Assembly (NCBI GenBank): GCA_963849325.1
Contig: CAWKHF010000002.1
Location: forward strand, 128,001-192,000
Source: an uncultured Planctomycetota bacterium
GTDB lineage: Bacteria; Planctomycetota; Planctomycetia; Gemmatales; Gemmataceae
Length of the DNA: 64,000 bases
Reading direction: 5' to 3'
Shown here: positions 1-64,000 of the stretch, piece by piece
Layout of the letters: each line of letters opens with the position of its first letter
Numbering within the stretch: position 1 is the stretch's first letter
Made by a program: the position numbers and the translations under genes
Notes under the pieces: generated by a model
What the model was told of the DNA's origin: nothing
The model's input: only the letters and a program-made list of their open reading frames with translations
The model's database searches: none

Positions 1-96
1 CGGGCCGTGTATCGTAAGTTCGGCATCTGCCGCATCTGTTTCCGCAACATGGCCAGCGATGGCCTGATTCCGGGCGTCAAGAAAGCCAGCTGGTGA
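1..96 (+). CDS. rpsN: 30S ribosomal protein S14 (type Z), 3' part only
   Basis: Frame 1 reads [31 protein letters not shown]; directly upstream of rpsH. Confidence 0.95.
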
Positions 97-109
97 GGGC
101 ACACGGAAC

Positions 110-556
110 ATGATGACTGATTCGTTAGCGGACATGCTGACCCGCCTCCGCAACGCCAACCGCATCGAGCGCTCGGCCGTGGACATCCCGGCCAACAAGC
201 TCAAGATCGCCGTCGCTCAGGTGCTCAAGGAAGAAGGCTTCATCCTGGATTACCAGGTTGGCCGAATGCAGACCGACGAGCAGGGCAAGAAGGCGTTCCA
301 GCAGGACCGTGACCTGAGCAAGCCGCACGCTCTGCTGCGCGTGTTCATGAATTACGGGCCGGAGGGCGAGCGCGTCATCCGGCACATCGACCGCGCCAGC
401 CGTCCGGGCCGGCGCCTGTATCGCCGCTCCGATCAGCTCAAGCCCGTGCTCGACGGCCTGGGCATCGGCGTCATCAGCACCAGCAAGGGCGTCATGAGCG
501 ATCGCAAGGCCCGCGCCCAGCGCCTGGGCGGCGAACTGCTGTGTACGGTGTGGTAG
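110..556 (+). CDS. rpsH: 30S ribosomal protein S8
   Basis: MMTDSLADMLTRLRNA...STSKGVMSDRKAR...GGELLCTVW. Confidence 0.97.
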   Translation: MMTDSLADMLTRLRNANRIERSAVDIPANKLKIAVAQVLKEEGFILDYQVGRMQTDEQGKKAFQQDRDLSKPHALLRVFMNYGPEGERVIRHIDRASRPGRRLYRRSDQLKPVLDGLGIGVISTSKGVMSDRKARAQRLGGELLCTVW

Positions 557-569
557 GGAGGGCGTATCC

Positions 570-1124
570 ATGTCTCGAATCGGCAAACAACCCGTGGCCA
601 TTCCCGCCGGCGTCAAGGTCCAGGTCGCCGACGGCAAGATCCACGTCGAGGGGCCCAAGGGGCAGAAGCTCGAGTTCCCCTATCATCGGCTCATCAAGGT
701 CGAGTTGGACCAGGGAGGCAAAGCCGTCGTCGTCACACGGCCCGACGACGAGCGCTTCAGCCGGGCGCTGCACGGCCTGACGCGCAGCCTGATCGCCAAC
801 ATGATCGAGGGCGTGACCAAGGGCTACATGAAGCGCCTCAAGATCGAGGGCATCGGCTACCAGGCGACGGCCAAGAACAAGGGCGTCGAACTGACGGTCG
901 GTTACGCCAACCGCGTCCTGATGGTGCCCCCGGACGGCGTGACGGTCGAGGTGCCCGACCAGACGACCATCATCGTCAAGGGCGCCGACAAGCAGAAGGT
1001 CGGCCAGTTCGCCGCCGAGGTGCGGCACGTTCGGCCGCCGGAACCGTACAAGGGCAAGGGCATCCGCTACGAGAACGAACAGGTCCGCCGCAAGGAAGGC
1101 AAGTCCTTCACCAGCGGCGGCTGA
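570..1124 (+). CDS. rplF: 50S ribosomal protein L6
   Basis: MSRIGKQPV...[13 protein letters not shown]. Confidence 0.98.
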
Positions 1125-1135
1125 GCGAGGCGACC

Positions 1136-1504
1136 ATGAATGCACAGAAGCTCAAACAAGTGCGGCGACTGCGGCGACGCAATCACGTTCGCCGCCGCAT
1201 CGTCGGCACGGTCGAACGGCCGCGCCTGTCGGTCTTTCGCAGCTCCAAGCACATTTACGCCCAGCTGATCGACGACCTCAACGGCCGTACCCTGGCCGCC
1301 GCTTGCAGCCTGTCGCCGGAGGTCCACAAAGACCTGCCTTACGGCGGCAACCTCAAGGCCGCCAAGGCGGTCGGCAAACGATTGGCCGAGGTCGCCAAGG
1401 AGCACGGCATCACCAAGGCCGCCTTCGATCGCGGACACTATCGCTATCATGGCCGCGTCAAGGCGCTGGCCGACGCGGCCCGCGAAGGCGGATTGCAATT
1501 TTAA
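1136..1504 (+). CDS. rplR: 50S ribosomal protein L18
   Basis: [20 protein letters not shown]...[26 protein letters not shown]. Confidence 0.98.
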
Positions 1505-1587
1505 GTTCTGAGTTCTGAGTTCTGAGTTCTGAGTGAAAAAACCTCGGAGCGCAGCACTCAGAACTCAGAACTCGAGAACTCAGAACT
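1504..1587. repeat. Heptamer tandem-repeat inverted element (AGTTCTG)n...(CAGAACT)n
   Basis: 4x AGTTCTG, short spacer beginning GAGTGAAAA, then about 4x CAGAACT; between rplR and rpsE. Confidence 0.95.
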
Positions 1588-1598
1588 GAGAGTGGGAC

Positions 1599-2099
1599 AT
1601 GGCCAGAGATCGTGGAGAAGGACGAGCGGACGGGATGGAAGATCGCGTGGTGAAGATTCGCCGCTGCGCCGCCGTGGTCAAGGGCGGCCGGCGCTTCAGC
1701 TTCAACGCGCTGGTCGTCGTCGGCGACAAGAAGGGCCGCGTCGCGGTCGGCTACGGCAAGGCCAATGAGGTGCCGCCCGCCGTCGAGAAGGCGACCAAGG
1801 ACGCCCAGGAGACGATGAAGCGACAGAAGCGCTTCTCGCTGCGCGGCGACACCATCCCGCACCGCGTCATCGGACGGTTCGGCGGCAGCCGCGTTATCAT
1901 GGTGCCGGCCGGTCCCGGCACCGGCGTCAAGGCCGGACCCGGCGTCCGCGACGTGCTCGAAGTCTGCGGCGTTCACAACATTTTGACCAAGGTACACGGC
2001 AGCAGCAATCCCATCAACCTGGTCAAGGCGACCATCGCCGGCCTGATGCTGCTGCGGACGCGCGAAGAAGTGGCCCGCTTGCGAGGAGTGACTCTGTAA
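1599..2099 (+). CDS. rpsE: 30S ribosomal protein S5
   Basis: VVKGGRRFSFNALVVVGD...GYGKANEVPPAVEKA. Confidence 0.98.
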   Translation: MARDRGEGRADGMEDRVVKIRRCAAVVKGGRRFSFNALVVVGDKKGRVAVGYGKANEVPPAVEKATKDAQETMKRQKRFSLRGDTIPHRVIGRFGGSRVIMVPAGPGTGVKAGPGVRDVLEVCGVHNILTKVHGSSNPINLVKATIAGLMLLRTREEVARLRGVTL

Positions 2100-2602
2100 T
2101 GGACCTTAGCCAGGTACACGTTGGCGTTCACAAGCTGCGCAAGAAGAAGCGCGTCGGCCGCGGCGTCGGCAGCGGTCACGGCAAGACCGCCAGCCGCGGC
2201 AGCAAGGGCCAGTGGGCCAGCGCCGGCGCCAAGAAGCCGGCCGTCATGTTCGAGGGCGGACAGATGCAACTGTTCCGCCGCATCCCCAAGCGCGGTTTCA
2301 GCCACGCCACCTGGGACAAGAAGTACCACGTCGTCAACGTCGGCGATCTCGACCGCTTCAACGACGGCGAGACCATCGATGCCGAGGCGCTGCGGAAAAC
2401 TGGGCTAGCCAAGGGACCGGCCGATGGGGTACGAATTCTGGGGACGGGCGAATTGACCAAGAAGCTCACGGTTCGGGCGCACCACTTCTCCAAGTCCGCT
2501 CAGGAGAAGATCGTCGCTCGCGGAGGCACGGCCGAGGTCATTCCGCCGCCCAAGAAGCCGAAACGAAACAAGATGAAGCCGCGGACGAAGAAGGACGCCT
2601 AG
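2099..2602 (+). CDS. rplO: 50S ribosomal protein L15
   Basis: RVGRGVGSGHGKTASRGSKGQ...FEGGQMQLFRRIPKRGF. Confidence 0.98.
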   Translation: MDLSQVHVGVHKLRKKKRVGRGVGSGHGKTASRGSKGQWASAGAKKPAVMFEGGQMQLFRRIPKRGFSHATWDKKYHVVNVGDLDRFNDGETIDAEALRKTGLAKGPADGVRILGTGELTKKLTVRAHHFSKSAQEKIVARGGTAEVIPPPKKPKRNKMKPRTKKDA

Positions 2603-2615
2603 AAGGGCCAAACCT

Positions 2616-2699
2616 ATTAACCACAGAGGAACACAGAGGAACACGGATAAATTAATGAATGTTTTCATCCGTGTTTATCCGTGTTCCTCTGTGGTTAAT
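2616..2699. repeat. Nonamer tandem-repeat inverted element (CACAGAGGA-type)
   Basis: ATTAACCACAGAGGAACACAGAGGAACACGGAT...ATCCGTGTTCCTCTGTGGTTAAT. Confidence 0.9.
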
Positions 2700-2728
2700 G
2701 TTTGCTGGGCGGCCTCAAGGAGTTGAGC

Positions 2729-4228
2729 ATGAACAAGCAAAATCCCTACCTGATCGGCGCGGCCGCCATCGCCGTCCTGTTTCTTCTCTTATCGCTGATG
2801 ATGAGCTGGCAGCAGGCCGCCGTCGTCACCGCGATCGCCGTGGTCGTGGCCTTCCTGCTCTATCGCGGCAAGGTCAAGGCCATCTTCACCATCCCGGAAC
2901 TGCGGCAAAAGATCCTGCTGACGCTGCTGTTTTTGGCCATCTACCGCATCGGCTTCTCGATCCCGCTGCCCTTCGTCGATCAGCGCAAGATGACGCAGGC
3001 GATGGGCGCCGGCGGCGCCCTGGGCAACGTGCTCAACTTCGTGTCCATGTTCTCCGGCGGCAACCTCAGCCATGCCACCGTGTTCGGCCTGGGCATCATG
3101 CCGTACATCTCCGCGTCGATCATCTTCCAGCTCCTCGGCGCCGTCTATCCGCCGCTGGAGAAATTGCAAAAGGAAGGCGAGAGCGGCCGCAAAAAGATCA
3201 ACGAATACACGCGCTACGCCACCGTCATCATCTGTCTGTTCCAGGCATTCATGTACGTGCAATTCATCATGGGTTCGCCGCAAGCGGGCAAACAGGGCTG
3301 GGGCTTGCCCGAGTACGATTCCTGGCCGGCCTGGTTGACGATGGTCGTGACCATGACGTGCGGCACGATTTTCCTGATGTGGCTGGGCGAGCAGATCGAC
3401 GAATACGGCATCGGCAACGGTATCAGTCTCATCATCATGGCCGGTATCGTGGCCCGCATCCCGGCGGCGACCTCGACGTTGTTCTTCGAGAACGGACACT
3501 TCAAGGATTCGGTGTTCACGCTGGGCGGCGGCGGTGGCGGCGGCCGCGACATGAGCTTCGAGAAGCTGGTGGTGCTGGTCGTGTTGTTCGTCACAGTGGT
3601 CATCGGCGTGGTGGCCATCACCAAGGCGCAGCGGCGCATCAAGACACAGTCGGCCAAGCACGTTCGCGGCCGTCGTGTCTTCGGCGGCACCAGCCAATGG
3701 CTGCCGCTGCGCGTCAATCAGGCCGGCGTCATGCCGGTCATCTTCGCCAGCAGCTTGCTGGTGCTGCCGTTCTTCGTCTTCGGCGCCGTCGCCAACGCCA
3801 CCGACTGGCGCTGGGCCCGCATCCTGCAAGAGACGTTCGAGCGCCAGGGCTACTGGTACACCATCATGTTCATCGCCCTTATCTACGTCTTCTGCTATTT
3901 TTGGACGGCCATTATCTTCAATCCCAAGGACATGGCCAACAACCTGAAGGACTACGGCAGCTTCATCCCCGGTTATCGGCCGGGCAAGCGGACGTCGGAA
4001 TACCTCGAGCGCGTGATGATCCGCATCACCTACGTCGGGGCGGCGTTCCTGGCGGTCATCGCCGTCATTCCGACGCTCATCACCAATACGATGAACGTCG
4101 ATCCCAACGTGGCCAGTTTTTACGGCGGGACCGGCCTGCTGATCGTCATCAGCGTGGCCCTGGACCTGGTGCAGAAGATCAACAGCCACCTGGTCATGCG
4201 CAACTACCCCGGTTTGACCGAGGATTGA
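2729..4228 (+). CDS. secY: Preprotein translocase subunit SecY
   Basis: LGIMPYISASIIFQLL, GIGNGISLII, NQAGVMPVIFASS, FIPGYRPG, GGTGLLI; AAGGAG RBS before ATG 2729. Confidence 0.97.
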   Translation: MNKQNPYLIGAAAIAVLFLLLSLMMSWQQAAVVTAIAVVVAFLLYRGKVKAIFTIPELRQKILLTLLFLAIYRIGFSIPLPFVDQRKMTQAMGAGGALGNVLNFVSMFSGGNLSHATVFGLGIMPYISASIIFQLLGAVYPPLEKLQKEGESGRKKINEYTRYATVIICLFQAFMYVQFIMGSPQAGKQGWGLPEYDSWPAWLTMVVTMTCGTIFLMWLGEQIDEYGIGNGISLIIMAGIVARIPAATSTLFFENGHFKDSVFTLGGGGGGGRDMSFEKLVVLVVLFVTVVIGVVAITKAQRRIKTQSAKHVRGRRVFGGTSQWLPLRVNQAGVMPVIFASSLLVLPFFVFGAVANATDWRWARILQETFERQGYWYTIMFIALIYVFCYFWTAIIFNPKDMANNLKDYGSFIPGYRPGKRTSEYLERVMIRITYVGAAFLAVIAVIPTLITNTMNVDPNVASFYGGTGLLIVISVALDLVQKINSHLVMRNYPGLTED

Positions 4229-4252
4229 GCCGCTCGCGGCAGAGGGCCCTTT

Positions 4253-4921
4253 ATGCGTCTCATTCTTCTCGGTCCGCCCGGCTGCGGTAAAGGGACGCAG
4301 GCCAAGCTGCTGTCCCAGCGCGAGGGGATGGAGCACATCGGCACCGGCGACATCCTTCGCCAGGCCATCCGCCAGCAAACGCCGGCCGGCCGCCGGGCAC
4401 ATCCCTTCGTGGAATCCGGGCGCCTCGTCCCCGACGACCTGGTCAACGACGTCGTTGCCGAGCGCTTCAAGCGCGACGACCGCCCCGACCATTTCGTCAT
4501 GGACGGTTATCCTCGCACGCTGGCGCAGGCGGCGGCCTTCGACCAGGTGCTGCGGCAGCAGTTTCTCGACCTGTCGGCCGTCATCCTGCTGCAAGTGGAA
4601 GACGAGGAAATCATCGGCCGGGTCAGCGAGCGCTGGAGTTGTCCCAAGCCGGGCTGCAAGGCGACCTACCATACCGTGAGCAATCCGCCGAAGGTGCTCG
4701 GCGTCTGCGATTACTGCGGCACGCAGCTCGTCCAGCGCGAAGACGATCGGCCGGGGACGGTGCGGGCCCGCCTGGTGGTGTATCATGGCAATACCGAGGC
4801 GCTGGTCGGACACTACCGCGCGCAGAGGTTGTTGCACGAGGTTGCCGGACACGGCCCGATCGAGGAAGTGTACGCGAACATCATCAAGGTTTTGAAGCGC
4901 CAGGCGGGGCCGAAGTGTTAA
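4253..4921 (+). CDS. adk: Adenylate kinase (Zn-binding LID)
   Basis: GPPGCGKGTQA P-loop, DGYPR, CPKPGC...CDYC LID. Confidence 0.97.
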   Translation: MRLILLGPPGCGKGTQAKLLSQREGMEHIGTGDILRQAIRQQTPAGRRAHPFVESGRLVPDDLVNDVVAERFKRDDRPDHFVMDGYPRTLAQAAAFDQVLRQQFLDLSAVILLQVEDEEIIGRVSERWSCPKPGCKATYHTVSNPPKVLGVCDYCGTQLVQREDDRPGTVRARLVVYHGNTEALVGHYRAQRLLHEVAGHGPIEEVYANIIKVLKRQAGPKC

Positions 4922-5725
4922 GGTCGTTTTTCCCTCAGAAGCCGGAACTGAAGTCACCGCGCGAGATTGGCCTGATGCGCGCGGCCGGCAAGATCGTGGC
5001 CGAGGCGCTGCGCCTGTGCCGAGAGTTGGCGAAGCCGGGCGCGAAGACCATCGAGTTGGACCAGGCCGTCGAGGCGCTGTACACCGCGCGGAGCGCTGCC
5101 GCTGTTCAAGGGCTACCCTGGCCGCGTGCCGTTCCCGGCGGTGACGTGCATCTCGGTCAACGAGCAGGTGGTCCACGGTATCCCCGGTCAACGGGTCATC
5201 CGCGATGGCGATCTGCTCAAGATCGACACCGCCTGCAAGCTCAACGGCTGGTGCGCCGACGCGGCGATCACCCTGGCGGTCGGCGAGGTCAGCGCCGAGA
5301 AGCGGCGGTTGGTCGCGGTCGGCGAACAGGTGCTGCGGACGGCGATGGTCGAGATGGGCCGGCGCAAGTGGTGGTCGGAGGTGGCCGGTCAGATGCAGCG
5401 CGTGGCCGAGTCGGCCGGATTCAGCGTGGTGACGCAGTACGTCGGCCACGGCATCGGCCGCGTCATGCACGAGAACCCGCAAGTGCCCAACTTCGTCAAC
5501 CGCGACCTGCGCAAACACGATTTCAAGCTCGACGAAGGGCTGGTGCTGGCCGTCGAGCCGATGGTCAACATGGGCCGCGCCGATACCGATACGCAGCGCG
5601 ATCACTGGACGGTGGTGACTCGCGATGGTCTGCCGAGCGTCCACGTCGAGCATACCCTGGCCGTGACGCGCGACGGCGTGTATGTCGTCACGGCGGACGA
5701 GGAGATGATGGTGCCGCGCGGTTAG
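4915..5725 (+). CDS. map: Methionine aminopeptidase type I (apparent frameshift near 5095)
   Basis: LKSPREIGLMRAAGKIVA in one frame; CISVNEQVVHGIP, GHGIG, EPMVN, HVEHT in another. Confidence 0.9.
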
Positions 5726-5741
5726 CCGCAAGCGGCTCCCC

Positions 5742-5770
5742 TTGCCGCTGGGGCGCGGGATTGCTATAGT
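5742..5770 (+). promoter_or_regulatory. Putative sigma-70 promoter for the rpmJ-rpsM-rpoA operon
   Basis: TTGCCG-N17-TATAGT with extended TG. Confidence 0.55.
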
Positions 5771-5815
5771 TACGCTTTCCTACTCCGGCATAAGAGTTGC
5801 GGTTGGGAGTTGACC

Positions 5816-5929
5816 ATGAAGGTTCGAGCGAGTGTGAAGCGCATCTGTGAGAACTGCAAGCTGGTGCGGCGGCACGGCAAGCTGCTGGTGATTTGCAGCA
5901 ATCCCCGTCACAAGCAGCGCCAGGGCTGA
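5816..5929 (+). CDS. rpmJ: 50S ribosomal protein L36 (Zn-type)
   Basis: [37 protein letters not shown]; too short for the ORF track. Confidence 0.97.
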
Positions 5930-5944
5930 GCGAGGAGATCCACC

Positions 5945-6331
5945 ATGCCGCGTATCCTGGGTGTTGACCTGCCCAACGACAAGCCGACGCACATCTCGCT
6001 GCGTTACATCTACGGCGTGGGTCCGACGCTGGCCCTGCGCCTGTGCGAGCAGGCGCGCGTCGATCCGCTGCGTCCGGCCAAGAACCTGAGCGATGAAGAC
6101 ATCGCGCGCCTGGCGACCATCTTGGACCGCGAATACACTGTCGAAGGCCCGCTGCGCCGTCAGATTCAGCAAAACATCGCCCGCTTGAAGGACATTCAGT
6201 GCTACCGCGGTTTCCGGCACCGTCGCAGTCTGCCGGTTCGCGGTCAGCGGACGCGCACCAACGCCCGCACCCGCAAGGGGCCGCGCAAGACCGTGGCCGG
6301 CAAGAAGGGCGTCAAGGAAATGCGCGGGTAA
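5945..6331 (+). CDS. rpsM: 30S ribosomal protein S13
   Basis: [17 protein letters not shown]. Confidence 0.98.
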
Positions 6332-6362
6332 CGGAGACCGAGGCACAGGGAGATTCGCATCC

Positions 6363-6743
6363 GTGGCCAAGAGCAAGAAACGCAAGCAGCGTCGCAACGT
6401 CAGCCGGGGCGTGGCCCACATCAAGGCGACGTTCAACAACACCATCGTCACCATCACCGACACCAACGGCGATACCCTGTGCTACGCCTCGGCCGGGACA
6501 GTCGGCTTCAAGGGCAGCCGTAAGAGTACGCCGTTCGCCGCCCAGCGCGCCGCCGAGGTCGCCGCCGAACGGGCGACGAAGTTCGGCCTTAAAGAGGTCG
6601 AGGTTCGCGTCAAGGGTCCGGGTTCGGGCCGCGAGTCGGCCGTCACCGCCTTGCAGGCCGCCGGCCTGAACATCAAGGCCATTGAAGACGTCACGCCGCT
6701 GCCGCACAACGGCTGCCGGCCGCCGAAGAAACGCCGCGTCTAA
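6363..6743 (+). CDS. rpsK: 30S ribosomal protein S11
   Basis: [12 protein letters not shown]...[14 protein letters not shown]...[13 protein letters not shown]. Confidence 0.98.
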
Positions 6744-6746
6744 AAT

Positions 6747-6850
6747 AAGTTCTGAGTTCTGAGTTCTGAGTTCTGAGTGCAATACCTCAAGGACTTCGTA
6801 CTCCGAACTCAGAACGGAGTGGAATACTCAGAACTCAGAACTCAGAACTT
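6747..6850. repeat. Heptamer inverted element (AGTTCTG family)
   Basis: AGTTCTG x4...CAGAACT repeats, filling the rpsK-rpsD gap. Confidence 0.95.
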
Positions 6851-6853
6851 TCT

Positions 6854-7489
6854 ATGGCACGCACGATTGATCCAGTCTGCAAACTTTGCCGCCGCGAAGG
6901 CATCAAGCTTTTCCTCAAGGGCAGCCGCTGCGAGAGTCCCAAGTGCGCCATCGAACGGCGCAACGTCGCTCCGGGCATGCACGGCTATCGCCGCGGCAAG
7001 CCGAGCGAGTACGGCACCCGCCTGCGCGAGAAACAGAAGCTCAAACGCTTTTACGGACTGCTGGAGCGCCAGTTCCGCCGCTATTTCGAGCTGGCCTCGC
7101 GCTCGACGGAGAACACCGGCGAGGTGCTCTTGACCCTCATGGAACGCCGCCTCGATAATGTGATCCATCGGCTGGGCTTCGCGCCCAACCGAGCGTCGGC
7201 CCGCCAGCTGGTGACGCACGGCCACGTCCAACTCAACGGACGGGCCTGCAACATCCCCAGCCTGCTGGTCAAGGCCGGCGATACCGTGACGATCAAGAGT
7301 CGGCCGCGCAGCCTGCAACTGGTCAAGCTCAACCTGCAAGACAATCCGCCGCCCGCGCCCGATTATCTGCAACGAACCGGCACCGAGCCGCCCGAGGGCC
7401 GCATGAGCCGGCTGCCCACGCGCGGCGACGTCGATCCACGCATCCAGGACATCCGCGAACAATTGATTATTGAGTTCTGCTCCCGATAA
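6854..7489 (+). CDS. rpsD: 30S ribosomal protein S4
   Basis: CKLCRREG, LREKQKLKRFYG, ERRLDNV, ARQLVTHGH. Confidence 0.98.
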   Translation: MARTIDPVCKLCRREGIKLFLKGSRCESPKCAIERRNVAPGMHGYRRGKPSEYGTRLREKQKLKRFYGLLERQFRRYFELASRSTENTGEVLLTLMERRLDNVIHRLGFAPNRASARQLVTHGHVQLNGRACNIPSLLVKAGDTVTIKSRPRSLQLVKLNLQDNPPPAPDYLQRTGTEPPEGRMSRLPTRGDVDPRIQDIREQLIIEFCSR

Positions 7490-7500
7490 CCGCTGGAAAA

Positions 7501-7581
7501 AGGGGTCAGGGGTCAGGGGTCAGGGGTCAGAGAAAACCGAGCTGTGTTTTTCTGACCCCTGACCCCTGACCCCTGACCCCT
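7501..7581. repeat. Heptamer inverted element (GGGGTCA)n...(TGACCCC)n
   Basis: 4x GGGGTCA then 4x TGACCCC between rpsD and rpoA. Confidence 0.95.
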
Positions 7582-7597
7582 GTGGAGAAAATGGAAC

Positions 7598-8599
7598 ATG
7601 CGTATTCGATGGCGTGGCTTGGAGCTGCCCAACCGCGTGGCCAGCGATCGCTCAACGCTGACCGATACCTACGGCAAATTCACCGCCGAACCGTTCGAGC
7701 GCGGCTTCGGCGTCACCGTCGGCAATAGCTTGCGCCGCATCCTGCTGTCGAGCCTGGAAGGCAGCGCCGTCACCCGCGTCAAGATCCAGGGCGTCCAGCA
7801 CGAGATCAGCACCATTCCCGGCGTCGTCGAGGACGTCACCGACATCATCCTCAACATCAAGAGCCTGGTGGTCCGAAACGCCAGCGATTCGCCGCGCACC
7901 CTCCGTATCGAACGGCACGAACGCGGCGTCGTCAAGGGCGCCGACATCATCACCGATCAGGACGTTGAAATCATCAACCCCGACCACATCATCGCCACGC
8001 TGACCGACGATGTGCCGTTCGTGGTCGAGATGCGCGTCGAGAACGGCCGCGGCTACCGCATGGCCGAGGAGAACGTCGAGCTGGAGCGCGAGATCGGCGT
8101 CATCCCGGTCGATTCGAGCTTCTCGCCGGTCGTTCGCGTCAAGCACGAGATCGAGGACACGCGCGTCGGCCAGCGCACCAACTACGACAAGCTAATTATC
8201 GAGATCTGGACCAACGGCACGGTGACGCCGCAGATGGCACTGGTCGAGGGCGCCAAGATCCTGCGCAAGCACCTCAACCCATTCATCCAGTACGCCGAGC
8301 CGGGACCGGAAATCAGCATGGAGGACAAGGGCGAACTGGGCGCGGGGGGCGACCAGGTCGATCACGAACTGGAACGCAAGCTGAACATGAGCCTGGCCGA
8401 ACTGGAGTTGTCGGTTCGGGCGACGAACTGTTTGGAATCCGAGGGGATCACGACAGTACGCGACCTGGTCATGCGTGGCGACGATGAGCTGCTGGAAGTG
8501 CGCAACTTCGGCGAGACGACGCTGAAGGAAGTCAAAATCAAGCTGGAGGAGCGCGGCCTGCACCTGGGCATGAAGCTGCCGGCCTCGCTGCGGCGCTGA
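7598..8599 (+). CDS. rpoA: RNA polymerase subunit alpha
   Basis: [37 protein letters not shown]...NFGETTL. Confidence 0.98.
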
Positions 8600-8601
8600 C
8601 A

Positions 8602-8701
8602 CAGTTGTCAGTTGTCAGTTGTCAGTTGTCAGTAAATGATTGCTGGCGGTTGGCTCCCGACAACTGACAACTGACAACTGACAACTGACAACTGACAACT
8701 G
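8602..8701. repeat. Heptamer inverted element (CAGTTGT)n...(ACAACTG)n
   Basis: 4x CAGTTGT then 6x ACAACTG between rpoA and rplQ. Confidence 0.95.
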
Positions 8702-8703
8702 CT

Positions 8704-9294
8704 ATGAGACACCTGAAAGCCGGTCGCAAACTGGGCCGTAACGCTTCGCATCGCCTGGCCCTGATGCGCAACCTGACGCGCAGCCTCATCGAACACGAGC
8801 GGATCATCACCACGGTCGAAAAGGCCAAGGAACTGCGGCCGTTCGTCGAGAAGCTGATTACGCTGGCCAAGAAAGGACTGGCCAGCGGCGACCCCATCAA
8901 GGGCGTGCATGCCCGCCGCCTCGTCCGGGCGCGCCTCGGCTCGGTCGCCAAGGTGCCGTTCTACGATGAGAAGGGCAAGCCGACGGACGACTCGGTCCTC
9001 AAGAAGCTATTCAAGGAGATCGCCCCTCGCTTCGCCGATCGGCCGGGCGGTTACACGCGCATCATCAAACGACACGAGCGCCGCCTGGGCGATGCCGGCC
9101 GCACGGCATTCATCGAACTGCTCAAAGAGGGCGAGACCAAGGTCCAGAGCCGGGCGCCGGCCCCGGCGCCGCGCGTGACGGAGCCGACGCCGCCGCCGCC
9201 GCCCGTCCAGGCTCCCGAGGCGAGTACGCAACCGGAGGCGCCTCCTCCGCCGCCGCAGGAACCGGCGCCGCCGGCGAATCCGCCTTCCGCGTAA
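8704..9294 (+). CDS. rplQ: 50S ribosomal protein L17 with Pro-rich C-terminal tail
   Basis: MRHLKAGRKLGRNASHR...RPGGYTRIIK. Confidence 0.97.
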   Translation: MRHLKAGRKLGRNASHRLALMRNLTRSLIEHERIITTVEKAKELRPFVEKLITLAKKGLASGDPIKGVHARRLVRARLGSVAKVPFYDEKGKPTDDSVLKKLFKEIAPRFADRPGGYTRIIKRHERRLGDAGRTAFIELLKEGETKVQSRAPAPAPRVTEPTPPPPPVQAPEASTQPEAPPPPPQEPAPPANPPSA

Positions 9295-9315
9295 CTCCTA
9301 TCACTCCCGACCTCA

Positions 9316-9378
9316 TTTCGCCGCGACGCGCAGCGGAGCGCGGGTTTGTCCCGCGCTCCGCTGCGCGTCGCGGCGAAA
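9316..9378. repeat. REP-like palindrome family A (GCCGCGACGCGCAGCGGAGCGC)
   Basis: Near-perfect hairpin; copies at 10815, 28903 and 48440. Confidence 0.9.
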
Positions 9379-9480
9379 CGGAAAGTGCATTTCGCGTTGA
9401 CCCCATGCACCCCTCCGCGGTATGGTCCCGCGCCGCCCGATGGAGTGGGACGGAGGTTGGCTCAAGCAGGAGGGGAGACG

Positions 9481-10809
9481 ATGGGCGCGGGACGTGTACT
9501 GGGAACGATGGCCCTGCTGCTGGCTCTGACGCCGGCCGGCGAGGCGCAGACATGTACGCTGGCCGAGACCGTGCAGGCCGGCGATTGCTTCACGATCCAG
9601 CTCGACATGAAACTGTCCGGCGAAATGCGCATCCGCAAGGATGACAAGACGATCCCTCTCAAGCTCGAAGCCGTCGCCGGCCACGAATATCCCGAGCGCA
9701 TCCTGGCCGTCGCCGCCGGCGGCAACGTGCAGAAGACCGCTCGCCTCTACCTGTCGGCCAAAGCGACCATCGCCGTCGGCGCCGATTCCGTCGAACGCAG
9801 TCTGCGCCCGGAGCGCCGGCTCTTCGTGGCCCAGCGCTACAAGGACCAGGGGCTGGTCTATTCGCCGTCGGGCGCGCTCACCCGTGCGGAACTGGACCTG
9901 ACCGCCGGCCACTTCGACAGCTCCGCCGTCACCGGCATTCTGCCCGGCAAGGCGGTGGCGGTCGGCGAGACCTGGAAGATACCCGCCAACGTGGTGCAGG
10001 CGCTGTGCAACTTCGAGGGGCTGACCGAGCACACCCTGACGGGCAAGCTCGAATCCGTGACGGCCGACGCTGCTACGTTTCGCCTAACCGGCACCGCCGC
10101 CGGCATCGACCTGGGCGCCATCGCCAAGCTGAAGATCGAGGCCGTCGGCCGCTTCGACCTCAAGATGAAACGGCTGGTGTCGCTGGAGTGGAAGCAAAAG
10201 GACGAGCGCGACCAGGGGCCGGTCAGCCCCGTGACGGTCGTGGAATCGACCACCTCGCTGAAGCGGCAGCCCATCGAGCAGCCCGACGCCCTGTCGGACG
10301 TGGCCCTGGTGTCGGTGCCGTCCGACGAGACGCCGCCGGCGCCGCTGACGCAACTCGACTACCGCGATCCGCAGGGCCGTTTCTCCTTCCTGCACCCGCG
10401 CGAGTGGCACGTCACGGCGCAGGGGAAGGAACAACTCATTCTGCGTTACATGGAGCGCGGCGACTTTATCGCCCAGCTGACCCTGACGCCGTGGAAGAAG
10501 GCCGAGAAGGGCAAGCACCTGACGGCGGAGGAATTCAAGGAGGCCATGAACGACACGGCCGGATGGGAGCCGGAGAAAGAACTGCAAGCCGGCGAGGTGC
10601 CGGCCGACAACGGCCGTTGGATTTATCGCTTCTCGACCCTGGGCCAGATGGACGGCGTGACCGCAGTGCAGAACTTCTACCTCGTGGCCACGCCCGAGGG
10701 CGAGCAGATGATCCTCGTCTTCACGATGACGCCCAAGCAGGTCGAAAAGCTCGGCGCCCGCGATCTGTCGCTGGTCGGCAGCCTGGAAATCCCCGCCTCA
10801 ACCAAGTGA
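9481..10809 (+). CDS. Hypothetical secreted protein
   Basis: GGGGAG RBS, signal peptide ending AGEA, GC3-biased codons. Confidence 0.8.
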   Translation: MGAGRVLGTMALLLALTPAGEAQTCTLAETVQAGDCFTIQLDMKLSGEMRIRKDDKTIPLKLEAVAGHEYPERILAVAAGGNVQKTARLYLSAKATIAVGADSVERSLRPERRLFVAQRYKDQGLVYSPSGALTRAELDLTAGHFDSSAVTGILPGKAVAVGETWKIPANVVQALCNFEGLTEHTLTGKLESVTADAATFRLTGTAAGIDLGAIAKLKIEAVGRFDLKMKRLVSLEWKQKDERDQGPVSPVTVVESTTSLKRQPIEQPDALSDVALVSVPSDETPPAPLTQLDYRDPQGRFSFLHPREWHVTAQGKEQLILRYMERGDFIAQLTLTPWKKAEKGKHLTAEEFKEAMNDTAGWEPEKELQAGEVPADNGRWIYRFSTLGQMDGVTAVQNFYLVATPEGEQMILVFTMTPKQVEKLGARDLSLVGSLEIPASTK

Positions 10810-10814
10810 ATTTT

Positions 10815-10864
10815 CCGTTGGGCCGCGCCAGCGGAGCGCTCCGCTGCGCGTCGCGGCTAAACGG
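10815..10864. repeat. REP-like palindrome family A (partial)
   Basis: CAGCGGAGCGCTCCGCTGCGCGTCGCGGCTAAACGG between convergent genes. Confidence 0.8.
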
Positions 10865-10870
10865 AGGACT

Positions 10871-11329
10871 TCACCCTTGCGGGTCGAAGCGGTGGGCGAG
10901 TCGTCGGCTGTTGATGTCGAGAGCTTCGAGGATTTGCAGGACGGGTTCGGTGGAGATGCCCCAGGTCTGGGCCCAGCAGATGATGTCGAGGTTTTCCTGG
11001 CCGGACTTGAGGCGGTCGAGGATGCGGTCGAGTAGCAGCGTGTTGTCGTGGAATTTTTTTTGCAGCAGTCCGAAGTCGCCGCGGTCGAGTTCCACCCAGA
11101 AGCGCTTGCCTTGCAGATGTTCCAGCCAGCGCGCCCTCAGATAGCCCCACCAGTGACACTGGACCCAGCGGCGGATGGCGGCCTCACCCAGGTCGCAGCC
11201 GGCCTTCTCGCTCTCAATCCATTTGTAGCGCAAGGCTTCTTGCTCGCCCTCGGCATACACGCTGGATTTTTCCACCGGTCTCTCCCCTGTTACGTCCGTC
11301 CCCATCGGTTGATACAGGTTCGCATTCAT
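10871..11329 (-). CDS. Hypothetical protein (YKWIESEKAG motif)
   Basis: 152 aa ORF with coding-like codon use. Confidence 0.8.
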   Translation of the reverse strand: MNANLYQPMGTDVTGERPVEKSSVYAEGEQEALRYKWIESEKAGCDLGEAAIRRWVQCHWWGYLRARWLEHLQGKRFWVELDRGDFGLLQKKFHDNTLLLDRILDRLKSGQENLDIICWAQTWGISTEPVLQILEALDINSRRLAHRFDPQG

Positions 11330-11488
11330 CCAGGTAGGCTCAATCCTTTCATTTTATCCTAACGCCGTCCGCCGCGGCGTGCAAGCGCAGACCCGGCCTG
11401 GCGCACCGCCTGGGCGATCCGCGCAGCCTGGATAAAGCGAGAATGCCGAATGCAAACCTGTCTTACCTCCCGCATGGGACGTGAAGGA

Positions 11489-12252
11489 TCACCGCGCCAG
11501 GAAGCCGCCATCGACGATGAATGTTTGTCCGGTGATGTAGCTGCCGGCGTCGCTGGCCAGCAGCAGGGCGGGGCCGACCAGCTCGCGCGGATCGCCCCAA
11601 CGGCCCACGGCGGTGCGATCGGCAAAGACCTTCTTTTCCGCCTCCGACAGTACCGACGCCGGCAGGTCAGTGAGGAAAGGGCCGGGGGCGATGCAGTTAA
11701 CGGTGATACCGAAGGCGCCGAGGTCGAGGGCGCTGCGCGGGCCAGGCCGAGCAGGGCCGACTTGGTCGCCGAGTAGATGTTCCGCTTCTCCTTGGAAATG
11801 AAACCCTGGATCGAGGAGATGTGGATGATGCGGCCCCAGCGTCGCGCCTTCATCTGCGGCACCAGGGCGCGGGTCAGGACCATGACCGAGTTGAGGTTGA
11901 TTTCGAGTACCTCGTCCCAGACCTCGTCGCTGATCTCGTCGATGGCCTGCGGCTTGTTGGTGCCGGCGTTGTTGATGAGGATGTCCACCCGGCCCATCTG
12001 CTCCAGGGCGGTGCGCGCCAGCCGCACCACTTCCTCGCGCCGGCTCATGTCGGCGACGACGAACCGGCCCTGGCGTCCGGTGCCCCGGAGGATGTCGTCC
12101 AGGGCGGTGCGCAGCTCGTTTTCGTGCCGGCTGGAGATAAGGATGTCCGCGCCGGCCTCGGCCAGCCCACGGGCCATGGCCTTGCCCAGTCCCTTGCTGC
12201 CGCCCGTCACCAGGGCCACCTTGCCGGTCAAGTTGAAGAGGTCCAGGGCCAT
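11489..12252 (-). CDS. SDR family NAD(P)-dependent oxidoreductase (frameshift near 11735)
   Basis: TGGSKGLG, NNAG, YSATK; C-terminal ITVNCIAPG...YITGQTFIVDGG in another frame. Confidence 0.9.
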
Positions 12253-12406
12253 GTGCGATCCTCCGCGATGCGGAATGCGGTCTCGAAGTCACCGTGTCGT
12301 CACTATAGGGAATTGGATTCGGTTGGCCGCTTGCTCTTGACGTGCCCAGCAGTCGTGGCTATCGTCCTGCACCTTCACGCGGAAGATAGTCAAGACTCCG
12401 ACAAGG

Positions 12407-13322
12407 ATGCGAGTCATGCGTCGTTGCTGGGCCGTGGTGATCGCCCTGGGGCTGGGGGCGCTGGCGGGCTGCTTCAGCAGTCCGGCGGAGCGCTCGACCT
12501 CTCGGCTGCACGCACCGCCGCCGGCCGGCCTCGTTGGCGAGGACGTCGTCTTCATGGACGTTTCCATCCTGGAAAGACCGCCCGGCGATCCGTTCCTCAA
12601 TGGCGAGCTGTGGAGCGAGGCCGACGAGCAGGCCGTTCGCGCCGACGGCGGCGAGCAGGCCGTCACCCTCGAGCGCAAGACCGAGCTGGGACAGAACGGC
12701 TTCCGTGCCGGCCAGGTCAGCGGTCTGTTGCCGCCGGCCAAGCTGCAAGATCTGTTGCTGTCCAAATATAACTTGCAGCACTACCGCGTGGAGATGCACG
12801 CCAGCCACGAAACGACCGTCGCGCTCGGCCCGCTTTGGCCGCACTGTCGCTGCCGTCTCTCTCGCGAGGACCAGGCGGCGGCCGTCGATCTCCCGAAAGC
12901 CCAGTGTCTGCTCGAAGTGGTGCCGTCCCTGGCCGACGATGGCCGTATTCGCCTGCGCTTCACGCCGCACGTCAAGCATGGCGAGGTGAAGACGGCCTTC
13001 ACGCCGCTGCGCGATGCCGCCGGCGTCCTGCGCCTGGGGCAAGCAGGAACAACAGCCCGAAGAGGTGTACTCCTGGCTGAGTTGGACCGTCACCGTGGCG
13101 CCGAATGAATACGTGGTGATCGGCACTCGTCTGGACAGGGGCGAGACGCTGGGCGAGCAGTTTTTCTTCTCCGGCGAAGAGACGCCGCCAGTGCAGCGCT
13201 TGCTGGTCCTGCGCACGGCCCACGTGCCGACGCCTAGCGGACCCGGCGACGAGACGCCGAGCCGTTCGCCGCCCCTGGCGCTGTGCGCGAGCATGACCGC
13301 CGCGCGCGGCTACGGCGAATAG
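12407..13322 (+). CDS. Hypothetical lipoprotein (frameshift near 13030)
   Basis: Lipobox LAGC after a hydrophobic signal; continues in ORF 13014-13322. Confidence 0.65.
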
Positions 13323-13435
13323 CAGAGTATCGTGAGGCTTTCCATCCCCGTTGGCCCCCTTCCCTCCTTTGCCGCCGACCGATAGGGTGATGGAAGACCC
13401 GTCGCCGAGGTTCCCTAGCCGAAAGCCGCAAGTCG

Positions 13436-14635
13436 ATGACCGAGGTCGCTGCTCTGCCGGCGGTGCGTCTGAAGATCGCCCGCCGTTCCTCGCATCCGTG
13501 GATCTTCCAGAAGATGGTCGAGAAGCCGGCGACGCGCCTGCCGCCGGGAAGTGTCGTGGACGTGGTCGATCGGGATGGCCAGTGGGTCGGCCGCGGTTTT
13601 TACAACGGCCATTCGCGCATCACCCTGCGCGTGCTGAGCAGCGATCCGGCCGAGACGATCGACGATGCTTTTTTCGCTCGCCGCATCGGCCGGGCCGTGG
13701 CCCTGCGCCGCGACGGACTCGGACTCGATGCCGTCACGGATGCGTACCGCCTCGTCCATTCCGAGGGCGACGGCCTGAGCGGTCTGGTGGTCGATCGTTT
13801 TGGCCCGCTGATCGTGCTGGAGTTTTTCGCCGCCGGCATGTATCGCTTCCGGTCGGCCATCACGTCGGCCCTGGCGAATCACTTCCCCGACAGCCGTTTC
13901 TACTGGTTCGCCGAGGAGCACGTTCAGAAACAGGAATCGTTCGACTGCCGCCCGGCGGACGTGCCCGCGCCGGAGGTCATTGTCGAGCATGGCGTCCGCT
14001 TCCGCGTCGTCCCCGGCAGCAAGCACAAGACCGGCTTCTTCCTCGACCAGCGCGACAACCGGCATCGGCTTGCCTCGTTCTGCAAGGACAAGCGCGTCCT
14101 CGATCTGTGCTGCAACAGCGGCGGGTTCGCCGTCTACGCCAAGGCGGCCGGCGGCGCCGACGAGGTGGTCGGCGTCGATCTCGACGAGCAAGCCCTGGCG
14201 TTGGCCCGTCAGAACGCCGGGCTGAATCAGGCGCGGGTGCGCTTCGTGCAGGCAGACCTGTTTCCCTGGCTGCGCGACATCCTCGCCACGGGGCAGCGCT
14301 TCGACGTGGTTGTCCTCGACCCGGCCAAGCAGACGCGCGACCGCGAAGAGGTCTCGTACGCCCTGAAGCGTTACCTGGACATGAACCGCCTCGCCTTGCA
14401 GGCGGTGGCGCCGGGCGGCATCTTCTTGACGTGCTCCTGCACCGGCCTGGTGAGCGAGGCCGACTTTCTCGATACCGTTCGCCGCGCCGCCTGGCAGGCG
14501 GGACGCAGCGTGCAAGTGCTGCGGGTCGCCGGCGCGGGAGCCGACCATCCGTTCTTGCTGCACGTCCCGGAAGGGCGCTATCTGAAAGCGGTGTTTTGCC
14601 GGGTGGAAGAGGTGAAAGCGCCCCCGACGAGTTGA
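13436..14635 (+). CDS. RlmI-like class I SAM-dependent rRNA methyltransferase
   Basis: HPWIF PUA domain, [29 protein letters not shown] motif. Confidence 0.9.
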
Positions 14636-14645
14636 CGCTGCACAG

Positions 14646-14718
14646 TTTCCCCACCAGCCTGGAGCGCCAGCGACGGGTTGTTGTAACCCGTCGCTGGCGC
14701 TCCGGGCTGGTGGGGAAA
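14646..14718. repeat. REP-like palindrome family B (AGCCTGGAGCGCCAGCGA)
   Basis: Long hairpin between convergent genes. Confidence 0.85.
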
Positions 14719-14725
14719 GAGTCCC

Positions 14726-15825
<1,100 letters not shown>

Positions 15826-15855
15826 GCGTTCCTCCTTGCTTGCCCCGAGGCTTTT

Positions 15856-16776
15856 CTACGGATTGTGGCCCAACCGGCGAGGGTCTTGCCCCGCGACGCC
15901 AGCAGGCGCCGCCAGGCGGTCGGCCGACAGACGCGGCTCGTCCAGCAGCAGGCTGTCCATCTCCTTGAAGACGAAGCCGCCCAGGTCGTCGCCGGTCCAG
16001 CCGAGCGTGCGCAGGTGCTCGCCGATCTGTTCCAGGCAATGGTCGCGCAGGCGGGCCGTCTGCCGCGAGACGTTGCCCTCGTGGATGCCCAGCAGCGTCG
16101 CCACTTCGCGCTGACTGAGACGATAGCGCAGACGCAGGCCGAGGATGAGCACTTCCTGCTCGGACAAGCCGTCCAGCCATTCGCGCGCGGCCAACCGGAA
16201 CTCATCGTACCAGCGCTCGTGGCCGTCGTCGGGAAAAGGCAGATCGCGTTCGCCCAGATCGTCCTCGGGCAAGGGCTGCGCACGATCGTGGCGGTGGCGC
16301 AGGTCGGAGAGGTGCTTGTTCTGGAAGACGCGGATGAGCCAGGGCACCAGCGGCCGTTGGCCGTCGTAGCGGGCCAGGATCGGCAGCGAACCCTCGCATT
16401 CGCCGGCCAGCAGATAGCCCCAGAACTCGGCGACGGCCTCGTCCTGCCGTTCCAGGTTGCGCGGGAACAGGCGCACGGCCCGCAGACGCAGGGCATCGAC
16501 GAGAAGGCAGTCGGTGCGGTTGGCCCGCGCGGCGAACAGTGCTTCCCAGGCGCCTTTCTGTCCGTCCAGACAGGCGCAGGCCAGGAACCAGTCCACCGCG
16601 TGCAGGTTCTCCAGAAATAACTCCCATGTCGTCGTTTCTCCCTTGCGGGCGTGCTTGACGCGGTTCAGCTCGAACGCGCGCCGCAGCTGAGGCTCGAAGA
16701 CCGAGAAGGGCAGAGCGACCGCCGGCAGCCGCAGGCGGCAGAAGTGATATAGCAGGGCCGTTTGCGTCGCATTCAT
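15856..16776 (-). CDS. Sigma-70 family (ECF-like) sigma factor
   Basis: DWFLACAC N-terminal motif, region-2-like RYDGQRPLVPWL, region-4 HTH LSQREVATLLGIHEGNVSR. Confidence 0.8.
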   Translation of the reverse strand: MNATQTALLYHFCRLRLPAVALPFSVFEPQLRRAFELNRVKHARKGETTTWELFLENLHAVDWFLACACLDGQKGAWEALFAARANRTDCLLVDALRLRAVRLFPRNLERQDEAVAEFWGYLLAGECEGSLPILARYDGQRPLVPWLIRVFQNKHLSDLRHRHDRAQPLPEDDLGERDLPFPDDGHERWYDEFRLAAREWLDGLSEQEVLILGLRLRYRLSQREVATLLGIHEGNVSRQTARLRDHCLEQIGEHLRTLGWTGDDLGGFVFKEMDSLLLDEPRLSADRLAAPAGVAGQDPRRLGHNP

Positions 16777-16849
16777 AGTTCTGAGTTCTGAGTTCTGAGT
16801 TCTGAGTTCTGTATTTTCACTCAGAACTCAGAACTCAGAACTCAGAACT
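16777..16849. repeat. Heptamer inverted element (AGTTCTG family)
   Basis: 5x AGTTCTG...4x CAGAACT, filling the gap between the mlaD-like stop and the sigma ATG. Confidence 0.95.
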
Positions 16850-16851
16850 TC

Positions 16852-17901
16852 TTACGTTCCCTGGGGCACGAAAACGAGGACTTCAATGCGTGCAGGGGGC
16901 AGAGAGTCGGTCTCCGGGGCGGGCGGCGGCTTGACGCCCTGGCCAAGCGGCGTCACCTTGCGCGAGGAGAACCAGCCCATTTTCTGGATGGCGTACTGCT
17001 TTTTCAGGTAATCGCAGACGGCCTCGCTCTGCTGGCGCGTGACGGTTCGGGCCAGGTTGGCCGCGACGGAATGAGGATCGGCGTAGCTGACGATCACGAC
17101 CTCGGAGCCTTTGTGCTTCATGCCTTCCAGCCAGGGCGCGAGGCGGTCGAGGCGCTGGCGGCCGGGGGCGGTGAGGACGGCCCGGCCCGGCTCGAACAGT
17201 TCCGACTCGGCGAAGCACTGGCGGTTGCGCTCGCAGTTGGGCCGCACCAGCAAGCCGGTCGGATCCTCGACGTAATCGCGCACCACCGGCATGTGTTTCA
17301 CGGCGTCGGCGCCCTGGCCGATGGAGACCATCGTCTCGCGGCCCTGCTGGATCAGGGCGAGCAGGGCGTCGTAGGCTTGCGGATCGTGGGCCAGTTTGCC
17401 CAGCGTGCCCTCGCCGCTCTGGATGCCTTGCAGCGTTTGTTTGACCTGGCCGAGCACGTCGGCCAACTCCGTGCTCGGCTCCGACTCAAGCAGGGCGTCC
17501 TCGGCGGCGAGTTCGTCGGTCTGTCCGGATCGAGCGGCACGAGGGTGGATCTCCAGGACCTTGCCGCCGAGCATGCCTTCGCTGACGATTTGCACGGTCG
17601 AGCTGGCTCGCACCAGCCGGCGGTATTCGTTCTTCAGACTCAGGCGAAGCACGACCGGCTCGTCGGGCGTCTCAGGCGGCGCGATGGCGACGACCTCGCC
17701 GGCGTCGATGCCCTGGATGCGGACGCGCGTACCGACCTCGACGCCGCGGATCTCGCGGAAGCCGACGCGCACGTGCCAGGGATCTTTGCCGAACCAGCCC
17801 CGGCTGCCGACGGCGAACAGGCCGAGCACGGCCAGCCCCACGCCCACCAGGACGGTCAGGCCCAACACCAGCGCTTGCAGACGCGACAGGGTACGCGACA
17901 C
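16852..17901 (-). CDS. MlaD/MCE-family protein with C-terminal OmpA-like domain
   Basis: N-terminal TM helix, GVEVGTRVRIQGIDAGEV, SEGMLGGK; LFEPGRAVL...QSEAVCDYL...RIEV. Confidence 0.8.
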   Translation of the reverse strand: MSRTLSRLQALVLGLTVLVGVGLAVLGLFAVGSRGWFGKDPWHVRVGFREIRGVEVGTRVRIQGIDAGEVVAIAPPETPDEPVVLRLSLKNEYRRLVRASSTVQIVSEGMLGGKVLEIHPRAARSGQTDELAAEDALLESEPSTELADVLGQVKQTLQGIQSGEGTLGKLAHDPQAYDALLALIQQGRETMVSIGQGADAVKHMPVVRDYVEDPTGLLVRPNCERNRQCFAESELFEPGRAVLTAPGRQRLDRLAPWLEGMKHKGSEVVIVSYADPHSVAANLARTVTRQQSEAVCDYLKKQYAIQKMGWFSSRKVTPLGQGVKPPPAPETDSLPPARIEVLVFVPQGT

Positions 17902-17926
17902 GCTTCGTTCTCCCCACTTCCACCAG

Positions 17927-17974
17927 CCCGGAGCGTCCGCGACGGGCGCTTTCAGCCGTCGCGGACGCTCCGGG
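17927..17974. repeat. REP-like palindrome family B variant
   Basis: CCCGGAGCGTCCGCGACGG...CCGTCGCGGACGCTCCGGG. Confidence 0.75.
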
Positions 17975-18045
17975 GTCATTGGGACGCATCTGCATCATTA
18001 TATCTCCTGCACCCGTCCGCGCCGCCAGCTAGTGGACGCAACTCT

Positions 18046-18099
18046 TCCGAGCCTGAAGCGTAAGCGAAGAGGGGACTTCGCTTACGCTTCAGGCTCGGA
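18046..18099. repeat. REP-like palindrome family B (TCCGAGCCTGAAGCGTAAGCGAAG)
   Basis: Perfect arms; identical arms at 21462. Confidence 0.9.
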
Positions 18100-18236
18100 C
18101 AAACACATATGGACCGCCAGCTTTGAGGAATTTTGCCTCTGGGCCTCGAATTGCTCTTTGCAGGCGCCCCCTGTCGGCGTCTATGATGAGGGAAGCCTCG
18201 TCTGGGAATCGATGTACACGCGGCGGAGATGTCATC

Positions 18237-21200
18237 ATGGCCACTCAAAGCAGTTTCAAACAGCAATGCCCTAGCTGTGAGGCGATGGTCCCGATCCGCG
18301 ATCCCAAGCTCGTCGGCCGGAAAATCGACTGTCCCAAGTGCAAGTATCGCTTCGTAGTCGAGGAACCCGAAGAGGCGGAAGAACTCGAGGAGGCCGGCCC
18401 GGCCAAGAAGGGCAAGTCGGGGTCCGCCGCCACCAACAAGAAGCCGGCCCCCGGCAAGGGCAAGCCCGCCCGCCGGCCCGGCGACGAGGACGACGACGAG
18501 GAAGCCAAGCCGCAAAAGAAGCAAAGCGGCAGCGGTTCGACGATGCTCGTCCTGGGCATCGGACTCGCCGCCGTCGCCGTCGTGGCCCTGGCCATCGGCG
18601 GCTGGGCGCTGTTCGGCGGCGACAGCAAGCCCTCCTCCTCCGGCTCTCCCTCCAACTCGACGGCAAACGTCAATCCCACGACGACCCCGGAGGTCGCCAA
18701 GAAGGCGGACGAGAACAAGAAGAAGGAGGAGATCAAGCCGCGCCTGGGCGACGCCACCAACCTGCTGCCCAACGATTCCCAGGTCGTCCTCAACCTGCCG
18801 ATGGACCATCTGCTGGCCAACGGCGCCTTCAAGACGGCGGTGTTGCAGACGCCCGGCTCGTTCCGCGCGGACAGATTCGAGCGCATCTGGGGCATTCCCC
18901 CCGATAAAATCACCCAGGTCGTCATGGGCCTCAACGTCAGCAAGCAGACCGTCTTCTCGGTGATGCGCACCGACAATCCGATGAAACCGGACCAGGTCGT
19001 CGCCGGCCTGAAACTCCGCGCCGAGGCGCCGATCGGCGGCATGAAGTATTACCTGCTCACCAAGCCGCTCGATAGTCTGAGCACGTTGCTGCTCAAGGCC
19101 AATCAGCCGCGCGACAAGTTTGCCCTGTCCTTCCTCGACAATTACACGGTAGTCTGCGCCGACCTGGGGCCGATGCAGCAATTCTTGAAGGAAAAGGGCC
19201 ATCCGAAGCATTTGACGAACTTGCCGGTCGCCGAAACGCCGGCGCAGGAGGGAGCGCCGGGTACCCAGGGCGGACAACCGGGGGCACCCGGGACAACACC
19301 AGGCGGACCTCCTGGATCGGGCGGCCAACGGCCGGGCGCTCCGGGAAACCCGTCCTCTCCTCCACCGTCCGGCAGTTCGTCCACGCCTCCGGGCCGTCAA
19401 TCGTCAAACACTCAGCCGGGCAGTCCTTCCTCGGGATACAAGCCGCCTTCGGGCTACCAGCCGCCGGGCCGCAGCCCCGGCATGATGCCCGGCGCGAACT
19501 CGGAAGGCGGCAACGCGCCCGCCGAGACGATGAGTCCTTCCTATCTCACCGTCGATCCGAACCTTAAAGCGGCGCTGGATCAGGTCGAGAAGACCGAAAA
19601 GAAAGAGCCGGGACTGCTGCTGAGCGTGGCGGTTCAGACATCGCTATTGTCCGTGGACGATCTGAAAAAACTCGCGGCCCAGCAGGACAATAGCGTGCGG
19701 GTTCCCGATTTCGTCCTCAAGATGGGTTTGGAGCAGATGCAGAGCAAGGTCAAAACGGTTGCCCTTGGTCTAACCGAACTGAGCATCGATAAGGTTTCCG
19801 GGGCGGTAGCCGTGGCCCAGCGCGACGAACAACTTGCTCTAACGTCCGAGAAAGAGCTTAGTGACGTTCTGCCTAAACTCCTGGTCCTTATGGGCGTTGA
19901 CCTCGCACCGAAGAACGTCAATCCGGGCGACAATCCCGACATGGTGGGATCTAATGCTTATCCTCCGGGCATGCAGCAGCCCGGCGGCTATCCACAGCCT
20001 GGTGTGCGGCCTGGTGTGCGGCCGGGCGTCGCGCCTGGCAGTCCCTTCCCGCCGCCGCCCGGCGCCGACGACGAGCCGGAAGAGAAGGGCAAGGATGGCA
20101 ACTTTCTGATCTGGTCCAAAGAGAATGTCGTCGCGCTGGCGGTGAACCGAAACATCAAGGAGAGCCATTCCGTCGTCATCGCCCTGTACCTCGCCGAAGG
20201 CATCAAGGCGCTCAAGGGCATGGCGGACATGTCGGACAACCGCTGGCGCATCCACGAGTTGGCGGCGGCGACTCAGGCGTTCCTCAAGAAAGAGGGCCAC
20301 TTCCCACGCGGCACCGTGTTCCGCGCCCGCCACCGACCGCGTCATCGATTGGCGGCCCGATCAGCGGCTGAGCTGGATGGTCTCGCTGTTGCCCTACGTC
20401 GCCGACGGCGAATTCAAGAACCTGCCCTTGGACAACGAGAAATCGTGGGACGAGCCTCCGGTGAACGTGTTCACGGCGTCCACCGTCGTTCCGCCGTACA
20501 TCGCTCCGCTGCCGCCGGACAAGCCGTACTCCTTCTACATCCAGTATCCCGGCCACAAAGGCGCGCCGGTGGCCGCCACGCACTACGTCGGCATCGCCGG
20601 CGTCGGCCTGGACGCCGCCGAATACCGCGCCGACGACCCGGCGACGGCCAAGCTGCGCGGTATCTTCGGTTATGACCGCGAGACCAAGCTTGACCAGATC
20701 AAGGACGGCTCAGGCGAAACGATCCTGCTGATCCAGGTGCCGCCCGATCCCAAATCGCCGTGGATCGCCGGCGGCGGCAGCACGGTTCGCGGCGTGTCCG
20801 AGGACCTCGACTGCGTGCAGTCGTTCGTGTGTACCGAATACAAGGACCAGCGCGGCACCTTCGCCATCATGGCCGACGGCAAGGTACGCTTCATCCCGGC
20901 CACCATCGACCCGAAGGTGTTCCAGGCGATGTGTACCATCGCCGGCGGCGAAAAAATCAAGAACCTCGACGCCATCGCGCCGGAGGTGCCGCCGCCGGAG
21001 GAGCCGCAGGCCGAGCTGAAGACGGAGCCGCCGCCCCCGGTCGCCAAACCGCCGGAGCCGCCGAAGCCGGCGACGCCCTCGGCCCCTGCTCCGCGCGACG
21101 CCCGCACCGCCATCCCTCGCTCCAATCAGCTCAAGATGATCGGGTTGGCGTACCACAGTTACGCGGGCACGAACAAACGGCCGCCGAGCAAGATCGAGGA

Positions 21201-21435
21201 ACTGGCTCCGTTCTACGAGAACAACGCCGCCATCACCGCCGCCGTCCACGACGGCACGATCGTCGTACTCTGGAACGCCTCGTTCCAAACAATGACCGCC
21301 GGTACCTCCAACACCGTCCTGGCCTACGAGAAGGACGCCAAGGACAAGGGTGGGGTGGTACTCATGGCCGACGGGTCGGTGCGGACCATGACGGCCAAGG
21401 AGTTCGAGGGGGCGGCCAAGGCGGCCGGGAAATGA
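18237..21435 (+). CDS. Large zinc-ribbon/TM protein with two C-terminal DUF1559-like domains (frameshift near 20325)
   Basis: CPSC...CPKC, TM helix, G/P/S linkers, RLSWMVSLLPY, IKDGSGETI, MADGKVRF, NQLKMIGLAYHSY, MADGSVR. Confidence 0.75.
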
Positions 21436-21461
21436 CCGGGGCTGGCCAAGACACGTTTTCG

Positions 21462-21536
21462 TCCGAGCCTGAAGCGTAAGCGAAGAGGACGATAACCTTC
21501 GGTTATCGTCCTCTTCGCTTACGCTTCAGGCTCGGA
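21462..21536. repeat. REP-like palindrome family B, perfect hairpin with CTTCGG loop
   Basis: About 35-bp perfect stem between convergent genes. Confidence 0.9.
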
Positions 21537-21553
21537 GGGAGCAAAAGGAACCC

Positions 21554-22723
21554 CTAGAACGGGACGTCGTAGCCCTCGCGTTCGACGTGGTTGTTGCCGA
21601 AGCCGACGTGGCGACGCGGCCGGCTGTTCAATTCGTGGCGGTTGATGTCGAACTGCTTCAACGCCCAGCCCCAATTCCACGTCTGCGTATCCATGAAGTG
21701 CATGACCAACAGATTTTTCAGCTCCTCGACCTCCGCGAAGCTGTAGCCGTCCGTCGAGGCGACGGCCGTATCGATGTCCAGGTGCGTGCGGATGTCCTCG
21801 TGCCAGCGTTCGAGCAGGCGGCGGCGCAGGTCGGCGTCGGGCGCCTTGAAGTGCAGCACCAGGTCGAGCCGGCCGGGACGCTTGAAGGCGCGATCGATCA
21901 GGTCCAGCGAGCAATTCGTGGTGAAGACGAAAACGATGCCCTCGTTGATCTCGATGCCGTCCATGGCGCTGAGGAAGACGGCCTGGTCCTCGGTCTCGGC
22001 GATCTTGTCGCGGTCGCGCAGGGCCAGGTCCATGTCGTCGAAAAAGACAATGCCGCGACGCTCGACGGTGAACAGCGCCTCGATACTGTCGTGAGCGCGG
22101 GCGGCGCGGTAGTTGTCGGGCGTCACCAGGCGATACTCCCAGCGGCGCTGGCGACAGGCTTCCCAGATCCAGCGGCAAGCCATCGTCTTGCCGTTGCCGG
22201 GAGCGCCGGTCAGCAGGACGCCGCGCTTGGCCCGGCCGCCGTAACCCTTGATGCGTTCGAGGTTGCCGCTCTCCAGATAGCCGATGGTGTTCTTCCAGAG
22301 CAGATCGAGTTGGTCCAGGGGCAGAATGGGCGGGACGCAGGGCGGTTCGTTATCGCGACGGCAGCGCAGGGCGAGCTTGTAGAGCCGGCGATAATCCTTG
22401 CCATCGACGACGGCGAAATCCATTCCCCAGCAGTTGAGGTTGTCGCTGTGGGCGAAGCGGACGCGGACGAAGCGGACGCCCTCGATGTCGTACAGGCGCA
22501 TGCCCAGCTGGATGCCGGGCATGGAATGGCGGTTGTCCGGATCCCAGTCGCGCACCAGCACGCCGTCGATGGGCAGCAGCGGGCCGCGGCGGGCGGCCTT
22601 GACCAGCGGCGTGTAAAACTCGTCCATGTCCACGGCCACGGGCGATGCGAAGCCCGCCTGGCGAGCGACGGTGTCGAGCAGGAAGCGATGGTCGGCGGCG
22701 TACTGCTGGAGCTGGCTGTTCAT
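21554..22723 (-). CDS. AAA family ATPase
   Basis: GVLLTGAPGNGKT, FFDD, TTN, AFKRPGRLD. Confidence 0.9.
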   Translation of the reverse strand: MNSQLQQYAADHRFLLDTVARQAGFASPVAVDMDEFYTPLVKAARRGPLLPIDGVLVRDWDPDNRHSMPGIQLGMRLYDIEGVRFVRVRFAHSDNLNCWGMDFAVVDGKDYRRLYKLALRCRRDNEPPCVPPILPLDQLDLLWKNTIGYLESGNLERIKGYGGRAKRGVLLTGAPGNGKTMACRWIWEACRQRRWEYRLVTPDNYRAARAHDSIEALFTVERRGIVFFDDMDLALRDRDKIAETEDQAVFLSAMDGIEINEGIVFVFTTNCSLDLIDRAFKRPGRLDLVLHFKAPDADLRRRLLERWHEDIRTHLDIDTAVASTDGYSFAEVEELKNLLVMHFMDTQTWNWGWALKQFDINRHELNSRPRRHVGFGNNHVEREGYDVPF

Positions 22724-22874
22724 AGTAAGTTCGACACCGGATTGCGGGGTGTGGTTCGCCCTGACATTGGGTTGTCAACCGGCGGCCGAGAGGAACGACA
22801 GGACGCCAGCACGCCTATCTTACCCCGGCGGCGCGGTCGTTGGCAATGAGCGTCTTGCGGATGGGGTGCAGCCC

Positions 22875-23270
22875 TCAAAGGATTTCAACGACGATCGCCC
22901 CGCAGCGCGCGAGGTTTTTATCTCCGGTGAGAAAGGCGGTAGACTTGGCGAGAATGGCACTCGCCAAATGAATGGCATCCGGCGTCTTGAGGTTAAGGGA
23001 GGCGCGCAACTCGGTAGCCTTCTCCACGACATCGGCTGTGATGTCCAGCAGCTGGACCTCTGGGCCGTTGAAAAGCGCCTCGTAGAGAGCGAGGAGGGTC
23101 GTATCGCCTGCCCGAAGCGGTTTGCAGCGGCATTCCAGGCGGCTCAACCACGAGGTCGCCAGGAAGCGGCCTGTCCCGCGCAACGGTTGCAAACGAACTT
23201 CGAGGGGTGCCCGGACGGCGGAGGTCCCTTCGAGCAGGCGGATAAGGACATTCGCGTCCGCGTAGATCAT
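22875..23270 (-). CDS. PIN-domain (VapC-family) toxin
   Basis: MIYADANVLI, LKTPDAIHLASA, FLTGD; ATG overlaps the antitoxin stop. Confidence 0.9.
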   Translation of the reverse strand: MIYADANVLIRLLEGTSAVRAPLEVRLQPLRGTGRFLATSWLSRLECRCKPLRAGDTTLLALYEALFNGPEVQLLDITADVVEKATELRASLNLKTPDAIHLASAILAKSTAFLTGDKNLARCGAIVVEIL

Positions 23271-23503
23271 TCGTCGCCCCACGCCTCTCGTTCGTCGCGG
23301 ACCTGGGCCGCGATGTCCTCCGCAGACCGAAGGACGGGCGCCTTGCCGAACAGGTCAAAGATCGAGGTCGGTGGCGAAGACGGTGCTGATTTCTCGTGGG
23401 GGAAAACAATCAGTTCCGCGAGGCCTTCCGCGATGGGCAGCGGTTCGCTGGGGATGAAAACCTGGCCCACGTATGTGCCGCGCACGACGATCGCTTCACT
23501 CAT
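23267..23503 (-). CDS. Putative antitoxin
   Basis: 78 aa, directly upstream of and overlapping the PIN toxin; ends RSAEDIAAQVRDEREAW. Confidence 0.75.
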   Translation of the reverse strand: MSEAIVVRGTYVGQVFIPSEPLPIAEGLAELIVFPHEKSAPSSPPTSIFDLFGKAPVLRSAEDIAAQVRDEREAWGDE

Positions 23504-23592
23504 ACGGCTCCTTTCCTTCCGAAGGCTCGAATGGGCGCCTATTTATTGTATCTCCCAAAGAAGAGGGGTGGGAGACGGACGGTGCGCCAAAG

Positions 23593-24756
23593 TCAGCTCC
23601 CTTCCCGCCCGGGCAGTGCAACCACACTGCCGGCAAGGACGACGGCGCGAAGGCGGAAATCATCGCCCGGCTGCCAATCGAACAGAATGAGGTCCGCCGG
23701 AGCGCCGACGTGCAGCGGCCGTGCTTCCAACCCGAGCAACTGGCGCGGCCGCGCCCCGGTCATGTCCACGGCGTCGGCCAGCGACACATCGGCGACGGCG
23801 AGGAGGTGTCCGACGCAGGCGTCGGTGAAGACGCCGGAACCCGCCAGGAACGCGGTGCCCGGCACGACGATACGGCCGGTCGGCAGCACCTCGAACTCCT
23901 GGTCCCATTCGCGGTAACGTCCGGGCGGCAGACCGGCGAGGCTGCTGGCGTCGCATGTCAGGATCGTCCGCGCCGGCGTCTTGACGCGCAGGATGCAACG
24001 CAGCACGGCCGGCGGCAGATGATGGCCATCGCTGATGACGCTGGCCCACAGCTCGTCGGCGGCGAGCTGCTCCCACAGGTAGTTGTCGTGCCTCGGCAGC
24101 TGAGCGTGGGAGCCGTTGCCCAGGTGCGTGGACAGCCGGGCGCCTGCGGCGATGGCGGCGCGGATGCAATCGGGACGGGCAGCGGTGTGGCCCAGCGCGA
24201 CGACGACATCCGCGGCGACGAGCTTTTCGAGGAAGGGCAGTGCGCCGTCTCGTTCCGGGGCGAGCGTCACCAACCGAATGCGGCCGCCGGCGGCGTCCTG
24301 GAAACGACGAAACTCGTCCCAGTCGGGCGGACGGACATGGCGCAGCGGATGCGCACCGCGAGGGCCGTCCTCGGGACTGATGTACGGGCCTTCCAGGTGC
24401 AGCGCCGGGATGGCACGGGCGAGTTCGGCGTCGGTCTCGCAGGCGCGGCGCAGCGTGGTGAAACCGTGAATCAACGATTCGTGGGCATTGGTGATTAGCG
24501 TAGGGCACAGGCCGCCGATCCCGTGATGGCGGCACACCTGGACGACACGGCGGATGTCTTCGTCGGTCAGGCGCGGCGAATTGAAGCTGATGCCGTCGCA
24601 GCCGTTGATCTGCAGGTCGAACAGGGCGGGAGCGATCCACTCCGCTTCCCAATCGACCGTCCCTTCGGCGGCGGGAGCCAGGCTGGCGATGCGGCCGTGC
24701 TCGCAGCGGATGGAGAGTCGTTCGCCAGTTGTGTAGTGTCGGGCGCGGAACTGCAT
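23593..24756 (-). CDS. nagA: N-acetylglucosamine-6-phosphate deacetylase
   Basis: DLQING, HLEGPYIS...GAH, VTLAPE, LGHT, THLGN, DGHH. Confidence 0.85.
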   Translation of the reverse strand: MQFRARHYTTGERLSIRCEHGRIASLAPAAEGTVDWEAEWIAPALFDLQINGCDGISFNSPRLTDEDIRRVVQVCRHHGIGGLCPTLITNAHESLIHGFTTLRRACETDAELARAIPALHLEGPYISPEDGPRGAHPLRHVRPPDWDEFRRFQDAAGGRIRLVTLAPERDGALPFLEKLVAADVVVALGHTAARPDCIRAAIAAGARLSTHLGNGSHAQLPRHDNYLWEQLAADELWASVISDGHHLPPAVLRCILRVKTPARTILTCDASSLAGLPPGRYREWDQEFEVLPTGRIVVPGTAFLAGSGVFTDACVGHLLAVADVSLADAVDMTGARPRQLLGLEARPLHVGAPADLILFDWQPGDDFRLRAVVLAGSVVALPGREGS

Positions 24757-24811
24757 GGAAGATAGACCCACAACAGGGAGATTATATCTTGAAAAGAATC
24801 GCCGGAATCCC

Positions 24812-25102
24812 TCAATAGTTCCTGGTTTTCCAGTAGGTGGACAGACCCTTGGCGAACATTCCGAGTCCCGCCAGGATGATGCCCCAGAAGAAAATCCCCC
24901 ATGCGCCACCCGTCGCGGCGATGGTAAGGGCAGTTAACGCCGCGCCACTCAGGAAGACGATCAACCCAACGACCATGAGAAGGCGACCGCCGACATTGGC
25001 TTCCTTGAGTGCCCCTGGACCGCCCTCGAAGTTAAAACCGCAATCACATCGGGGAGAGGTGTCGGGGTTCACCAGGCCGCATACCGGACAATCTCTCGGC
25101 AC
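24812..25102 (-). CDS. Small zinc-ribbon membrane protein
   Basis: CPVC...CDC followed by two TM helices. Confidence 0.65.
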   Translation of the reverse strand: MPRDCPVCGLVNPDTSPRCDCGFNFEGGPGALKEANVGGRLLMVVGLIVFLSGAALTALTIAATGGAWGIFFWGIILAGLGMFAKGLSTYWKTRNY

Positions 25103-25172
25103 GACATTTCTCCCTGTCGAACTGCTCTGCGGAACTGGAAATGTTATATTCCCCCCGGCAGGGAAGTTGCGT

Positions 25173-25225
25173 TGTAGGACGGCCTTCCTAGGCCGTCCGG
25201 GACGGGCTGGGAAGGCCGTCCTACA
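25173..25225. repeat. GTAG-type REP doublet
   Basis: TGTAGGACGGCCTTCC...GGAAGGCCGTCCTACA. Confidence 0.8.
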
Positions 25226-25339
25226 GGATGCTCTTTCTTGCCGAGGTAATAACCGTTGCGACCGATCATGACGACTTCATGCCGCGTGATGGTCGCTGGG
25301 GCGCTGCGCAGACTACGCGGCAGACCCTCGCAGTCACTC

Positions 25340-26868
25340 CTACCGGCTGAAGCGGGCGATCAGGGCGCCCACGAACGTAACCGCGGCGCCGAGGATGGCG
25401 CCAATGCCGAAGATCAACGCATCGCGGCGGCTGAGGCGCCATCCTCGGGCGGCCTTCGCGGCGGAAGGCAGAGAGTCCAGAGGGACAAGTTCCACGTCGA
25501 TCGGCACCGATTCCTCGCCGGCAGGGACAGCCAACGGCGGAGTGCCTGCGACCTCGGAGACGGCAGACACGGCGCGACGTTGCTTCTTGTTGCGTTTGCC
25601 GCCGCGCGGGCGCTCCTCCTGTCCGGCCGTCCGCGCTGCCTTGGGCAACTCGGGGGGCTTGGCGGCCGGCAGACTATCCGTTGTCGGCTTCTTGACGGTC
25701 GGCGCCGCCGTCGCCGAGACCGGGACCGGCTTCTTGTTCTCGACTTCCAGCCAGGTCAGGTACGGCCGCATGCGCGGGTCGGCCTCGGGGGCGGCCAACG
25801 GCTCGTTGCCGGCGGCGAGGAAGACCTGCAACGCCTGGGCGGCGCGCTCGGGCGTCGGGTAGCGCTCGAGCGACATCCTTGGCCATCATCCAGTTGACGA
25901 TCTGCTGCAAGCCGTCGGGGACCGCCGGGTTCAACTCCTTCAGCGGCCGGGCCGGCTCGGTTGCGTGGCGGATCATCTGACTGATGATATTGGTGTCGGG
26001 GAAGGGCGGCTGACCGACCAGGACATGGTAGAGGACGCAGCCGAGGCTGTAGATGTCGGCGCGGATGTCGGCCTGGCGCGGATCGCGTGCCTGCTCTGGC
26101 GACATGTAGTCCGGCGTGCCCAGCAGGACGCCCTCGGTCGTCAGGCCGTGATCGCCCGGTTCGCCCGCCGAGTCCTCGAACAGGGTGCGACCCAGGCCGA
26201 TGTCGAGGATTTTGATCGTCGCCCGCAGCGTGCTGTCGAGCGTCGAACCGACCAGCATCAGGTTGGACGGTTTCAGGTCGCGGTGGACCAGTCCCTGGGC
26301 GTGGATGTGCTGCAAGCCCTGCAACGCCTGATAAACCAGGCGGACGCCCTCGCCGGGCAGCATCTTACCGCGGCGGGCCAGAACGTCCTCGAGGGTCTCG
26401 CCCTCCAGGTACTCCATGACCAGGTAATGCAGGCCGTCGGCGACGCCGGTCTGGAAGGAGCGGACGATGTTGGGGTGCTTGAGGCGCAAGGCCAGGCGGG
26501 CCTCGCGGTGGAAGCGGCCGAGCAGGTTCGCTTCGCGGGCCTTGGACGGCGGCAGCACCTTGATGGCCACGATCTGGCCGAGCTGGTGCTGGGCCTTGTA
26601 AACGCCGGCCATGCGGCCCTTGCCCAGTCGATCGAGGACCTTGTACTCGTTGAGGAAGAAGCCGTCGGCGTGGCCGCGCGCCAGCAGCTGCGCCTGGTAC
26701 TCGGTGAGGTAGCGGTTCGATACCATCCACGAGGCGAAGCGCGCCAGGTTGTTGGCCCCATCCTCGGGCCTCCTGCTGCCAGCGCGCGTACATGGCCTTG
26801 GCTTCGTCGATGGACAGCAGCTTGCTGCGCAGCAGCAGGCCGTAGACGTTCTGTACCGTGAGTTCCAT
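25340..26868 (-). CDS. Hanks-type Ser/Thr protein kinase with C-terminal TM (frameshifts near 26760 and 25875)
   Basis: LGKGRMAGVY, VAIKV, HRDLKPSN, DIG, GTPDYMSPEQ, DIYSLG. Confidence 0.9.
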
Positions 26869-26914
26869 GCCCGCCTCCGCCGCCCGACTCGGACTTCTCC
26901 CTTATAATACCATT

Positions 26915-27736
26915 ATGAACCTGGACATGGCGCTAACGGTCCTGTCGCATACCCCCGACGCTCCGCTCGACCTGGCGGAGTTGGCCCTGTCACTGGCGCA
27001 GGACGAATACGTCTCCCTGGACGTCGAGGCGTACCTGAGCGAGTTGGACGGCATGGCCCACGAGGCGCGGGCACACCTGCGCGGCAGTCTGACGACGCGC
27101 GTCAAGGGTCTGTGCCGCTATCTGTTTCACGACATGGGCTTTCGCGGCAATCAGCAGGATTACTACGACGCGCGCAACAGCTACCTCAACGACGTGCTGG
27201 ACCGTCGCACCGGCATCCCTATTACCCTGTCGGCGGTGGCGATGGCCGTCGGCCGGCGGGCCGGGCTGGATGTCGTCGGCGTTGGTCTACCCGGCCATTT
27301 CGTGGCGAAGGCCGTCGAGAACGGCGAAGAGATCCTGTTCGATCCGTTCCACGGCGGTCGGCGGCTGACACCGGAGAAGTGTCAGCGGCTGGTCGAACAG
27401 GTGGCCGGCATGCCGTTCGAGGCCAATGCCGAGGCGCTGCAGCCCGTTTCCCTGGGGGCGATGGTACTGCGCATGCTGAATAACCTGAAGGGCGTCTACC
27501 TGCGAAGCAGCGATTACGGCCGGGCGGCGCGCGTCATCGAGCGGCTGCGGCAGTTGAACCCGGACGATCCGCTGCAAAGGCGCGATCTCGGTGCGACGCT
27601 GTTCCAGGCGGGGCAGGCCGGCCGGGCCATCGATCACTTGCAGGCTTACCTGTCGGCGTCGCCGCAGGCGGAAGATGCCGACATGGTGGAGAAACTACTG
27701 CGGCAGGCGCGGGGGTCGGTGGCACGGTGGAATTGA
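26915..27736 (+). CDS. SirB1/transglutaminase-like protein with TPR
   Basis: GFRGNQQDYYDARNSYLNDVLDRRTGIPITL, GLPGHF, RMLNNLK. Confidence 0.9.
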   Translation: MNLDMALTVLSHTPDAPLDLAELALSLAQDEYVSLDVEAYLSELDGMAHEARAHLRGSLTTRVKGLCRYLFHDMGFRGNQQDYYDARNSYLNDVLDRRTGIPITLSAVAMAVGRRAGLDVVGVGLPGHFVAKAVENGEEILFDPFHGGRRLTPEKCQRLVEQVAGMPFEANAEALQPVSLGAMVLRMLNNLKGVYLRSSDYGRAARVIERLRQLNPDDPLQRRDLGATLFQAGQAGRAIDHLQAYLSASPQAEDADMVEKLLRQARGSVARWN

Positions 27737-27741
27737 AACGC

Positions 27742-28389
27742 TTACGATTTCGACCGCTTTTTCGGCGCCGGCTCTCGCTCGATTCGGGCGAACACCTCGC
27801 GCAGCGATAGACTCAACCCCGGCAGCACGTCGCCGCCATCAAGGTCCTGATCTTCCTTGAGGAGACGGGATTGATCGGGCGCGGTATAGACGCGGACGAT
27901 CCGTTTTCGCGGATCCACTACCCACGCGAGCCGAGTGCCGCTGCGAAAGTATTCGTGGAGCTTGCGATCTATCTCCGCCTTCGTGTTCTTTCGGCTGAGG
28001 ACTTCCACGGCCAAATCGGGGTACAGGTCCGGGATGGGCTTTGTCGGGATCTTGCGCTTGGGGAGTTGGTCCCACGAGATGAAAGACACATCCGGTATGC
28101 GAACCAAACCCGGCCAGAGGCGTAGAGTGCCGTCTTCACCTGCCAAAAAACCGAGATCCTGCCGTTCCAGAAATGTCTGGAGAAAAAAGGCAATCCTCAG
28201 TGCCAGGAAAGATGCCGCCAGTCCCATGGTCTTCTCCACCAGGACGCCATCGACCAGCTCACAAATCCTTCCTTCGCGGCGCTCAACGGCGAGAACGTCC
28301 TTTTCCGTGGCGGTTCCGGGCAGCGGATCAAGTAGGACGCGCTCGGCGGAAATGCCGCCGAGTTTCTTCAATAGTTCGGCAACGGTCAT
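27742..28389 (-). CDS. Uma2 family endonuclease
   Basis: ELVDGVLVEK, RIPDVSF, PDLAVEVLS, WVVDP. Confidence 0.9.
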   Translation of the reverse strand: MTVAELLKKLGGISAERVLLDPLPGTATEKDVLAVERREGRICELVDGVLVEKTMGLAASFLALRIAFFLQTFLERQDLGFLAGEDGTLRLWPGLVRIPDVSFISWDQLPKRKIPTKPIPDLYPDLAVEVLSRKNTKAEIDRKLHEYFRSGTRLAWVVDPRKRIVRVYTAPDQSRLLKEDQDLDGGDVLPGLSLSLREVFARIEREPAPKKRSKS

Positions 28390-28411
28390 AAACGGTCCCT
28401 CCGGAGCGAAA

Positions 28412-28882
28412 TCATTTCGGCAGATTGCGCAGCAGATTCACCATCTCGATCGCAGTCAAGGCGGCGTCGAAGCCCTTGTTGCCGGCCTTGGCGCCGGCGC
28501 GGTTGATGGCTTGCTCCAGCGTGTCGCAGGTGAGGATGCCGAAGATCACCGGCACGTTCGTCGCCAACGCCGCCCGCGCCACGCCGCCGGCGGCTTCGCC
28601 GGCCACGTAATCGTAATGGTCCGTGTCGCCGCGAATGACGGCGCCCAGGCAGATCACCGCCGCGTACCGGCCGCTTCCGGCCAGCCGCTGCGCCACGAAC
28701 GGGATCTCGAACGAGCCGGGCACGCGCACGATGTCGATGGCATCGTCGGCGACCCCGTGACGCTTCAGGGCGTCGAGCGCCCCGGCAACGAGCGGCTCGA
28801 CGATGGCGGAATTGAAACGCGCCGACACCAGGGCGAATCGCCCCGATGGCGGCGCGAACGAACCTTCGTAGATGGTTGGCAT
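28412..28882 (-). CDS. ribH: 6,7-dimethyl-8-ribityllumazine synthase
   Basis: [26 protein letters not shown]. Confidence 0.97.
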
Positions 28883-28902
28883 AACAATATGTGCGAACTA
28901 CT

Positions 28903-28975
28903 TCCCGTTTAGCCGCGACGCGCAGCGGAGCGCGGGACGCTTCCGCGCTCCGCTGCGCGTCGCGGCTAAACGGGA
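28903..28975. repeat. REP-like palindrome family A
   Basis: TCCCGTTTAGCCGCGACGCGCAGCGGAGCGC...GCGCTCCGCTGCGCGTCGCGGCTAAACGGGA. Confidence 0.9.
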
Positions 28976-28989
28976 TTCCGAACAAGTCT

Positions 28990-30534
<1,545 letters not shown>

Positions 30535-30725
30535 GTTATTTTCTCCTTCACAGAGGGCTGGGGCGGGAGGAAGAGAATGGACAGCAATCATCCATTCTTT
30601 CGGCCGGCCGAACGCGGAGATGATGGTCGTGTCGCGTTCGGCGCGAGAAGGCCCCAGCGGCGGGCTTCCAAACAGGGTTAGAGGTAGCTCACGGATTCCA
30701 GTCCGCGGCCGAGTCGGCCGACGGG

Positions 30726-31373
30726 TTAAGGTTCGAGTTCGCTCCGGGTCGAAGCCTGGGCCAGTCCCCAGAGATGCAAGAGGTCATTCACCTGGCGGTT
30801 CAGATGCTCGAGGGAGGCCGAGTTATCGAGCACATGATCGGCCCGAACGACCTTTTCCGTCAAGGGCAATTGCGCCTGCTCACGGGCGTCCACCTCCTTT
30901 TCCGTCCAGCCGCGCTGCCGGGCCACCCGCGCCAGGCGCACGGCCCGCGGCGCCTCGATGTAGACCAGACAGTCACAAACATCATTCCATCCCGCCTCCA
31001 GCATGATCGCCGCGTCGAGGACGACCAGCGGCACGCGGGGGTTGGCCCGTGCAGCCTCCATCTCGCCGTGCAGACGCCGGCGAATCCACGGGTGCGTGAT
31101 CGCTTCCAGCGCCTTCAGCTCGGCCGGATCGGCGAAGACGACGGCGGCGAGACGACGGCGATTGACCTCGCCATCCTCATCCAGCACGCCCTCGCCCCAG
31201 CGCGCCGCAATGCGGGCGCGGATGTCGGGATCGCGCAGGGCGGCGTGCGCCAGCTGATCGCCGGCGATGACGCGCGCCCCGTGGCGGGCGAAGGCGGCGG
31301 CTACCTGACTCTTGCCGCTGCCGATGCCGCCAATCAAGCCCACCACTCGTTTGTCGCCCCGCGCGGCGGTCAT
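30726..31373 (-). CDS. coaE: Dephospho-CoA kinase
   Basis: GLIGGIGSGKS, LEAITHP. Confidence 0.95.
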   Translation of the reverse strand: MTAARGDKRVVGLIGGIGSGKSQVAAAFARHGARVIAGDQLAHAALRDPDIRARIAARWGEGVLDEDGEVNRRRLAAVVFADPAELKALEAITHPWIRRRLHGEMEAARANPRVPLVVLDAAIMLEAGWNDVCDCLVYIEAPRAVRLARVARQRGWTEKEVDAREQAQLPLTEKVVRADHVLDNSASLEHLNRQVNDLLHLWGLAQASTRSELEP

Positions 31374-34225
31374 GCGGATTTCATCTCCGTGACGTCGAGC
31401 CAGTTCGGGCCTTCAGCCAGGTCCACCTTGAGCGGCACGTGCAGCCCCAGCGCCCGCTCCACCGGCGCCGTCATCTCCTCGCGCACCAGGGCGGCGAGGG
31501 ACGGCAGTTCCTCCGGGGGCGTCTCGAAGACCAGTTCGTCGTGGATCTGCAACAGCAGCCGGGCGCGGCGATTCTCACGGCGGAGGCGGCGGTAGACGTG
31601 GAGCATCGCCAACTTGATCAGGTCCGCGGCCGAACCCTGCACCTCCATGTTGATCGCCTCGCGCTCGGCGGTGTTGCGCTGCTGGTACGTCGAGTGGGCG
31701 CGGATGGCGTCGCGGTCGAAGTGCCGGCGGCGGCCGAGGATCGTGGACACGTAGCCGTTCTTGCGGCAGTCCTTCAGCAATCGGTCCTGGTACTCCTGCA
31801 CCTTCGGATAACGGGCGAAATAGGAGGCGATGAACTTCGCCGCCTCGTCGCGCGACATCTCCAGTCGCTGGCCCAGGCCGACCGGGCTGATTCCGTAGAT
31901 GACGCCGAAGTTGACCGTCTTGGCCATGCGCCGCATGGCGGAGGTCACGTCCGCCTCCGCTACGCCGAAAATCTGGGCGGCGACGGCGGCGTGGATGTCG
32001 CGGTCCTCGGCGAAGGCACGACGCAGCTCGGCGTCGCCGCAGAAGTGCGCCAGCAGGCGCAGCTCGATCTGCGAGTAGTCCGCCGTCACCAGCCGCCAAC
32101 CCTCGGCCGGCAGAAACGCTTGCCGGATCTGCTGTCCCTCTTCCCGACGCACCGGAATATTTTGTAAATTCGGCTCACTCGACGACAATCGACCCGTGGA
32201 AGCCACCGTCTGGTTGAACGCCGTGTGGACCCGGCCGGTCTGCGGATTGACCATCTCCGGCAGAGCATCGACGTAGGTGCTCTTGAGCTTGGCGATGCGG
32301 CGATGTTCGAGGATCTTGCGGGGCAAGGCGGCGCCGGAATGGTCGAGGGCGGCCAGCTTTTCCAGCGTCTCCTGGTCCGTGCTGGCCGCGCCGGTGATGC
32401 CGGTTCGTCCCTGCACCGGCAGCTTCAACTCCTCGAACAGGACCTTGCGCAACTGCACCAGCGAACCGATGTTGAACGGATGCCCGGCCAGCTCGTAAAT
32501 CTCTTTCTCGATCGTCGCCAGCTGTTGTCCCATGTCCACGCTCAGGCCGCGCAGGAAGGGCAGGTCGAGGCGAATGCCGTTGAACTCCAACTCGGCGAGC
32601 ACCTCGATGAGCGGTACTTCCACGTCATCGTACAGCTTGCGCAGCGGGCTGTTCGCCTCCAGCTCGGACTCCAGCATCCCGCACAGGCGCCAGGCCACGT
32701 CGGCGTCCTCGCCGGCGTACACGGCGACGCGCTCGGTCGGCACCTGATCCATGCGCAGCTGCGGCGTCTTGCGGCTCTTCTTGCCGATCAGGTCCGTGAT
32801 GGGGATGACCTGATGGTTCAGGTAGCGCCGCGCCAGCTCTTCCAGACCATGACTTCGTTCGCCGGCATGCAGGAGGTAATCGGCGACCATTGGATCGCCG
32901 ACCACGCCGCGCGGCTGTACGCCGCGGCCGCGGAGTACCAGCAGATCGTACTTGATGTTCTGGTTGACCTTGGCCACGCCGGGGGCTTCCAGAATCGGGC
33001 GCAGCCGCGCCAGCGTCGAGTCCGGATCGAGCACGGATGAGCCTTCCGGACCGCGCAGCGCCAGATACCACGCCTCGCCGGCGCGCCAGGAAAAGGCGAA
33101 GCCGACAATGTCCGCTTGCAACGGGCTGAGACTGGTCGTCTCCAGGTCGAAGGCGATCCGTTTCTGCTGGAACAGATCGCGATAAAACGCCTCGAATTTG
33201 TCCTCGGAATCGATCAGCCGATAGTCGGCCTGCCAGTCGTCACCCTTCGGGGCCGAGGTAGACGTCTCGGCGGAAGCGCCATTAGCCGGGGCGTTGGCGC
33301 CGAAGGGGAACAACTCGCCGGCGGTGAACAGCTCGCCCTGCACGGCGGCGGCGCCGCGTCCGGAATCGCGGAACTGATTGGCGAGGCTGTGGAAACCCCA
33401 CTCCTGGAACAGCTCGCGCAGACGCGGCCCGTCCAGGTCGCGCAGGCGCCAGCCGTCCCAGTCCAGTTCGATCGGAACATCGGTGGCGAGGCGCACGAGC
33501 CGCCGCGCCCGGTCGATGAGTTCGCCGCCGTGGCGCAGGTTCTCCTGCCGCTTGGCGCCGGGGATGCGGTCGATGTTGGCGAGGATGTTTTCCAGGGTGC
33601 CGTACTCTTGCAGCAGCTTGGCCGCCGTCTTGATGCCGATGCCGGGCACGCCGGGCACGTTATCGACCGCGTCGCCGACCAGCGTTTGCAGATCGACGAC
33701 CTGCTCGGGTTTGATGCCCCAGTCGGCCATCAGCTCGTCGCGGCCAAACGCCGCCCGCTTGCGCAGGCTGTACAGGTGGACGCGGTCGTCGATCAACTGG
33801 CGGCAGTCCTTGTCGCTGGTACACAGGAAGACCTCCAGTCCGCGACGAGCGGCGGCGGCGGCGAGGGTGGCGAGCACGTCGTCGGCCTCGAAGCCGGCCA
33901 CGCTGACGACCGGCACGTTCATGGCGTCGAGCAGGCGGTGGATCAGCGGCATCTGCAATTGCAGGTCATTGGGCATCTCGTCGCGGTGCGCCTTGTATTG
34001 CGGATAGATGGCGCTGCGGAAGGTCGGCTCGGCGCGGTCGAAGGCGCAGACGAGGTAGTCCGGCCGCAGGTCGCGCAGAAACAGCAAGTCGCGGGTGAAG
34101 CCGAACAGGGCGTTGGTCGGCAGCCCGGACGGACTGGTCATGCCGCGAATGGCATGAAAGACCTGGAAGATGAGCGAATGCGCATCCACCAGGTAGACAG
34201 TTCCGCTTACCGTGCCCGACGACAT
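31370..34225 (-). CDS. polA: DNA polymerase I
   Basis: 5'-3' exonuclease (GFEADD, DNVPGVPGIG), DLET, ADYSQIELR, AKTVNFGVIYG, LQIHDE. Confidence 0.98.
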   Translation of the reverse strand: MSSGTVSGTVYLVDAHSLIFQVFHAIRGMTSPSGLPTNALFGFTRDLLFLRDLRPDYLVCAFDRAEPTFRSAIYPQYKAHRDEMPNDLQLQMPLIHRLLDAMNVPVVSVAGFEADDVLATLAAAAARRGLEVFLCTSDKDCRQLIDDRVHLYSLRKRAAFGRDELMADWGIKPEQVVDLQTLVGDAVDNVPGVPGIGIKTAAKLLQEYGTLENILANIDRIPGAKRQENLRHGGELIDRARRLVRLATDVPIELDWDGWRLRDLDGPRLRELFQEWGFHSLANQFRDSGRGAAAVQGELFTAGELFPFGANAPANGASAETSTSAPKGDDWQADYRLIDSEDKFEAFYRDLFQQKRIAFDLETTSLSPLQADIVGFAFSWRAGEAWYLALRGPEGSSVLDPDSTLARLRPILEAPGVAKVNQNIKYDLLVLRGRGVQPRGVVGDPMVADYLLHAGERSHGLEELARRYLNHQVIPITDLIGKKSRKTPQLRMDQVPTERVAVYAGEDADVAWRLCGMLESELEANSPLRKLYDDVEVPLIEVLAELEFNGIRLDLPFLRGLSVDMGQQLATIEKEIYELAGHPFNIGSLVQLRKVLFEELKLPVQGRTGITGAASTDQETLEKLAALDHSGAALPRKILEHRRIAKLKSTYVDALPEMVNPQTGRVHTAFNQTVASTGRLSSSEPNLQNIPVRREEGQQIRQAFLPAEGWRLVTADYSQIELRLLAHFCGDAELRRAFAEDRDIHAAVAAQIFGVAEADVTSAMRRMAKTVNFGVIYGISPVGLGQRLEMSRDEAAKFIASYFARYPKVQEYQDRLLKDCRKNGYVSTILGRRRHFDRDAIRAHSTYQQRNTAEREAINMEVQGSAADLIKLAMLHVYRRLRRENRRARLLLQIHDELVFETPPEELPSLAALVREEMTAPVERALGLHVPLKVDLAEGPNWLDVTEMKSA

Positions 34226-34703
34226 GACGGCACAAATTCCGCTGTGTACAAGGGAAAAAACGTGCCCGCACAGGGGCGCTGAAGGATGCACAGGTTCGGC
34301 CGCCAATCCCACGGCCGCGACCATCAGGCGCGGCGAGGTCGGCGTGTTCGACGCCCAAACCCGAAACCGCGCGGGTGGTGGAGAGTCATCGCGGAAACCG
34401 GACGATACGAGTCCAGGAATAAGGGCGACTTCGCGAAGCTCAAATGCTCCGCCGGGACCGACAGGATCATCACCTGCGATCCGCCAGGAATGTCCAGCGC
34501 GACCCGGACGAAAGGCAACCGCGTCAAAGGCCGTACAGCCCCGCGGCTTTATGGTCTCATCGACGTCCGCGCGACCTATTCCTCAACCCGAACTCCGAGA
34601 GTGCCAATCCTACCTCGGATGCAAGGAGGAGGGCGGTTGGTGAAGATAGGGACGGGACATGATCGCACAATCGCGGAAGACAATTCACCTTGATCTATTT
34701 GGC

Positions 34704-34732
34704 AGTCTAAGGTTGGTTCCGCCGACTGTCAA
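34704..34732 (-). promoter_or_regulatory. Putative sigma-70 promoter upstream of polA
   Basis: Minus strand TTGACA-N17-TAGACT. Confidence 0.55.
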
Positions 34733-34950
34733 GTCCTCTTGTGCCGCGAGGCGCGGCACGAATCCCCGGGGCCGCACCTTCCCCGGAAGGGCGGACAACG
34801 ATTCGGCTCTCTTTTCGATCGATCCGCCGAAATCGTTTCCTCCTTCCACGAAAGCGCGTATAATTCCCTTGAAAGTCCCCCAGTCTCCGTCCAAGATAAG
34901 AACATCCTGCTCGATGCTCTCTCCGCGACGAACCCGCCGGAATCAACCTC

Positions 34951-36120
34951 ATGAAGCGCTGGACAACGGTTACAACCTTCCTCGCCGTCCTGATAGCGGC
35001 TGCGGGGCTGCCTTCCCTCGTTGACGCCGCCGGCACCGCCATGGTGCCGGAACAGCGGAAGCTCCGGGAGTTGGTGCAGCGCCTGGGCGACACCGACTTT
35101 CAGGCGCGGGAACAGGCCAGCCAGGAACTGTTACGGATTGGCCTGCCGGCCAAGCAAGTCCTGGTAGAGGGGGCGAAGGCTCTCGACCTGGAAGTGCGGC
35201 GGCGCTGCCGCGAGTTGCTGCCGGAGGTTCTGGAGACCGATCGGCAGGCGAGGCTGGCGGCCTTCATCGCCGACAAGGACGGCAAGCAGAAACACGACCT
35301 GGCCGGCTGGTCGCGTTACCGGGACGTCGTCGGCGCCGACACCGCCGCCCGTCAATTGTTCGTCGAGATGCACAAGTGCGACACCGGCTTCCTCGCCGAC
35401 GTGGACAACGACCCCGAGCACGCCGGGGCGCAGTGGGCCAGCCTGTGCCAGAGCGTCTTTCAGAGGCTCTTCGCCAACCGCACTCCGGCCATCCAGCAGG
35501 TGCCGATGGGCGAGATCGCTTCCTTGCTGCTAGTCGCCGCCGATCCGAAAGTGCGCATTCCCGATCAGCAGCGCTACCTTCTTTTTAGCATCCTTCAGTA
35601 CCATGCGACTGCGCAGAACACCTTGCGGAACCGCGCGGCCTCGCCGTTCAAGAAGATCGTGCTGGCGTGGATCGAGCGGCAGGCCGACGACGAGATGGGT
35701 TTGCACCAGGTTTTCCACCTGCTCAACAACCTGGAGATGCGCGAAGGTCTGGATTTCGCCTTGAAGGTCATCCGCGACAAGAAGCCGCAGGGGATGATCC
35801 TGGCGACGGCCCTGACGACGGTGGGCAAGTTCGGCGACAAACAGCACGTGGCCGTGCTCGAGCTGTTCCTTCACGACAACACGGCGATCGGCAACTTCAA
35901 CCTCGGCAACGTGCGCGGCACCACGCAGGTCCGCGACGCGGCCCTGGCGATGATGGTCCGCCTGACCAAACAATCGCACAAGGACTACGGCTTCGCCGTC
36001 AGCCGCTTCAACAACGAGCACCTGATGGCCTATGCCAATTTCCTCGGCTTCAGCGACGACGATCAGCGCAACAAGGCGTTCGAGAAATGGAAGGGCTGGA
36101 AGGCCGCCCAGAAGAAGTAA
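34951..36120 (+). CDS. Secreted HEAT-repeat-like hypothetical protein
   Basis: Signal peptide; LVQRLGDTDFQAREQASQELL...DLEVRRRC. Confidence 0.8.
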   Translation: MKRWTTVTTFLAVLIAAAGLPSLVDAAGTAMVPEQRKLRELVQRLGDTDFQAREQASQELLRIGLPAKQVLVEGAKALDLEVRRRCRELLPEVLETDRQARLAAFIADKDGKQKHDLAGWSRYRDVVGADTAARQLFVEMHKCDTGFLADVDNDPEHAGAQWASLCQSVFQRLFANRTPAIQQVPMGEIASLLLVAADPKVRIPDQQRYLLFSILQYHATAQNTLRNRAASPFKKIVLAWIERQADDEMGLHQVFHLLNNLEMREGLDFALKVIRDKKPQGMILATALTTVGKFGDKQHVAVLELFLHDNTAIGNFNLGNVRGTTQVRDAALAMMVRLTKQSHKDYGFAVSRFNNEHLMAYANFLGFSDDDQRNKAFEKWKGWKAAQKK

Positions 36121-36207
36121 TCGCCAGCCAGGCACACGACGGTTCACCAGTCGCGTTGACTTCCCTTCGCCGCGCCTCTACCCTACAGGAGAGGGTTCCT
36201 AACCAGG

Positions 36208-36597
36208 GTGCTTTTGTCGTGTTTCACTTGCGCAATCCTGATGGTCCTGATCGCCATTCGGCTGTTGATGCCGCCGGGGATCTGCGTGTGCAAATGGAGT
36301 TCGCCCGCCGCGCGCTTGCTGGTCGCGCTGCTGCAAAGCGAACGGCCGATCCCGGTCGAGGAGGAGCGCGACGACGACGATCACGCCCCCGGTTGCCCCG
36401 CCTCCCCGCTGGCCGTCGGCATGGGCGTCAAGCCCTCGACGCAACCGCTGTTGCCCCCCGGTCTGTCCCTCGATCCGCCTCCGCCGCTCGAATCGATACC
36501 ATCGTTTCCCGCCGTCTGCTCCGACGCGGAAACCTCCGGCCGCTTCGACCCTCCGCCAAGTCCTCTCTATCTGACACTCCGCGCACTCCTCCTTTAA
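36208..36597 (+). CDS. Small hypothetical protein upstream of the metal RND pump
   Basis: Hydrophobic N-terminus, CVC, DDDDHAPGCP; start uncertain. Confidence 0.6.
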   Translation: MLLSCFTCAILMVLIAIRLLMPPGICVCKWSSPAARLLVALLQSERPIPVEEERDDDDHAPGCPASPLAVGMGVKPSTQPLLPPGLSLDPPPPLESIPSFPAVCSDAETSGRFDPPPSPLYLTLRALLL

Positions 36598-36611
36598 CGG
36601 CCACTCATCGG

Positions 36612-36726
36612 CAGTTCTGAGTTCTGAGTTCTGAGTTCTGAGTGAAAACAGAACTCCGAACTCTTCATTCAGAACTCCGAACTCCGAACTCTTCACGCAG
36701 AACTCAGAACTCAGAACTCAGAACTG
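36612..36726. repeat. Heptamer inverted element (AGTTCTG family)
   Basis: 4x AGTTCTG, GAGTGAAAA, then many C(A/C)GAACT units. Confidence 0.95.
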
Positions 36727-36735
36727 GAGACGCGG

Positions 36736-38075
36736 ATGCCGTCCCGAGTACCCCGTCTGTTGTCGATGCTCCTGGCCCAGTTGCCGACCGTGCTCACCCT
36801 GGCCGTCCTCGGCGGAGTGGGCTGGTGGGGGTATATCTGGGAGTGGAAAATCCCGCCCTGCCCGTGCTGCTGCGCCGCGAGGCGGACAAGACGGAGGAAA
36901 CCAAGAAAAAAGAAGAGAAGGAAGTATCCGGCAGCGTGGACCAACCGCTGCCGCTGGTGCCGCTGCCCTCGGAAGAAGCGGCGGAGGCGGCCGGAATCAA
37001 GGTGACGGCGGTCGAGGAGAGAGACGTCGGCGAATACGTAACGGCCTTTGGCGAGATCGATTTCGACCAGAACCGCTACGCTCACCTGTCCAGCCGCGCC
37101 GCCGGCACGGCCTGGAGCGTGCAGAAGAACGCCGGCGACCAGGTGAAGAAGGGCGAGGTGTTGGCCCTGATCGCCGCGCCGGAGTTGGCGAAGATCAAGT
37201 TCGATTTGCAGCAGACGCTGTTGCTGGTCGATACGCGCGCCCGTCTGTTGCGGCGCCGGAGAGAAACCAAGGGCGCCATTGCGCCGCAGCTGGTTGATGA
37301 GGCCGAAGCATCCCTGCGCAAAGCGCGGATTCGCCTGTTCGGCTACCAGCAGTCGCTCCAGGATCTCGGCCTGACCGTCCATCACGAGGACCTGGCCAAG
37401 CTGAGCGAGGAAGAGATCGCCGTCCGCTTGCGCACGCTGGGCATTCCCGACTCGCTGTTGCAGCGACTCGATGCCGCCACGCTGACGAGCAATCTGCTGC
37501 CGATGTACGCGCCGTTCGACGGCGTGGTCGTCAAGCGTGACATCGTCACCGGCGAAATCGTCAACACGACGACGCCGCAATTCGTGGTCGCCGACGTGCG
37601 CCGGCTGTGGCTGCTGTTGCACGTGCGCCTGGAGGATGCCGATCCGCTGGCCGAGCGCCAGGACGTCGCCTTCGATCTCGACGGACCCGGAGGCAAAGCT
37701 CCGCCGACCAAGGTCGCCTGGGTCAGTGCCGAGGTGGACGAGAAGACGCGAACCGTCACCGTGCGTGCCGACGTGCCCAACCCCGATGGCCGACTGCGGC
37801 CGCACACTCTGGGCACCGGCCGTATCCTCGTCGGCCAAGCTCGCCGGCGGATCGTGCCTAACGAGGCGTTGCAATTCGATGGCCAATCCCACCTCGTCTT
37901 CGCGCGAGGCGAGTCGGCCACGGAGTATCAGCCGCTGCGCGTGAAGCTGGGGCCGCGCCACGATGCCTTCACGGAGATCGTCTCCGGCGTGCGGGCGGGA
38001 CAACTCATCGCCACGTCCGGCAGTCACGTGCTGCTGTCTGAACTGCTCAAGAAACGCATCGGCGGCGAGGATTGA
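36736..38075 (+). CDS. RND efflux periplasmic adaptor, CzcB-like (frameshift near 36858)
   Basis: N-terminal TM helix; GDQVKKGEVL, APFDGVV, VDEKTRTVTVRA. Confidence 0.85.
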
Positions 38076-38082
38076 GGAAAAA

Positions 38083-38168
38083 AATTAACCACAGATGAAC
38101 ACAGATGAATACAGATAAAAATCCAAGAATTTGAATCCGTGTTTATCTGTGTTCATCTGTGGTTAATT
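38083..38168. repeat. Nonamer inverted element (CACAGATGA-type)
   Basis: TTAACCACAGATGAACACAGATGAATACAGAT...ATCTGTGTTCATCTGTGGTTAA; related to 2616-2699. Confidence 0.9.
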
Positions 38169-38184
38169 CTTTTTTGGAGAGGGC

Positions 38185-41100
38185 ATGCTTAACGCCATCA
38201 TCGATTGGTCGCTGCGGAACCGTTTCCTCGTGCTGGGCGGCGCGTTGGTCTTTATCGTCCTGGGGGCGTGGTCGCTGTCGCAGCTCGACATCGACGCCTT
38301 CCCCGACACGACGCCGGTGCAGGTGCAGATCAACACCATCGCGCCCGGCCTGGCCCCGGAGGAGGTCGAACGGCAAATCACCTTCCCCGTCGAGCAGGCC
38401 ATCAACGGTCTGCCGCGCTTGCAGCAGCTTCGCTCCATCTCCAAGTTCGGCATCTCGCAGGTCGTCGTCGTCTTCGCCGACGGCACCGACATTTTTTTCG
38501 CCCGCCAGATGGTCAACGAACGGCTGAGCATCGCCGAGATCCCCGAAGGCATCCCGCGACCGAAGATGGGCCCCGTCGCCACCGGACTGGGGGAGGTCTT
38601 CCACTATCTTGCGGTGCCGAAAGAGGGAGAGCAGGTCGAGGAACTGACGCACCTGCGCACGGTCCAGGATTGGGTCATCAAGCCGGCCATGCGCACGGTG
38701 CCGGGCACCGCCGAGATCAACGGCTGGGGCGGCTACGAGAAGCAGTACCAGGTGCGCATCAAGTCGGAGGCGCTGCTGCACTATGAGATTTCGTTCGAGC
38801 AGGTGATGCAGGCGGTGCGCGCCAACAACCTGGCGGCCGGCGGCGGCAACATCCAGCAGGCCGGGGCCATGTACCTGATCCGCGGCCTGGCCCGCACCGT
38901 CAACGTGGACGAGATCAAGAAGATCATCGTCACCACGCCGCGGCCGGGCGTGCCGGTGCGCGTCGGCGACGTGGCCGACGTCGAGATCGGCCACGACATC
39001 CGCCTGGGCGGCGTCACCAGCCAGGGACGCGGCGAAGTCGTCCTCGGTCTGTGTTTCATGCTCATGGGCGAGAACAGCCACGAAGTCACCGACCGCCTCA
39101 AGGGCAAGCTCGACGACGTGAAAAAAACGCTGCCGCCCGACGTGAAACTGGTCACGGCTTACGACCGCACTCGGCTAGTCGATAAGGTCATCCACACCGT
39201 TTACAAGAACCTGTTCGAGGGCGGTCTACTGGTCGTCGCCGTGCTGTTCATTTTCCTGGGCAACTTGCGGGCGGGCCTCATCGTGGCGTTGGCGATCCCG
39301 ATCTCCATGCTGTTCGCCTTCTGCGGCATGTGGCGCTTCGGCATCGCCGGTAGTCTGCTCAGTCTCGGCGCCATCGACTTCGGCCTGGTGGTCGATAGCT
39401 CCGTGGTCATGGTCGAGAACGTGGTGCGCCACCTGGCCCACGACAAGAACGACCTGCGCAGCCGGCTCGCTATCGTCCGCGACGCCGCCGTCGAGGTGCG
39501 AACGCCGACCATGTTCGGCGAGCTGATTATCATGATCGTCTACCTGCCGATCCTGACGCTGCAAGGCGTCGAGGGTAAGCTGTTTCGACCCATGGCGCTG
39601 ACGGTGATTTTCGCCCTCGTCGGCTCGCTGATTTTGTCGCTGACCTTCATGCCGGTGCTGACGAGTCTGCTGCTGCCGCGCCACCTGGAAGAGAAAGACC
39701 CCTGGCTGGTGCGTCTGGCCCGCTGGGGTTACGCCCCGGTCCTGCGCTACGCCCTGCGGCACGGCGTCGCCGTGCTCGTTCTCGCCGTGGCCGCCCTGCT
39801 TTTCGGTGCCCTGCTGGCCCTCAATCGCGGCGGCGAGTTCGTGCCGCAGCTGTCGGAGGGAGCGCTGGTCATTAACATCCGCCGCCTGGCCGGTACGGAC
39901 CTCAACGAGTCGCTGCGCTACAACACGGCCATGGAGAAATTGCTGCTGGCGAAGTTCCCCGAGGAGATCGAGCGCGTCTGGAGCCGCTGCGGCACCGCCG
40001 AGGTCGCCACCGATCCGATGGGACCGGAAGAAACGGACATGTTCATCACTCTCAAGCCGCGCGAACAGTGGACCGTCCAGACCAAGGAAGGCGAGCCGGT
40101 CACGACGCAGGAAGAGCTAGTGAAGCTCATCCGCGAGGAGTTCGAGGACCTTCCCGGCCAGCGCCTGTCCATCACCCAGCCGATCCAGCAGCGCATCGAC
40201 GAGATGACCTCCGGCGCCAAGGCGCAGGTGGTCGTCAAGCTATTCGGCGACGACTTCGACACGCTGAAGAACACCGGCGACGAGTTGGCCCGCGTGCTGC
40301 GCAGCATTGCCGGCAACGCCGATGTCAACGTCGATCAGATCACCGGCCTTCCCGTCTTGCAGATCCAGGTCCGGCAGACGGAGCTGGCCCGCTATAACGT
40401 GACGGCGCGATCGGTACTGGACCTGGTGGAATCGCTGGGCGGCAAACCGCTGGGCGAGGTGGTCGAAGGGCAGTTGCGCTTTCCGCTGGTAGTGCGTCTG
40501 CCGGAACGGCTGCGCGCCAGTCCCCAGGCCATCGGCGCCATCCTGGTCACGACCTCGACCGGCGAACGAGTGCCGCTGTCGCGCCTGGCCGAGGTGAAGC
40601 TGGTGGAAGGGCCGGCGCAGATCTCGCGCGAGTGGGGCCAGCGCGTCATCGCCGTGCAGTGCAACGTCAGCGACCGCGACATCGAAAGTTTCGTGGCCGA
40701 GGCGAAACAGAAGATCGCGGCCGGCGTCAAGCTGCCGCCCGGCCGCTATCGCCTCGAATGGGGCGGACAGTTCGAGAACCTAGAGCGAGCCAAGACGCGG
40801 TTGCTGATCGTGGTGCCCGTCGCCCTGACGCTGATCTTCGTGCTGTTGTACATCACCTATAACCGGCTGGGCGACGTGCTACTGGTGTTCTCCGGCGTTC
40901 TGTTCGCCAGCGTCGGCGGCGTGCTGGCGTTGTGGCTGCGCGACTTGCCGTTCTCGATCTCGGCCGGCGTCGGCTTCATTGCCCTGTCGGGCGTGTCGGT
41001 GCTCAACAGTATGGTGCTGGTGACGTTCATTCGTCAGCTCCGCGACCGCGGCGTGCCGATGGACCGGGCCATCGAGGAGGCGGCGTTGACGCGGCTGCGG

Positions 41101-41298
41101 CCGGTGTTGATGACGGCGCTGGTGGCCAGTCTCGGTTTCGTGCCCATGGCGCTGAGCACGGGTGTCGGCGCCGAGGTACAGAGACCGCTGGCCACCGTCG
41201 TCATCGGCGGCGTCCTCAGCAGCACGCTGTTGACGCTGTTGGTGCTGCCGGTGCTGTATCACTTCTTCGGTCCGGCGAGGGCGGAGACCGCGTCTTGA
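38185..41298 (+). CDS. CusA/CzcA family heavy-metal efflux RND transporter
   Basis: IDAFPDTTPVQVQI, LSLGAIDFG, RLRPVLMTA, EVQRPLATVVIGG. Confidence 0.95.
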   Translation: MLNAIIDWSLRNRFLVLGGALVFIVLGAWSLSQLDIDAFPDTTPVQVQINTIAPGLAPEEVERQITFPVEQAINGLPRLQQLRSISKFGISQVVVVFADGTDIFFARQMVNERLSIAEIPEGIPRPKMGPVATGLGEVFHYLAVPKEGEQVEELTHLRTVQDWVIKPAMRTVPGTAEINGWGGYEKQYQVRIKSEALLHYEISFEQVMQAVRANNLAAGGGNIQQAGAMYLIRGLARTVNVDEIKKIIVTTPRPGVPVRVGDVADVEIGHDIRLGGVTSQGRGEVVLGLCFMLMGENSHEVTDRLKGKLDDVKKTLPPDVKLVTAYDRTRLVDKVIHTVYKNLFEGGLLVVAVLFIFLGNLRAGLIVALAIPISMLFAFCGMWRFGIAGSLLSLGAIDFGLVVDSSVVMVENVVRHLAHDKNDLRSRLAIVRDAAVEVRTPTMFGELIIMIVYLPILTLQGVEGKLFRPMALTVIFALVGSLILSLTFMPVLTSLLLPRHLEEKDPWLVRLARWGYAPVLRYALRHGVAVLVLAVAALLFGALLALNRGGEFVPQLSEGALVINIRRLAGTDLNESLRYNTAMEKLLLAKFPEEIERVWSRCGTAEVATDPMGPEETDMFITLKPREQWTVQTKEGEPVTTQEELVKLIREEFEDLPGQRLSITQPIQQRIDEMTSGAKAQVVVKLFGDDFDTLKNTGDELARVLRSIAGNADVNVDQITGLPVLQIQVRQTELARYNVTARSVLDLVESLGGKPLGEVVEGQLRFPLVVRLPERLRASPQAIGAILVTTSTGERVPLSRLAEVKLVEGPAQISREWGQRVIAVQCNVSDRDIESFVAEAKQKIAAGVKLPPGRYRLEWGGQFENLERAKTRLLIVVPVALTLIFVLLYITYNRLGDVLLVFSGVLFASVGGVLALWLRDLPFSISAGVGFIALSGVSVLNSMVLVTFIRQLRDRGVPMDRAIEEAALTRLRPVLMTALVASLGFVPMALSTGVGAEVQRPLATVVIGGVLSSTLLTLLVLPVLYHFFGPARAETAS

Positions 41299-41363
41299 CC
41301 GAGGCGCGGATAGACAATTCACGTCCGCACGGGTAGACTGCGGATGGACTTTGCGAAGAGGAG

Positions 41364-41660
41364 ATGCCAATCATGCAAATGCACTTGCCGAAAGAGTTGG
41401 AAGAGTTGGTCCAGGAACTGATCGACAACGGCTTGTATCCCACGCGGGAGGAGGTCATCCACAGCGCCCTGTGGTTGCTCCGAGACAGCTATGCGTTGTA
41501 CAAGGTCAAACGGGACGAGTTGCGGGATCTGCTCGATGTCGGCATTCAGCAGGCCGAACGCGGCCAGCTGGCTCCGCTGGACATGGAAACGATCAAGGCC
41601 AAGGCCGCTCTTCGCCTGCAGCAGGAACAAGCCCAGGACGCAGCCGCATGCCGCAAGTGA
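41364..41660 (+). CDS. ParD-family antitoxin
   Basis: GLYPTREEVIHSAL RHH-like motif; overlaps the toxin start. Confidence 0.8.
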   Translation: MPIMQMHLPKELEELVQELIDNGLYPTREEVIHSALWLLRDSYALYKVKRDELRDLLDVGIQQAERGQLAPLDMETIKAKAALRLQQEQAQDAAACRK

Positions 41661-41947
41661 ATCGAAGCGATCAGGCAGAACTCGACCTGATCGACATCCT
41701 CGTCCATCTAGGTCGCCACAGTCCTGCGGTGGCCAATCGCTTCGCGGATGAAGTGGAGAGAAAGTGTCAATTGCTCGCACAATTCCCCGGCATGGGAACG
41801 GCACGCGATGATCTCCGACCGGGACTGCGTGCCTTCGCCGTTGGCAGCTACGTGATCTTCTACCAGACGGCGGACGACGGCATCCGCATCCTGCGCATCC
41901 TGCACGGCGCCCGCAATCTCTCTCCCTCTCTTTTCAACGTTCCCTGA
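41648..41947 (+). CDS. RelE/ParE family toxin
   Basis: AELDLIDI, FPGMG, YVIFY, ILRILHGAR. Confidence 0.9.
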   Translation: MPQVNRSDQAELDLIDILVHLGRHSPAVANRFADEVERKCQLLAQFPGMGTARDDLRPGLRAFAVGSYVIFYQTADDGIRILRILHGARNLSPSLFNVP

Positions 41948-41962
41948 AAGGCAAACGTCGGC

Positions 41963-42847
41963 TCACCAGTCGGAAGGCATCGGCCGACCATCCGCGGGTT
42001 GGACTGCGAGCCACCAGGTCGGTTGGGAAACCGCCGTGGAGACGCCGCGTACACTGCCATCCATCAGCGCTGTCTGACAGGTAGCAGTATGCGACGTACT
42101 CGGGCGGGTGGGATCGCACTTGCTGTTCCACGGATTGGGCTGGAACAGCGGGGCCGAGGTGAAGTTGCCTCCCCACGGCGAGTTGGCGAAGGTCACGCCC
42201 CACTGATTGGGATTGCCATACCAGGCCCACAGGTTGCCGTACAGGCCACAAGCGGCGTAACGCTCGGTGAAACTGACGGTGTTCGAGGCGCCATCCGGGA
42301 TGTTGCCGACGTTATACAGGGCGGCGTAGGTGGTGCCGCGAGCGGTAGCTTGTTGCGACATGCCGAACAATTGGAAGTTGGCGGCGTAACAGGAAGCGGC
42401 CCAGGCATTGGTCTGGTTCGCGGCGAAGCCGTTGCTGACGCTCGGGTCCGATGGACAGAGGAACGTCTTGACGACCACCGACCGCACCGTGCCGGTGGGA
42501 GCGCCGGCCGAGGGACCATCGTAGAAATTCCCGTCGGTCGTGGTCATTCCCTGGTTGTAGAGGTTCTGTTGTTCGAGGTAGGGCAAGAGGAGCGACAAGA
42601 GGTTGGCCGTGACGGGCACGGTGTTGAGGGCCGGGGGCAGCGCGTTGTTGTAGGTGCTGGCGTAGTTCTGGACCGCGATACCGAGTTGTTTGAGATTGTT
42701 GCCGCACTGCATCCGCGCGGCGGCCTCGCGGACCTTTTGCACGGCGGGCAACAGCAGGCCGATGAGGATGGCGATGATGGCGATCACCACCAACAGCTCA
42801 ATCAGTGTGAAACCTTCCTTCCACTGTCTGGCACTTCTCCGAAACAT
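41963..42847 (-). CDS. DUF1559 prepilin-type N-methylation domain protein
   Basis: [44 protein letters not shown]9-DG. Confidence 0.95.
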
Positions 42848-42972
42848 GGCCGGCCCCTACTGCGCGGAGTATTGTGAGGGCCTTTGTAATCCATTCCGTT
42901 TCGGAAGTATAACCCGACTGTCTCCTCTCGCAAGAGAAAAAACAGCGTCCGCCCTTTTTCCCCTTTTTCGGA

Positions 42973-44427
42973 TCAAACGCGGACGTCGGCGGTCTGTCCG
43001 AGCAAATGTCGATAGCGCTGCCGAATCGGCTCGACTTCCCCGGCGAGAAACTCGTCCACCTGCTGCGGCGCCCGGCCAACGAATTGGCCGCGGTCGAGCA
43101 CGGACTCGAAGTCCACGCCGGCCAGCAGCGGGTCAGCGCGGAGACGGTCGAGCAGATCGTTGTCGCGGGCGCCGGCCTTCAGGGCGGCGGTGACAGCATG
43201 ACTGTGGCGGCGGATACACTCGTGGACGGCCTGCCGATCACCGCCCCGCGCCACGGCCGCCATCAAGAGGTTCTCCGTCGCCATGTACGGAAAGATCTCG
43301 TCCACGTTCCGCGCGATCACCTCCGGATTGACGACCAGGCCATTGCTGACGTTCAGGGCCAGTCGCAGCACGGCGTCGGCGCTGAGAAACGCCTGCGGCA
43401 GCGTCAGGCGGCGGTTGACGCTGTCGTCCAGCGTGCGCTCCAGCCATTGCGTCGCCGCCGTCTGCGCGGCGCTGACCGACAGACTGACGAGGAAGCGCGA
43501 CAGGCCGCACAGGCGCTCGGCTCGCATCGGATTGCGCTTGTACGCCATCGCCGACGAGCCGACCTGGTCCGCCTCAAACGGCTCATCAATCTCCTGCCGG
43601 TGTGACAGCAGCCGCAGGTCGGTGCCGAACTTGTGGGCGCTCTGCCCCAGGCCGGACAGGGCGTCGAGGATCTGGCTATCGACCTTGCGCGAGTAGGTCT
43701 GTCCTGTGACGGGGTAGACAGACTCGAAACCCATCTTACGGGCGACCAGGTCGTCCAGCCGGCGGACGCGCTCGTGATCGCCGCGAAAGAGGGCGAGGAA
43801 GCTGGCCTGCGTTCCGGTGGTGCCCTTTGCTCCCCGGAAGCGGAGCGAATCCAGGCGGTGCTCCAGCTCGTGCAAGTCGAGTACGAAATCGTAGCACCAC
43901 AGGCAGGCGCGCTTGCCGACGGTCGTGAGCTGGGCCGGCTGGAAGTGCGTGAAGCCGAGCGTGGCCAGGTCGCGCCAGCGGGCGGCGAATCGCGCCAGCG
44001 CATCGATGACGCCGACGAGACGATCGCGCAACAGGCCCAGCCCCTCGCGCAGCAGAATCAGATCGGTGTTGTCGGTGACGTAGCAGCTCGTCGCCCCCAG
44101 GTGAATGATCTCGCGCGCGTCGGGACAGACTTCGCCATACGTCTCGATGTGGGCCATGACGTCGTGGCGTCGCCGTCGTTCGTGGACTTCGGCCCGAGCG
44201 AAATCGATGTCCTCGACGTGCGCCCGCATCTGTTCGAGCTGGGCCGGTGTGATGCGCGGCGTGACGCCATCGTCGTCGAGCAGCCCCAGCTCGTGCTGTG
44301 CCTCGGCCAGCGCGACCCAAAGCCGGCGCCAGGTCGAGAACTTGCGCTGCGGACCCCACAGCTCGGCCATCTCGCGGCTGGCATATCGACTCACCAGAGG
44401 ATTGTCGTAAACCTGAAAGGAATCCAT
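42973..44427 (-). CDS. purB: Adenylosuccinate lyase
   Basis: [32 protein letters not shown]. Confidence 0.95.
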
Positions 44428-44622
44428 GCTCTCCTCTCGTCCGCGTGTTCGCTCTCGGCCGAAATCTCGGCACGGCGAGCAATCCGCTCGGAAGTGCTAT
44501 TTCCGGTCGTCTCCAAGCCTTTTTTATGGCTGCGGCCATCGTTCGTCGCCGCACCGCGATGGTTTGACGGGTAGAGTACAGCAGGAGGAGATTCCATCGT
44601 CTCGTCAAGGAGGATCTCGATC

Positions 44623-45165
44623 ATGCCGCGCATGGCTTTCATCGGAAAAATCGTTACTCTCGGTGTGGTTGTGTGGATCGGCGCCGTCGGTTCAGCCCAC
44701 GGGCAGGATCGCGCCGGCGCGGCGGGGATGGGCGCGGCCGTCGCTCAGCCGGCGCCGGGAGCGATGGTTCAGCCACCCGGCGGCGGCGTCATCCCGCCTG
44801 CGGGCGGCGTTATCCCCCCCGGCGGCGCGGGAGTCGGTGTGGGGGGCGGGCTGGCCGCGCCGGCGGCCGGCAATCTCGGCATCGGCACCATTCCGATCAC
44901 GCCGCCTACGCCGCCCATCGGCTATTACGCCCCTCGACCCGCCGAATACAACATGGGAAAATTTTTCTACTATCCCTATTACTATTATCCACATAGTTAC
45001 TGGCCGACCGAGACCTGTAAGTGGCCGGAGCGGCCCGGACAGGCGTACATGCGGCCGCCGGCCTACATGACGTACCCGCCCTTCATGGAACCGAACTGGC
45101 GTTACGAGTGGTACACGCCGCAGCACTACTACCGCGGCTTCCATTTCTGGCTCGATCAATTCTGA
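44623..45165 (+). CDS. Secreted Gly/Pro- and Tyr-rich hypothetical protein
   Basis: AGGAGG RBS, signal peptide, FFYYPYYYYPHSYWP...HFWLDQF. Confidence 0.7.
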   Translation: MPRMAFIGKIVTLGVVVWIGAVGSAHGQDRAGAAGMGAAVAQPAPGAMVQPPGGGVIPPAGGVIPPGGAGVGVGGGLAAPAAGNLGIGTIPITPPTPPIGYYAPRPAEYNMGKFFYYPYYYYPHSYWPTETCKWPERPGQAYMRPPAYMTYPPFMEPNWRYEWYTPQHYYRGFHFWLDQF

Positions 45166-45172
45166 TCGAAGG

Positions 45173-45252
45173 AGGGAATAGGGAATAGGGAGTAGGGAAT
45201 AGGGAATAGGAGCGAGGCTTCTCTCGTTCCTATTCCCTATTCCCTATTCCCT
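45173..45252. repeat. Heptamer inverted element (GGGAATA)n...(TATTCCC)n
   Basis: About 5x GGGAATA then 3x TATTCCC. Confidence 0.9.
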
Positions 45253-45269
45253 CTTCTCCGCGGCTGCAA

Positions 45270-45297
45270 TTGACAGGGTGAGGGCACTTACTACAAT
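45270..45297 (+). promoter_or_regulatory. Putative sigma-70 promoter for lysS
   Basis: TTGACA-N16-TACAAT. Confidence 0.6.
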
Positions 45298-45352
45298 CCA
45301 TGTCTCACCCGTGATGCACCTTCGCGCCGTTTCCGAACGAGAGGCGACAACC

Positions 45353-46882
45353 GTGTCCGTACCCCAAGACCCGTTCGAGGCCAGCCGCACCGAGAAGCTG
45401 CAAGCGATCGCCGCACTGGGACTCGACCCGTGGGGCGGGCGATTCGACGGCCATCAGTCCATCGCCGACGTCCTCGCCCTGCCGGCCGACCGGCCGGAAG
45501 AGCAGCGGCCGCGCGTGCGCATGGCCGGCCGCGTCGTCAGCCGCCGCGAGGGCGGCAAGGTCCATTTCCTCGACCTCAAGGACTGGTCCGGCAAGCCGAC
45601 CTTCCGCGAGATCAAGGGCGAACACGAGGGTGAGGTTGAGAAAGTACACGATCTGAGCAGCCGCATTCAGGTCATGGTCGGACAGAAGCAAGTCGGCGAG
45701 ACCGGCTGGCAGTTGGCGCAGCTTCTCGACCTCGGCGACCTGCTCGGCGTGGACGGCACGTTCGGCAAGACACGGCGCGGCGAACCGACGGTGTTCGCCG
45801 ACAAGCTGACGTTCCTCGGTAAGTCGCTGCTGCCGCACCCGGACAAGTTCGCCGGCATGCACGACCTGGAGTTTCGCCTGCGGCATCGCTACCTCGACCT
45901 GATCTACAACCCCGAGACGCTCGACCGCGCCCGCAAGCGCATCCTGATCGTACGGACGATGCGGCGCTTCCTCGACGAGCGTGGCTTCTGGGAGGTGGAG
46001 ACGCCGACACTGCACGCCATCGCCGGCGGCGCCGCGGCCCGGCCGTTCGTCACGCACCACAACGCCCTGGACATCGATTTGTTCCAGCGCATCGCCCTGG
46101 AATTGCACCTGAAGCGCCTGCTGGTCGGCGGCATCGAGAAGGTGTACGAGATCGGCCGGGTCTTCCGCAACGAGGGCATCAGCCCGCGGCACAATCCGGA
46201 ATTCACCATGATGGAGCTGTACCAGGCATACGGCGACTACCGCTCCATGATGGATTTGACCGAAGAGCTGATTGTCGCCTGCGTGCAGGCGCTGGGCGGC
46301 GGCATGAAACTGCCCTTCGGCGAACACACGATCGACTTCACGCCGCCGTGGCAGCGCAAGACCTACGCCGAGTTGTTCGAGCAGCACGTCGGCGTGCCGA
46401 TGAACGACGCCGAGGCGGTGCGTCGCGTGGCCGAGCAAAGGGGCTTCCCGACGGCCGGCAAAGACCCGGCCGTGGTCGTGCACCACCTGTTCGAGGAGCA
46501 CGTCGAGGACAAGCTGATCGGCCCGGTATTCGTCTACGATTATCCGGCGCCGCTTTGTCCGCTGACCAAGCGGAAGGCCGACAATCCCGACATCGCGGAG
46601 CGTTTCGAGCTGTACGTTCGCGGCATGGAGTTGGCCAACGCCTACACGGAACTGAACGATCCGATCACGCAGGAGCAGACGTTCCGTATGCAGTTGGCCG
46701 GCCTGCCGGAAGAGGAATCGATGGCGAAGATGGATGAGGATTTCATCCGCGCCCTGCGCCACGGTATGCCGCCGGCGGGCGGACTCGGCATCGGCATCGA
46801 CCGCCTGGTCATGCTGCTGACCAACACGCAGACGATCCGCGATGTGATCCTGTTCCCGCTGCTTCGACCGGAGAAAAAATGA
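45353..46882 (+). CDS. lysS: Lysine--tRNA ligase (class II)
   Basis: GGAAARPF, FRNEGISPRHNPEF, GLGIGIDRLVM. Confidence 0.97.
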   Translation: MSVPQDPFEASRTEKLQAIAALGLDPWGGRFDGHQSIADVLALPADRPEEQRPRVRMAGRVVSRREGGKVHFLDLKDWSGKPTFREIKGEHEGEVEKVHDLSSRIQVMVGQKQVGETGWQLAQLLDLGDLLGVDGTFGKTRRGEPTVFADKLTFLGKSLLPHPDKFAGMHDLEFRLRHRYLDLIYNPETLDRARKRILIVRTMRRFLDERGFWEVETPTLHAIAGGAAARPFVTHHNALDIDLFQRIALELHLKRLLVGGIEKVYEIGRVFRNEGISPRHNPEFTMMELYQAYGDYRSMMDLTEELIVACVQALGGGMKLPFGEHTIDFTPPWQRKTYAELFEQHVGVPMNDAEAVRRVAEQRGFPTAGKDPAVVVHHLFEEHVEDKLIGPVFVYDYPAPLCPLTKRKADNPDIAERFELYVRGMELANAYTELNDPITQEQTFRMQLAGLPEEESMAKMDEDFIRALRHGMPPAGGLGIGIDRLVMLLTNTQTIRDVILFPLLRPEKK

Positions 46883-46885
46883 ACT

Positions 46886-47003
46886 ACCACGAATCACACG
46901 AATAACACGAATAAAATACCAATAAAGAGAGAGAAAGAGAGATAATGGCGGGAGTCTTCGCTGATTTTCTTTCTTCATTCGTGTAATTCGTGTGATTCGT
47001 GGT
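46886..47003. repeat. Nonamer inverted element (CACGAATNA-type)
   Basis: ACCACGAATCACACGAATAACACGAAT...ATTCGTGTAATTCGTGTGATTCGTGGT. Confidence 0.9.
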
Positions 47004-47023
47004 TTTCCTTCTTGAGGTGAGAT

Positions 47024-48432
47024 GTGTATAAATTGCTGCTCTGCTGGCGGTATCTGCTGACGCGCTACCTGGCCCTGGTGTGCATCGTCAGTGTCATGCT
47101 CGGGGTGGCCACGCTCATCGTCGTCAACAGCGTCATGGCCGGCTTCAGCACCAAGCTGCGCGATCGGCTGCACGGTCTGCTCTCCGACATCGTCATCGAG
47201 GCCTGCGATTACGAGGGCTTCGCCAACCCCGACGGCAAGATGGCCCGCATCCAGGCCGACCCGTTTCTGAGTCAGCGCATCGAGGCCATGACGCCGACGC
47301 TGGAAATCTTCGGCATGATCCGGTTCAACTACAACGGCATGCCCATCGCCCGGCCGGTGCGCATCATCGGCATCGACCCGATTGGCCGCACTCGTGTCGG
47401 CGGCTTCGCCGAGCATTTGCAGATCAACCGCGGCCAACCGTCGTTCGAGCTGAACGCGGAGGCAGTGCAGCGTCAACGTCTGCTGCACCCGCCGCATCGG
47501 CTGGACCGCATGGCCGCCCTGATGGCGTTGCCGGCGCCGGACGGACGGCCGGCCCCCGAACCGCCGCCGTCGCGCGAGTTCGTGCCGTGCAGCATCATCG
47601 TCGGCTATGCCGTCGCCCACTTCCGCGCTCCAGGGACTGACGCCGCCAGTCCTCACGAAATCCGCACTCTCGAACCCGGCGATGACGTCATCGTCACGAC
47701 CATCAGCGGCCTGGCCCTCAAGCCCGTCGAATGGCGCTGTGCCGTTTGCGACTATTTCCACTCCGAAATGAGCGAATACGACGCCAATTACGTGTTCGTG
47801 CCGCTGGAGGAATTGCAGCGGCTGCGAACGATGGAAGGCCGGGCCACCAGCATTCAAATCCGCTTCAAGGACTACCGCGATTTGAAGGCGGTCAAGCGGC
47901 ATCTGCAGGATCTGTTCAACGCACGAGCCGTTGGCCGTGCAGACCTGGGAGGACAAGCAAGGACCGCTGCTGGCGGCCATCAGCATCGAGAAGGGCATCC
48001 TCAACGTGCTGCTGTTCATGATTATCGCCGTGGCCGGCTTCGGCATCCTGGCCATTTTCTCGATGATCGTGGTCGAGAAGACGCGCGACATCGGCATCCT
48101 CAAGGCGCTGGGCGCGTCCAACACCGGCGTGCTGAACATCTTCCTGGGTTACGGTCTGCTGCTCGGCATCGTTGGTGCCGTGTCTCGGCTCCGCCGCCGG
48201 CGTGGCCATCACCGTCTACATCAACGAGATCGAGCAATTTCTGACCCGATGCACCGGGCACGAATTGTTCGACCGCTCGGTGTACTACTTCAACGAGATC
48301 CCGACCGACCTCAATGTATGGAGCGTGGTCCTCATCAACGTCGGCGCGGTGGCCATCGCCGTGCTGTTCAGCGTGCTGCCGGCGCTGCGGGCGGCCCTGC
48401 TGCATCCGGTGCGAGCACTGCGATACGAATAA
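47024..48432 (+). CDS. LolC/E-like ABC permease (frameshifts near 47925 and 48180)
   Basis: SVMLGVATLIVVNSVMAGF, EKTRDIGILKALGA, PALRAALLHPVRALRYE. Confidence 0.88.
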
Positions 48433-48439
48433 GGTATTC

Positions 48440-48498
48440 CCGTTTAGCCGCGACGCGCAGCGGAGCGCAGCGCTCCGCTGCGCGTCGCGGCTAAACGG
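48440..48498. repeat. REP-like palindrome family A
   Basis: CCGTTTAGCCGCGACGCGCAGCGGAGCG...CGCTCCGCTGCGCGTCGCGGCTAAACGG. Confidence 0.9.
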
Positions 48499-48525
48499 AG
48501 AAGTCAACCCGGAAGGATTCGAGTG

Positions 48526-49338
48526 ATGCACGAGAACCTGCCCCTGTTGGCGGCGGTCAACGTCCACAAGACCTATCGCAAGCACGCTATCGAGGTGCCG
48601 GTGCTGACCGGGCTGGACCTGGAAGTGCATGCCGGCGAGTTCCTCAGCGTCGTCGGCAGCTCCGGCAGCGGCAAAAGCACGCTGCTGCACCTGCTCGGCA
48701 CCCTCGACAAGCCCGACGAGGGACGCATCCTCCTCGATGGCGAGCGCATCGACAATCAGCCCGCCGAGCAGCGCGACCGCCTGCGTAACCAGACGTTCGG
48801 CTTCATCTTCCAGTTCTATCATCTGCTGCCGGAGCTGAGCACGCTGGAAAACGTGCTGATGCCGCGAATGATCGCCCTGCCGGTGCGCGGCTGGTTCCGC
48901 CAGCGCCGCGCCCTCAAGCAGCAGGCCACCGAATTGCTCGATCGCGTCGGCCTGGGACATCGCCTGCACCACAAGCCGCGCGAGCTGTCCGGCGGCGAGA
49001 TGCAGCGCGCGGCCATCGCTCGCGCGCTCATCAACCGTCCGCGCATCCTGCTGGCCGACGAGCCGACCGGCAACCTCGACGCCGACAAGGGCGTCGAGAT
49101 CATCCGTCTGCTGCGCGACTTGAACCGGCAGGAACGGCTGACTATCATCATGGTGACGCACAACATGGAGATCGTCTCGGCCACGGATAGGGTGGTCCAA
49201 CTTCGCGCAGGGCGCGTTGAGACATCAATGGAACCACGATTCCACGGCTGTGGAAAGGACATGATCCAGTGTGGATCAACGGCAAGCTCTTCGAGCTTCA
49301 ATGGGGCCACAGCACGCGGAATCGTGGATACACCATAG
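48526..49338 (+). CDS. LolD-like ABC ATP-binding protein; C-terminus runs through the CRISPR-like element
   Basis: GSSGSGKST, LSGGEMQR, LADEPTGNLD. Confidence 0.9.
   Translation: MHENLPLLAAVNVHKTYRKHAIEVPVLTGLDLEVHAGEFLSVVGSSGSGKSTLLHLLGTLDKPDEGRILLDGERIDNQPAEQRDRLRNQTFGFIFQFYHLLPELSTLENVLMPRMIALPVRGWFRQRRALKQQATELLDRVGLGHRLHHKPRELSGGEMQRAAIARALINRPRILLADEPTGNLDADKGVEIIRLLRDLNRQERLTIIMVTHNMEIVSATDRVVQLRAGRVETSMEPRFHGCGKDMIQCGSTASSSSFNGATARGIVDTP
49222..49331 (-). CRISPR. Orphan degenerate mini-array (2 repeats, 1 spacer of 37 nt), type I-G(I-U)-like repeat
   Basis: R1 49222-49257 ACATCAATGGAACCACGATTCCACGGCTGTGGAAAG; R2 49295-49331 GCTTCAATGGGGCCACAGCACGCGGAATCGTGGATAC (minus strand ends ATTGAAGC); no cas genes in window. 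Confidence 0.45.
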
Positions 49339-49345
49339 GATAGCC

Positions 49346-50202
49346 ATGAATAAGGTCTGGATCAACGGCAAACTGTTCAACAAGGCTGACGCCAAGGTCA
49401 GCGTATTCGATCACGGCCTGCTCTACGGCGACGGCGTTTTCGAGGGCATTCGCATTTACGGCGGCAAGGTGTTCCGCCTCCGCGAGCACATCGATCGCCT
49501 CTACGAGAGCGCCCGCCACATCGCGCTGGAGATGCCGCTGGGCCGCGAGCCATTGACGCAGGCCGTACTCGACACGGTCAAGGTCAACGCCAAGCAGGAC
49601 GGCTACATCCGCCTGGTGGTGACGCGCGGCGCCGGCAATCTCGGGCTGGACCCGCAACAAATGCTCCCAGCCGCAGGTCATCATCATCGTCGATGACATC
49701 AGTCTCTACCCGATCGAGTTCTACGAGAAGGGACTGGAGGTCATCACCGCCTCGATCATCCGCAATCACCCCAACGCCCTGAATCCGCGCATCAAGTCAC
49801 TCAACTACCTCAATAACATCCTGGCCAAGATCGAGGCCGTGCGCGCCGGCTGCCAGGAAGCGATCATGCTCAACCACAACGGCGAGGTCGCCGAATGTAC
49901 CGGCGACAACCTCTTCCTCGTCAAGCGCGGCATCCTGCGGACGCCGCACCTGGCCGCCGGCATCCTCGAAGGCGTGACGCGCAACGCCGTCATCGAGTTG
50001 GCCCGCGAGGCGAAAATCCCGGTGCAGGAGATGGCCCTGACGCGCCACGACGTCTACAGCGCCGACGAGTGCTTCCTGACCGGCACCGCGGCCGAGGTCG
50101 TGCCGGTGGTCGACTGCGACGGCCGGCCCATCGGCAACGGCAAGCCCGGTCCTCGTCACCCGGCAGCTGCGCGAACGCTTTCACCAGTTGGCCCGGCAAT
50201 AG
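49346..50202 (+). CDS. ilvE: Branched-chain amino acid aminotransferase (frameshifts near 49655 and 50150)
   Basis: DHGLLYGDGVFEG, IKSLNYLNNI, ECTGDN, ILEGVTR, FLTGTAAEV. Confidence 0.92.
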
Positions 50203-50212
50203 CTGACAGCAT

Positions 50213-50680
50213 ATGATCGACCTCCACCGTATCCTGGTGCCGACCGACTTCTCCAAGTCGTCGGCCAATGCGCTCACCTACGGAGTGGCGTTCGCGTCGC
50301 GGTTCGGCGCGGAGCTGCACCTGCTGCACGTCGTGCAAGACCTGGCCCTGTTCATCCCCGAGGCGGTGATGGTCAGCCCGCCGATGATGCCGCCCGTCGA
50401 GCAGTTCGTGTCGGCGGCCCGCGTCGCCCTGGACCGCGCCGTACAGGAATTGGCCGTGCCCGACGTGCGCGTCATCCCGGAGGTGGCCGAGGGAACACCG
50501 TTCGAGGAGATCGTTCGTTTCGCCCGTGACAAGGACATCGACCTCATCGTCATGGGCACGCACGGCCACACGGGTCTGGCGCACCTGCTGATGGGGAGCG
50601 TCGCGGAGAAGGTGGTTCGGCGGGCGCCGTGTCCGGTGCTGACGGTGCGCCACCCCGAGCACGAGTTCGTACACCCCTGA
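50213..50680 (+). CDS. Universal stress protein
   Basis: ILVPTDFS, DLIVMGTHG...GSVAEKVVRRAPCPVLTV. Confidence 0.95.
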   Translation: MIDLHRILVPTDFSKSSANALTYGVAFASRFGAELHLLHVVQDLALFIPEAVMVSPPMMPPVEQFVSAARVALDRAVQELAVPDVRVIPEVAEGTPFEEIVRFARDKDIDLIVMGTHGHTGLAHLLMGSVAEKVVRRAPCPVLTVRHPEHEFVHP

Positions 50681-50699
50681 GACGCGAGAGAGAAACGAC

Positions 50700-51361
50700 A
50701 TGGCCCGACATCGACCGACCGCCATTCTGGTGATCGCCATTCTGCACATCATTGGCGCGAGCATCGGCATCCTCAGCTCCTGTTACTCCGTTGCCATGAT
50801 GGGAGTGGCCCAGGCCTCCTCCACCGCGCCGTCTCCCGCCTTCACGCCCCCGCCGGGGGCACCCCAGGGGCAACCGACGCCGCCGAACGCGGCGCAGATC
50901 CTCAAGTATTACGAGGAACACGTACCCGGTTACACGGCGTTTACGTTTGGCTCCCTGGCCGTGAGCTTCCTGCTGGACGTGATGCTGCTTGCCTCCGGCA
51001 TCGGCCTGCTGAAGATGCAGCCATGGGCGCGGCTGCTGTCGTTGATTTATGCTCCTTTGAGCATCCTTTTTCACATTCTTTCCTTCGGGTATCAGCTGAT
51101 TGTGGTGCTCCCGGCTTCGCACGACTTGTTCGCGCAGATGGCCGGTCTTGGCCCGATGGGAACTATCATGGAGGCGGCCGCCACCATCGGCGCCGTTGTC
51201 AGTTTCCTGATCGTCGTTTACCCGATCGTGGTGCTCGTCATCATGCTGCGGCATCCACCGTGGCCGCTTTCCGCGATGACGTTCCCGAGGCGGAAGAGGC
51301 GGATAGATTTGAGGACGATCCCTGGCGAGAGCCGCCGCGGAGCGATGCCTTCACGCGCTGA
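50700..51361 (+). CDS. Hypothetical membrane protein (frameshift near 51255)
   Basis: Four TM segments; C-terminus continues in ORF 51023-51361. Confidence 0.7.
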
Positions 51362-51396
51362 TTCGTATCCCCTCTGCCAACCTCTGGCCGATCGCT

Positions 51397-52145
51397 TCAG
51401 TTCTTGAAGGCGATGTAGAGGGCAAACACGACAAGGACCAGCAGCCCGTTGAGGAGCAAAGCTAGGTTCAACTGGCGAACGCCCTTGGGGGCTCATTTCC
51501 TCTTCCGAAAATGCGGCGCGAAGCAAGTAGTACCAGGCGAGGGGCAGAAGAACGAGCGTTCCCAGACCCAGCACCGAAGCGAGAAACGCACGCCGGGCGA
51601 GATCGTCTCCGGAAGAGACCGTCGCCGAGCGTTCGACGGTCTCCTCTTCTTCTTGTGCCGCTGGTGGTGGAACAGGCGGTACGGTCGGGGCGACCGACGG
51701 AGCACGAGCGATCTCGTCGCGCTTCTGGACTTCTTCGCCGCTGGGCACCGTGGCGGGGCCGGGCTGGATGGCGGTGAGATCGCGGGGCGCCGGCGCGGAT
51801 GCCTTCGCGCGGCGTCTGGCAGGAATAGCAAATCGACAGCCGATTGCTGACCGGTTCGCCGCAGATGGAGCAGAGCCACACGCCGGACTCGGCCTGGTCC
51901 TCCCAGTCGTCGTCGAGCTTGGCGGCGTCCACGGCGGCGAGAAGACCAGCCGCGCGCTGGGCATCGTCCTCGCGCACCTGCAAGGCAATCTGATCGCTCC
52001 CTCCCGCCTGGCCGAACGGCAACACATCCGCTGTCAGCTCGCCGGCCAACATCGACTCGATACCCTCATTTTCCAGCAGGTTTTTCGCCAGCTGGGCCTC
52101 GAAGGATCGATTGAAGGTCATCACGGTGACAAACTGGTCGGACAT
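51397..52145 (-). CDS. DUF2007-like protein with RanBP2-type zinc finger and TM helices (frameshifts near 51780 and 51490)
   Basis: EAQLAKNLLENEGI; WLCSICG...CYSCQTPR. Confidence 0.7.
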
Positions 52146-52186
52146 CCGCCGAACCTCCCAGGCATTCGGAGACAAACCCTACTCCA

Positions 52187-54742
52187 TCAATCTTCCTGTT
52201 TTCCCCTGCGAATGGCAAATCGTTCCTTGCTGCGGAACGTCTCGACGACCAGTCCGCCGGCGCGACTGCGGACGGTGACGGCGCCGTGTCGATACGTGTC
52301 GAGGACGTGCGCCCCGATCCCGGTAAACCGCTGGGTAACACGCGCCGATGGCGCCGGCCTCCCCTGACTGGAAACGACCGCGCCTGGCCGCGCCCAGCGC
52401 GCCAACTCCGGCGTATTGGTCAAGTGGCTGCCGTGATGCGGAGCCATGAGGACATCGACGCGGCGCGGCGGCAGTTCGCCGAGCACGCGCTGCAATCCCG
52501 CCCCTTCCAGGTCGCCGGTGAGCAGGATCGTGTGCCCGGCGTGGCGAACCTGGAGCACCAGGCTGCGCGCGTTTTCGTTGCCCTCGGGTCCGCTGGCCGG
52601 CGGGTGTAGCACCTCCAGGGACACGTCGCCCGCCGTCAGACGGTCGCCGGCCTTGACGATGCGCAGGGGAATGCCGCGCTCCCTCAGAACGGCGAGCGTG
52701 TGCTGGACGCCGGGAGTGGCCTTGTCCGCGAAGCTCGGCGTACACGTCACCTGACCGACCGCGAAGCGATCGAGCAAGTCGGGCAGGCCGTTGAAGTGAT
52801 CGAGGTCGGCGTGCGAGAGGAGGACTTCATCGATGCGGCGGATGCCGCGCTGCCACAGAAACGGCTCGATCTGCCGTCGCGTCACGTCGGGTCCGATGAG
52901 CGAGCCAGCGTCATAGAGCAGCGTTCGGCCGTCGGGCGCCTCCAGCACGACACAACCGCCGTGGCCGACGGACAGAAATGTGCAGCGCATCTCGTCGCTC
53001 GGCAGCCGCGCCGCCCCAGCGACGAGACCGGCACACAGCCAACCCAGTCCCGCCACGCCGGCCCAGCGCCAGCGGCGGCGTAACGGTCCCTGCGTCATCA
53101 CCGCCAGCAGGCCGGCGTAGAACACCCACAACCACCAGTCCGAGATGAAGCCGACGTAGAGATAACTGCCGGGAACGCGGTCGGCGGCATCGACCAGTAC
53201 CTCGCAGGCGGCGAGACTGCCGTGAACGAGGGACGCCAGCGGCGCCGTCAACGGCAGACAGACGATGCCCGTCAGCAGGAGCAGAAAACCCGCAAACAGG
53301 GCCACCGTCGTCAACACGACGAGCGGCGGGCCGAGCAGAAGGCCGCTGGGCGAGATCATTTGGTAGCGCGACGCGGCCAGGGGCGTGATCGCCAGCCAGA
53401 TGAGCAAGGTGATGACGTAGCTTTCCAGCACACGGCAGCCGAGCCGGTGCAGACCCCGTTGCCACGCCGGGCGGGTCGTATCGAGCAGGCGCTCCAACGG
53501 ATCTTCTTCGCGCTGCAACAGATGGCGACTGCCCCAGTACAGGACGGCGACGGACAGGAACGACAGCAAGCAGCCGGGAGTACACAGGTCCGTCGGATTC
53601 ACCAGGGCGACGACGAGCCAGGAGAGGGCGAAGACATTGGCCGGCAGCACGCGGCGGCGCAGGACCAATCCGCCGCAAACGGCGCAGACGGTGATGGCCG
53701 AGCGCAGCGCGGGCGGTCGGCCGCCGGTGAGCAGAGCGTAACCGAGCAGCACCACGGCCACGACCCAGGCGGCGTGGCGCTGGCGCACACCCAGGCGCGG
53801 CAGGACGAACCACAGAAATGCCGCCAAAATCACGAGATGCTGACCGGAAATCGCCAGGACGTGGAGCACGCCGGTGCGTATGTATTTGTCCCAGTCCGCC
53901 CGCGTCATGCCGGAGCCTTCGCCCAGGAGCAAGGCGCTGGCCAAGCCCTGCGATCGCTCCGGCAACGTGTCGCGGAGGATTTGCTGTCCTCGACCGCGGA
54001 TGACGGCGAGCCAGCCGTGGAAGGACATGGTCCATCCGCGGTCCAGACGTGTCACGGCCTGCGGTGTCTTCCGCGCCGCTAGCACCGTGAGGATGCCCTG
54101 GTCGCGCAGATGAGCGGCGAAATCGAACTCGCCGGGATTGCTCGGCGGCGCGGCCAGGGACAGTTGCCCCACGACCTCGACCGCATCGCCGCAGTGCAGG
54201 TCCGGCCAATTCTCGACGCCTACGACGCGCACTCGGCCGGATGCTGCCAACCAGTTGTCACCGCGCCGCAGCTGACCGACACGCAGGACGCTTACCGTCG
54301 TCCCGGCACGGGGGAAAGAGCGCAAGGGATCGATGGATGGGGCGCGGTTGTGTATGGGTTCCTCATCGATGAATCCGCGCAATTGCACGGGCACCGGCTC
54401 GTCTTTCGCATACAGGGCGATGTCATCGGCCGCGTAAACATCGCGGCGGTAGTGGTGGTAAGCGGCCCCGAAGGCGGTGCCCGCCAGGGCCAGGTAGAGC
54501 AGCGGTAAGCCGGGCTGCCGACTGCCGCGCGTGCCGAACCAGGCGAGGAGGCAGCCCGCCGCCGCCAGAAGGCTCACGGGCATCGGCAGCGAGACGTGAC
54601 GATCGAGCATCACCCCGGCGGTGACGGCGAGGGCGGCGGGGACCAACGGCGCACGCCAAATGCTCTCCGGCAACAGCGCGTCCAACGCCGGTCGGGCCGA
54701 TGCGGCGGATGATCCTCCAGACGTAACCGGAGCGTTGGACAT
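52187..54742 (-). CDS. comEC: ComEC/Rec2 competence protein
   Basis: NPGEFDF, HVLAISGQH, VGHG, LSHADLDH, LLTGD, PHHGS. Confidence 0.93.
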   Translation of the reverse strand: MSNAPVTSGGSSAASARPALDALLPESIWRAPLVPAALAVTAGVMLDRHVSLPMPVSLLAAAGCLLAWFGTRGSRQPGLPLLYLALAGTAFGAAYHHYRRDVYAADDIALYAKDEPVPVQLRGFIDEEPIHNRAPSIDPLRSFPRAGTTVSVLRVGQLRRGDNWLAASGRVRVVGVENWPDLHCGDAVEVVGQLSLAAPPSNPGEFDFAAHLRDQGILTVLAARKTPQAVTRLDRGWTMSFHGWLAVIRGRGQQILRDTLPERSQGLASALLLGEGSGMTRADWDKYIRTGVLHVLAISGQHLVILAAFLWFVLPRLGVRQRHAAWVVAVVLLGYALLTGGRPPALRSAITVCAVCGGLVLRRRVLPANVFALSWLVVALVNPTDLCTPGCLLSFLSVAVLYWGSRHLLQREEDPLERLLDTTRPAWQRGLHRLGCRVLESYVITLLIWLAITPLAASRYQMISPSGLLLGPPLVVLTTVALFAGFLLLLTGIVCLPLTAPLASLVHGSLAACEVLVDAADRVPGSYLYVGFISDWWLWVFYAGLLAVMTQGPLRRRWRWAGVAGLGWLCAGLVAGAARLPSDEMRCTFLSVGHGGCVVLEAPDGRTLLYDAGSLIGPDVTRRQIEPFLWQRGIRRIDEVLLSHADLDHFNGLPDLLDRFAVGQVTCTPSFADKATPGVQHTLAVLRERGIPLRIVKAGDRLTAGDVSLEVLHPPASGPEGNENARSLVLQVRHAGHTILLTGDLEGAGLQRVLGELPPRRVDVLMAPHHGSHLTNTPELARWARPGAVVSSQGRPAPSARVTQRFTGIGAHVLDTYRHGAVTVRSRAGGLVVETFRSKERFAIRRGKQED

Positions 54743-54891
54743 ACCTTGGCGATTCGACGTACTCGACAGACCGCGAATCGTCGCCGATTGTCCTCCGCTT
54801 TCGGCCGAATCGCAAGCAACAAATCGGCGGTTCGGACTGCCCTTCCGCCGCTGCGGCGCTGAGTTTATCATCGCGGTGGAGGAGTTGAGCC

Positions 54892-55596
54892 ATGCGCACG
54901 ATGTCCGCACCACAAGCTACCCCCCTGAAAAACGGTGTTCCGTTGCTGGCCAACGGCGATCGCATGAAACAACCCGAGTTCCACCGTCGCTACTTGGCTT
55001 CTCCCGATGACGTCAAGTTTGAATTGATCGAAGGGATCGTTTACATGGCATCGCCCCTGCGCTGGAAGCACGGAAACTACAGCCAGGAATTGAGCCTCGT
55101 CTTTGGTCTCTACCGGGCCGCCACCACCGGCGTCGAAGCGGGCGATAACGCCACCATCCTTCTGGGCGAGGAGAGCGAACCGCAACCGAACCTCGTCTTG
55201 CGTATCCTTCCGGAGTATGGCGGTCAATCGCGCCTGGAGGAGGAGTACGATGCGCGGGCCCCGGAGTTGCTGGCGGAGATCGCCTACAGCTCGCGAGCCA
55301 TCGACCTGAATCAAAAACGAAATGATTATGAGCACAATGGCGTCGTGGAATATTTGGTACTGTCCATCGAGGACCAGGAACTACACTGGTTCCATTTCCC
55401 TTCGGCGAAGATGATCCGGCCGAATCGTCAGGGCGTGTCGCGTTCCCTGGTCTTTCCGGGGTTGTGGATCGAGAACCAGTCCTTGCTGGCCCGTAATACC
55501 GCGCGTCAGATTGACGTGGTGCGGCAAGGTCTCGCCAGCCGGGAACACGCCGTGTTTGTCAAGCGTTTGCAAGCCGCTCACCGCAAGCATTCCTGA
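54892..55596 (+). CDS. Uma2 family endonuclease
   Basis: ELIEGIVYM, SEPQPN, PELLAEIAYSS. Confidence 0.9.
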   Translation: MRTMSAPQATPLKNGVPLLANGDRMKQPEFHRRYLASPDDVKFELIEGIVYMASPLRWKHGNYSQELSLVFGLYRAATTGVEAGDNATILLGEESEPQPNLVLRILPEYGGQSRLEEEYDARAPELLAEIAYSSRAIDLNQKRNDYEHNGVVEYLVLSIEDQELHWFHFPSAKMIRPNRQGVSRSLVFPGLWIENQSLLARNTARQIDVVRQGLASREHAVFVKRLQAAHRKHS

Positions 55597-55611
55597 AAAG
55601 GTAACGTCGTC

Positions 55612-56322
55612 ATGAGAGCCTTCTCCACTCCTCACTCGGTTCGCGCGACCAAGAAACCGCTTGAGCCACTCGTCAACGGCGAGCGCATGAAGCAGCCAGA
55701 GTTCCACCGCCGTTACGAGGCGTGTCCCGAAGAGGAGAAATGGGAGCTGATTGGAGGTATCGTCTACATGGCCTCGCCGTTAAGACTGGGCCACTCGCGC
55801 CACGATGGCAAAGTTGGTCTCGTCCTGGAACTGTATGAGCTTGCGACGCCCGGGACAGAGGCACTGCACAATGCGACGATGATCCTCGGCGAGGAAAGCG
55901 AACCGCAGCCGGACCTCGGCCTCCGTATCCTTCCGGAATACGGCGGCCAATCGCGGACGACTCCCAATGACTATCTACAAGGTGCTCCCGAACTCCTCGT
56001 CGAAGTGGCTCATAGCCGCCGTGCCCTTGCCATGCACGGCAAACGCGAGGATTACCAACGCACCGGCGTCCTCGAATACCTCGTCGTTTGCTGGCAGGAA
56101 CAGGAAGTTCACTGGTTCCATTTCCCGACGGGCAAGTCGATTGCGCCCAACCGCCAAGGCATCTCTCGTTCGCGTGTCTTTCCGGGATTGTGGCTCGATG
56201 TCGCGGCGCTGCTTCGCCTGGATTCCGCGCGTCTGATGGAAGTGCTTCAGAAAGGTCTCGCCAGCCGCGAGCATGGCGCGTTCGTCAAGCATCTCCAGAC
56301 CGCCCATCGCAAGCATTCCTGA
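55612..56322 (+). CDS. Uma2 family endonuclease (tandem paralog)
   Basis: ELIGGIVYM, SEPQPD, PELLVEVAHS. Confidence 0.9.
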   Translation: MRAFSTPHSVRATKKPLEPLVNGERMKQPEFHRRYEACPEEEKWELIGGIVYMASPLRLGHSRHDGKVGLVLELYELATPGTEALHNATMILGEESEPQPDLGLRILPEYGGQSRTTPNDYLQGAPELLVEVAHSRRALAMHGKREDYQRTGVLEYLVVCWQEQEVHWFHFPTGKSIAPNRQGISRSRVFPGLWLDVAALLRLDSARLMEVLQKGLASREHGAFVKHLQTAHRKHS

Positions 56323-56327
56323 AGCCA

Positions 56328-57140
56328 TCACGATAATGCCGCGCCGGCACGGTCGCGTTTGCGGCTTCGCTTCTGGCGCCACCAACGCACGCTAATGATC
56401 CACGACGCGCCCATGTACCAGGCAGGGAAGATCAGCGACAAGAGCGACAGACGTCGCGTCGCGTTGTCCGCGGGAACCTCGGGCGGCATCTGCCAAAGGA
56501 GTCCCACCAGCAGCGCGGCCCAGGCGGCGCCCAGCAGACTCGTCACCTGGTTGAGTTTGCCGCGTTGGGTGGGATAGAGATAGCGGCTGGGAACGAACGT
56601 CAGCAGGGAGAGGACGATGAGGACGCCAAGCGAGAGCCAGGCCGGCAGCGGCTGGAGCGTGTACAGGTAGAAGGCGACGAGGTTCCAGTACGAAGGAAAA
56701 CCGAGGAAATAGCCATCGTCGGTCTTGACCGCGACCTGGCAGAAGCCGTAGGCGCTGGCCAGTAGCGGCAGAAGCAAACAGACCTCGCAGCTCGAAGGCA
56801 GGAGGCGGGCACGCCAGATCAGCAGCAGCGGCAGACAGGTGTAGGTGAGAAAGTCCACCAGGTCGTCGAGGCGTCGGCCATCGAAACTGGGCACGACTTC
56901 CTTGATGCGGACGCGGCGCGCGAAGGTGCCGTCGGTGGCGTCGATGAGGGTGGCCGCGACCATGAGCAGGAAGGCGCGGCGAAAGTCGTCTGGCTGACCA
57001 TGCACGAGCAGAGCGGCGATGGACGCGGCCGCGACCAGACCCAGCGCCGTGTACAGGTGGACGCACCAACCCAGACCCTGTCGCCACCAAGCCGGCCGCT
57101 CGGTCGCCGCGCCGGCGGAGGGATCGCCATCGCCAATCAT
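56328..57140 (-). CDS. pcs: CDP-alcohol phosphatidyltransferase, phosphatidylcholine synthase-like
   Basis: VHLYTALG, DATDGTFARR, DGRRLDDLVDFLTY, FLGFPSYWN. Confidence 0.8.
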   Translation of the reverse strand: MIGDGDPSAGAATERPAWWRQGLGWCVHLYTALGLVAAASIAALLVHGQPDDFRRAFLLMVAATLIDATDGTFARRVRIKEVVPSFDGRRLDDLVDFLTYTCLPLLLIWRARLLPSSCEVCLLLPLLASAYGFCQVAVKTDDGYFLGFPSYWNLVAFYLYTLQPLPAWLSLGVLIVLSLLTFVPSRYLYPTQRGKLNQVTSLLGAAWAALLVGLLWQMPPEVPADNATRRLSLLSLIFPAWYMGASWIISVRWWRQKRSRKRDRAGAALS

Positions 57141-57214
57141 GAAAAAGCTCCCGCGCCCCAATTCTTCTTTGTCTTAGCGATCCTCCTCCATGTAATCTAC
57201 TGAGTGTGCCACCT

Positions 57215-57277
57215 TTCCCGTTCTGAGTGAGTTCTGAGTTCTGTGTGAAAACCGAACTCAGAACTCAGAACGGGAAA
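57215..57277. repeat. Heptamer inverted element (AGTTCTG family, short)
   Basis: TTCCCGTTCTGAG...GTGAAAA...CTCAGAACGGGAA. Confidence 0.85.
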
Positions 57278-57321
57278 GGTGGGCGTTGGTGCTCGCCAGG
57301 TTCCCATGCTTGAGGAATGAC

Positions 57322-59890
57322 ATGAAACACCGCTCCTTTGTCGCCGCTCTGGTCCTCGTCGGCGTCGCCGGTCTGGCCCTGCATTACCCGCTCGCCGCGA
57401 TCCGCGATCCGCAGCCGGCCTGGGCCGACGAGGCGCGACCGATCGCGGCGAGCGGAAAGCGGGTAGCGGATCGCGGACAGCGGATGCTGCCGGGCGTCGA
57501 AGCGAGCGGCATGGTCCGCTTGCCCAACCAGTGGGCGCTGCGGCCGGCCGGCCGGCAGGTGCCGCTGGGCGATTTCCCGGTCAACCTCGCCCTGCATCCC
57601 ACGGGACGGTGGCTCGCCGCCCTGCACGCCGGTTACGGCACTCACGAGGTCATCCTCGTCTCGACCCGTGGCAACCCGCCGAAAATCGTCTGCCGCGTGC
57701 CGATCGATCAGGCGTTCTACGGACTCTGTTTCGCCCCGGACGGCAAAACCCTGTTTGCCAGCGGCGGCGAGTTGGAGGTCATCCACGCCTGGACCTTCGA
57801 GGACGGCCTGCTGGCCCGGCATCGCACCCTTCGGACGGCCGAACGGACCAAGACGTTCGTGCCCAGCGGCCTGGCCACGGACGCCGACGGCCGGACGCTG
57901 TTCGCCGCCGGCCTGTGGGGCCATGCCGTCGCCCGGATACCGCTGGACGCTCCCGAGCAGCGCCGCCTGGTGAAGCTGGACAAGGACAGTTATCCCTACG
58001 CCTGCCTTCCCGAGCCGGGCGGCAAGCGTCTGTTCGTCAGCCTGTGGGGCAAGGCCGGCATCGCCGTCCTCGACCTGGAGAGCGATAAGGTCGCCGCCAT
58101 CTGGGCGACGGAGAGTCATCCCACCGAGATGGCCCTGGCGCCCGACGGCAAGACCCTGTACGTCTCCTGCTCCAACTCGACGCGCGTCTGCGTCCTCGAC
58201 GCGGCCCACGACGGCAAGGCGCTGCAAACCATCGCCTGCTCTCTGCATCCCAACGCGCCGTCGGGCAACACGCCGAGCAGCCTGAGTCTGTCGCCGGACG
58301 GCCAACTCCTGTTCGTGGCCAACGCCGACGCCAACAACGTCGCGGTCTTTCAGGTCGCCCAGCGCGGCCAGGCCCAGGCGCTGGGCTTCATCCCGGTTGG
58401 CTGGTATCCGACCTCGGTGCGCTTCGATGCCCAGACGAAGAAGATCTACGTCGCCAACGGCAAAGGTCTGACGTCGCGGGCCAATCCCCAGGGACCCCAG
58501 CCCGGCCGGATGCGCTATACTTCCGTGGAGCAATACATCGCCGCCCTCTTCCGTGGCACGCTCGCCGTCATCGACATGCCGACGCCGGCACAGATGGCCG
58601 TCTACAGCAAGCAGGCGTATGCGTGCAGCCCGCTACGGGCCGACGTCGGCGCCGACCGGCGAGCGACCGGAAGGCAATCCCATCCCAGCCAAGATCGGCG
58701 AGGCCAGTCCCATCAAGCACTGCATCTACATCATCAAGGAGAACCGCACCTACGACCAGGTTTTCGGCGACATGAAAGAGGGCAATGGCGATCCTCATTT
58801 GTGCTTATTCGGCGAAAAAATCACGCCCAACCACCATAAACTGGCCCGCGAGTTTGTTCTGCTGGACAACTTCTACGTCGAGGGTGAGGTTTCGGCCGAC
58901 GGCCACCAGTGGAGCATGGGCGCCTACGCCACGGATTTCGTCGAGAAGGTCTGGCCCTTGTCCTACCGCGGCCGGCCGATCGCCAGTTCGATCAAAAACC
59001 TCAGCCTTTATCCCTCCGAGGGGCACTTCGATTCGATCGCTCGTCCGGCCGGCGGCTACCTGTGGGACCGCGCCGCCGAGGCCGGCGTCAGTTACCGCAG
59101 TTACGGCGAATGGGTCGAGGAGGGCAGGAAGCCCGGCGATCCCGCCAAGGCACGAGTCAAGGCGCTGGAGGGCCACATCGATCCGATGTTCCGCGGCTGG
59201 GACCTCAACTATCTCGACCAGAAGCGGGCCGACCGCTTCATCGAGGAACTGCAACGCTTCGAGCGCGACGGCGGCTTCCCCAGCCTGATCATCCTGCGTT
59301 TGCCAAACGACCACACGTCGGGGACGAAGGTGGGCGCCCCGACGCCGCGCGCCCAGGTGGCCGACAACGACCTGGCGCTGGGCCGGGTCGTCGAAGCCGT
59401 TAGTAACAGCAAGTTCTGGAAGGAGACGGCCATTTTCGTCGTAGAGGACGACGCCCAGAACGGACCCGATCACGTGGACGCCCACCGCAGCGTGGCCCTG
59501 GTCGTCAGTCCCTATACGAAGCGCAACTATGTCGATTCGACGATGTATTCCACCAGCAGCATGTTGCGAACGATGGAACTGATCCTGGGACTGAAGCCGA
59601 TGAGTCAGTTCGACGCGGCGGCTCGGCCGATGTACCACTCGTTCCAGGCCAAGCCGGACACGACCGCCTATCGGCACGTTGTTCCCGAGGTGGACTTGCA
59701 GGAGAAGAACCTGGCGTCCGCCTGGGGGGCGAAGCGGTCGGAGAAGTTCAATTTGGCGAAGGAGGACGCCGCCGACGACCTGCTGCTCAACGAGGTCATC
59801 TGGCGTTCGGTTAAGGGACCGCATTCGCCGATGCCGGCTCCCGTACGCGCCGCCTTCGTTCTGCAACACCCGCGAGAGGACGATGATTAA
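57322..59890 (+). CDS. Bifunctional YncE beta-propeller / phosphoesterase (alkaline phosphatase-like) protein (frameshift near 58650)
   Basis: LSPDG repeats, IPVGWYP; IIKENRTYDQVFGD, VSADGHQW, EDDAQNGPDHVDAHR. Confidence 0.88.
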
Positions 59891-59954
59891 TCGTCCAGCT
59901 GGAGTCTATGACAAGGGACGCAGTCGGAGGGGTTGGGAGTGGTCTCTGGAAGGC

Positions 59955-59993
59955 AGAAAGTCCCTGCCGGTCGATTGACGGACAGGGACTTCT
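59955..59993. terminator. Putative terminator hairpin between convergent units
   Basis: AGAAAGTCCCTG...CAGGGACTTCT. Confidence 0.6.
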
Positions 59994-60009
59994 TGGTAGG
60001 GGAACGGAG

Positions 60010-60083
<74 letters not shown>

Positions 60084-60199
60084 CAAGGATGGAGAGAGTT
60101 CCTTCTGATCCTCCTCCCAACGAATTATAAAGTGGGTTTCGCCGATTGCAAGGTCGAATTTCTTCCCTCTCCACCCTCTCCGGCAAGCTCCGGGGACAA

Positions 60200-60265
60200 G
60201 CTTTCGGAGCCGGCAGCGCAGAAAAGGGAGTGTCCCTCGCCCCGCGCCGCCGGCTCCGAAAGAGC
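60200..60265. repeat. Palindrome/REP-like hairpin downstream of the DUF6496-like gene
   Basis: CTTTCGGAGCCGGC...GCCGGCTCCGAAAG. Confidence 0.6.
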
Positions 60266-60266
60266 C

Positions 60267-60467
60267 TCATTTGTCCTGGCGCTCGGCCCTTTCGGGCAAG
60301 ACCTTGGCCTCCTTCCGGTGTGCCCAGGCTCGACCAATGACGAGCGCTTGCCGGAGGCTGGTCACTGGGATCTTCGACTTGCTGCCGACAGTGAGTCGGC
60401 CCTCTCGGAACTCGTGCAACGCTCTCCGCACCTCGTTCGAGACTTCCGAAGTGTAGGTCCGAATCAT
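60267..60467 (-). CDS. DUF6496-like small basic protein
   Basis: VRRALHEFREGRLTVG...VTSLRQALVIG; GGAGAG RBS. Confidence 0.7.
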   Translation of the reverse strand: MIRTYTSEVSNEVRRALHEFREGRLTVGSKSKIPVTSLRQALVIGRAWAHRKEAKVLPERAERQDK

Positions 60468-60547
60468 GATCGCTCTCCTACCCTGTTCCGGTGGGCGATC
60501 GTGTGCGGCCGGGCCACTGCCCGGTCGAATAGTTACATTACAGATAG

Positions 60548-60564
60548 AGCAAAGAGCGTGCCGG
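60548..60564 (-). promoter_or_regulatory. Putative sigma-54 (-24/-12) promoter
   Basis: Minus strand CCGGCACGCTCTTTGCT (GG-N10-GC). Confidence 0.6.
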
Positions 60565-60585
60565 CTTTGCCACGAAATTGCCCTC

Positions 60586-60675
60586 TGTTACGGAATGACG
60601 CCGGGCGGCTTTGTTACGTTTTGCCCTCTTGTTACGGAATGACGCCGGACGGAGCCGGTCTGTTACGGAATTACA
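60586..60675. promoter_or_regulatory. Four TGTTACG(GAAT) boxes, putative enhancer (UAS) sites
   Basis: TGTTACGGAATGACG x2, TGTTACGTTTTGCC, TGTTACGGAATTACA. Confidence 0.5.
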
Positions 60676-60745
60676 GTAGTGTCTTAAGGTTGCGTTGCAA
60701 TGGCGCGGCTACTACTGGTTTTGCAACGCAATCGCCACTTGCAAT

Positions 60746-61286
60746 TCAGCACGTGGAGACCTGAACGACGCGACCGAAACGGAACCATATGTAGAGGTCG
60801 GGATCGTGTTTTCCGGTTTGAGAATCGCGTCTTGTCGTGATATACCTAGAGGTCTTCGTTCGGATTAGACGCTATCACATTTAGGCCAGCTGGTGCCTCG
60901 CGGGCTATTTCAGCCGGGTTGCCGAGCGTCTGCCGTACTTCCTTCATGGTAAATCCGGCAATCCGTCTTTCCAATTCCTCCACGCTAGGCAAAGTGTCTC
61001 TACTCCGCGAGCGAGTTGCCGTCAGCCACCAACCGATACCGCCAAGACCCATGCAGACCAGTAACAATGTGGCTACACCGCCGACAAGTAGGCGGGGATG
61101 CCGGAACGTCTTCCCTAACGACGTTGCTTGGCTTGTTTCTGTTGCAGGTGGATCGACCCGCACAGCCGTAGGCGGCTTCGGTACAGTTACTTGCTGTTTG
61201 CAGTTACCGCACATCACGGCTTGACCGACGCGCGACGGATCACCAGACAATCGCGTGCCACATTTCGGACAGACGAAGTAGATCAT
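60746..61286 (-). pseudogene. Zinc-ribbon TM protein interrupted by an in-frame TAG (60846-60848) and a frameshift near 60826
   Basis: CPKC...CGNC, TM helix, GFTMKEVRQTLGNP; coding-like sequence continues past TAG as VYHDKTR/DSQTGKHDPDLYIWFRFGRVVQVSTC*. Confidence 0.55.
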
Positions 61287-61555
61287 GGATTGTTACTCCT
61301 GACGGGACGAGGCAGATGGAGACCCACGGAGTCATAAGGTATAGCTACATAGAATGTCTAAAATATCTCCTTAGTAGAGCAAGTTCTCCGGCATTGTCTA
61401 TACTCCTCACAGATTCAGGGCTGGACAGAAAGTTTATTCGATAGACGGCGAAATGCAACGGATCAACTGCGGCTACTGTGCCGTTGATCCGTGCTCGGTC
61501 TTTGAGCGGCATTTTCATCTGACCTGAAAAAATTGATTCTTTTGCGAAATCACAC

Positions 61556-61584
61556 TTGACGAAAACAGAATTGCTGCTCACAAT
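61556..61584 (+). promoter_or_regulatory. Putative sigma-70 promoter for the tRNA cassette
   Basis: TTGACG-N17-CACAAT with AT-rich upstream sequence. Confidence 0.55.
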
Positions 61585-61585
61585 C

Positions 61586-61625
61586 AAAAAGAAGAAGGCC
61601 GGGAGGTTGCACCCTCCCGGCCTCC
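61586..61625 (-). terminator. Hairpin followed by a U-rich tract on the minus strand
   Basis: AGGCCGGGAGG...CCTCCCGGCCT preceded on + by AAAAAGAAGA. Confidence 0.5.
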
Positions 61626-61638
61626 GGGGATACGAAGC

Positions 61639-61710
61639 GCCGGGTTCGTCTATTGGTAGGACAGCGGGCTTTAGCCCCGCTTAAGAGGGGTTCGATTCCC
61701 CCACCCGGCA
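61639..61710 (+). tRNA. tRNA with TTA anticodon (putative ochre suppressor)
   Basis: Acceptor GCCGGGT/ACCCGGC; D-arm GTCT-ATTGGTA-GGAC; anticodon arm GCGGG-CTTTAGC-CCCGC; T-arm AGGGG-TTCGATT-CCCCC; A73. Confidence 0.8.
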
Positions 61711-61766
61711 TTTCGTTCCTTAATTTTACCAAACGTGGCAACCGCGTCAACCAGAAAGAGGCTCCC

Positions 61767-62243
61767 ATGTCTCCGCGCATCGAAGCCACCGACAAGGATG
61801 GCATTCGGTGGGTGGTTACTGGCAATAGTCATACGGACTTGGAACTTGGCATCACGGCTTTACGAGCCAGTTTTGCCCACAAAGAGGAAGTCGTACCGTC
61901 GCGCCGACGCGGACGACCGCCCAAGAATGGTGTTGCCAAAAGCAACGAAGTTGAGAAGACACGATTGGAAGCAGCCTTGTCCATCCTGCGAGCGATTCAG
62001 AAGGGTGGCGATGCCGGTGCAGATTCATCTTCGCTTCTCTCCGCAACCGGGATCGACAAGCCGGAAGCCAAGGCGCTCGGGCCGATGATGGGGATGCTCG
62101 CCAGAGTCTTACGAGATAATCGTCTGACGCAAAACAAAATCTACATCACAACTGGTTTCAGTCCTAACAAGCGATGGGTTCCGCAAGCGGAAATGAATGA
62201 TGCGATCAAGAAACTGGAAGAAACCATGAAGAATCAACTCTAA
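61767..62243 (+). CDS. Hypothetical AT-hook-containing putative DNA-binding protein
   Basis: AGAGG RBS, 158 aa, RRRGRPPK, helical C-terminal domain. Confidence 0.7.
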   Translation: MSPRIEATDKDGIRWVVTGNSHTDLELGITALRASFAHKEEVVPSRRRGRPPKNGVAKSNEVEKTRLEAALSILRAIQKGGDAGADSSSLLSATGIDKPEAKALGPMMGMLARVLRDNRLTQNKIYITTGFSPNKRWVPQAEMNDAIKKLEETMKNQL

Positions 62244-62307
62244 ATAGCGACTTGTAAACGCTGGCGATGGCCTAGAATCCGTGCGCCACCAGTCCGGGCT
62301 GTATCGT

Positions 62308-62401
62308 GGAGAGCGGCCCGCGTCTTGGCCGGCGCACTGGCTTTACAAACCAGCGAAGGGACCGGGTTTGCACCCGGCAGGTTCAATTCCCCCGCTCTCC
62401 G
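62308..62401 (+). tRNA. 9/3 allo-tRNA-like gene (anticodon TAC, long V-arm, G73)
   Basis: 9-bp acceptor GGAGAGCGG/CCGCTCTCC; D-stem GCGTC/GGCGC; anticodon arm CTGG(C)-TTTACAA-(A)CCAG; V-arm CCGGGT-TTGC-ACCCGG; T-arm AGG-TTCAATT-CCC. Confidence 0.6.
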
Positions 62402-62586
62402 TCTTTCCGCAATTGATCTTCAGCAGCTTGCAGCAGGATCGGCCGCGCCCACGCGGCCATGTCGCCCCCTGCGCTCAAAGCTGCCTCCATGACGCGGGCC
62501 TTCTGCGCTGGCGTTACCGGGATGCGCAGGTCTACGTCTTTCGCCTCCGCCTTTGGTTTCATCGGTCGCCCGCGTCGTTTCTTCAT
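62383..62586 (-). CDS. Small ribbon-helix-helix-like regulator divergent from the transposase
   Basis: KKRRGRP...LRIPVTPAQKARVMEAA...MAAWARPILLQAA. Confidence 0.7.
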   Translation of the reverse strand: MKKRRGRPMKPKAEAKDVDLRIPVTPAQKARVMEAALSAGGDMAAWARPILLQAAEDQLRKDGERGN

Positions 62587-62699
62587 GGAAATAAGTGTAG
62601 CAAAAAAAATCTGGATTCAAGCCTCCGGGTTTTTATTGTTGTTTTATTTATACTACAATAAATCAGAGGAGACAGCACTCGCGTTTAAGGGAAATCCCA

Positions 62700-63685
62700 A
62701 TGAACGCACGCGAAGAACGCGGCCTTGTTATCGCGGCCCTGTGCAAGCTGAACAAGACGCCGGACGGGTGGCTTGTCCCGTCGCAGTCGAACGAGACGAT
62801 CTACCGCGTGAACGTGGAAAAGCAGACCTGCACTTGCCCGGATCACCAAGAGGGTGGGTTCAAGTGCAAGCACCTGTACGCCGTCGAATTCACCGCCAAG
62901 CGGGAAGTCGGCACGGACGGCACCGTGACCGAGACGAAGACGCTGACCTTCACGGAGAAGGTGACGTACAAGCAGGACTGGCCCGCGTACAACCTCGCCA
63001 GAGCATCGAGAAGGACCGCCTGCAAGAACTTCTCTTCGACCTGTGCCGTGGCATCGAAGAACCCGAGCGCAGCGGCAGCGGTCGCAAGCCGCATTCGATG
63101 AAGGACATCGATCTTCGCGTCGGTGTTCAAGGTCTACAGCACGATCAGCAGCCGGCGCTTCTCTTCCGACCTGCGCGAAGCCCACGAACGCGGCTACCTG
63201 TCCAAGCCGATTCCCGGCCTGAAAGTGCCGCAGTTCTTTGAGAACGCGGCCCTCACGCCGATCCTCAAGAGCCTGATCGTCCAGAGCAGCTTGCCGCTCC
63301 GCTCGGTCGAAACGAAGTTCGCCATCGACAGCAGCGGCTTTTCGACCAGCAAGTTCGAGCGCTGGTTCGATCACAAGTACGGCGTCACGCGGCGGCGATG
63401 CACCTGGATCAAGGTCCATATCGCGTGCGGCGTCAAAACGAACGTGGTGACGGCGGTTCGCATTCTGGACAAGGACGCGGCACGACTCCCCGCAGTTCAT
63501 CCCGCTCGTCAAGGAAACGGCCAAGAACTTCACCATCGGCGAAGTGTCGGCGGACAAGGCATACGCCAGCGTGGAGAACTTTGAGACCGTCGCCGAGTGC
63601 GGCGGGACCGGCTTTATGGCCTTCAAGTCGAACACGACCGGCGCGGCCGGCGGACTGTTCCAGAAGATGTTCCACTATTTCCAGT
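62700..63685 (+). mobile_element. SWIM-zinc-finger DDE (IS5-like) transposase, frameshifted and truncated by an IS insertion
   Basis: CTCPD...CKH SWIM; DWPAYN; FAIDSSG; WIKVH; VSADKAY; breaks after FQKMFHYFQ, before the catalytic Glu. Confidence 0.85.
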
Positions 63686-64000
63686 CTGTACTTTCCGCGA
63701 TTTCCTTATAGTTCGCCATAAGCGATCACTCTTGGGCGTAAAGTTGCTGGCGAGGTAACGAAGCATGGCTGCGACGAGCGGGTGGACACAAGCCGGCTCC
63801 TCGAACACGATGAAGGGTAGTCAACAACCTTCGTCCTGCCAAGGAGCCGGCCATGCCATTGTCGCAACTGCCCGCCCTGCTGTCCGCCTGTTTCCCCGAC
63901 ATCACCGCCGCCCTCGACCGCCGCTCCGCCCCCCGCCTGCTCCTGCTCTTCGTCGGCGCCCTCTTCGCCAAGGGCCGACGCACCGTCACCTCCTGGTTCC
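63686..64000 (+). mobile_element. IS701-family-like element: left end and transposase 5' part (ATG 63853)
   Basis: Junction CTGTACTTTCCG; AAGGAG RBS; MPLSQLPALLSACF...ALDRRSAPRL...GALFAKGRRTVTSWF; runs off the window. Confidence 0.7.

Follow-up and report, generated by a model that had tools for sequence, protein, structure and literature searches.

What is known of the biology of allo-tRNAs is so far confined to toxicity and decoding in E. coli. The original route to their discovery was through sub-threshold matches to tRNA-Sec (Mukai et al. 2017, PMC5389517), and the same study places their genes in the vicinity of toxin-antitoxin systems as well as of an ORF related to transposons. Induction of allo-tRNAs bearing Leu anticodons led to arrest and death of E. 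coli, and none of the six converted allo-tRNA(UAU) variants described in that source translated in E. coli (PMC5389517). Natural (9/3) allo-tRNAs comprise ten species, mostly from short metagenomic reads, as summarized in PMC7590224. The RNA analyzed here, in a 64-kb stretch of DNA (hereafter, the window), shares with the (9/3) allo-tRNAs as described in PMC5389517 a 12-bp acceptor branch split 9/3, a long variable arm, G73, a sub-threshold match to tRNA-Sec and a non-serine or stop anticodon, perhaps also an elongated D stem capped by a small loop, along with the vicinity of toxin-antitoxin and transposon ORFs and the co-occurrence of other irregular suppressor-type tRNAs. It differs from them in the host, which is probably a planctomycete here as opposed to Clostridia, Proteobacteria and Acidobacteria in PMC5389517; in the anticodon loop, where a 9-nt context gives UAC or UUA; in the ORF between two RNA genes, where PMC5389517 describes tRNA polycistrons; and in a conserved convergent RHH partner, which the running text of that paper does not mention. 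In our best reading, the module is a variation on the allo-tRNA loci that Mukai et al. described in 2017.

Type II toxin-antitoxin systems with RHH antitoxins (TacA/DUF1778, ParD, FitA) have in common with this locus a small RHH protein of antitoxin size, with Pfam TacA1 as a weak match of 5/42 family members (E<=0.01). However, an RNA gene encoded on the other strand stands here where the toxin would be expected, and no protein-toxin gene or other conserved ORF was found after the RHH gene in the window or in three related loci (L067, L116 and L086). CreTA is an RNA-toxin system, and Streptomyces tRNA-ProX with ProRSx is a dedicated mistranslating tRNA; the likeness is purely conceptual, i.e. 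a small RNA that disturbs decoding as the harmful or regulatory part, whereas the present locus lacks Cascade, CRISPR and dedicated synthetase genes. Phage suppressor tRNAs read UAG or UGA, in phages with recoded genes of their own. What they share with the present locus is a tRNA that is borne by mobile DNA and reads a stop codon (PMC10879173); by contrast, the codon here is UAA, the setting is a small chromosomal island, and no recoding is seen in the window in terms of either stop usage or TAA-interrupted frames.

A preliminary description of this DNA had proposed a single, transposase-linked cassette, in a lower-GC region, of a promoter, an ochre-suppressor tRNA, an AT-hook gene and an allo-tRNA, abutting an RHH gene and together altering decoding by stop read-through and missense possibly so as to switch on interrupted cargo genes or to serve in defence or addiction. 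The RNA genes, the adjoining RHH gene and the transposase neighbours of that description stand, as do the order and strand of the parts (Table 1) and the lower GC content (0.475-0.59 across 60400-62800 vs 0.60-0.70 to the left), whereas the unity of the cassette, the missense component and the interrupted cargo are not supported. Across the entire window, ARAGORN calls two tRNAs, tRNA-Stop (tta) and tRNA-Gly(gcc), and makes no call for the allo-tRNA-type (hereafter, allo-type) RNA at 62308-62401. We consider both cassette RNA genes real, tRNA(UUA) because of ARAGORN and Rfam and the allo-type RNA because of its homologues. When the cassette DNA was compared with plasmids and phages, weak tRNA-to-tRNA matches were obtained and nothing else.

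Table 1 Features of the locus, with positions in the window.
Feature	Position	Strand	Evidence or remark
tRNA-Gly(gcc)	60009-60081	-	ARAGORN; Rfam tRNA 70 bits
Sigma-70-like promoter candidate (TTGACG, 17-nt spacer, CACAAT)	61556..61584	+	9/12 matches; upstream of tRNA(UUA)
Predicted intrinsic terminator, strong (13-bp stem, 10 G-C pairs, T run)	61585..61625	-	Scan; inverted repeat I10
tRNA(UUA), anticodon for UAA	61639-61710	+	ARAGORN tRNA-Stop (tta); Rfam tRNA 52.7 bits
Promoter candidate (TTGACG, 16-nt spacer, TAAAAT with TG)	61723..61750	-	10/12 matches
AT-hook/winged-helix protein, 158 aa, TAA stop	61767..62243	+	ORF list; domain search; predicted model
Allo-tRNA-type RNA	62308..62401	+	Rfam tRNA-Sec, sub-threshold; own model R1; homologues
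RHH protein, 67 aa, basic N-terminal RGRP tail	62383..62586	-	ORF list; tblastn synteny
Hairpin, weak, terminator-like (11 pairs, only 3 G-C)	62605..62644	+	Between RHH start and transposase start
SWIM zinc-finger plus DDE transposase pseudogene, truncated C-terminus	62700..63711	+	ORF list; Pfam; weak NCBIfam IS5
IS701-like transposase start (tentative name), ends at window edge	63853..64000	+	NF049999 18.6 bits, far below cut-off

Against the Rfam tRNA-Sec model, the allo-type RNA scores 28.6 bits (gathering score 47; E 0.011 in a 4.5-kb search), and its assignment as a 9/3 allo-tRNA-type molecule is borne out by a perfect 9-bp acceptor helix, with 9/9 Watson-Crick pairs, and by homologues elsewhere. 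This acceptor stem is combined with a T stem of two pairs plus A.C, closing the T loop UUCAAUU, which is the (9/3) arrangement; the 9/3 split yields 11 pairs against 10 for the 7/5 split, a small margin. The D stem consists of 5 bp plus a U.C pair and closes a UGGC loop; the anticodon stem is made up of four Watson-Crick pairs, with C.A adjoining them toward the loop and A.C at the outer end, and encloses a loop of 9 nt or 7 nt (CUUUACAAA), in which either UAC or UUA can be taken as the anticodon. The variable arm, of 6 bp with a 4-nt loop, comes after a conserved AGGGA, and the gene ends with the discriminator G73 at 62401, with no CCA encoded. The long variable arm and G73 are SerRS identity features. 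In both the minimum-energy fold and the RNAalifold structure, the conserved GGGA pairs with UCCC of the T arm, and no T arm is formed. Because the anticodon is ambiguous and the T stem weak, activity of this RNA in translation is doubtful. The claim of missense decoding appears weak for a further reason: among the matches listed, the closest relatives of the RNA belong to the group with the UAU anticodon, which is described in PMC5389517 as inactive in E. coli translation.

Together with the matches listed in a genome scan, the RNA of the window belongs to a group of at least five. The RNAs of L020 and L067 (both Pirellulales MAGs) are clear homologues, and those of L086 (Planctomycetaceae MAG) and L116 (Acidobacteriota MAG) are more distant. 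Common to all are the 9/3 geometry, G73 and an extended variable arm; three helices show compensatory changes, and the RNAs constitute a family with covariation. The first 21 nt of the window RNA are identical in L020 and show one change in L067; compensatory changes preserve three of the four anticodon-stem pairs and one D-stem pair, and the variable-arm hairpin still pairs in L020 and L067 despite an entirely different sequence. The 9/3 split yields 11 pairs vs 9 for the 7/5 split in L020 and L067, and 12 vs 11 in the acidobacterial L116, where the RNA is a clean 9/3 form with the loop CUUUACA; the L086 RNA is called tRNA-Stop(tta) by ARAGORN. The clean allo-type RNAs of L086, L116, L059 and L097 score 32.8-42.6 bits against tRNA-Sec, below the gathering score, and the RNAs of L020 and L067 do not reach E 0.1 with this model. 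Our own model R1, which was trained on the five family members that it scores, gives 98.4 bits for the window RNA, and outside the family no match in the 120 loci exceeds 54 bits. The allo-type RNA has no match in plasmids.

The RHH gene and the allo-type RNA gene converge: the TGA stop of the former lies inside the T loop of the RNA, and the overlap with the RNA 3' end amounts to 18-19 nt, depending on whether 62400 or the discriminator at 62401 is taken as the last position. In L067 and L116, tblastn identified an RHH gene beside the related RNA (E 6.3e-6 and 4.4e-6, respectively), with the stop abutting the RNA end (0-nt gap) in the former and 11 nt apart in the latter. At L086, a same-sized ORF, again with a 0-nt gap, is a positional analogue: in a leave-one-out test, with L086 excluded, it is not significant as an RHH homologue (E 0.34, rank 5 of 16125 ORFs), and the HMM of all four RHH sequences is circular for those four. 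The linkage is significant in three loci (window, L067, L116) and positional only in the fourth; L020 has the RNA and no RHH gene. By this synteny across phyla, the tie between the RHH gene and the RNA is upheld. The cassette as a conserved whole is not: among the matches listed, canonical tRNA(UUA) is absent from 4/4 related RNA loci (ARAGORN), and 0/120 fetched loci encode a relative of the AT-hook protein (hmmsearch). The conserved core is the allo-type RNA together with the RHH gene on the opposite strand, not the entire cassette.

The RHH family comprises 109 clusters, several of them 81-88% identical to the RHH protein of the window, with contigs reaching 170 kb; the commonest Pfam match at E<=0.01 is NikA-like (18/42 members). 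The L116 homologue matches NikA-like at 30.7 bits (cut-off 27) and RHH_1 with E 0.006; the protein of the window, when searched singly, remains sub-threshold in Pfam. The predicted model of the latter, an extended segment followed by two helices, has a topology consistent with the RHH fold, and the top Foldseek matches are RHH proteins, including MazE, FitA, ParD, AtaR and VapB, none of them significant. The RHH protein has no match in plasmids; no PADLOC family matches the proteins of the module, and in PHROGs these proteins match nothing but one PHROG of unknown function (E 0.005). In the ESM Atlas, scores of 0.86 to unnamed clusters were observed.

The tail-to-tail pairing of the RNA with the RHH gene in distant bacteria suggests a decoding module that is regulated and probably harmful. 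We favor, with a probability of about 40%, a functional unit of two genes, the allo-type RNA and the RHH gene, forming a transposon-associated, toxin-antitoxin-like module in IS-rich DNA. The allo-type RNA would be the potentially harmful component: with G73 and the long variable arm as SerRS features, and with an anticodon that matches UAA or else a rare, A/U-rich codon, it could mis-decode or else clog the tRNA-handling machinery. Because the genes are tail-to-tail, transcripts of the RNA and of the RHH gene must overlap, and the RHH protein along with convergent transcription might keep the RNA silent. We infer here that the RNA is expressed, charged and toxic and that it is repressed; if so, the module would travel in IS-rich DNA and behave as a toxin-antitoxin or addiction-type element, conceivably with a role in defence or addiction. 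Several features run counter to the toxin-antitoxin reading, including the weak T stem, the anticodon stem of only four pairs, the lack of the RHH gene in L020, and the use of GTA by the module. Codon GTA is in the minority in the window (5.9 per 1000 codons), and two of the three valines of the RHH gene are encoded by GTA, so the module does not avoid it. Furthermore, NikA-like is the commonest match of the RHH family, and an RHH fold is equally characteristic of relaxosome accessory proteins and transposition regulators.

An alternative, which we consider somewhat unlikely, is that the allo-type RNA plays no adaptor role whatever in translation and is instead a regulatory or structural RNA of tRNA shape, such as a cis-antisense partner of the 3' end of the RHH mRNA or a decoy for tRNA-binding enzymes, that together with the RHH protein switches neighbouring mobile DNA. 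Such a function would be in line with the weakness of the T stem, the overlapping or abutting ends of the RNA and RHH genes and the C.U mismatch at acceptor pair 7 in the relatives, as well as with the AGGGA junction, which is foreign to canonical tRNAs and conserved in the three closest RNAs (AGGG in L116 and AGGAG in L086); most allo-tRNA(UAU) species are, according to Mukai et al. (PMC5389517), perhaps unused in translation. The GGGA:UCCC pairing is possible in 5/5 RNAs, but the respective columns are invariant and show no covariation, so that this alternative pairing is neither supported nor contradicted. The perfect 9-bp acceptor stem and G73 of the window copy, in contrast, argue against such a function, as do the features kept in the T loop and in the anticodon loop (U33 and a purine at 37 in the 7-nt register) and the variation of the anticodon between loci (UAU, UUA, UAC), a pattern that resembles anticodon switching.

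The claimed linkage to transposases holds, with transposase genes adjoining the pair in 4/4 loci with an RHH gene or its analogue: a SWIM-DDE gene in the window, as the preliminary description had stated (Pfam SWIM, 34.7 bits, above the cut-off; DDE_Tnp_1, 22.5 bits, just under 23), and IS1-family transposases, 37-50% identical to one another, in L067, L086 and L116. The former is, however, a decayed gene of a different family, and is considered a pseudogene because of at least three frame changes and an in-frame TGA at 63099; its SWIM part has no match in plasmids. These neighbours allow another, unlikely explanation, namely, that the RHH gene belongs to a transposable element, a divergent RHH-transposase pair that inserts at the 3' ends of allo-type RNAs, so that the adjacency reflects target choice. 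Apart from the homology of the three IS1-family transposases, this possibility draws on the back-to-back promoter candidates between the RHH and transposase genes of L067 and L086, 16-19 nt apart, on the RHH stop that exactly abuts the RNA end in the same two loci, and on L020, where the RNA stands alone and the similarity to L067 stops at the RNA borders. Against it, the RHH gene of the window keeps its position at the RNA despite the SWIM-DDE neighbour, with no IS1 match in the window; in L116, the transposase fragment is in the other orientation and another ORF lies in between; and the junction varies, the RHH stop ranging from 18 nt inside the RNA 3' end to 11 nt beyond it. Nor could element ends be defined: the repeat search revealed neither inverted repeats nor target duplications around the cassette, the right side being cut off by the end of the window. 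A match between the 3' ends of tRNA-Gly and the allo-type RNA (I6, 15 nt, 93% complementary) was rejected as an attachment-site duplication because of its inverted orientation and because the 12-nt exact core is approximately at chance level in 4.5 kb.

The gene for tRNA(UUA) is fully corroborated by ARAGORN and by an Rfam tRNA match over the full-length model (gathering score 29). It encodes a canonical 7/5 cloverleaf with A73, G37 and no CCA, its unusual features being G37 and the non-standard A49.C65 pair that tops the T stem, and the fold z-score is -2.6. The nearest database tRNAs are a phage tRNA-Trp (78.7%) and tRNA-Gln and tRNA-Lys (76%); comparison with E. coli genomes gave no match. 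With its canonical cloverleaf and UUA anticodon, this tRNA has the form of an ochre suppressor and could have the capacity for UAA read-through. The sigma-70-like promoter proposed upstream exists as a candidate, but the region contains two promoter-like sites vs 1.3 in shuffled sequences, i.e. chance level. Between this candidate and the tRNA lies the predicted minus-strand terminator (61625-61585), which would end leftward transcripts antisense to the cassette; in the signal scan of the region, terminator counts, like promoter counts, are at chance level. Together with the minus-strand promoter candidate (61750-61723), it would delimit a possible RNA of ~130 nt, running from about 61716 to 61586 and antisense to the whole of tRNA(UUA).

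Still less probable is the notion that both RNA genes are functionless, decaying tRNA relics of mobile elements in an IS graveyard. The neighbouring transposase is indeed a pseudogene, interrupted by another IS, an A.C mismatch tops the T stem in both RNAs, and tRNA(UUA) scores 52.7 bits compared to 70 for the neighbouring tRNA-Gly. Yet the allo-type RNA is conserved in two phyla, with compensatory changes and RHH synteny, its acceptor stem in the window is perfect, and the AT-hook and RHH ORFs are intact members of conserved families.

The 158-aa AT-hook ORF, as described previously, is preceded by a Shine-Dalgarno-like AAAGAGG; although the Pfam AT_hook match is weak (E 0.094), the RGRPPK motif is kept in relatives, with G49, R50 and P51 nearly invariant across 37 sequences. 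These 37 representatives (E<=1e-3, 1.84 billion proteins searched) come from metagenomes only (jgi, lgn, ena), two of them lying on contigs of 1,955 nt (P0002) and 22,067 nt (P0003), and a scan of genome contigs for the family pattern, in a set without the source genome, gave 12 pattern matches and no relatives. The AlphaFold2 model (pLDDT 90.3) predicts a small N-terminal beta-beta-alpha unit, the AT hook (RGRPPKN) and a C-terminal winged helix; the best Foldseek matches are winged helices of the MarR/Sso10a type, with a top E of 0.013 and none at E<=0.001. A 158-aa protein encoded upstream of another allo-tRNA, in L059, was rejected as a relative, with no match in hmmsearch. A single SWIM-DDE-moved cassette that rewrites decoding, through read-through plus missense, to switch on interrupted cargo genes would fit the order and strand of the parts and the fact that, of the cassette genes, just the AT-hook gene directly following tRNA(UUA) has a TAA stop, past which read-through would append 83 codons, but is very unlikely considering that the transposase is dead and of a family unlike that of the other loci, that 0/4 related loci carry the cassette among the matches listed, that TAA is in ordinary, minority stop use (9/51 crude ORFs in the window), and that there is no excess of TAA-interrupted frames in the window, where just one TAA is flanked on either side by long open coding-like frames, namely, those of two adjacent genes, compared to two for TAG and eight for TGA.

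Under the favored two-gene module of allo-type RNA and RHH protein, the window version might have gained two upstream parts on the same strand, tRNA(UUA) and the AT-hook/winged-helix regulator, whereby tRNA(UUA) would read UAA stops under cis-antisense control of its own, via the minus-strand promoter and terminator. In a more far-reaching form, which we regard as improbable, the module would represent a family of tRNA toxins with RHH antitoxins, spread by IS1-type and other transposons in Planctomycetota and Acidobacteriota, in which the RNA would poison the decoding of rare codons or UAA stops and the convergent RHH repressor would be the antidote; the window version, with its extra ochre-suppressor tRNA, the putative cis-antisense RNA and its own AT-hook/winged-helix regulator, would then amount to a device that sabotages decoding and can be switched, serving addiction or abortive infection.

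The locus and its relatives provide long genomic context for an allo-tRNA-type RNA, in a further phylum, and make visible a conserved RHH partner and a recurrent transposase neighbour, turning the purpose of allo-tRNAs into a testable two-gene hypothesis. Should the RNA be a regulated poison, this would be a type of toxin-antitoxin system in which the toxin is a tRNA; should both RNAs be active, the cassette would be a natural supply of orthogonal suppressor scaffolds. Two of the related loci have further neighbours in keeping with the toxin-antitoxin-like reading: directly upstream of the RNA, L067 encompasses an Xre-HTH gene and a weakly Gp49/HigB-like gene, and in L020, a SoFic defence gene is divergent from the RNA (PADLOC E 1.5e-42).

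When genome contigs were scanned with a pattern fixing only the T loop, the ends 5′ GGAGRG and 3′ CYCTCC, and any base but T at position 8, the sole match in the window was the second, allo-type RNA, and none of 100 shuffled sequences matched; the scan yielded at least 120 loci, mostly, among the matches listed, ordinary tRNA-Ser or tRNA-Sec genes. Also among the matches listed were two loci from Pirellulales MAGs (L020 and L067) encoding RNAs with the architecture of the window RNA, whose first 21 nt are identical in L020 and differ by one change in L067. Comparison of hand-defined helix segments showed that the anticodon stem, with four Watson-Crick pairs, has three of them changed on both sides with pairing kept (CUGG/CCAG vs. 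GCAG/CUGC), that a C-G pair in the D stem of the window RNA is replaced by U-A in L067, and that the variable arm, unrelated in sequence among the three RNAs, keeps a hairpin in each. For the 12-bp acceptor branch, a 9/3 split gives 11 pairs in the window RNA (10 for a 7/5 split) and 11 in both L020 and L067 (9 for 7/5). The assignment of this RNA to the 9/3 allo-tRNA type, made in a preliminary description from the sequence itself, is upheld. More distant members are L116 (Acidobacteriota), of clean 9/3 form with T stem GGG/CCC, and L086 (a Planctomycetaceae MAG), which ARAGORN calls tRNA-Stop(tta). In a covariance model of the five RNAs, the members score 75–98 bits and the rest of the window and of the at least 120 loci at most 54 bits; the five scored RNAs trained the model, and the bit gap alone is informative. 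ARAGORN does not call the window RNA, which scores 28.6 bits against Rfam tRNA-Sec (gathering score 47; E = 0.011 in a 4.5-kb search); the allo-type RNAs of L086 (41.8 bits), L116 and two further scan loci, L059 and L097, reach 33–43 bits, likewise below the gathering score. According to a passage of Mukai et al. (PMC5389517), allo-tRNAs were originally found through such sub-threshold tRNA-Sec matches.

Features of the island and its surroundings (window coordinates)
Feature	Position	Strand	Remarks
tRNA-Gly(gcc)	60009-60081	-	ARAGORN, Rfam
Strong terminator	61625-61585	-	13-bp stem, 10 G-C pairs
tRNA, anticodon tta	61639-61710	+	ARAGORN; Rfam 52.7 bits over full model (gathering score 29)
Promoter candidate, extended −10	61750-61723	-	10/12
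AT-hook ORF, 158 aa	61767-62243	+	purine-rich ribosome-binding site; TAA stop
tRNA-like sequence, 94 nt	62308-62401	+	Rfam: tRNA-Sec as sole match
RHH ORF, 67 aa	62586..62383	-	
SWIM zinc-finger + DDE transposase	right of RHH gene		
IS701-like gene start	63853		weak match

In sequence comparison, what is conserved beside the allo-type RNA is the ribbon-helix-helix (RHH) gene rather than the cassette as a whole. When the at least 120 loci were searched by tblastn with the transposase pieces, the zinc-ribbon and RHH proteins and every protein of the AT-hook family, only two matches were obtained, both to the RHH protein (L116, E = 4.4 × 10−6; L067, E = 6.3 × 10−6), and both sit right beside the 3′ end of the related RNA, on the opposite strand. 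The two genes abut in L067 (gap 0 nt) and are separated by 11 nt in L116; in the window, the RHH ORF overlaps the terminal 18–19 nt of the RNA (end taken as 62400 or the discriminator, 62401). L086 has an ORF of RHH size at the corresponding position (gap 0) with a similar C-terminal motif; against an RHH model built without L086, this ORF has E = 0.34 (rank 5 of 16,125 ORFs), and therefore the L086 case is positional only. No RHH gene was found at the L020 locus. The RHH family comprises 109 clusters at E ≤ 10−3, nearly all metagenomic; several are 81–88% identical to the window protein, and some carry the JGI label DUF1778. Among 42 aligned members, Pfam matches at E ≤ 0.01 were to NikA-like (18) and TacA1 (5), and the L116 protein lies above the Pfam NikA-like cut-off. 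The AlphaFold2 model of the window protein has an extended segment followed by two helices, and its nearest PDB folds are the RHH proteins MazE, Arc, NikA, PutA, FitA, ParD and AtaR, no match being significant for so small a domain.

The best-supported reading of the observed anatomy and conservation, to which we assign a probability of only about 0.4, takes the allo-type RNA and the RHH gene as a single unit that lies in IS-rich DNA and resembles a toxin-antitoxin module. The harmful part would be the RNA, if expressed and charged, and its toxicity would be controlled by repression through the RHH protein and by convergent transcription; in the window, an AT-hook/winged-helix regulator and a second tRNA gene, canonical and stop-reading, are joined to this unit. 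The locus is real and unusual, and of a known kind, the allo-tRNA loci (Mukai et al. 2017). New are the probable phylum, which the closest RNA relatives indicate as planctomycete, the conserved RHH partner beside which a transposase recurs, and their occurrence together with a canonical tRNA(UUA) and an AT-hook regulator. A search of literature full text returned no paper joining allo-tRNAs with ribbon-helix-helix proteins or with Planctomycetes; Figure 4A or the supplements of PMC5389517 may show an RHH partner.

The anticodon and fold of the window RNA are uncertain. Its four-pair anticodon stem encloses CUUUACAAA. If the loop is read as in L020, L067 and L086, C.A closes the 7-nt loop UUUACAA, giving the anticodon UAC (valine codon GUA), compared to UAU in L020 and L067 and UUA in L086; in a register shifted to the 5′ side, the first seven letters equal the 7-nt loop of L116, CUUUACA, where the anticodon is UUA. 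The T stem consists of just two pairs and an A.C, and both the single-sequence fold and RNAalifold favour pairing of GGGA, before the variable arm, with UCCC of the T arm. The three closest RNAs share GGGA (L116 has GGGC and L086 GGAG), and these columns are invariant, which speaks neither for nor against the pairing. The purine motif itself (AGGGA in the window, L020 and L067, AGGG in L116, AGGAG in L086) could alternatively pair with the linker CCC that follows the acceptor stem; the L086 linker is U-U-C, and its pairing with AGGAG would be covariation. Passages of Mukai et al. (PMC5389517) describe destabilised stems and possible five-stem junctions in the allo-tRNA UAU group, none of whose six converted variants worked in translation in E. 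coli, two being lethal; translational activity of the window RNA is therefore doubtful. A regulatory, non-translational role for the RNA is conceivable, if on the whole unlikely.

The L086 RNA (5897-5989, + strand, contig CAVWNP010000006.1) has a clean 7-nt loop, CUUUAAA, with anticodon UUA, and represents a second planctomycete with a stop-reading allo-type RNA, adjoined by an IS1-like gene. Further allo-type tRNAs were found in an Actinomycetota MAG (L059, 6683-6774, − strand, 9/3 form, anticodon UAG) and in two Acidobacteria MAGs (L095, 3705-3795, + strand; L097, 223-313, − strand; both 8/4, anticodon GCC, U73), with no RHH relative nearby in these three loci.

A transposase gene adjoins the RHH gene in all four RHH-bearing loci (window, L067, L116 and L086, the last positional only). 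In the window this is the SWIM-DDE transposase noted in the preliminary description; the window copy is a pseudogene (at least three frames, an in-frame TGA, a short end) and, having no IS1 match, is unrelated to the homologous IS1-family genes (37–50% identical) of the other three loci; among these, the L086 copy is broken into three frames and only a fragment is present in L116. That an insertion sequence targets the 3′ flank of the RNA and itself carries the RHH gene would fit the homologous IS1-family genes of three loci, less readily the different transposase family in the window, and is improbable; decay without function, which the window pseudogene might suggest and the compensated RNA helices do not, is slightly more so. 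Back-to-back promoter candidates lie between the RHH and transposase genes in L067 and L086. Immediately upstream of the L067 RNA, on its strand, lie two genes, one Xre-type HTH and the other weakly Gp49/HigB-like, and a SoFic defence gene is divergent from the L020 RNA (PADLOC E = 1.5 × 10−42). These contexts and the transposases agree with a remark in PMC5389517 that allo-tRNA genes occur near toxin-antitoxin systems and a transposon-related ORF. Several copies of AATTGACA, suggestive of operators or of stacked −35 boxes, occur in the 82-nt RNA-SoFic spacer of L020 (1906-1987).

The remaining parts of the proposed cassette are specific to the window. Across the 64 kb, ARAGORN calls two tRNA genes, Rfam agreeing on both, and the tRNA(UUA) gene noticed earlier is confirmed by both programs, with a single non-standard pair, the uppermost of the T stem, in the Rfam alignment; its nearest database tRNAs are a phage tRNA-Trp (78.7%) and tRNA-Gln and tRNA-Lys (76%). 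Conservation of the cassette as a whole was not borne out: ARAGORN finds no canonical tRNA(UUA) at any of the four related RNA loci, and the 158-aa protein has no relative in any of the at least 120 loci. Its family is rare (37 representatives at E ≤ 10−3 among 1.84 billion proteins), and all members with source shown are metagenomic. The structure model is confident (pLDDT 90.3) and places the AT hook between a small N-terminal unit and a C-terminal winged helix similar to that of MarR/Sso10a-type regulators (best Foldseek E = 0.013); the protein is therefore predicted to be DNA-binding and is presumably a regulator. The promoter placed at 61556 exists as a 9/12 match, of a kind no commoner here than in shuffled sequence. 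The minus-strand promoter candidate and terminator bracket the exact antisense of tRNA(UUA), and these predicted signals suggest a ~130-nt cis-antisense RNA or, at the least, termination of leftward transcripts from the RHH gene.

TAA is in normal use, terminating 9 of the 51 crudely called ORFs of the window, and only one TAA, which separates two neighbouring genes, has long coding-like frames on both sides (TAG, 2; TGA, 8); therefore, ochre suppression appears to have no waiting target in the window. The full earlier reading, a single mobile cassette switching on interrupted cargo genes, is very improbable. The AT-hook ORF, directly downstream of the tRNA(UUA) gene, ends in TAA, and read-through would extend the frame over 62241-62492 (+) by 83 codons, which run through the allo-type RNA gene and stop at a TGA (62490-62492); this frame may be due to chance in GC-rich DNA.

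The lower GC content reported earlier is confirmed (0.475–0.59 at 60400-62800 vs. 0.60–0.70 leftward). A 146-aa protein encoded within this low-GC island (60846-61286, −) combines a zinc ribbon at its N-terminus with a predicted membrane segment, and has only weak Pfam matches and no relative among the at least 120 scan loci. At the left edge, 60562-60674 contains a tandem pair of 44-nt direct repeats (75% identical), and the core TGTTACGGAAT recurs there as a partial third copy; a 12-nt inverted repeat, TTGCGTTGCAA / TTGCAACGCAA, follows at ~60690-60740. These repeats look like iterons or operators. Further left, ORFs of 517 and 445 aa (57286-59890, +) overlap by ~290 nt in different frames and may be a single frameshifted gene or reflect an over-extended start, and 55612-56322 (+), a few kb from the island, encodes a putative restriction endonuclease of the Uma2 family (Pfam E = 1.4 × 10−22).

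Follow-up and report, generated by a model that had tools for sequence, protein, structure and literature searches.

The window, the 64,000-nt stretch of DNA analyzed here, carries a real and structurally intact class-I tRNA gene with the anticodon UUA, in a host genome that is not recoded. Judged by its sequence, the gene is a Glu-family tRNA in which a C-to-A change at position 36 turned the anticodon UUC into UUA; with that anticodon on an otherwise translation-fit body, it has the sequence expected of an ochre suppressor. It sits in what looks like a foreign, strain-specific islet and, among the collections that we searched, appears to be an unconserved singleton. We think it probable that the gene is a tolerated, horizontally acquired passenger that has little or no function and no dedicated target, and that it is not a component of a recoding system. 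Stop-reading tRNAs on mobile DNA under a standard code are already a known kind, to which this one adds a further case; natural examples are a recurring puzzle as regards both their targets and the tolerance of their cost. Here the example is of the Glu family, lies in the large GC-rich genome of a soil-type bacterium that seems planctomycete-like by its gene content, and adjoins a conserved allo-tRNA-like RNA. As found, its value is that of a catalogue entry and of a caution against inferring a code change from a single tRNA.

ARAGORN typed positions 61639-61710 of the plus strand as tRNA-Stop(tta), and the Rfam tRNA model (RF00005, gathering score 29) matched them over model positions 1-71 with 52.7 bits (E 2.3e-9). 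Among the 86 matches to this model in the genome, the gene ranks 56th by score, which is inside their range; it stands among the array tRNAs and just under the housekeeping tRNA-Glu(UUC) (58.5 bits). The minimum-free-energy fold recovers the cloverleaf: an acceptor stem of 7 bp (GCCGGGT/ACCCGGC), a D-arm (GTCT-ATTGGTA-GGAC), an anticodon stem of 5 bp (GCGGG/CCCGC) closing a 7-nt loop (CTTTAGC) that includes U33 and G37, a variable loop of 5 nt (TTAAG), and a T-arm (AGGGG-TTCGATT-CCCCC) in which A49·C65 is the sole mismatch. The discriminator is A, and CCA is not encoded. The canonical features of an elongator tRNA are in place: the 7/5 acceptor/T branch, G18G19, U33, the 7-nt anticodon loop, and the TTCRA T-loop. 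The first-pass annotation of this DNA had described the same 7-bp acceptor stem, CT-TTA-GC loop, TTCGATT T-loop, and single A-C mismatch in the T-stem, and each lies exactly where it had placed them; its further judgment that an indel artifact is unlikely also stands, because the anticodon loop and the stems are in register. Coordinates of the gene and of its surroundings are collected in Table 1.

Table 1. Features of the UUA tRNA locus (positions are those of the window; strand given where one applies)
Feature	Position	Strand	Basis
Low-GC islet	about 60400..62800 (roughly 2.6 kb)		48-57% GC versus 65% in the genome; composition profiles
tRNA-Gly(GCC), ordinary, at the left islet edge	60009..60081	-	ARAGORN; Rfam, 70 bits
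ORF of 146 aa containing Cys pairs and a hydrophobic segment	in islet	-	ORF list
Promoter-like TTGACG-17-CACAAT, weak, 55 nt upstream of the tRNA	61556..61584	+	9/12 consensus matches
GC-rich hairpin of 13 bp, located after the upstream promoter-like site and before the tRNA	61594..61625		Terminator scan, fold
tRNA gene, class-I, Glu-family body, anticodon UUA, no CCA encoded	61639..61710	+	ARAGORN, Rfam, fold
Anticodon TTA, positions 34-36 (A36 versus C36 in the nearest relative)	61671..61673	+	Sequence
Promoter-like TTGACG-16-TAAAAT with TG extension, antisense across the tRNA	61723..61750	-	10/12 consensus matches
orf158, conserved hypothetical, directly 3' of the tRNA, TAA stop	61767..62243	+	Two homologues
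Allo-tRNA-like RNA, 9-nt anticodon loop CUUUACAAA	62308..62401	+	tRNA-Sec model, homologues, consensus structure
67-aa ORF over the 3' end of the allo-tRNA-like RNA	62383..62586	-	ORF list
SWIM zinc-finger and DDE transposase, in several frames	62700..63721	+	Pfam SWIM 1.2e-8, DDE_Tnp_1 1.1e-4

The host assembly comprises 8.16 Mb in 14 contigs, with 65% GC and a marker completeness of 84.69%; the window lies on contig C2. ARAGORN finds 92 tRNA genes and one tmRNA in it, three dense tRNA arrays included. We counted stop codons in 2634 long frames (stop-to-stop, at least 250 codons, GC3 > 0.78, GC2 < 0.60), which end in TGA (1649), TAA (548; 21%), or TAG (437); TAA is therefore still a stop in this host, as had been claimed from a few genes of the window. 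The RF1 gene scores above its curated cutoff, and a second release-factor paralogue is also in the genome. Coding-like sequence continues in frame past 19 of 737 TAA codons, compared to 66 of 2011 TGA and 27 of 583 TAG codons. Because TAA is used as a terminator on this scale, RF1 is present, and coding sequence is no more frequent after TAA than after the other stops, the host genome is not recoded, in agreement with the earlier statement that the UUA anticodon does not reflect genome-wide recoding. Nor do we see the marks of a suppressor that serves a recoded phage or organism: no release-factor loss was found, and the ORFs of the islet contain no in-frame TAA.

The UUA tRNA is closest to a metagenomic tRNA-Glu(UUC), with which it agrees at 56 of 72 positions; this relative is found at loci L036 and L038, which are one element. 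The two tRNAs show no difference across 15 D-arm and 17 T-arm positions, and they have in common the A49·C65 mismatch, a 5-nt variable loop (one base differs), G37, and C38. Their anticodon loops, CTTTAGC versus CTTTCGC, differ at position 36 alone. Most of the 16 differences (13) fall in the acceptor and anticodon stems, where pairing is kept in all cases and six pairs are changed on both sides. Because the D-arm, T-arm, mismatch, variable-loop length, and the rest of the anticodon loop match this tRNA-Glu(UUC), the UUA tRNA is best read as a Glu-type tRNA with C36 changed to A; the proposal of the first-pass annotation that the gene derives from a UUC or UUG tRNA is thus borne out, with UUC as the anticodon of the closest body. 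The 1.5 to 2.1 kb or so seen around L036/L038 holds an HNH endonuclease-like ORF, a tRNA-Gln, and a tRNA-Pro, a context that fits a phage or a cell. We rejected descent from a Gln or Lys tRNA, in view of the match of the T-arm, variable loop, and anticodon loop to the Glu(UUC) relative; in addition, the U1-A72 pair of the Gln relatives is not in the UUA tRNA.

The D-arm had been said to resemble those of Gln and Glu tRNAs, and this likeness is exact: positions 8-26 recur unchanged in 12 other tRNAs, 11 of which are Glu or Gln (Glu UUC, 5; Gln UUG, 4; Gln CUG, 2) and one of which reads UAU. Three of these matches come from species genomes (Glu UUC, Gln UUG, and Gln CUG) and nine from metagenome contigs (Glu UUC, 4; Gln UUG, 3; Gln CUG, 1; UAU, 1), and the UUA anticodon is absent from all 12. 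Among the metagenome loci, L037, L039, and L043 carry the same tRNA. Relatives were gathered with patterns in which the D-arm is fixed, which biases the set toward Glu and Gln types. Under this bias of D-arm-fetched loci, when the anticodon is masked, 9 of the 20 most similar among 192 distinct tRNAs are Glu and 4 are Gln. The top plasmid match, a tRNA-Glu(UUC), is one of seven consecutive tRNAs of the Pseudomonas megaplasmid pBASL58, and the top phage match is a tRNA-Trp (78.7% identity). In 60 relatives of the host, the best partial matches are tRNA-Gln(CUG) and tRNA-Glu genes of tRNA arrays. In a comparison of the anticodon across homologues, suggested at the outset as a check, the closest relative reads UUC and none of those found reads UUA.

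Searches for other copies of the gene found none beyond the one in the window. The host genome holds no close paralogue: its most similar tRNA, of the long-arm type, agrees at 55 of 72 positions, and we therefore rejected the idea of a recent point mutant of a host tRNA. A BLAST search of the 72 bases against their own genome matched the gene itself alone, and across the 60 relatives the only full-length match was again the window's own copy, with no orthologue. A pattern combining the Glu-type D-arm, UUA, and the T-loop found no matches in either genome_contigs or viral_contigs; in control runs, the same pattern recovered the copy in the window and matched none of 100 shuffles. A pattern for the subfamily of the L036 type, which allows any base at position 36, likewise found nothing in genome_contigs or in viral_contigs, and a near-exact pattern of the UUA tRNA found nothing in viral_contigs. 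The looser combination of C32-UUA-R37 with the T-loop matched four times in 100 relatives, and ARAGORN calls none of the four a tRNA. By eye, one of these four is a fragment of a 3' half and another is an irregular tRNA-like sequence.

The gene has a foreign-looking, strain-specific setting. GC content drops from 65 to 69% to 48 to 57% at about 60400-62800, this stretch occurs once in the genome, and synteny with two well-assembled genomes of the same genus stops at 59859, after a phosphoesterase gene. In the same-genus genomes, the counterpart of the tRNA-Gly(GCC) at the left edge lies elsewhere, apart from the phosphoesterase gene. We considered integration of the islet at this tRNA-Gly and rejected it: the islet is on the 5' side of the gene, and no repeat of tRNA-Gly was seen. 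On the right, one of the transposase frame breaks occurs at a short C run and is a possible assembly indel; an IS lies beyond the transposase frames and has copies on two other contigs. Elsewhere in the genome, a GlnRS gene (glnS) is present but divided between two frames; both this split and the transposase frame break are probably consensus errors of the assembly, of the indel type. Searches with Pfam and PHROGs revealed no phage or plasmid genes near the UUA tRNA, and no gene was seen that would need a UUA-reading tRNA.

The gene that directly follows the tRNA, orf158, is rare. Among 5.8 billion proteins it has two homologues only, both metagenomic (60% and 46% identity), and it belongs to no family of Pfam, PHROGs, or NCBIfam; we found no relatives in genome_contigs, in viral_contigs, or in 400 other genomes of the phylum. 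Its predicted structure (pLDDT 66.7) has no Foldseek match at E <= 0.001. Matches to orf158 in the Atlas, with a score of 0.86, are nameless. If its TAA stop were read through, orf158 would gain a tail of 82 residues that is rich in Arg and Ala, runs across the neighboring allo-tRNA-like RNA, and shows no signs of coding. The small ORF on the opposite strand (67 aa) has a weak PHROG match alone (E 0.0048) and no match to Pfam, NCBIfam, or an antitoxin family. The 146-aa ORF has no match in Pfam, PHROGs, or NCBIfam.

The allo-tRNA-like RNA is separated from the UUA tRNA by 598 nt, which include the 477-nt ORF of orf158. It scores 28.6 bits on the tRNA-Sec model, under the gathering score of 47. 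Three further genera of the family have homologues of it (89, 79, and 74% identity), and the consensus consists of an acceptor stem of 9 bp, a D-stem of 5 bp, an anticodon stem of 4 bp that closes a 9-nt loop, a long variable arm, and a T-stem of 3 bp; compensated changes are seen in 2 of 25 pairs. The central triplet is UAC in the RNA of the islet and in one of the homologues, whereas the remaining two have UAU. This consensus structure is the 9/3 allo-tRNA architecture described by Mukai et al. (PMC5389517). The string "Planctomyc" has no occurrence in the main text of that paper, and neither the D-arm motif of the UUA tRNA nor any of three motifs of the allo-tRNA-like RNA is present in its supplementary table. 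Of our two RNAs, the conserved allo-tRNA-like RNA is the more reproducible find. At its three homologous loci, there is no tRNA within 1.5 kb (0 of 3) and there are no common flanking genes (0 of 3).

Taken as a passenger, the gene would have the following history and fate. A Glu-family tRNA with C36 changed to A would have arrived on the small, low-GC, strain-specific islet together with the allo-tRNA-like RNA and the transposase frames. Transcription may start from the weak promoter-like site upstream, with the hairpin in the leader, and maturation and CCA addition would proceed as for the host's other tRNA genes that encode no CCA. Once mature, it would base-pair with UAA and, through U34 wobble, also with UAG. 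GluRS would charge it poorly, and it might be mischarged by LysRS or GlnRS instead; with G37 in the loop and release factors competing at UAA, it would give at most low-level read-through and would be a weak ochre suppressor at best. Only weak suppression would be tolerable in this host, because two release factors compete and a fifth of the genes end in TAA.

In general, U35 together with A73 suits recognition by LysRS, and where G37 replaces a modified A37, A36 is expected to pair less firmly with the codon's first U. We compared the tRNA with the Glu identity set of E. coli, as given in PMC9976931. Kept in the UUA tRNA are U34, U35, U11-A24, U13-G22 with A46, and G1-C72. It does not have C36, A37, or the absence of nucleotide 47, three elements that are strong in E. 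coli, and of the weak determinants it has G1-C72, with C-G instead of U-A at position 2-71. Because C36, A37, the missing nucleotide 47, and U2-A71 are not in this tRNA, its charging by GluRS seems doubtful. Two of these departures are shared with the closest relative: G37 is also found in the Glu(UUC) tRNA of L036, as is the variable loop of 5 nt, which has 4 nt in other Glu relatives. Mischarging seems possible, judging from U35 and A73 in the case of LysRS and from the presence of a gene in the case of GlnRS.

The strongest competitor, unlikely in our estimation, is that the tRNA is a working suppressor that selection maintains because the mobile islet, or a larger element of origin, profits from it, by read-through of UAA codons of that element, by tuning of expression, or in partnership with the allo-tRNA-like RNA. 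The stems, perfect apart from A49·C65, and the presence of all conserved tertiary positions could mean that selection keeps the gene, against passive carriage; the cloverleaf is intact, its stem changes with respect to the closest relative are compensated, there is a promoter-like site upstream, and TAA is the stop codon of the adjoining orf158, which has two conserved metagenome homologues. By analogy with Mukai et al. (PMC5389517), the allo-tRNA-like RNA some 600 nt away, which is conserved in three other genera, could make the pair a functional module instead of a passenger: that paper describes polycistrons of allo-tRNA-like sequences with irregular, suppressor-like tRNAs, and locates such tRNAs next to allo-tRNA-like sequences as well as to transposons and toxin-antitoxin genes. 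Against selection, however, no collection that we searched holds a UUA homologue, the three homologous allo-tRNA-like loci have neither a tRNA within 1.5 kb nor common flanks, and the tail that read-through would add to orf158 is the Arg/Ala-rich stretch without coding signs noted above. Moreover, in-frame TAA was not seen in the islet genes, phage or plasmid genes were not found nearby, and the tRNA has G37 and is missing Glu determinants.

We give still less credence to a tRNA-shaped RNA that acts outside translation, for instance as a decoy, as a processing signal, or in regulation, or else as one partner of a sense/antisense pair with an RNA of about 130 nt. The minus strand has the better promoter match (10/12, with TG), followed by a 13-bp hairpin and a T-run, a layout like that of a small-RNA gene, and this site and the hairpin would bound an antisense RNA of roughly 130 nt. 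The hairpin reaches -25.7 kcal/mol as plus-strand RNA and has 13 bp in the minus-strand RNA too; the T-run follows it on the minus strand, where it is terminator-like, and on the plus strand it would be part of the tRNA leader. There is also precedent in PMC5389517, in which irregular tRNAs are charged yet unused in translation; allo-tRNA(UAU) in particular is described there as abundant, inactive in translation tests, often with destabilized stems, and located close to transposons and to genes for toxin-antitoxin systems. However, the 3-kb region has no clear excess of promoter-like sites over chance (3, versus 1.2 +/- 1.0 in shuffles; not significant), and no homologues were found that would share the antisense signals. 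The tRNA score, moreover, is on the plus strand and not on the minus strand, and U33, the 7-nt loop, the T-loop, and the 7/5 acceptor branch are all in place, as translation would require.

A more elaborate arrangement, to which we assign very little probability, would combine these elements into a switchable read-through module: a Glu-type ochre suppressor tRNA would be held in check by a cis-antisense RNA (promoter-like site at 61750-61723, terminator-like hairpin at 61625-61594) and would move with the conserved 9/3 allo-tRNA-like RNA as a mobile cassette that changes how stop codons are read, or as a tRNA-based addiction system. If true, this would be a new arrangement, in which a tRNA gene comes with an antisense regulator of its own.

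Least probable of all is that base calling in the assembly went wrong at A36, in which case the gene would be an ordinary additional tRNA-Glu(UUC): the closest relative does have C at exactly position 36, and probable consensus errors occur elsewhere (the glnS split and the transposase break at a short C run) in an assembly of 84.69% completeness, but the errors seen are indels, whereas the in-register loop and stems of this tRNA would need a substitution, and substitutions are much rarer than indels in consensus sequences.

As a passenger under a standard code, the UUA tRNA invites comparison with several known systems. In E. coli, the classical ochre suppressors are forms of tRNA-Lys, -Gln, and -Tyr with one anticodon base mutated; they arose by laboratory selection in duplicated chromosomal genes and have A37. 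Like them, the tRNA described here has a UUA that is one base from a sense anticodon, a normal elongator body, and a host with the standard code; unlike them, it has a Glu-family body, G37, no close paralogue, and a location in a foreign-looking islet. Raftery and Yarus (EMBO J, 1987) reportedly engineered a Glu-derived ochre suppressor, tRNA(Glu)-Suoc, and improved it through changes in the anticodon arm. Our tRNA resembles both this one and a human tRNA-Glu UUA variant (PMC12204705) in joining UUA to a Glu body, although those two are engineered. The human variant reads UAA at about 16%, roughly 3-fold below the CUA version at UAG (PMC12204705), and was likewise improved through anticodon-arm changes. 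If expressed and charged, the tRNA of the islet would be a natural Glu-type UAA suppressor to set beside these engineered ones, and it would also offer a test of whether such tRNAs travel with allo-tRNA elements.

A parallel in setting is that of Mukai et al. (PMC5389517), where a suppressor-like tRNA also stands beside allo-tRNA-like RNA with transposon genes near. Allo-tRNAs of the 9/3 type with a UUA anticodon exist in that account; there, UUA is carried on an allo-type tRNA in tight polycistrons, whereas here it is on a canonical 7/5 tRNA of the Glu type, with an ORF between the two RNAs. Orphan suppressor tRNAs of phages with the standard code, and suppressor tRNAs of stop-recoded phages, are like ours in that a tRNA for a stop codon is carried on DNA that moves horizontally and its target gene is not obvious; our gene differs from the phage cases in having no phage genes around it and in matching nothing in viral_contigs with any of the three patterns. 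In contrast to the tRNA arrays of mobile elements and of this family, the UUA tRNA is solitary, and none of the array tRNAs examined reads UUA; nevertheless, its nearest bodies are array Glu and Gln tRNAs, with examples in the relatives G049, G018, and G012, on pBASL58, and in the host's own three arrays.

The UUA tRNA (a Glu-type tRNA gene with anticodon TTA, window 61639-61710, + strand) is accompanied in the window by an allo-tRNA-like RNA, whose 9-nt anticodon loop has UAC at its center. Three further genera of the family carry homologues of this RNA (loci L081, L082, and L083; identities of 89, 79, and 74%), and two of these homologues have UAU as the central triplet instead. When the homologous loci were compared, we found neither conservation of their flanks nor a neighboring tRNA.

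Features of the window, of the genome that carries it (G000), and of a metagenome locus (L041)
Feature	Location	Strand	Description
Two adjacent Uma2-family genes	window 54892-56322	+	putative restriction endonucleases
Palindrome	window 57206-57287		long, nearly perfect; weak microRNA-model matches on both strands
Putative antisense unit	window 61585-61750	-	promoter-like site TTGACG-16-TAAAAT with TG, 13-bp hairpin, T-run
9/3 allo-tRNA-like RNA	window 62308-62401	+	9-bp acceptor stem, 3-bp T-stem, variable arm, 9-nt anticodon loop
Dense tRNA array	G000 C1:515629-516193		7 genes
Dense tRNA array	G000 C4:433741-435175		13 genes
Dense tRNA array	G000 C12:838476-839555		12 genes
Long tRNA-like sequence	G000 C1:476146-476235		weak tRNA-Sec or tRNA score
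Long tRNA-like sequence	G000 C6:820794-820903		weak tRNA-Sec or tRNA score
Long tRNA-like sequence	G000 C3:92898-92987		weak tRNA-Sec or tRNA score
tRNA with anticodon UAU	L041:1346-1416	-	Rfam, 58.1 bits

Judging from its sequence signals, the putative antisense unit would yield an RNA of ∼130 nt covering the whole UUA tRNA. On the tRNA strand, alternative pairing between an upstream hairpin leader and the UUA tRNA is conceivable, because the hexamers GCCGGG and CCCGGC of the acceptor stem (61639-61644 and 61704-61709) recur in the stem of the upstream hairpin (61596-61623); this match may simply reflect chance in GC-rich DNA.

The tRNA(UAU) at L041, a locus found through its exact match to the UUA-tRNA D-arm, shares with the UUA tRNA the Glu/Gln-type D-arm, the first four acceptor pairs, and A73. 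Matches to the UUA-loop pattern in relatives included an irregular tRNA-like sequence (L077, G027:C53) and the 3' half of a tRNA with the loop CTTTAGA (L075, G020:C395); ARAGORN called neither as a tRNA. In L077 the acceptor stem and T-arm are well formed, but the D region is odd and the loop has 9 nt. The long tRNA-like sequences of G000, to one of which ARAGORN assigned a 4-base "anticodon," may be further irregular or allo-type tRNAs. Dense arrays also occur in relatives (L004, L008, and L012), with up to 20 tRNAs in ∼1.8 kb, tRNA-Ile(UAU) included.

In G000, two reading frames share the glnS match (C10:123144-124722). The SWIM/DDE transposase likewise shifts frame at window positions 62985-63000 and 63470-63490, one of these shifts falling at a short C run. 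Combined with a marker completeness of 84.69% for an assembly of 14 contigs, these breaks suggest assembly indel errors rather than real pseudogenes.

Elsewhere in the window, the Uma2-family pair sits in a stretch of lowered GC content (57-60%). The palindrome probably serves as a terminator in both directions; its neighbors are a beta-propeller gene on one side and a gene resembling CDP-alcohol phosphatidyltransferases on the other.
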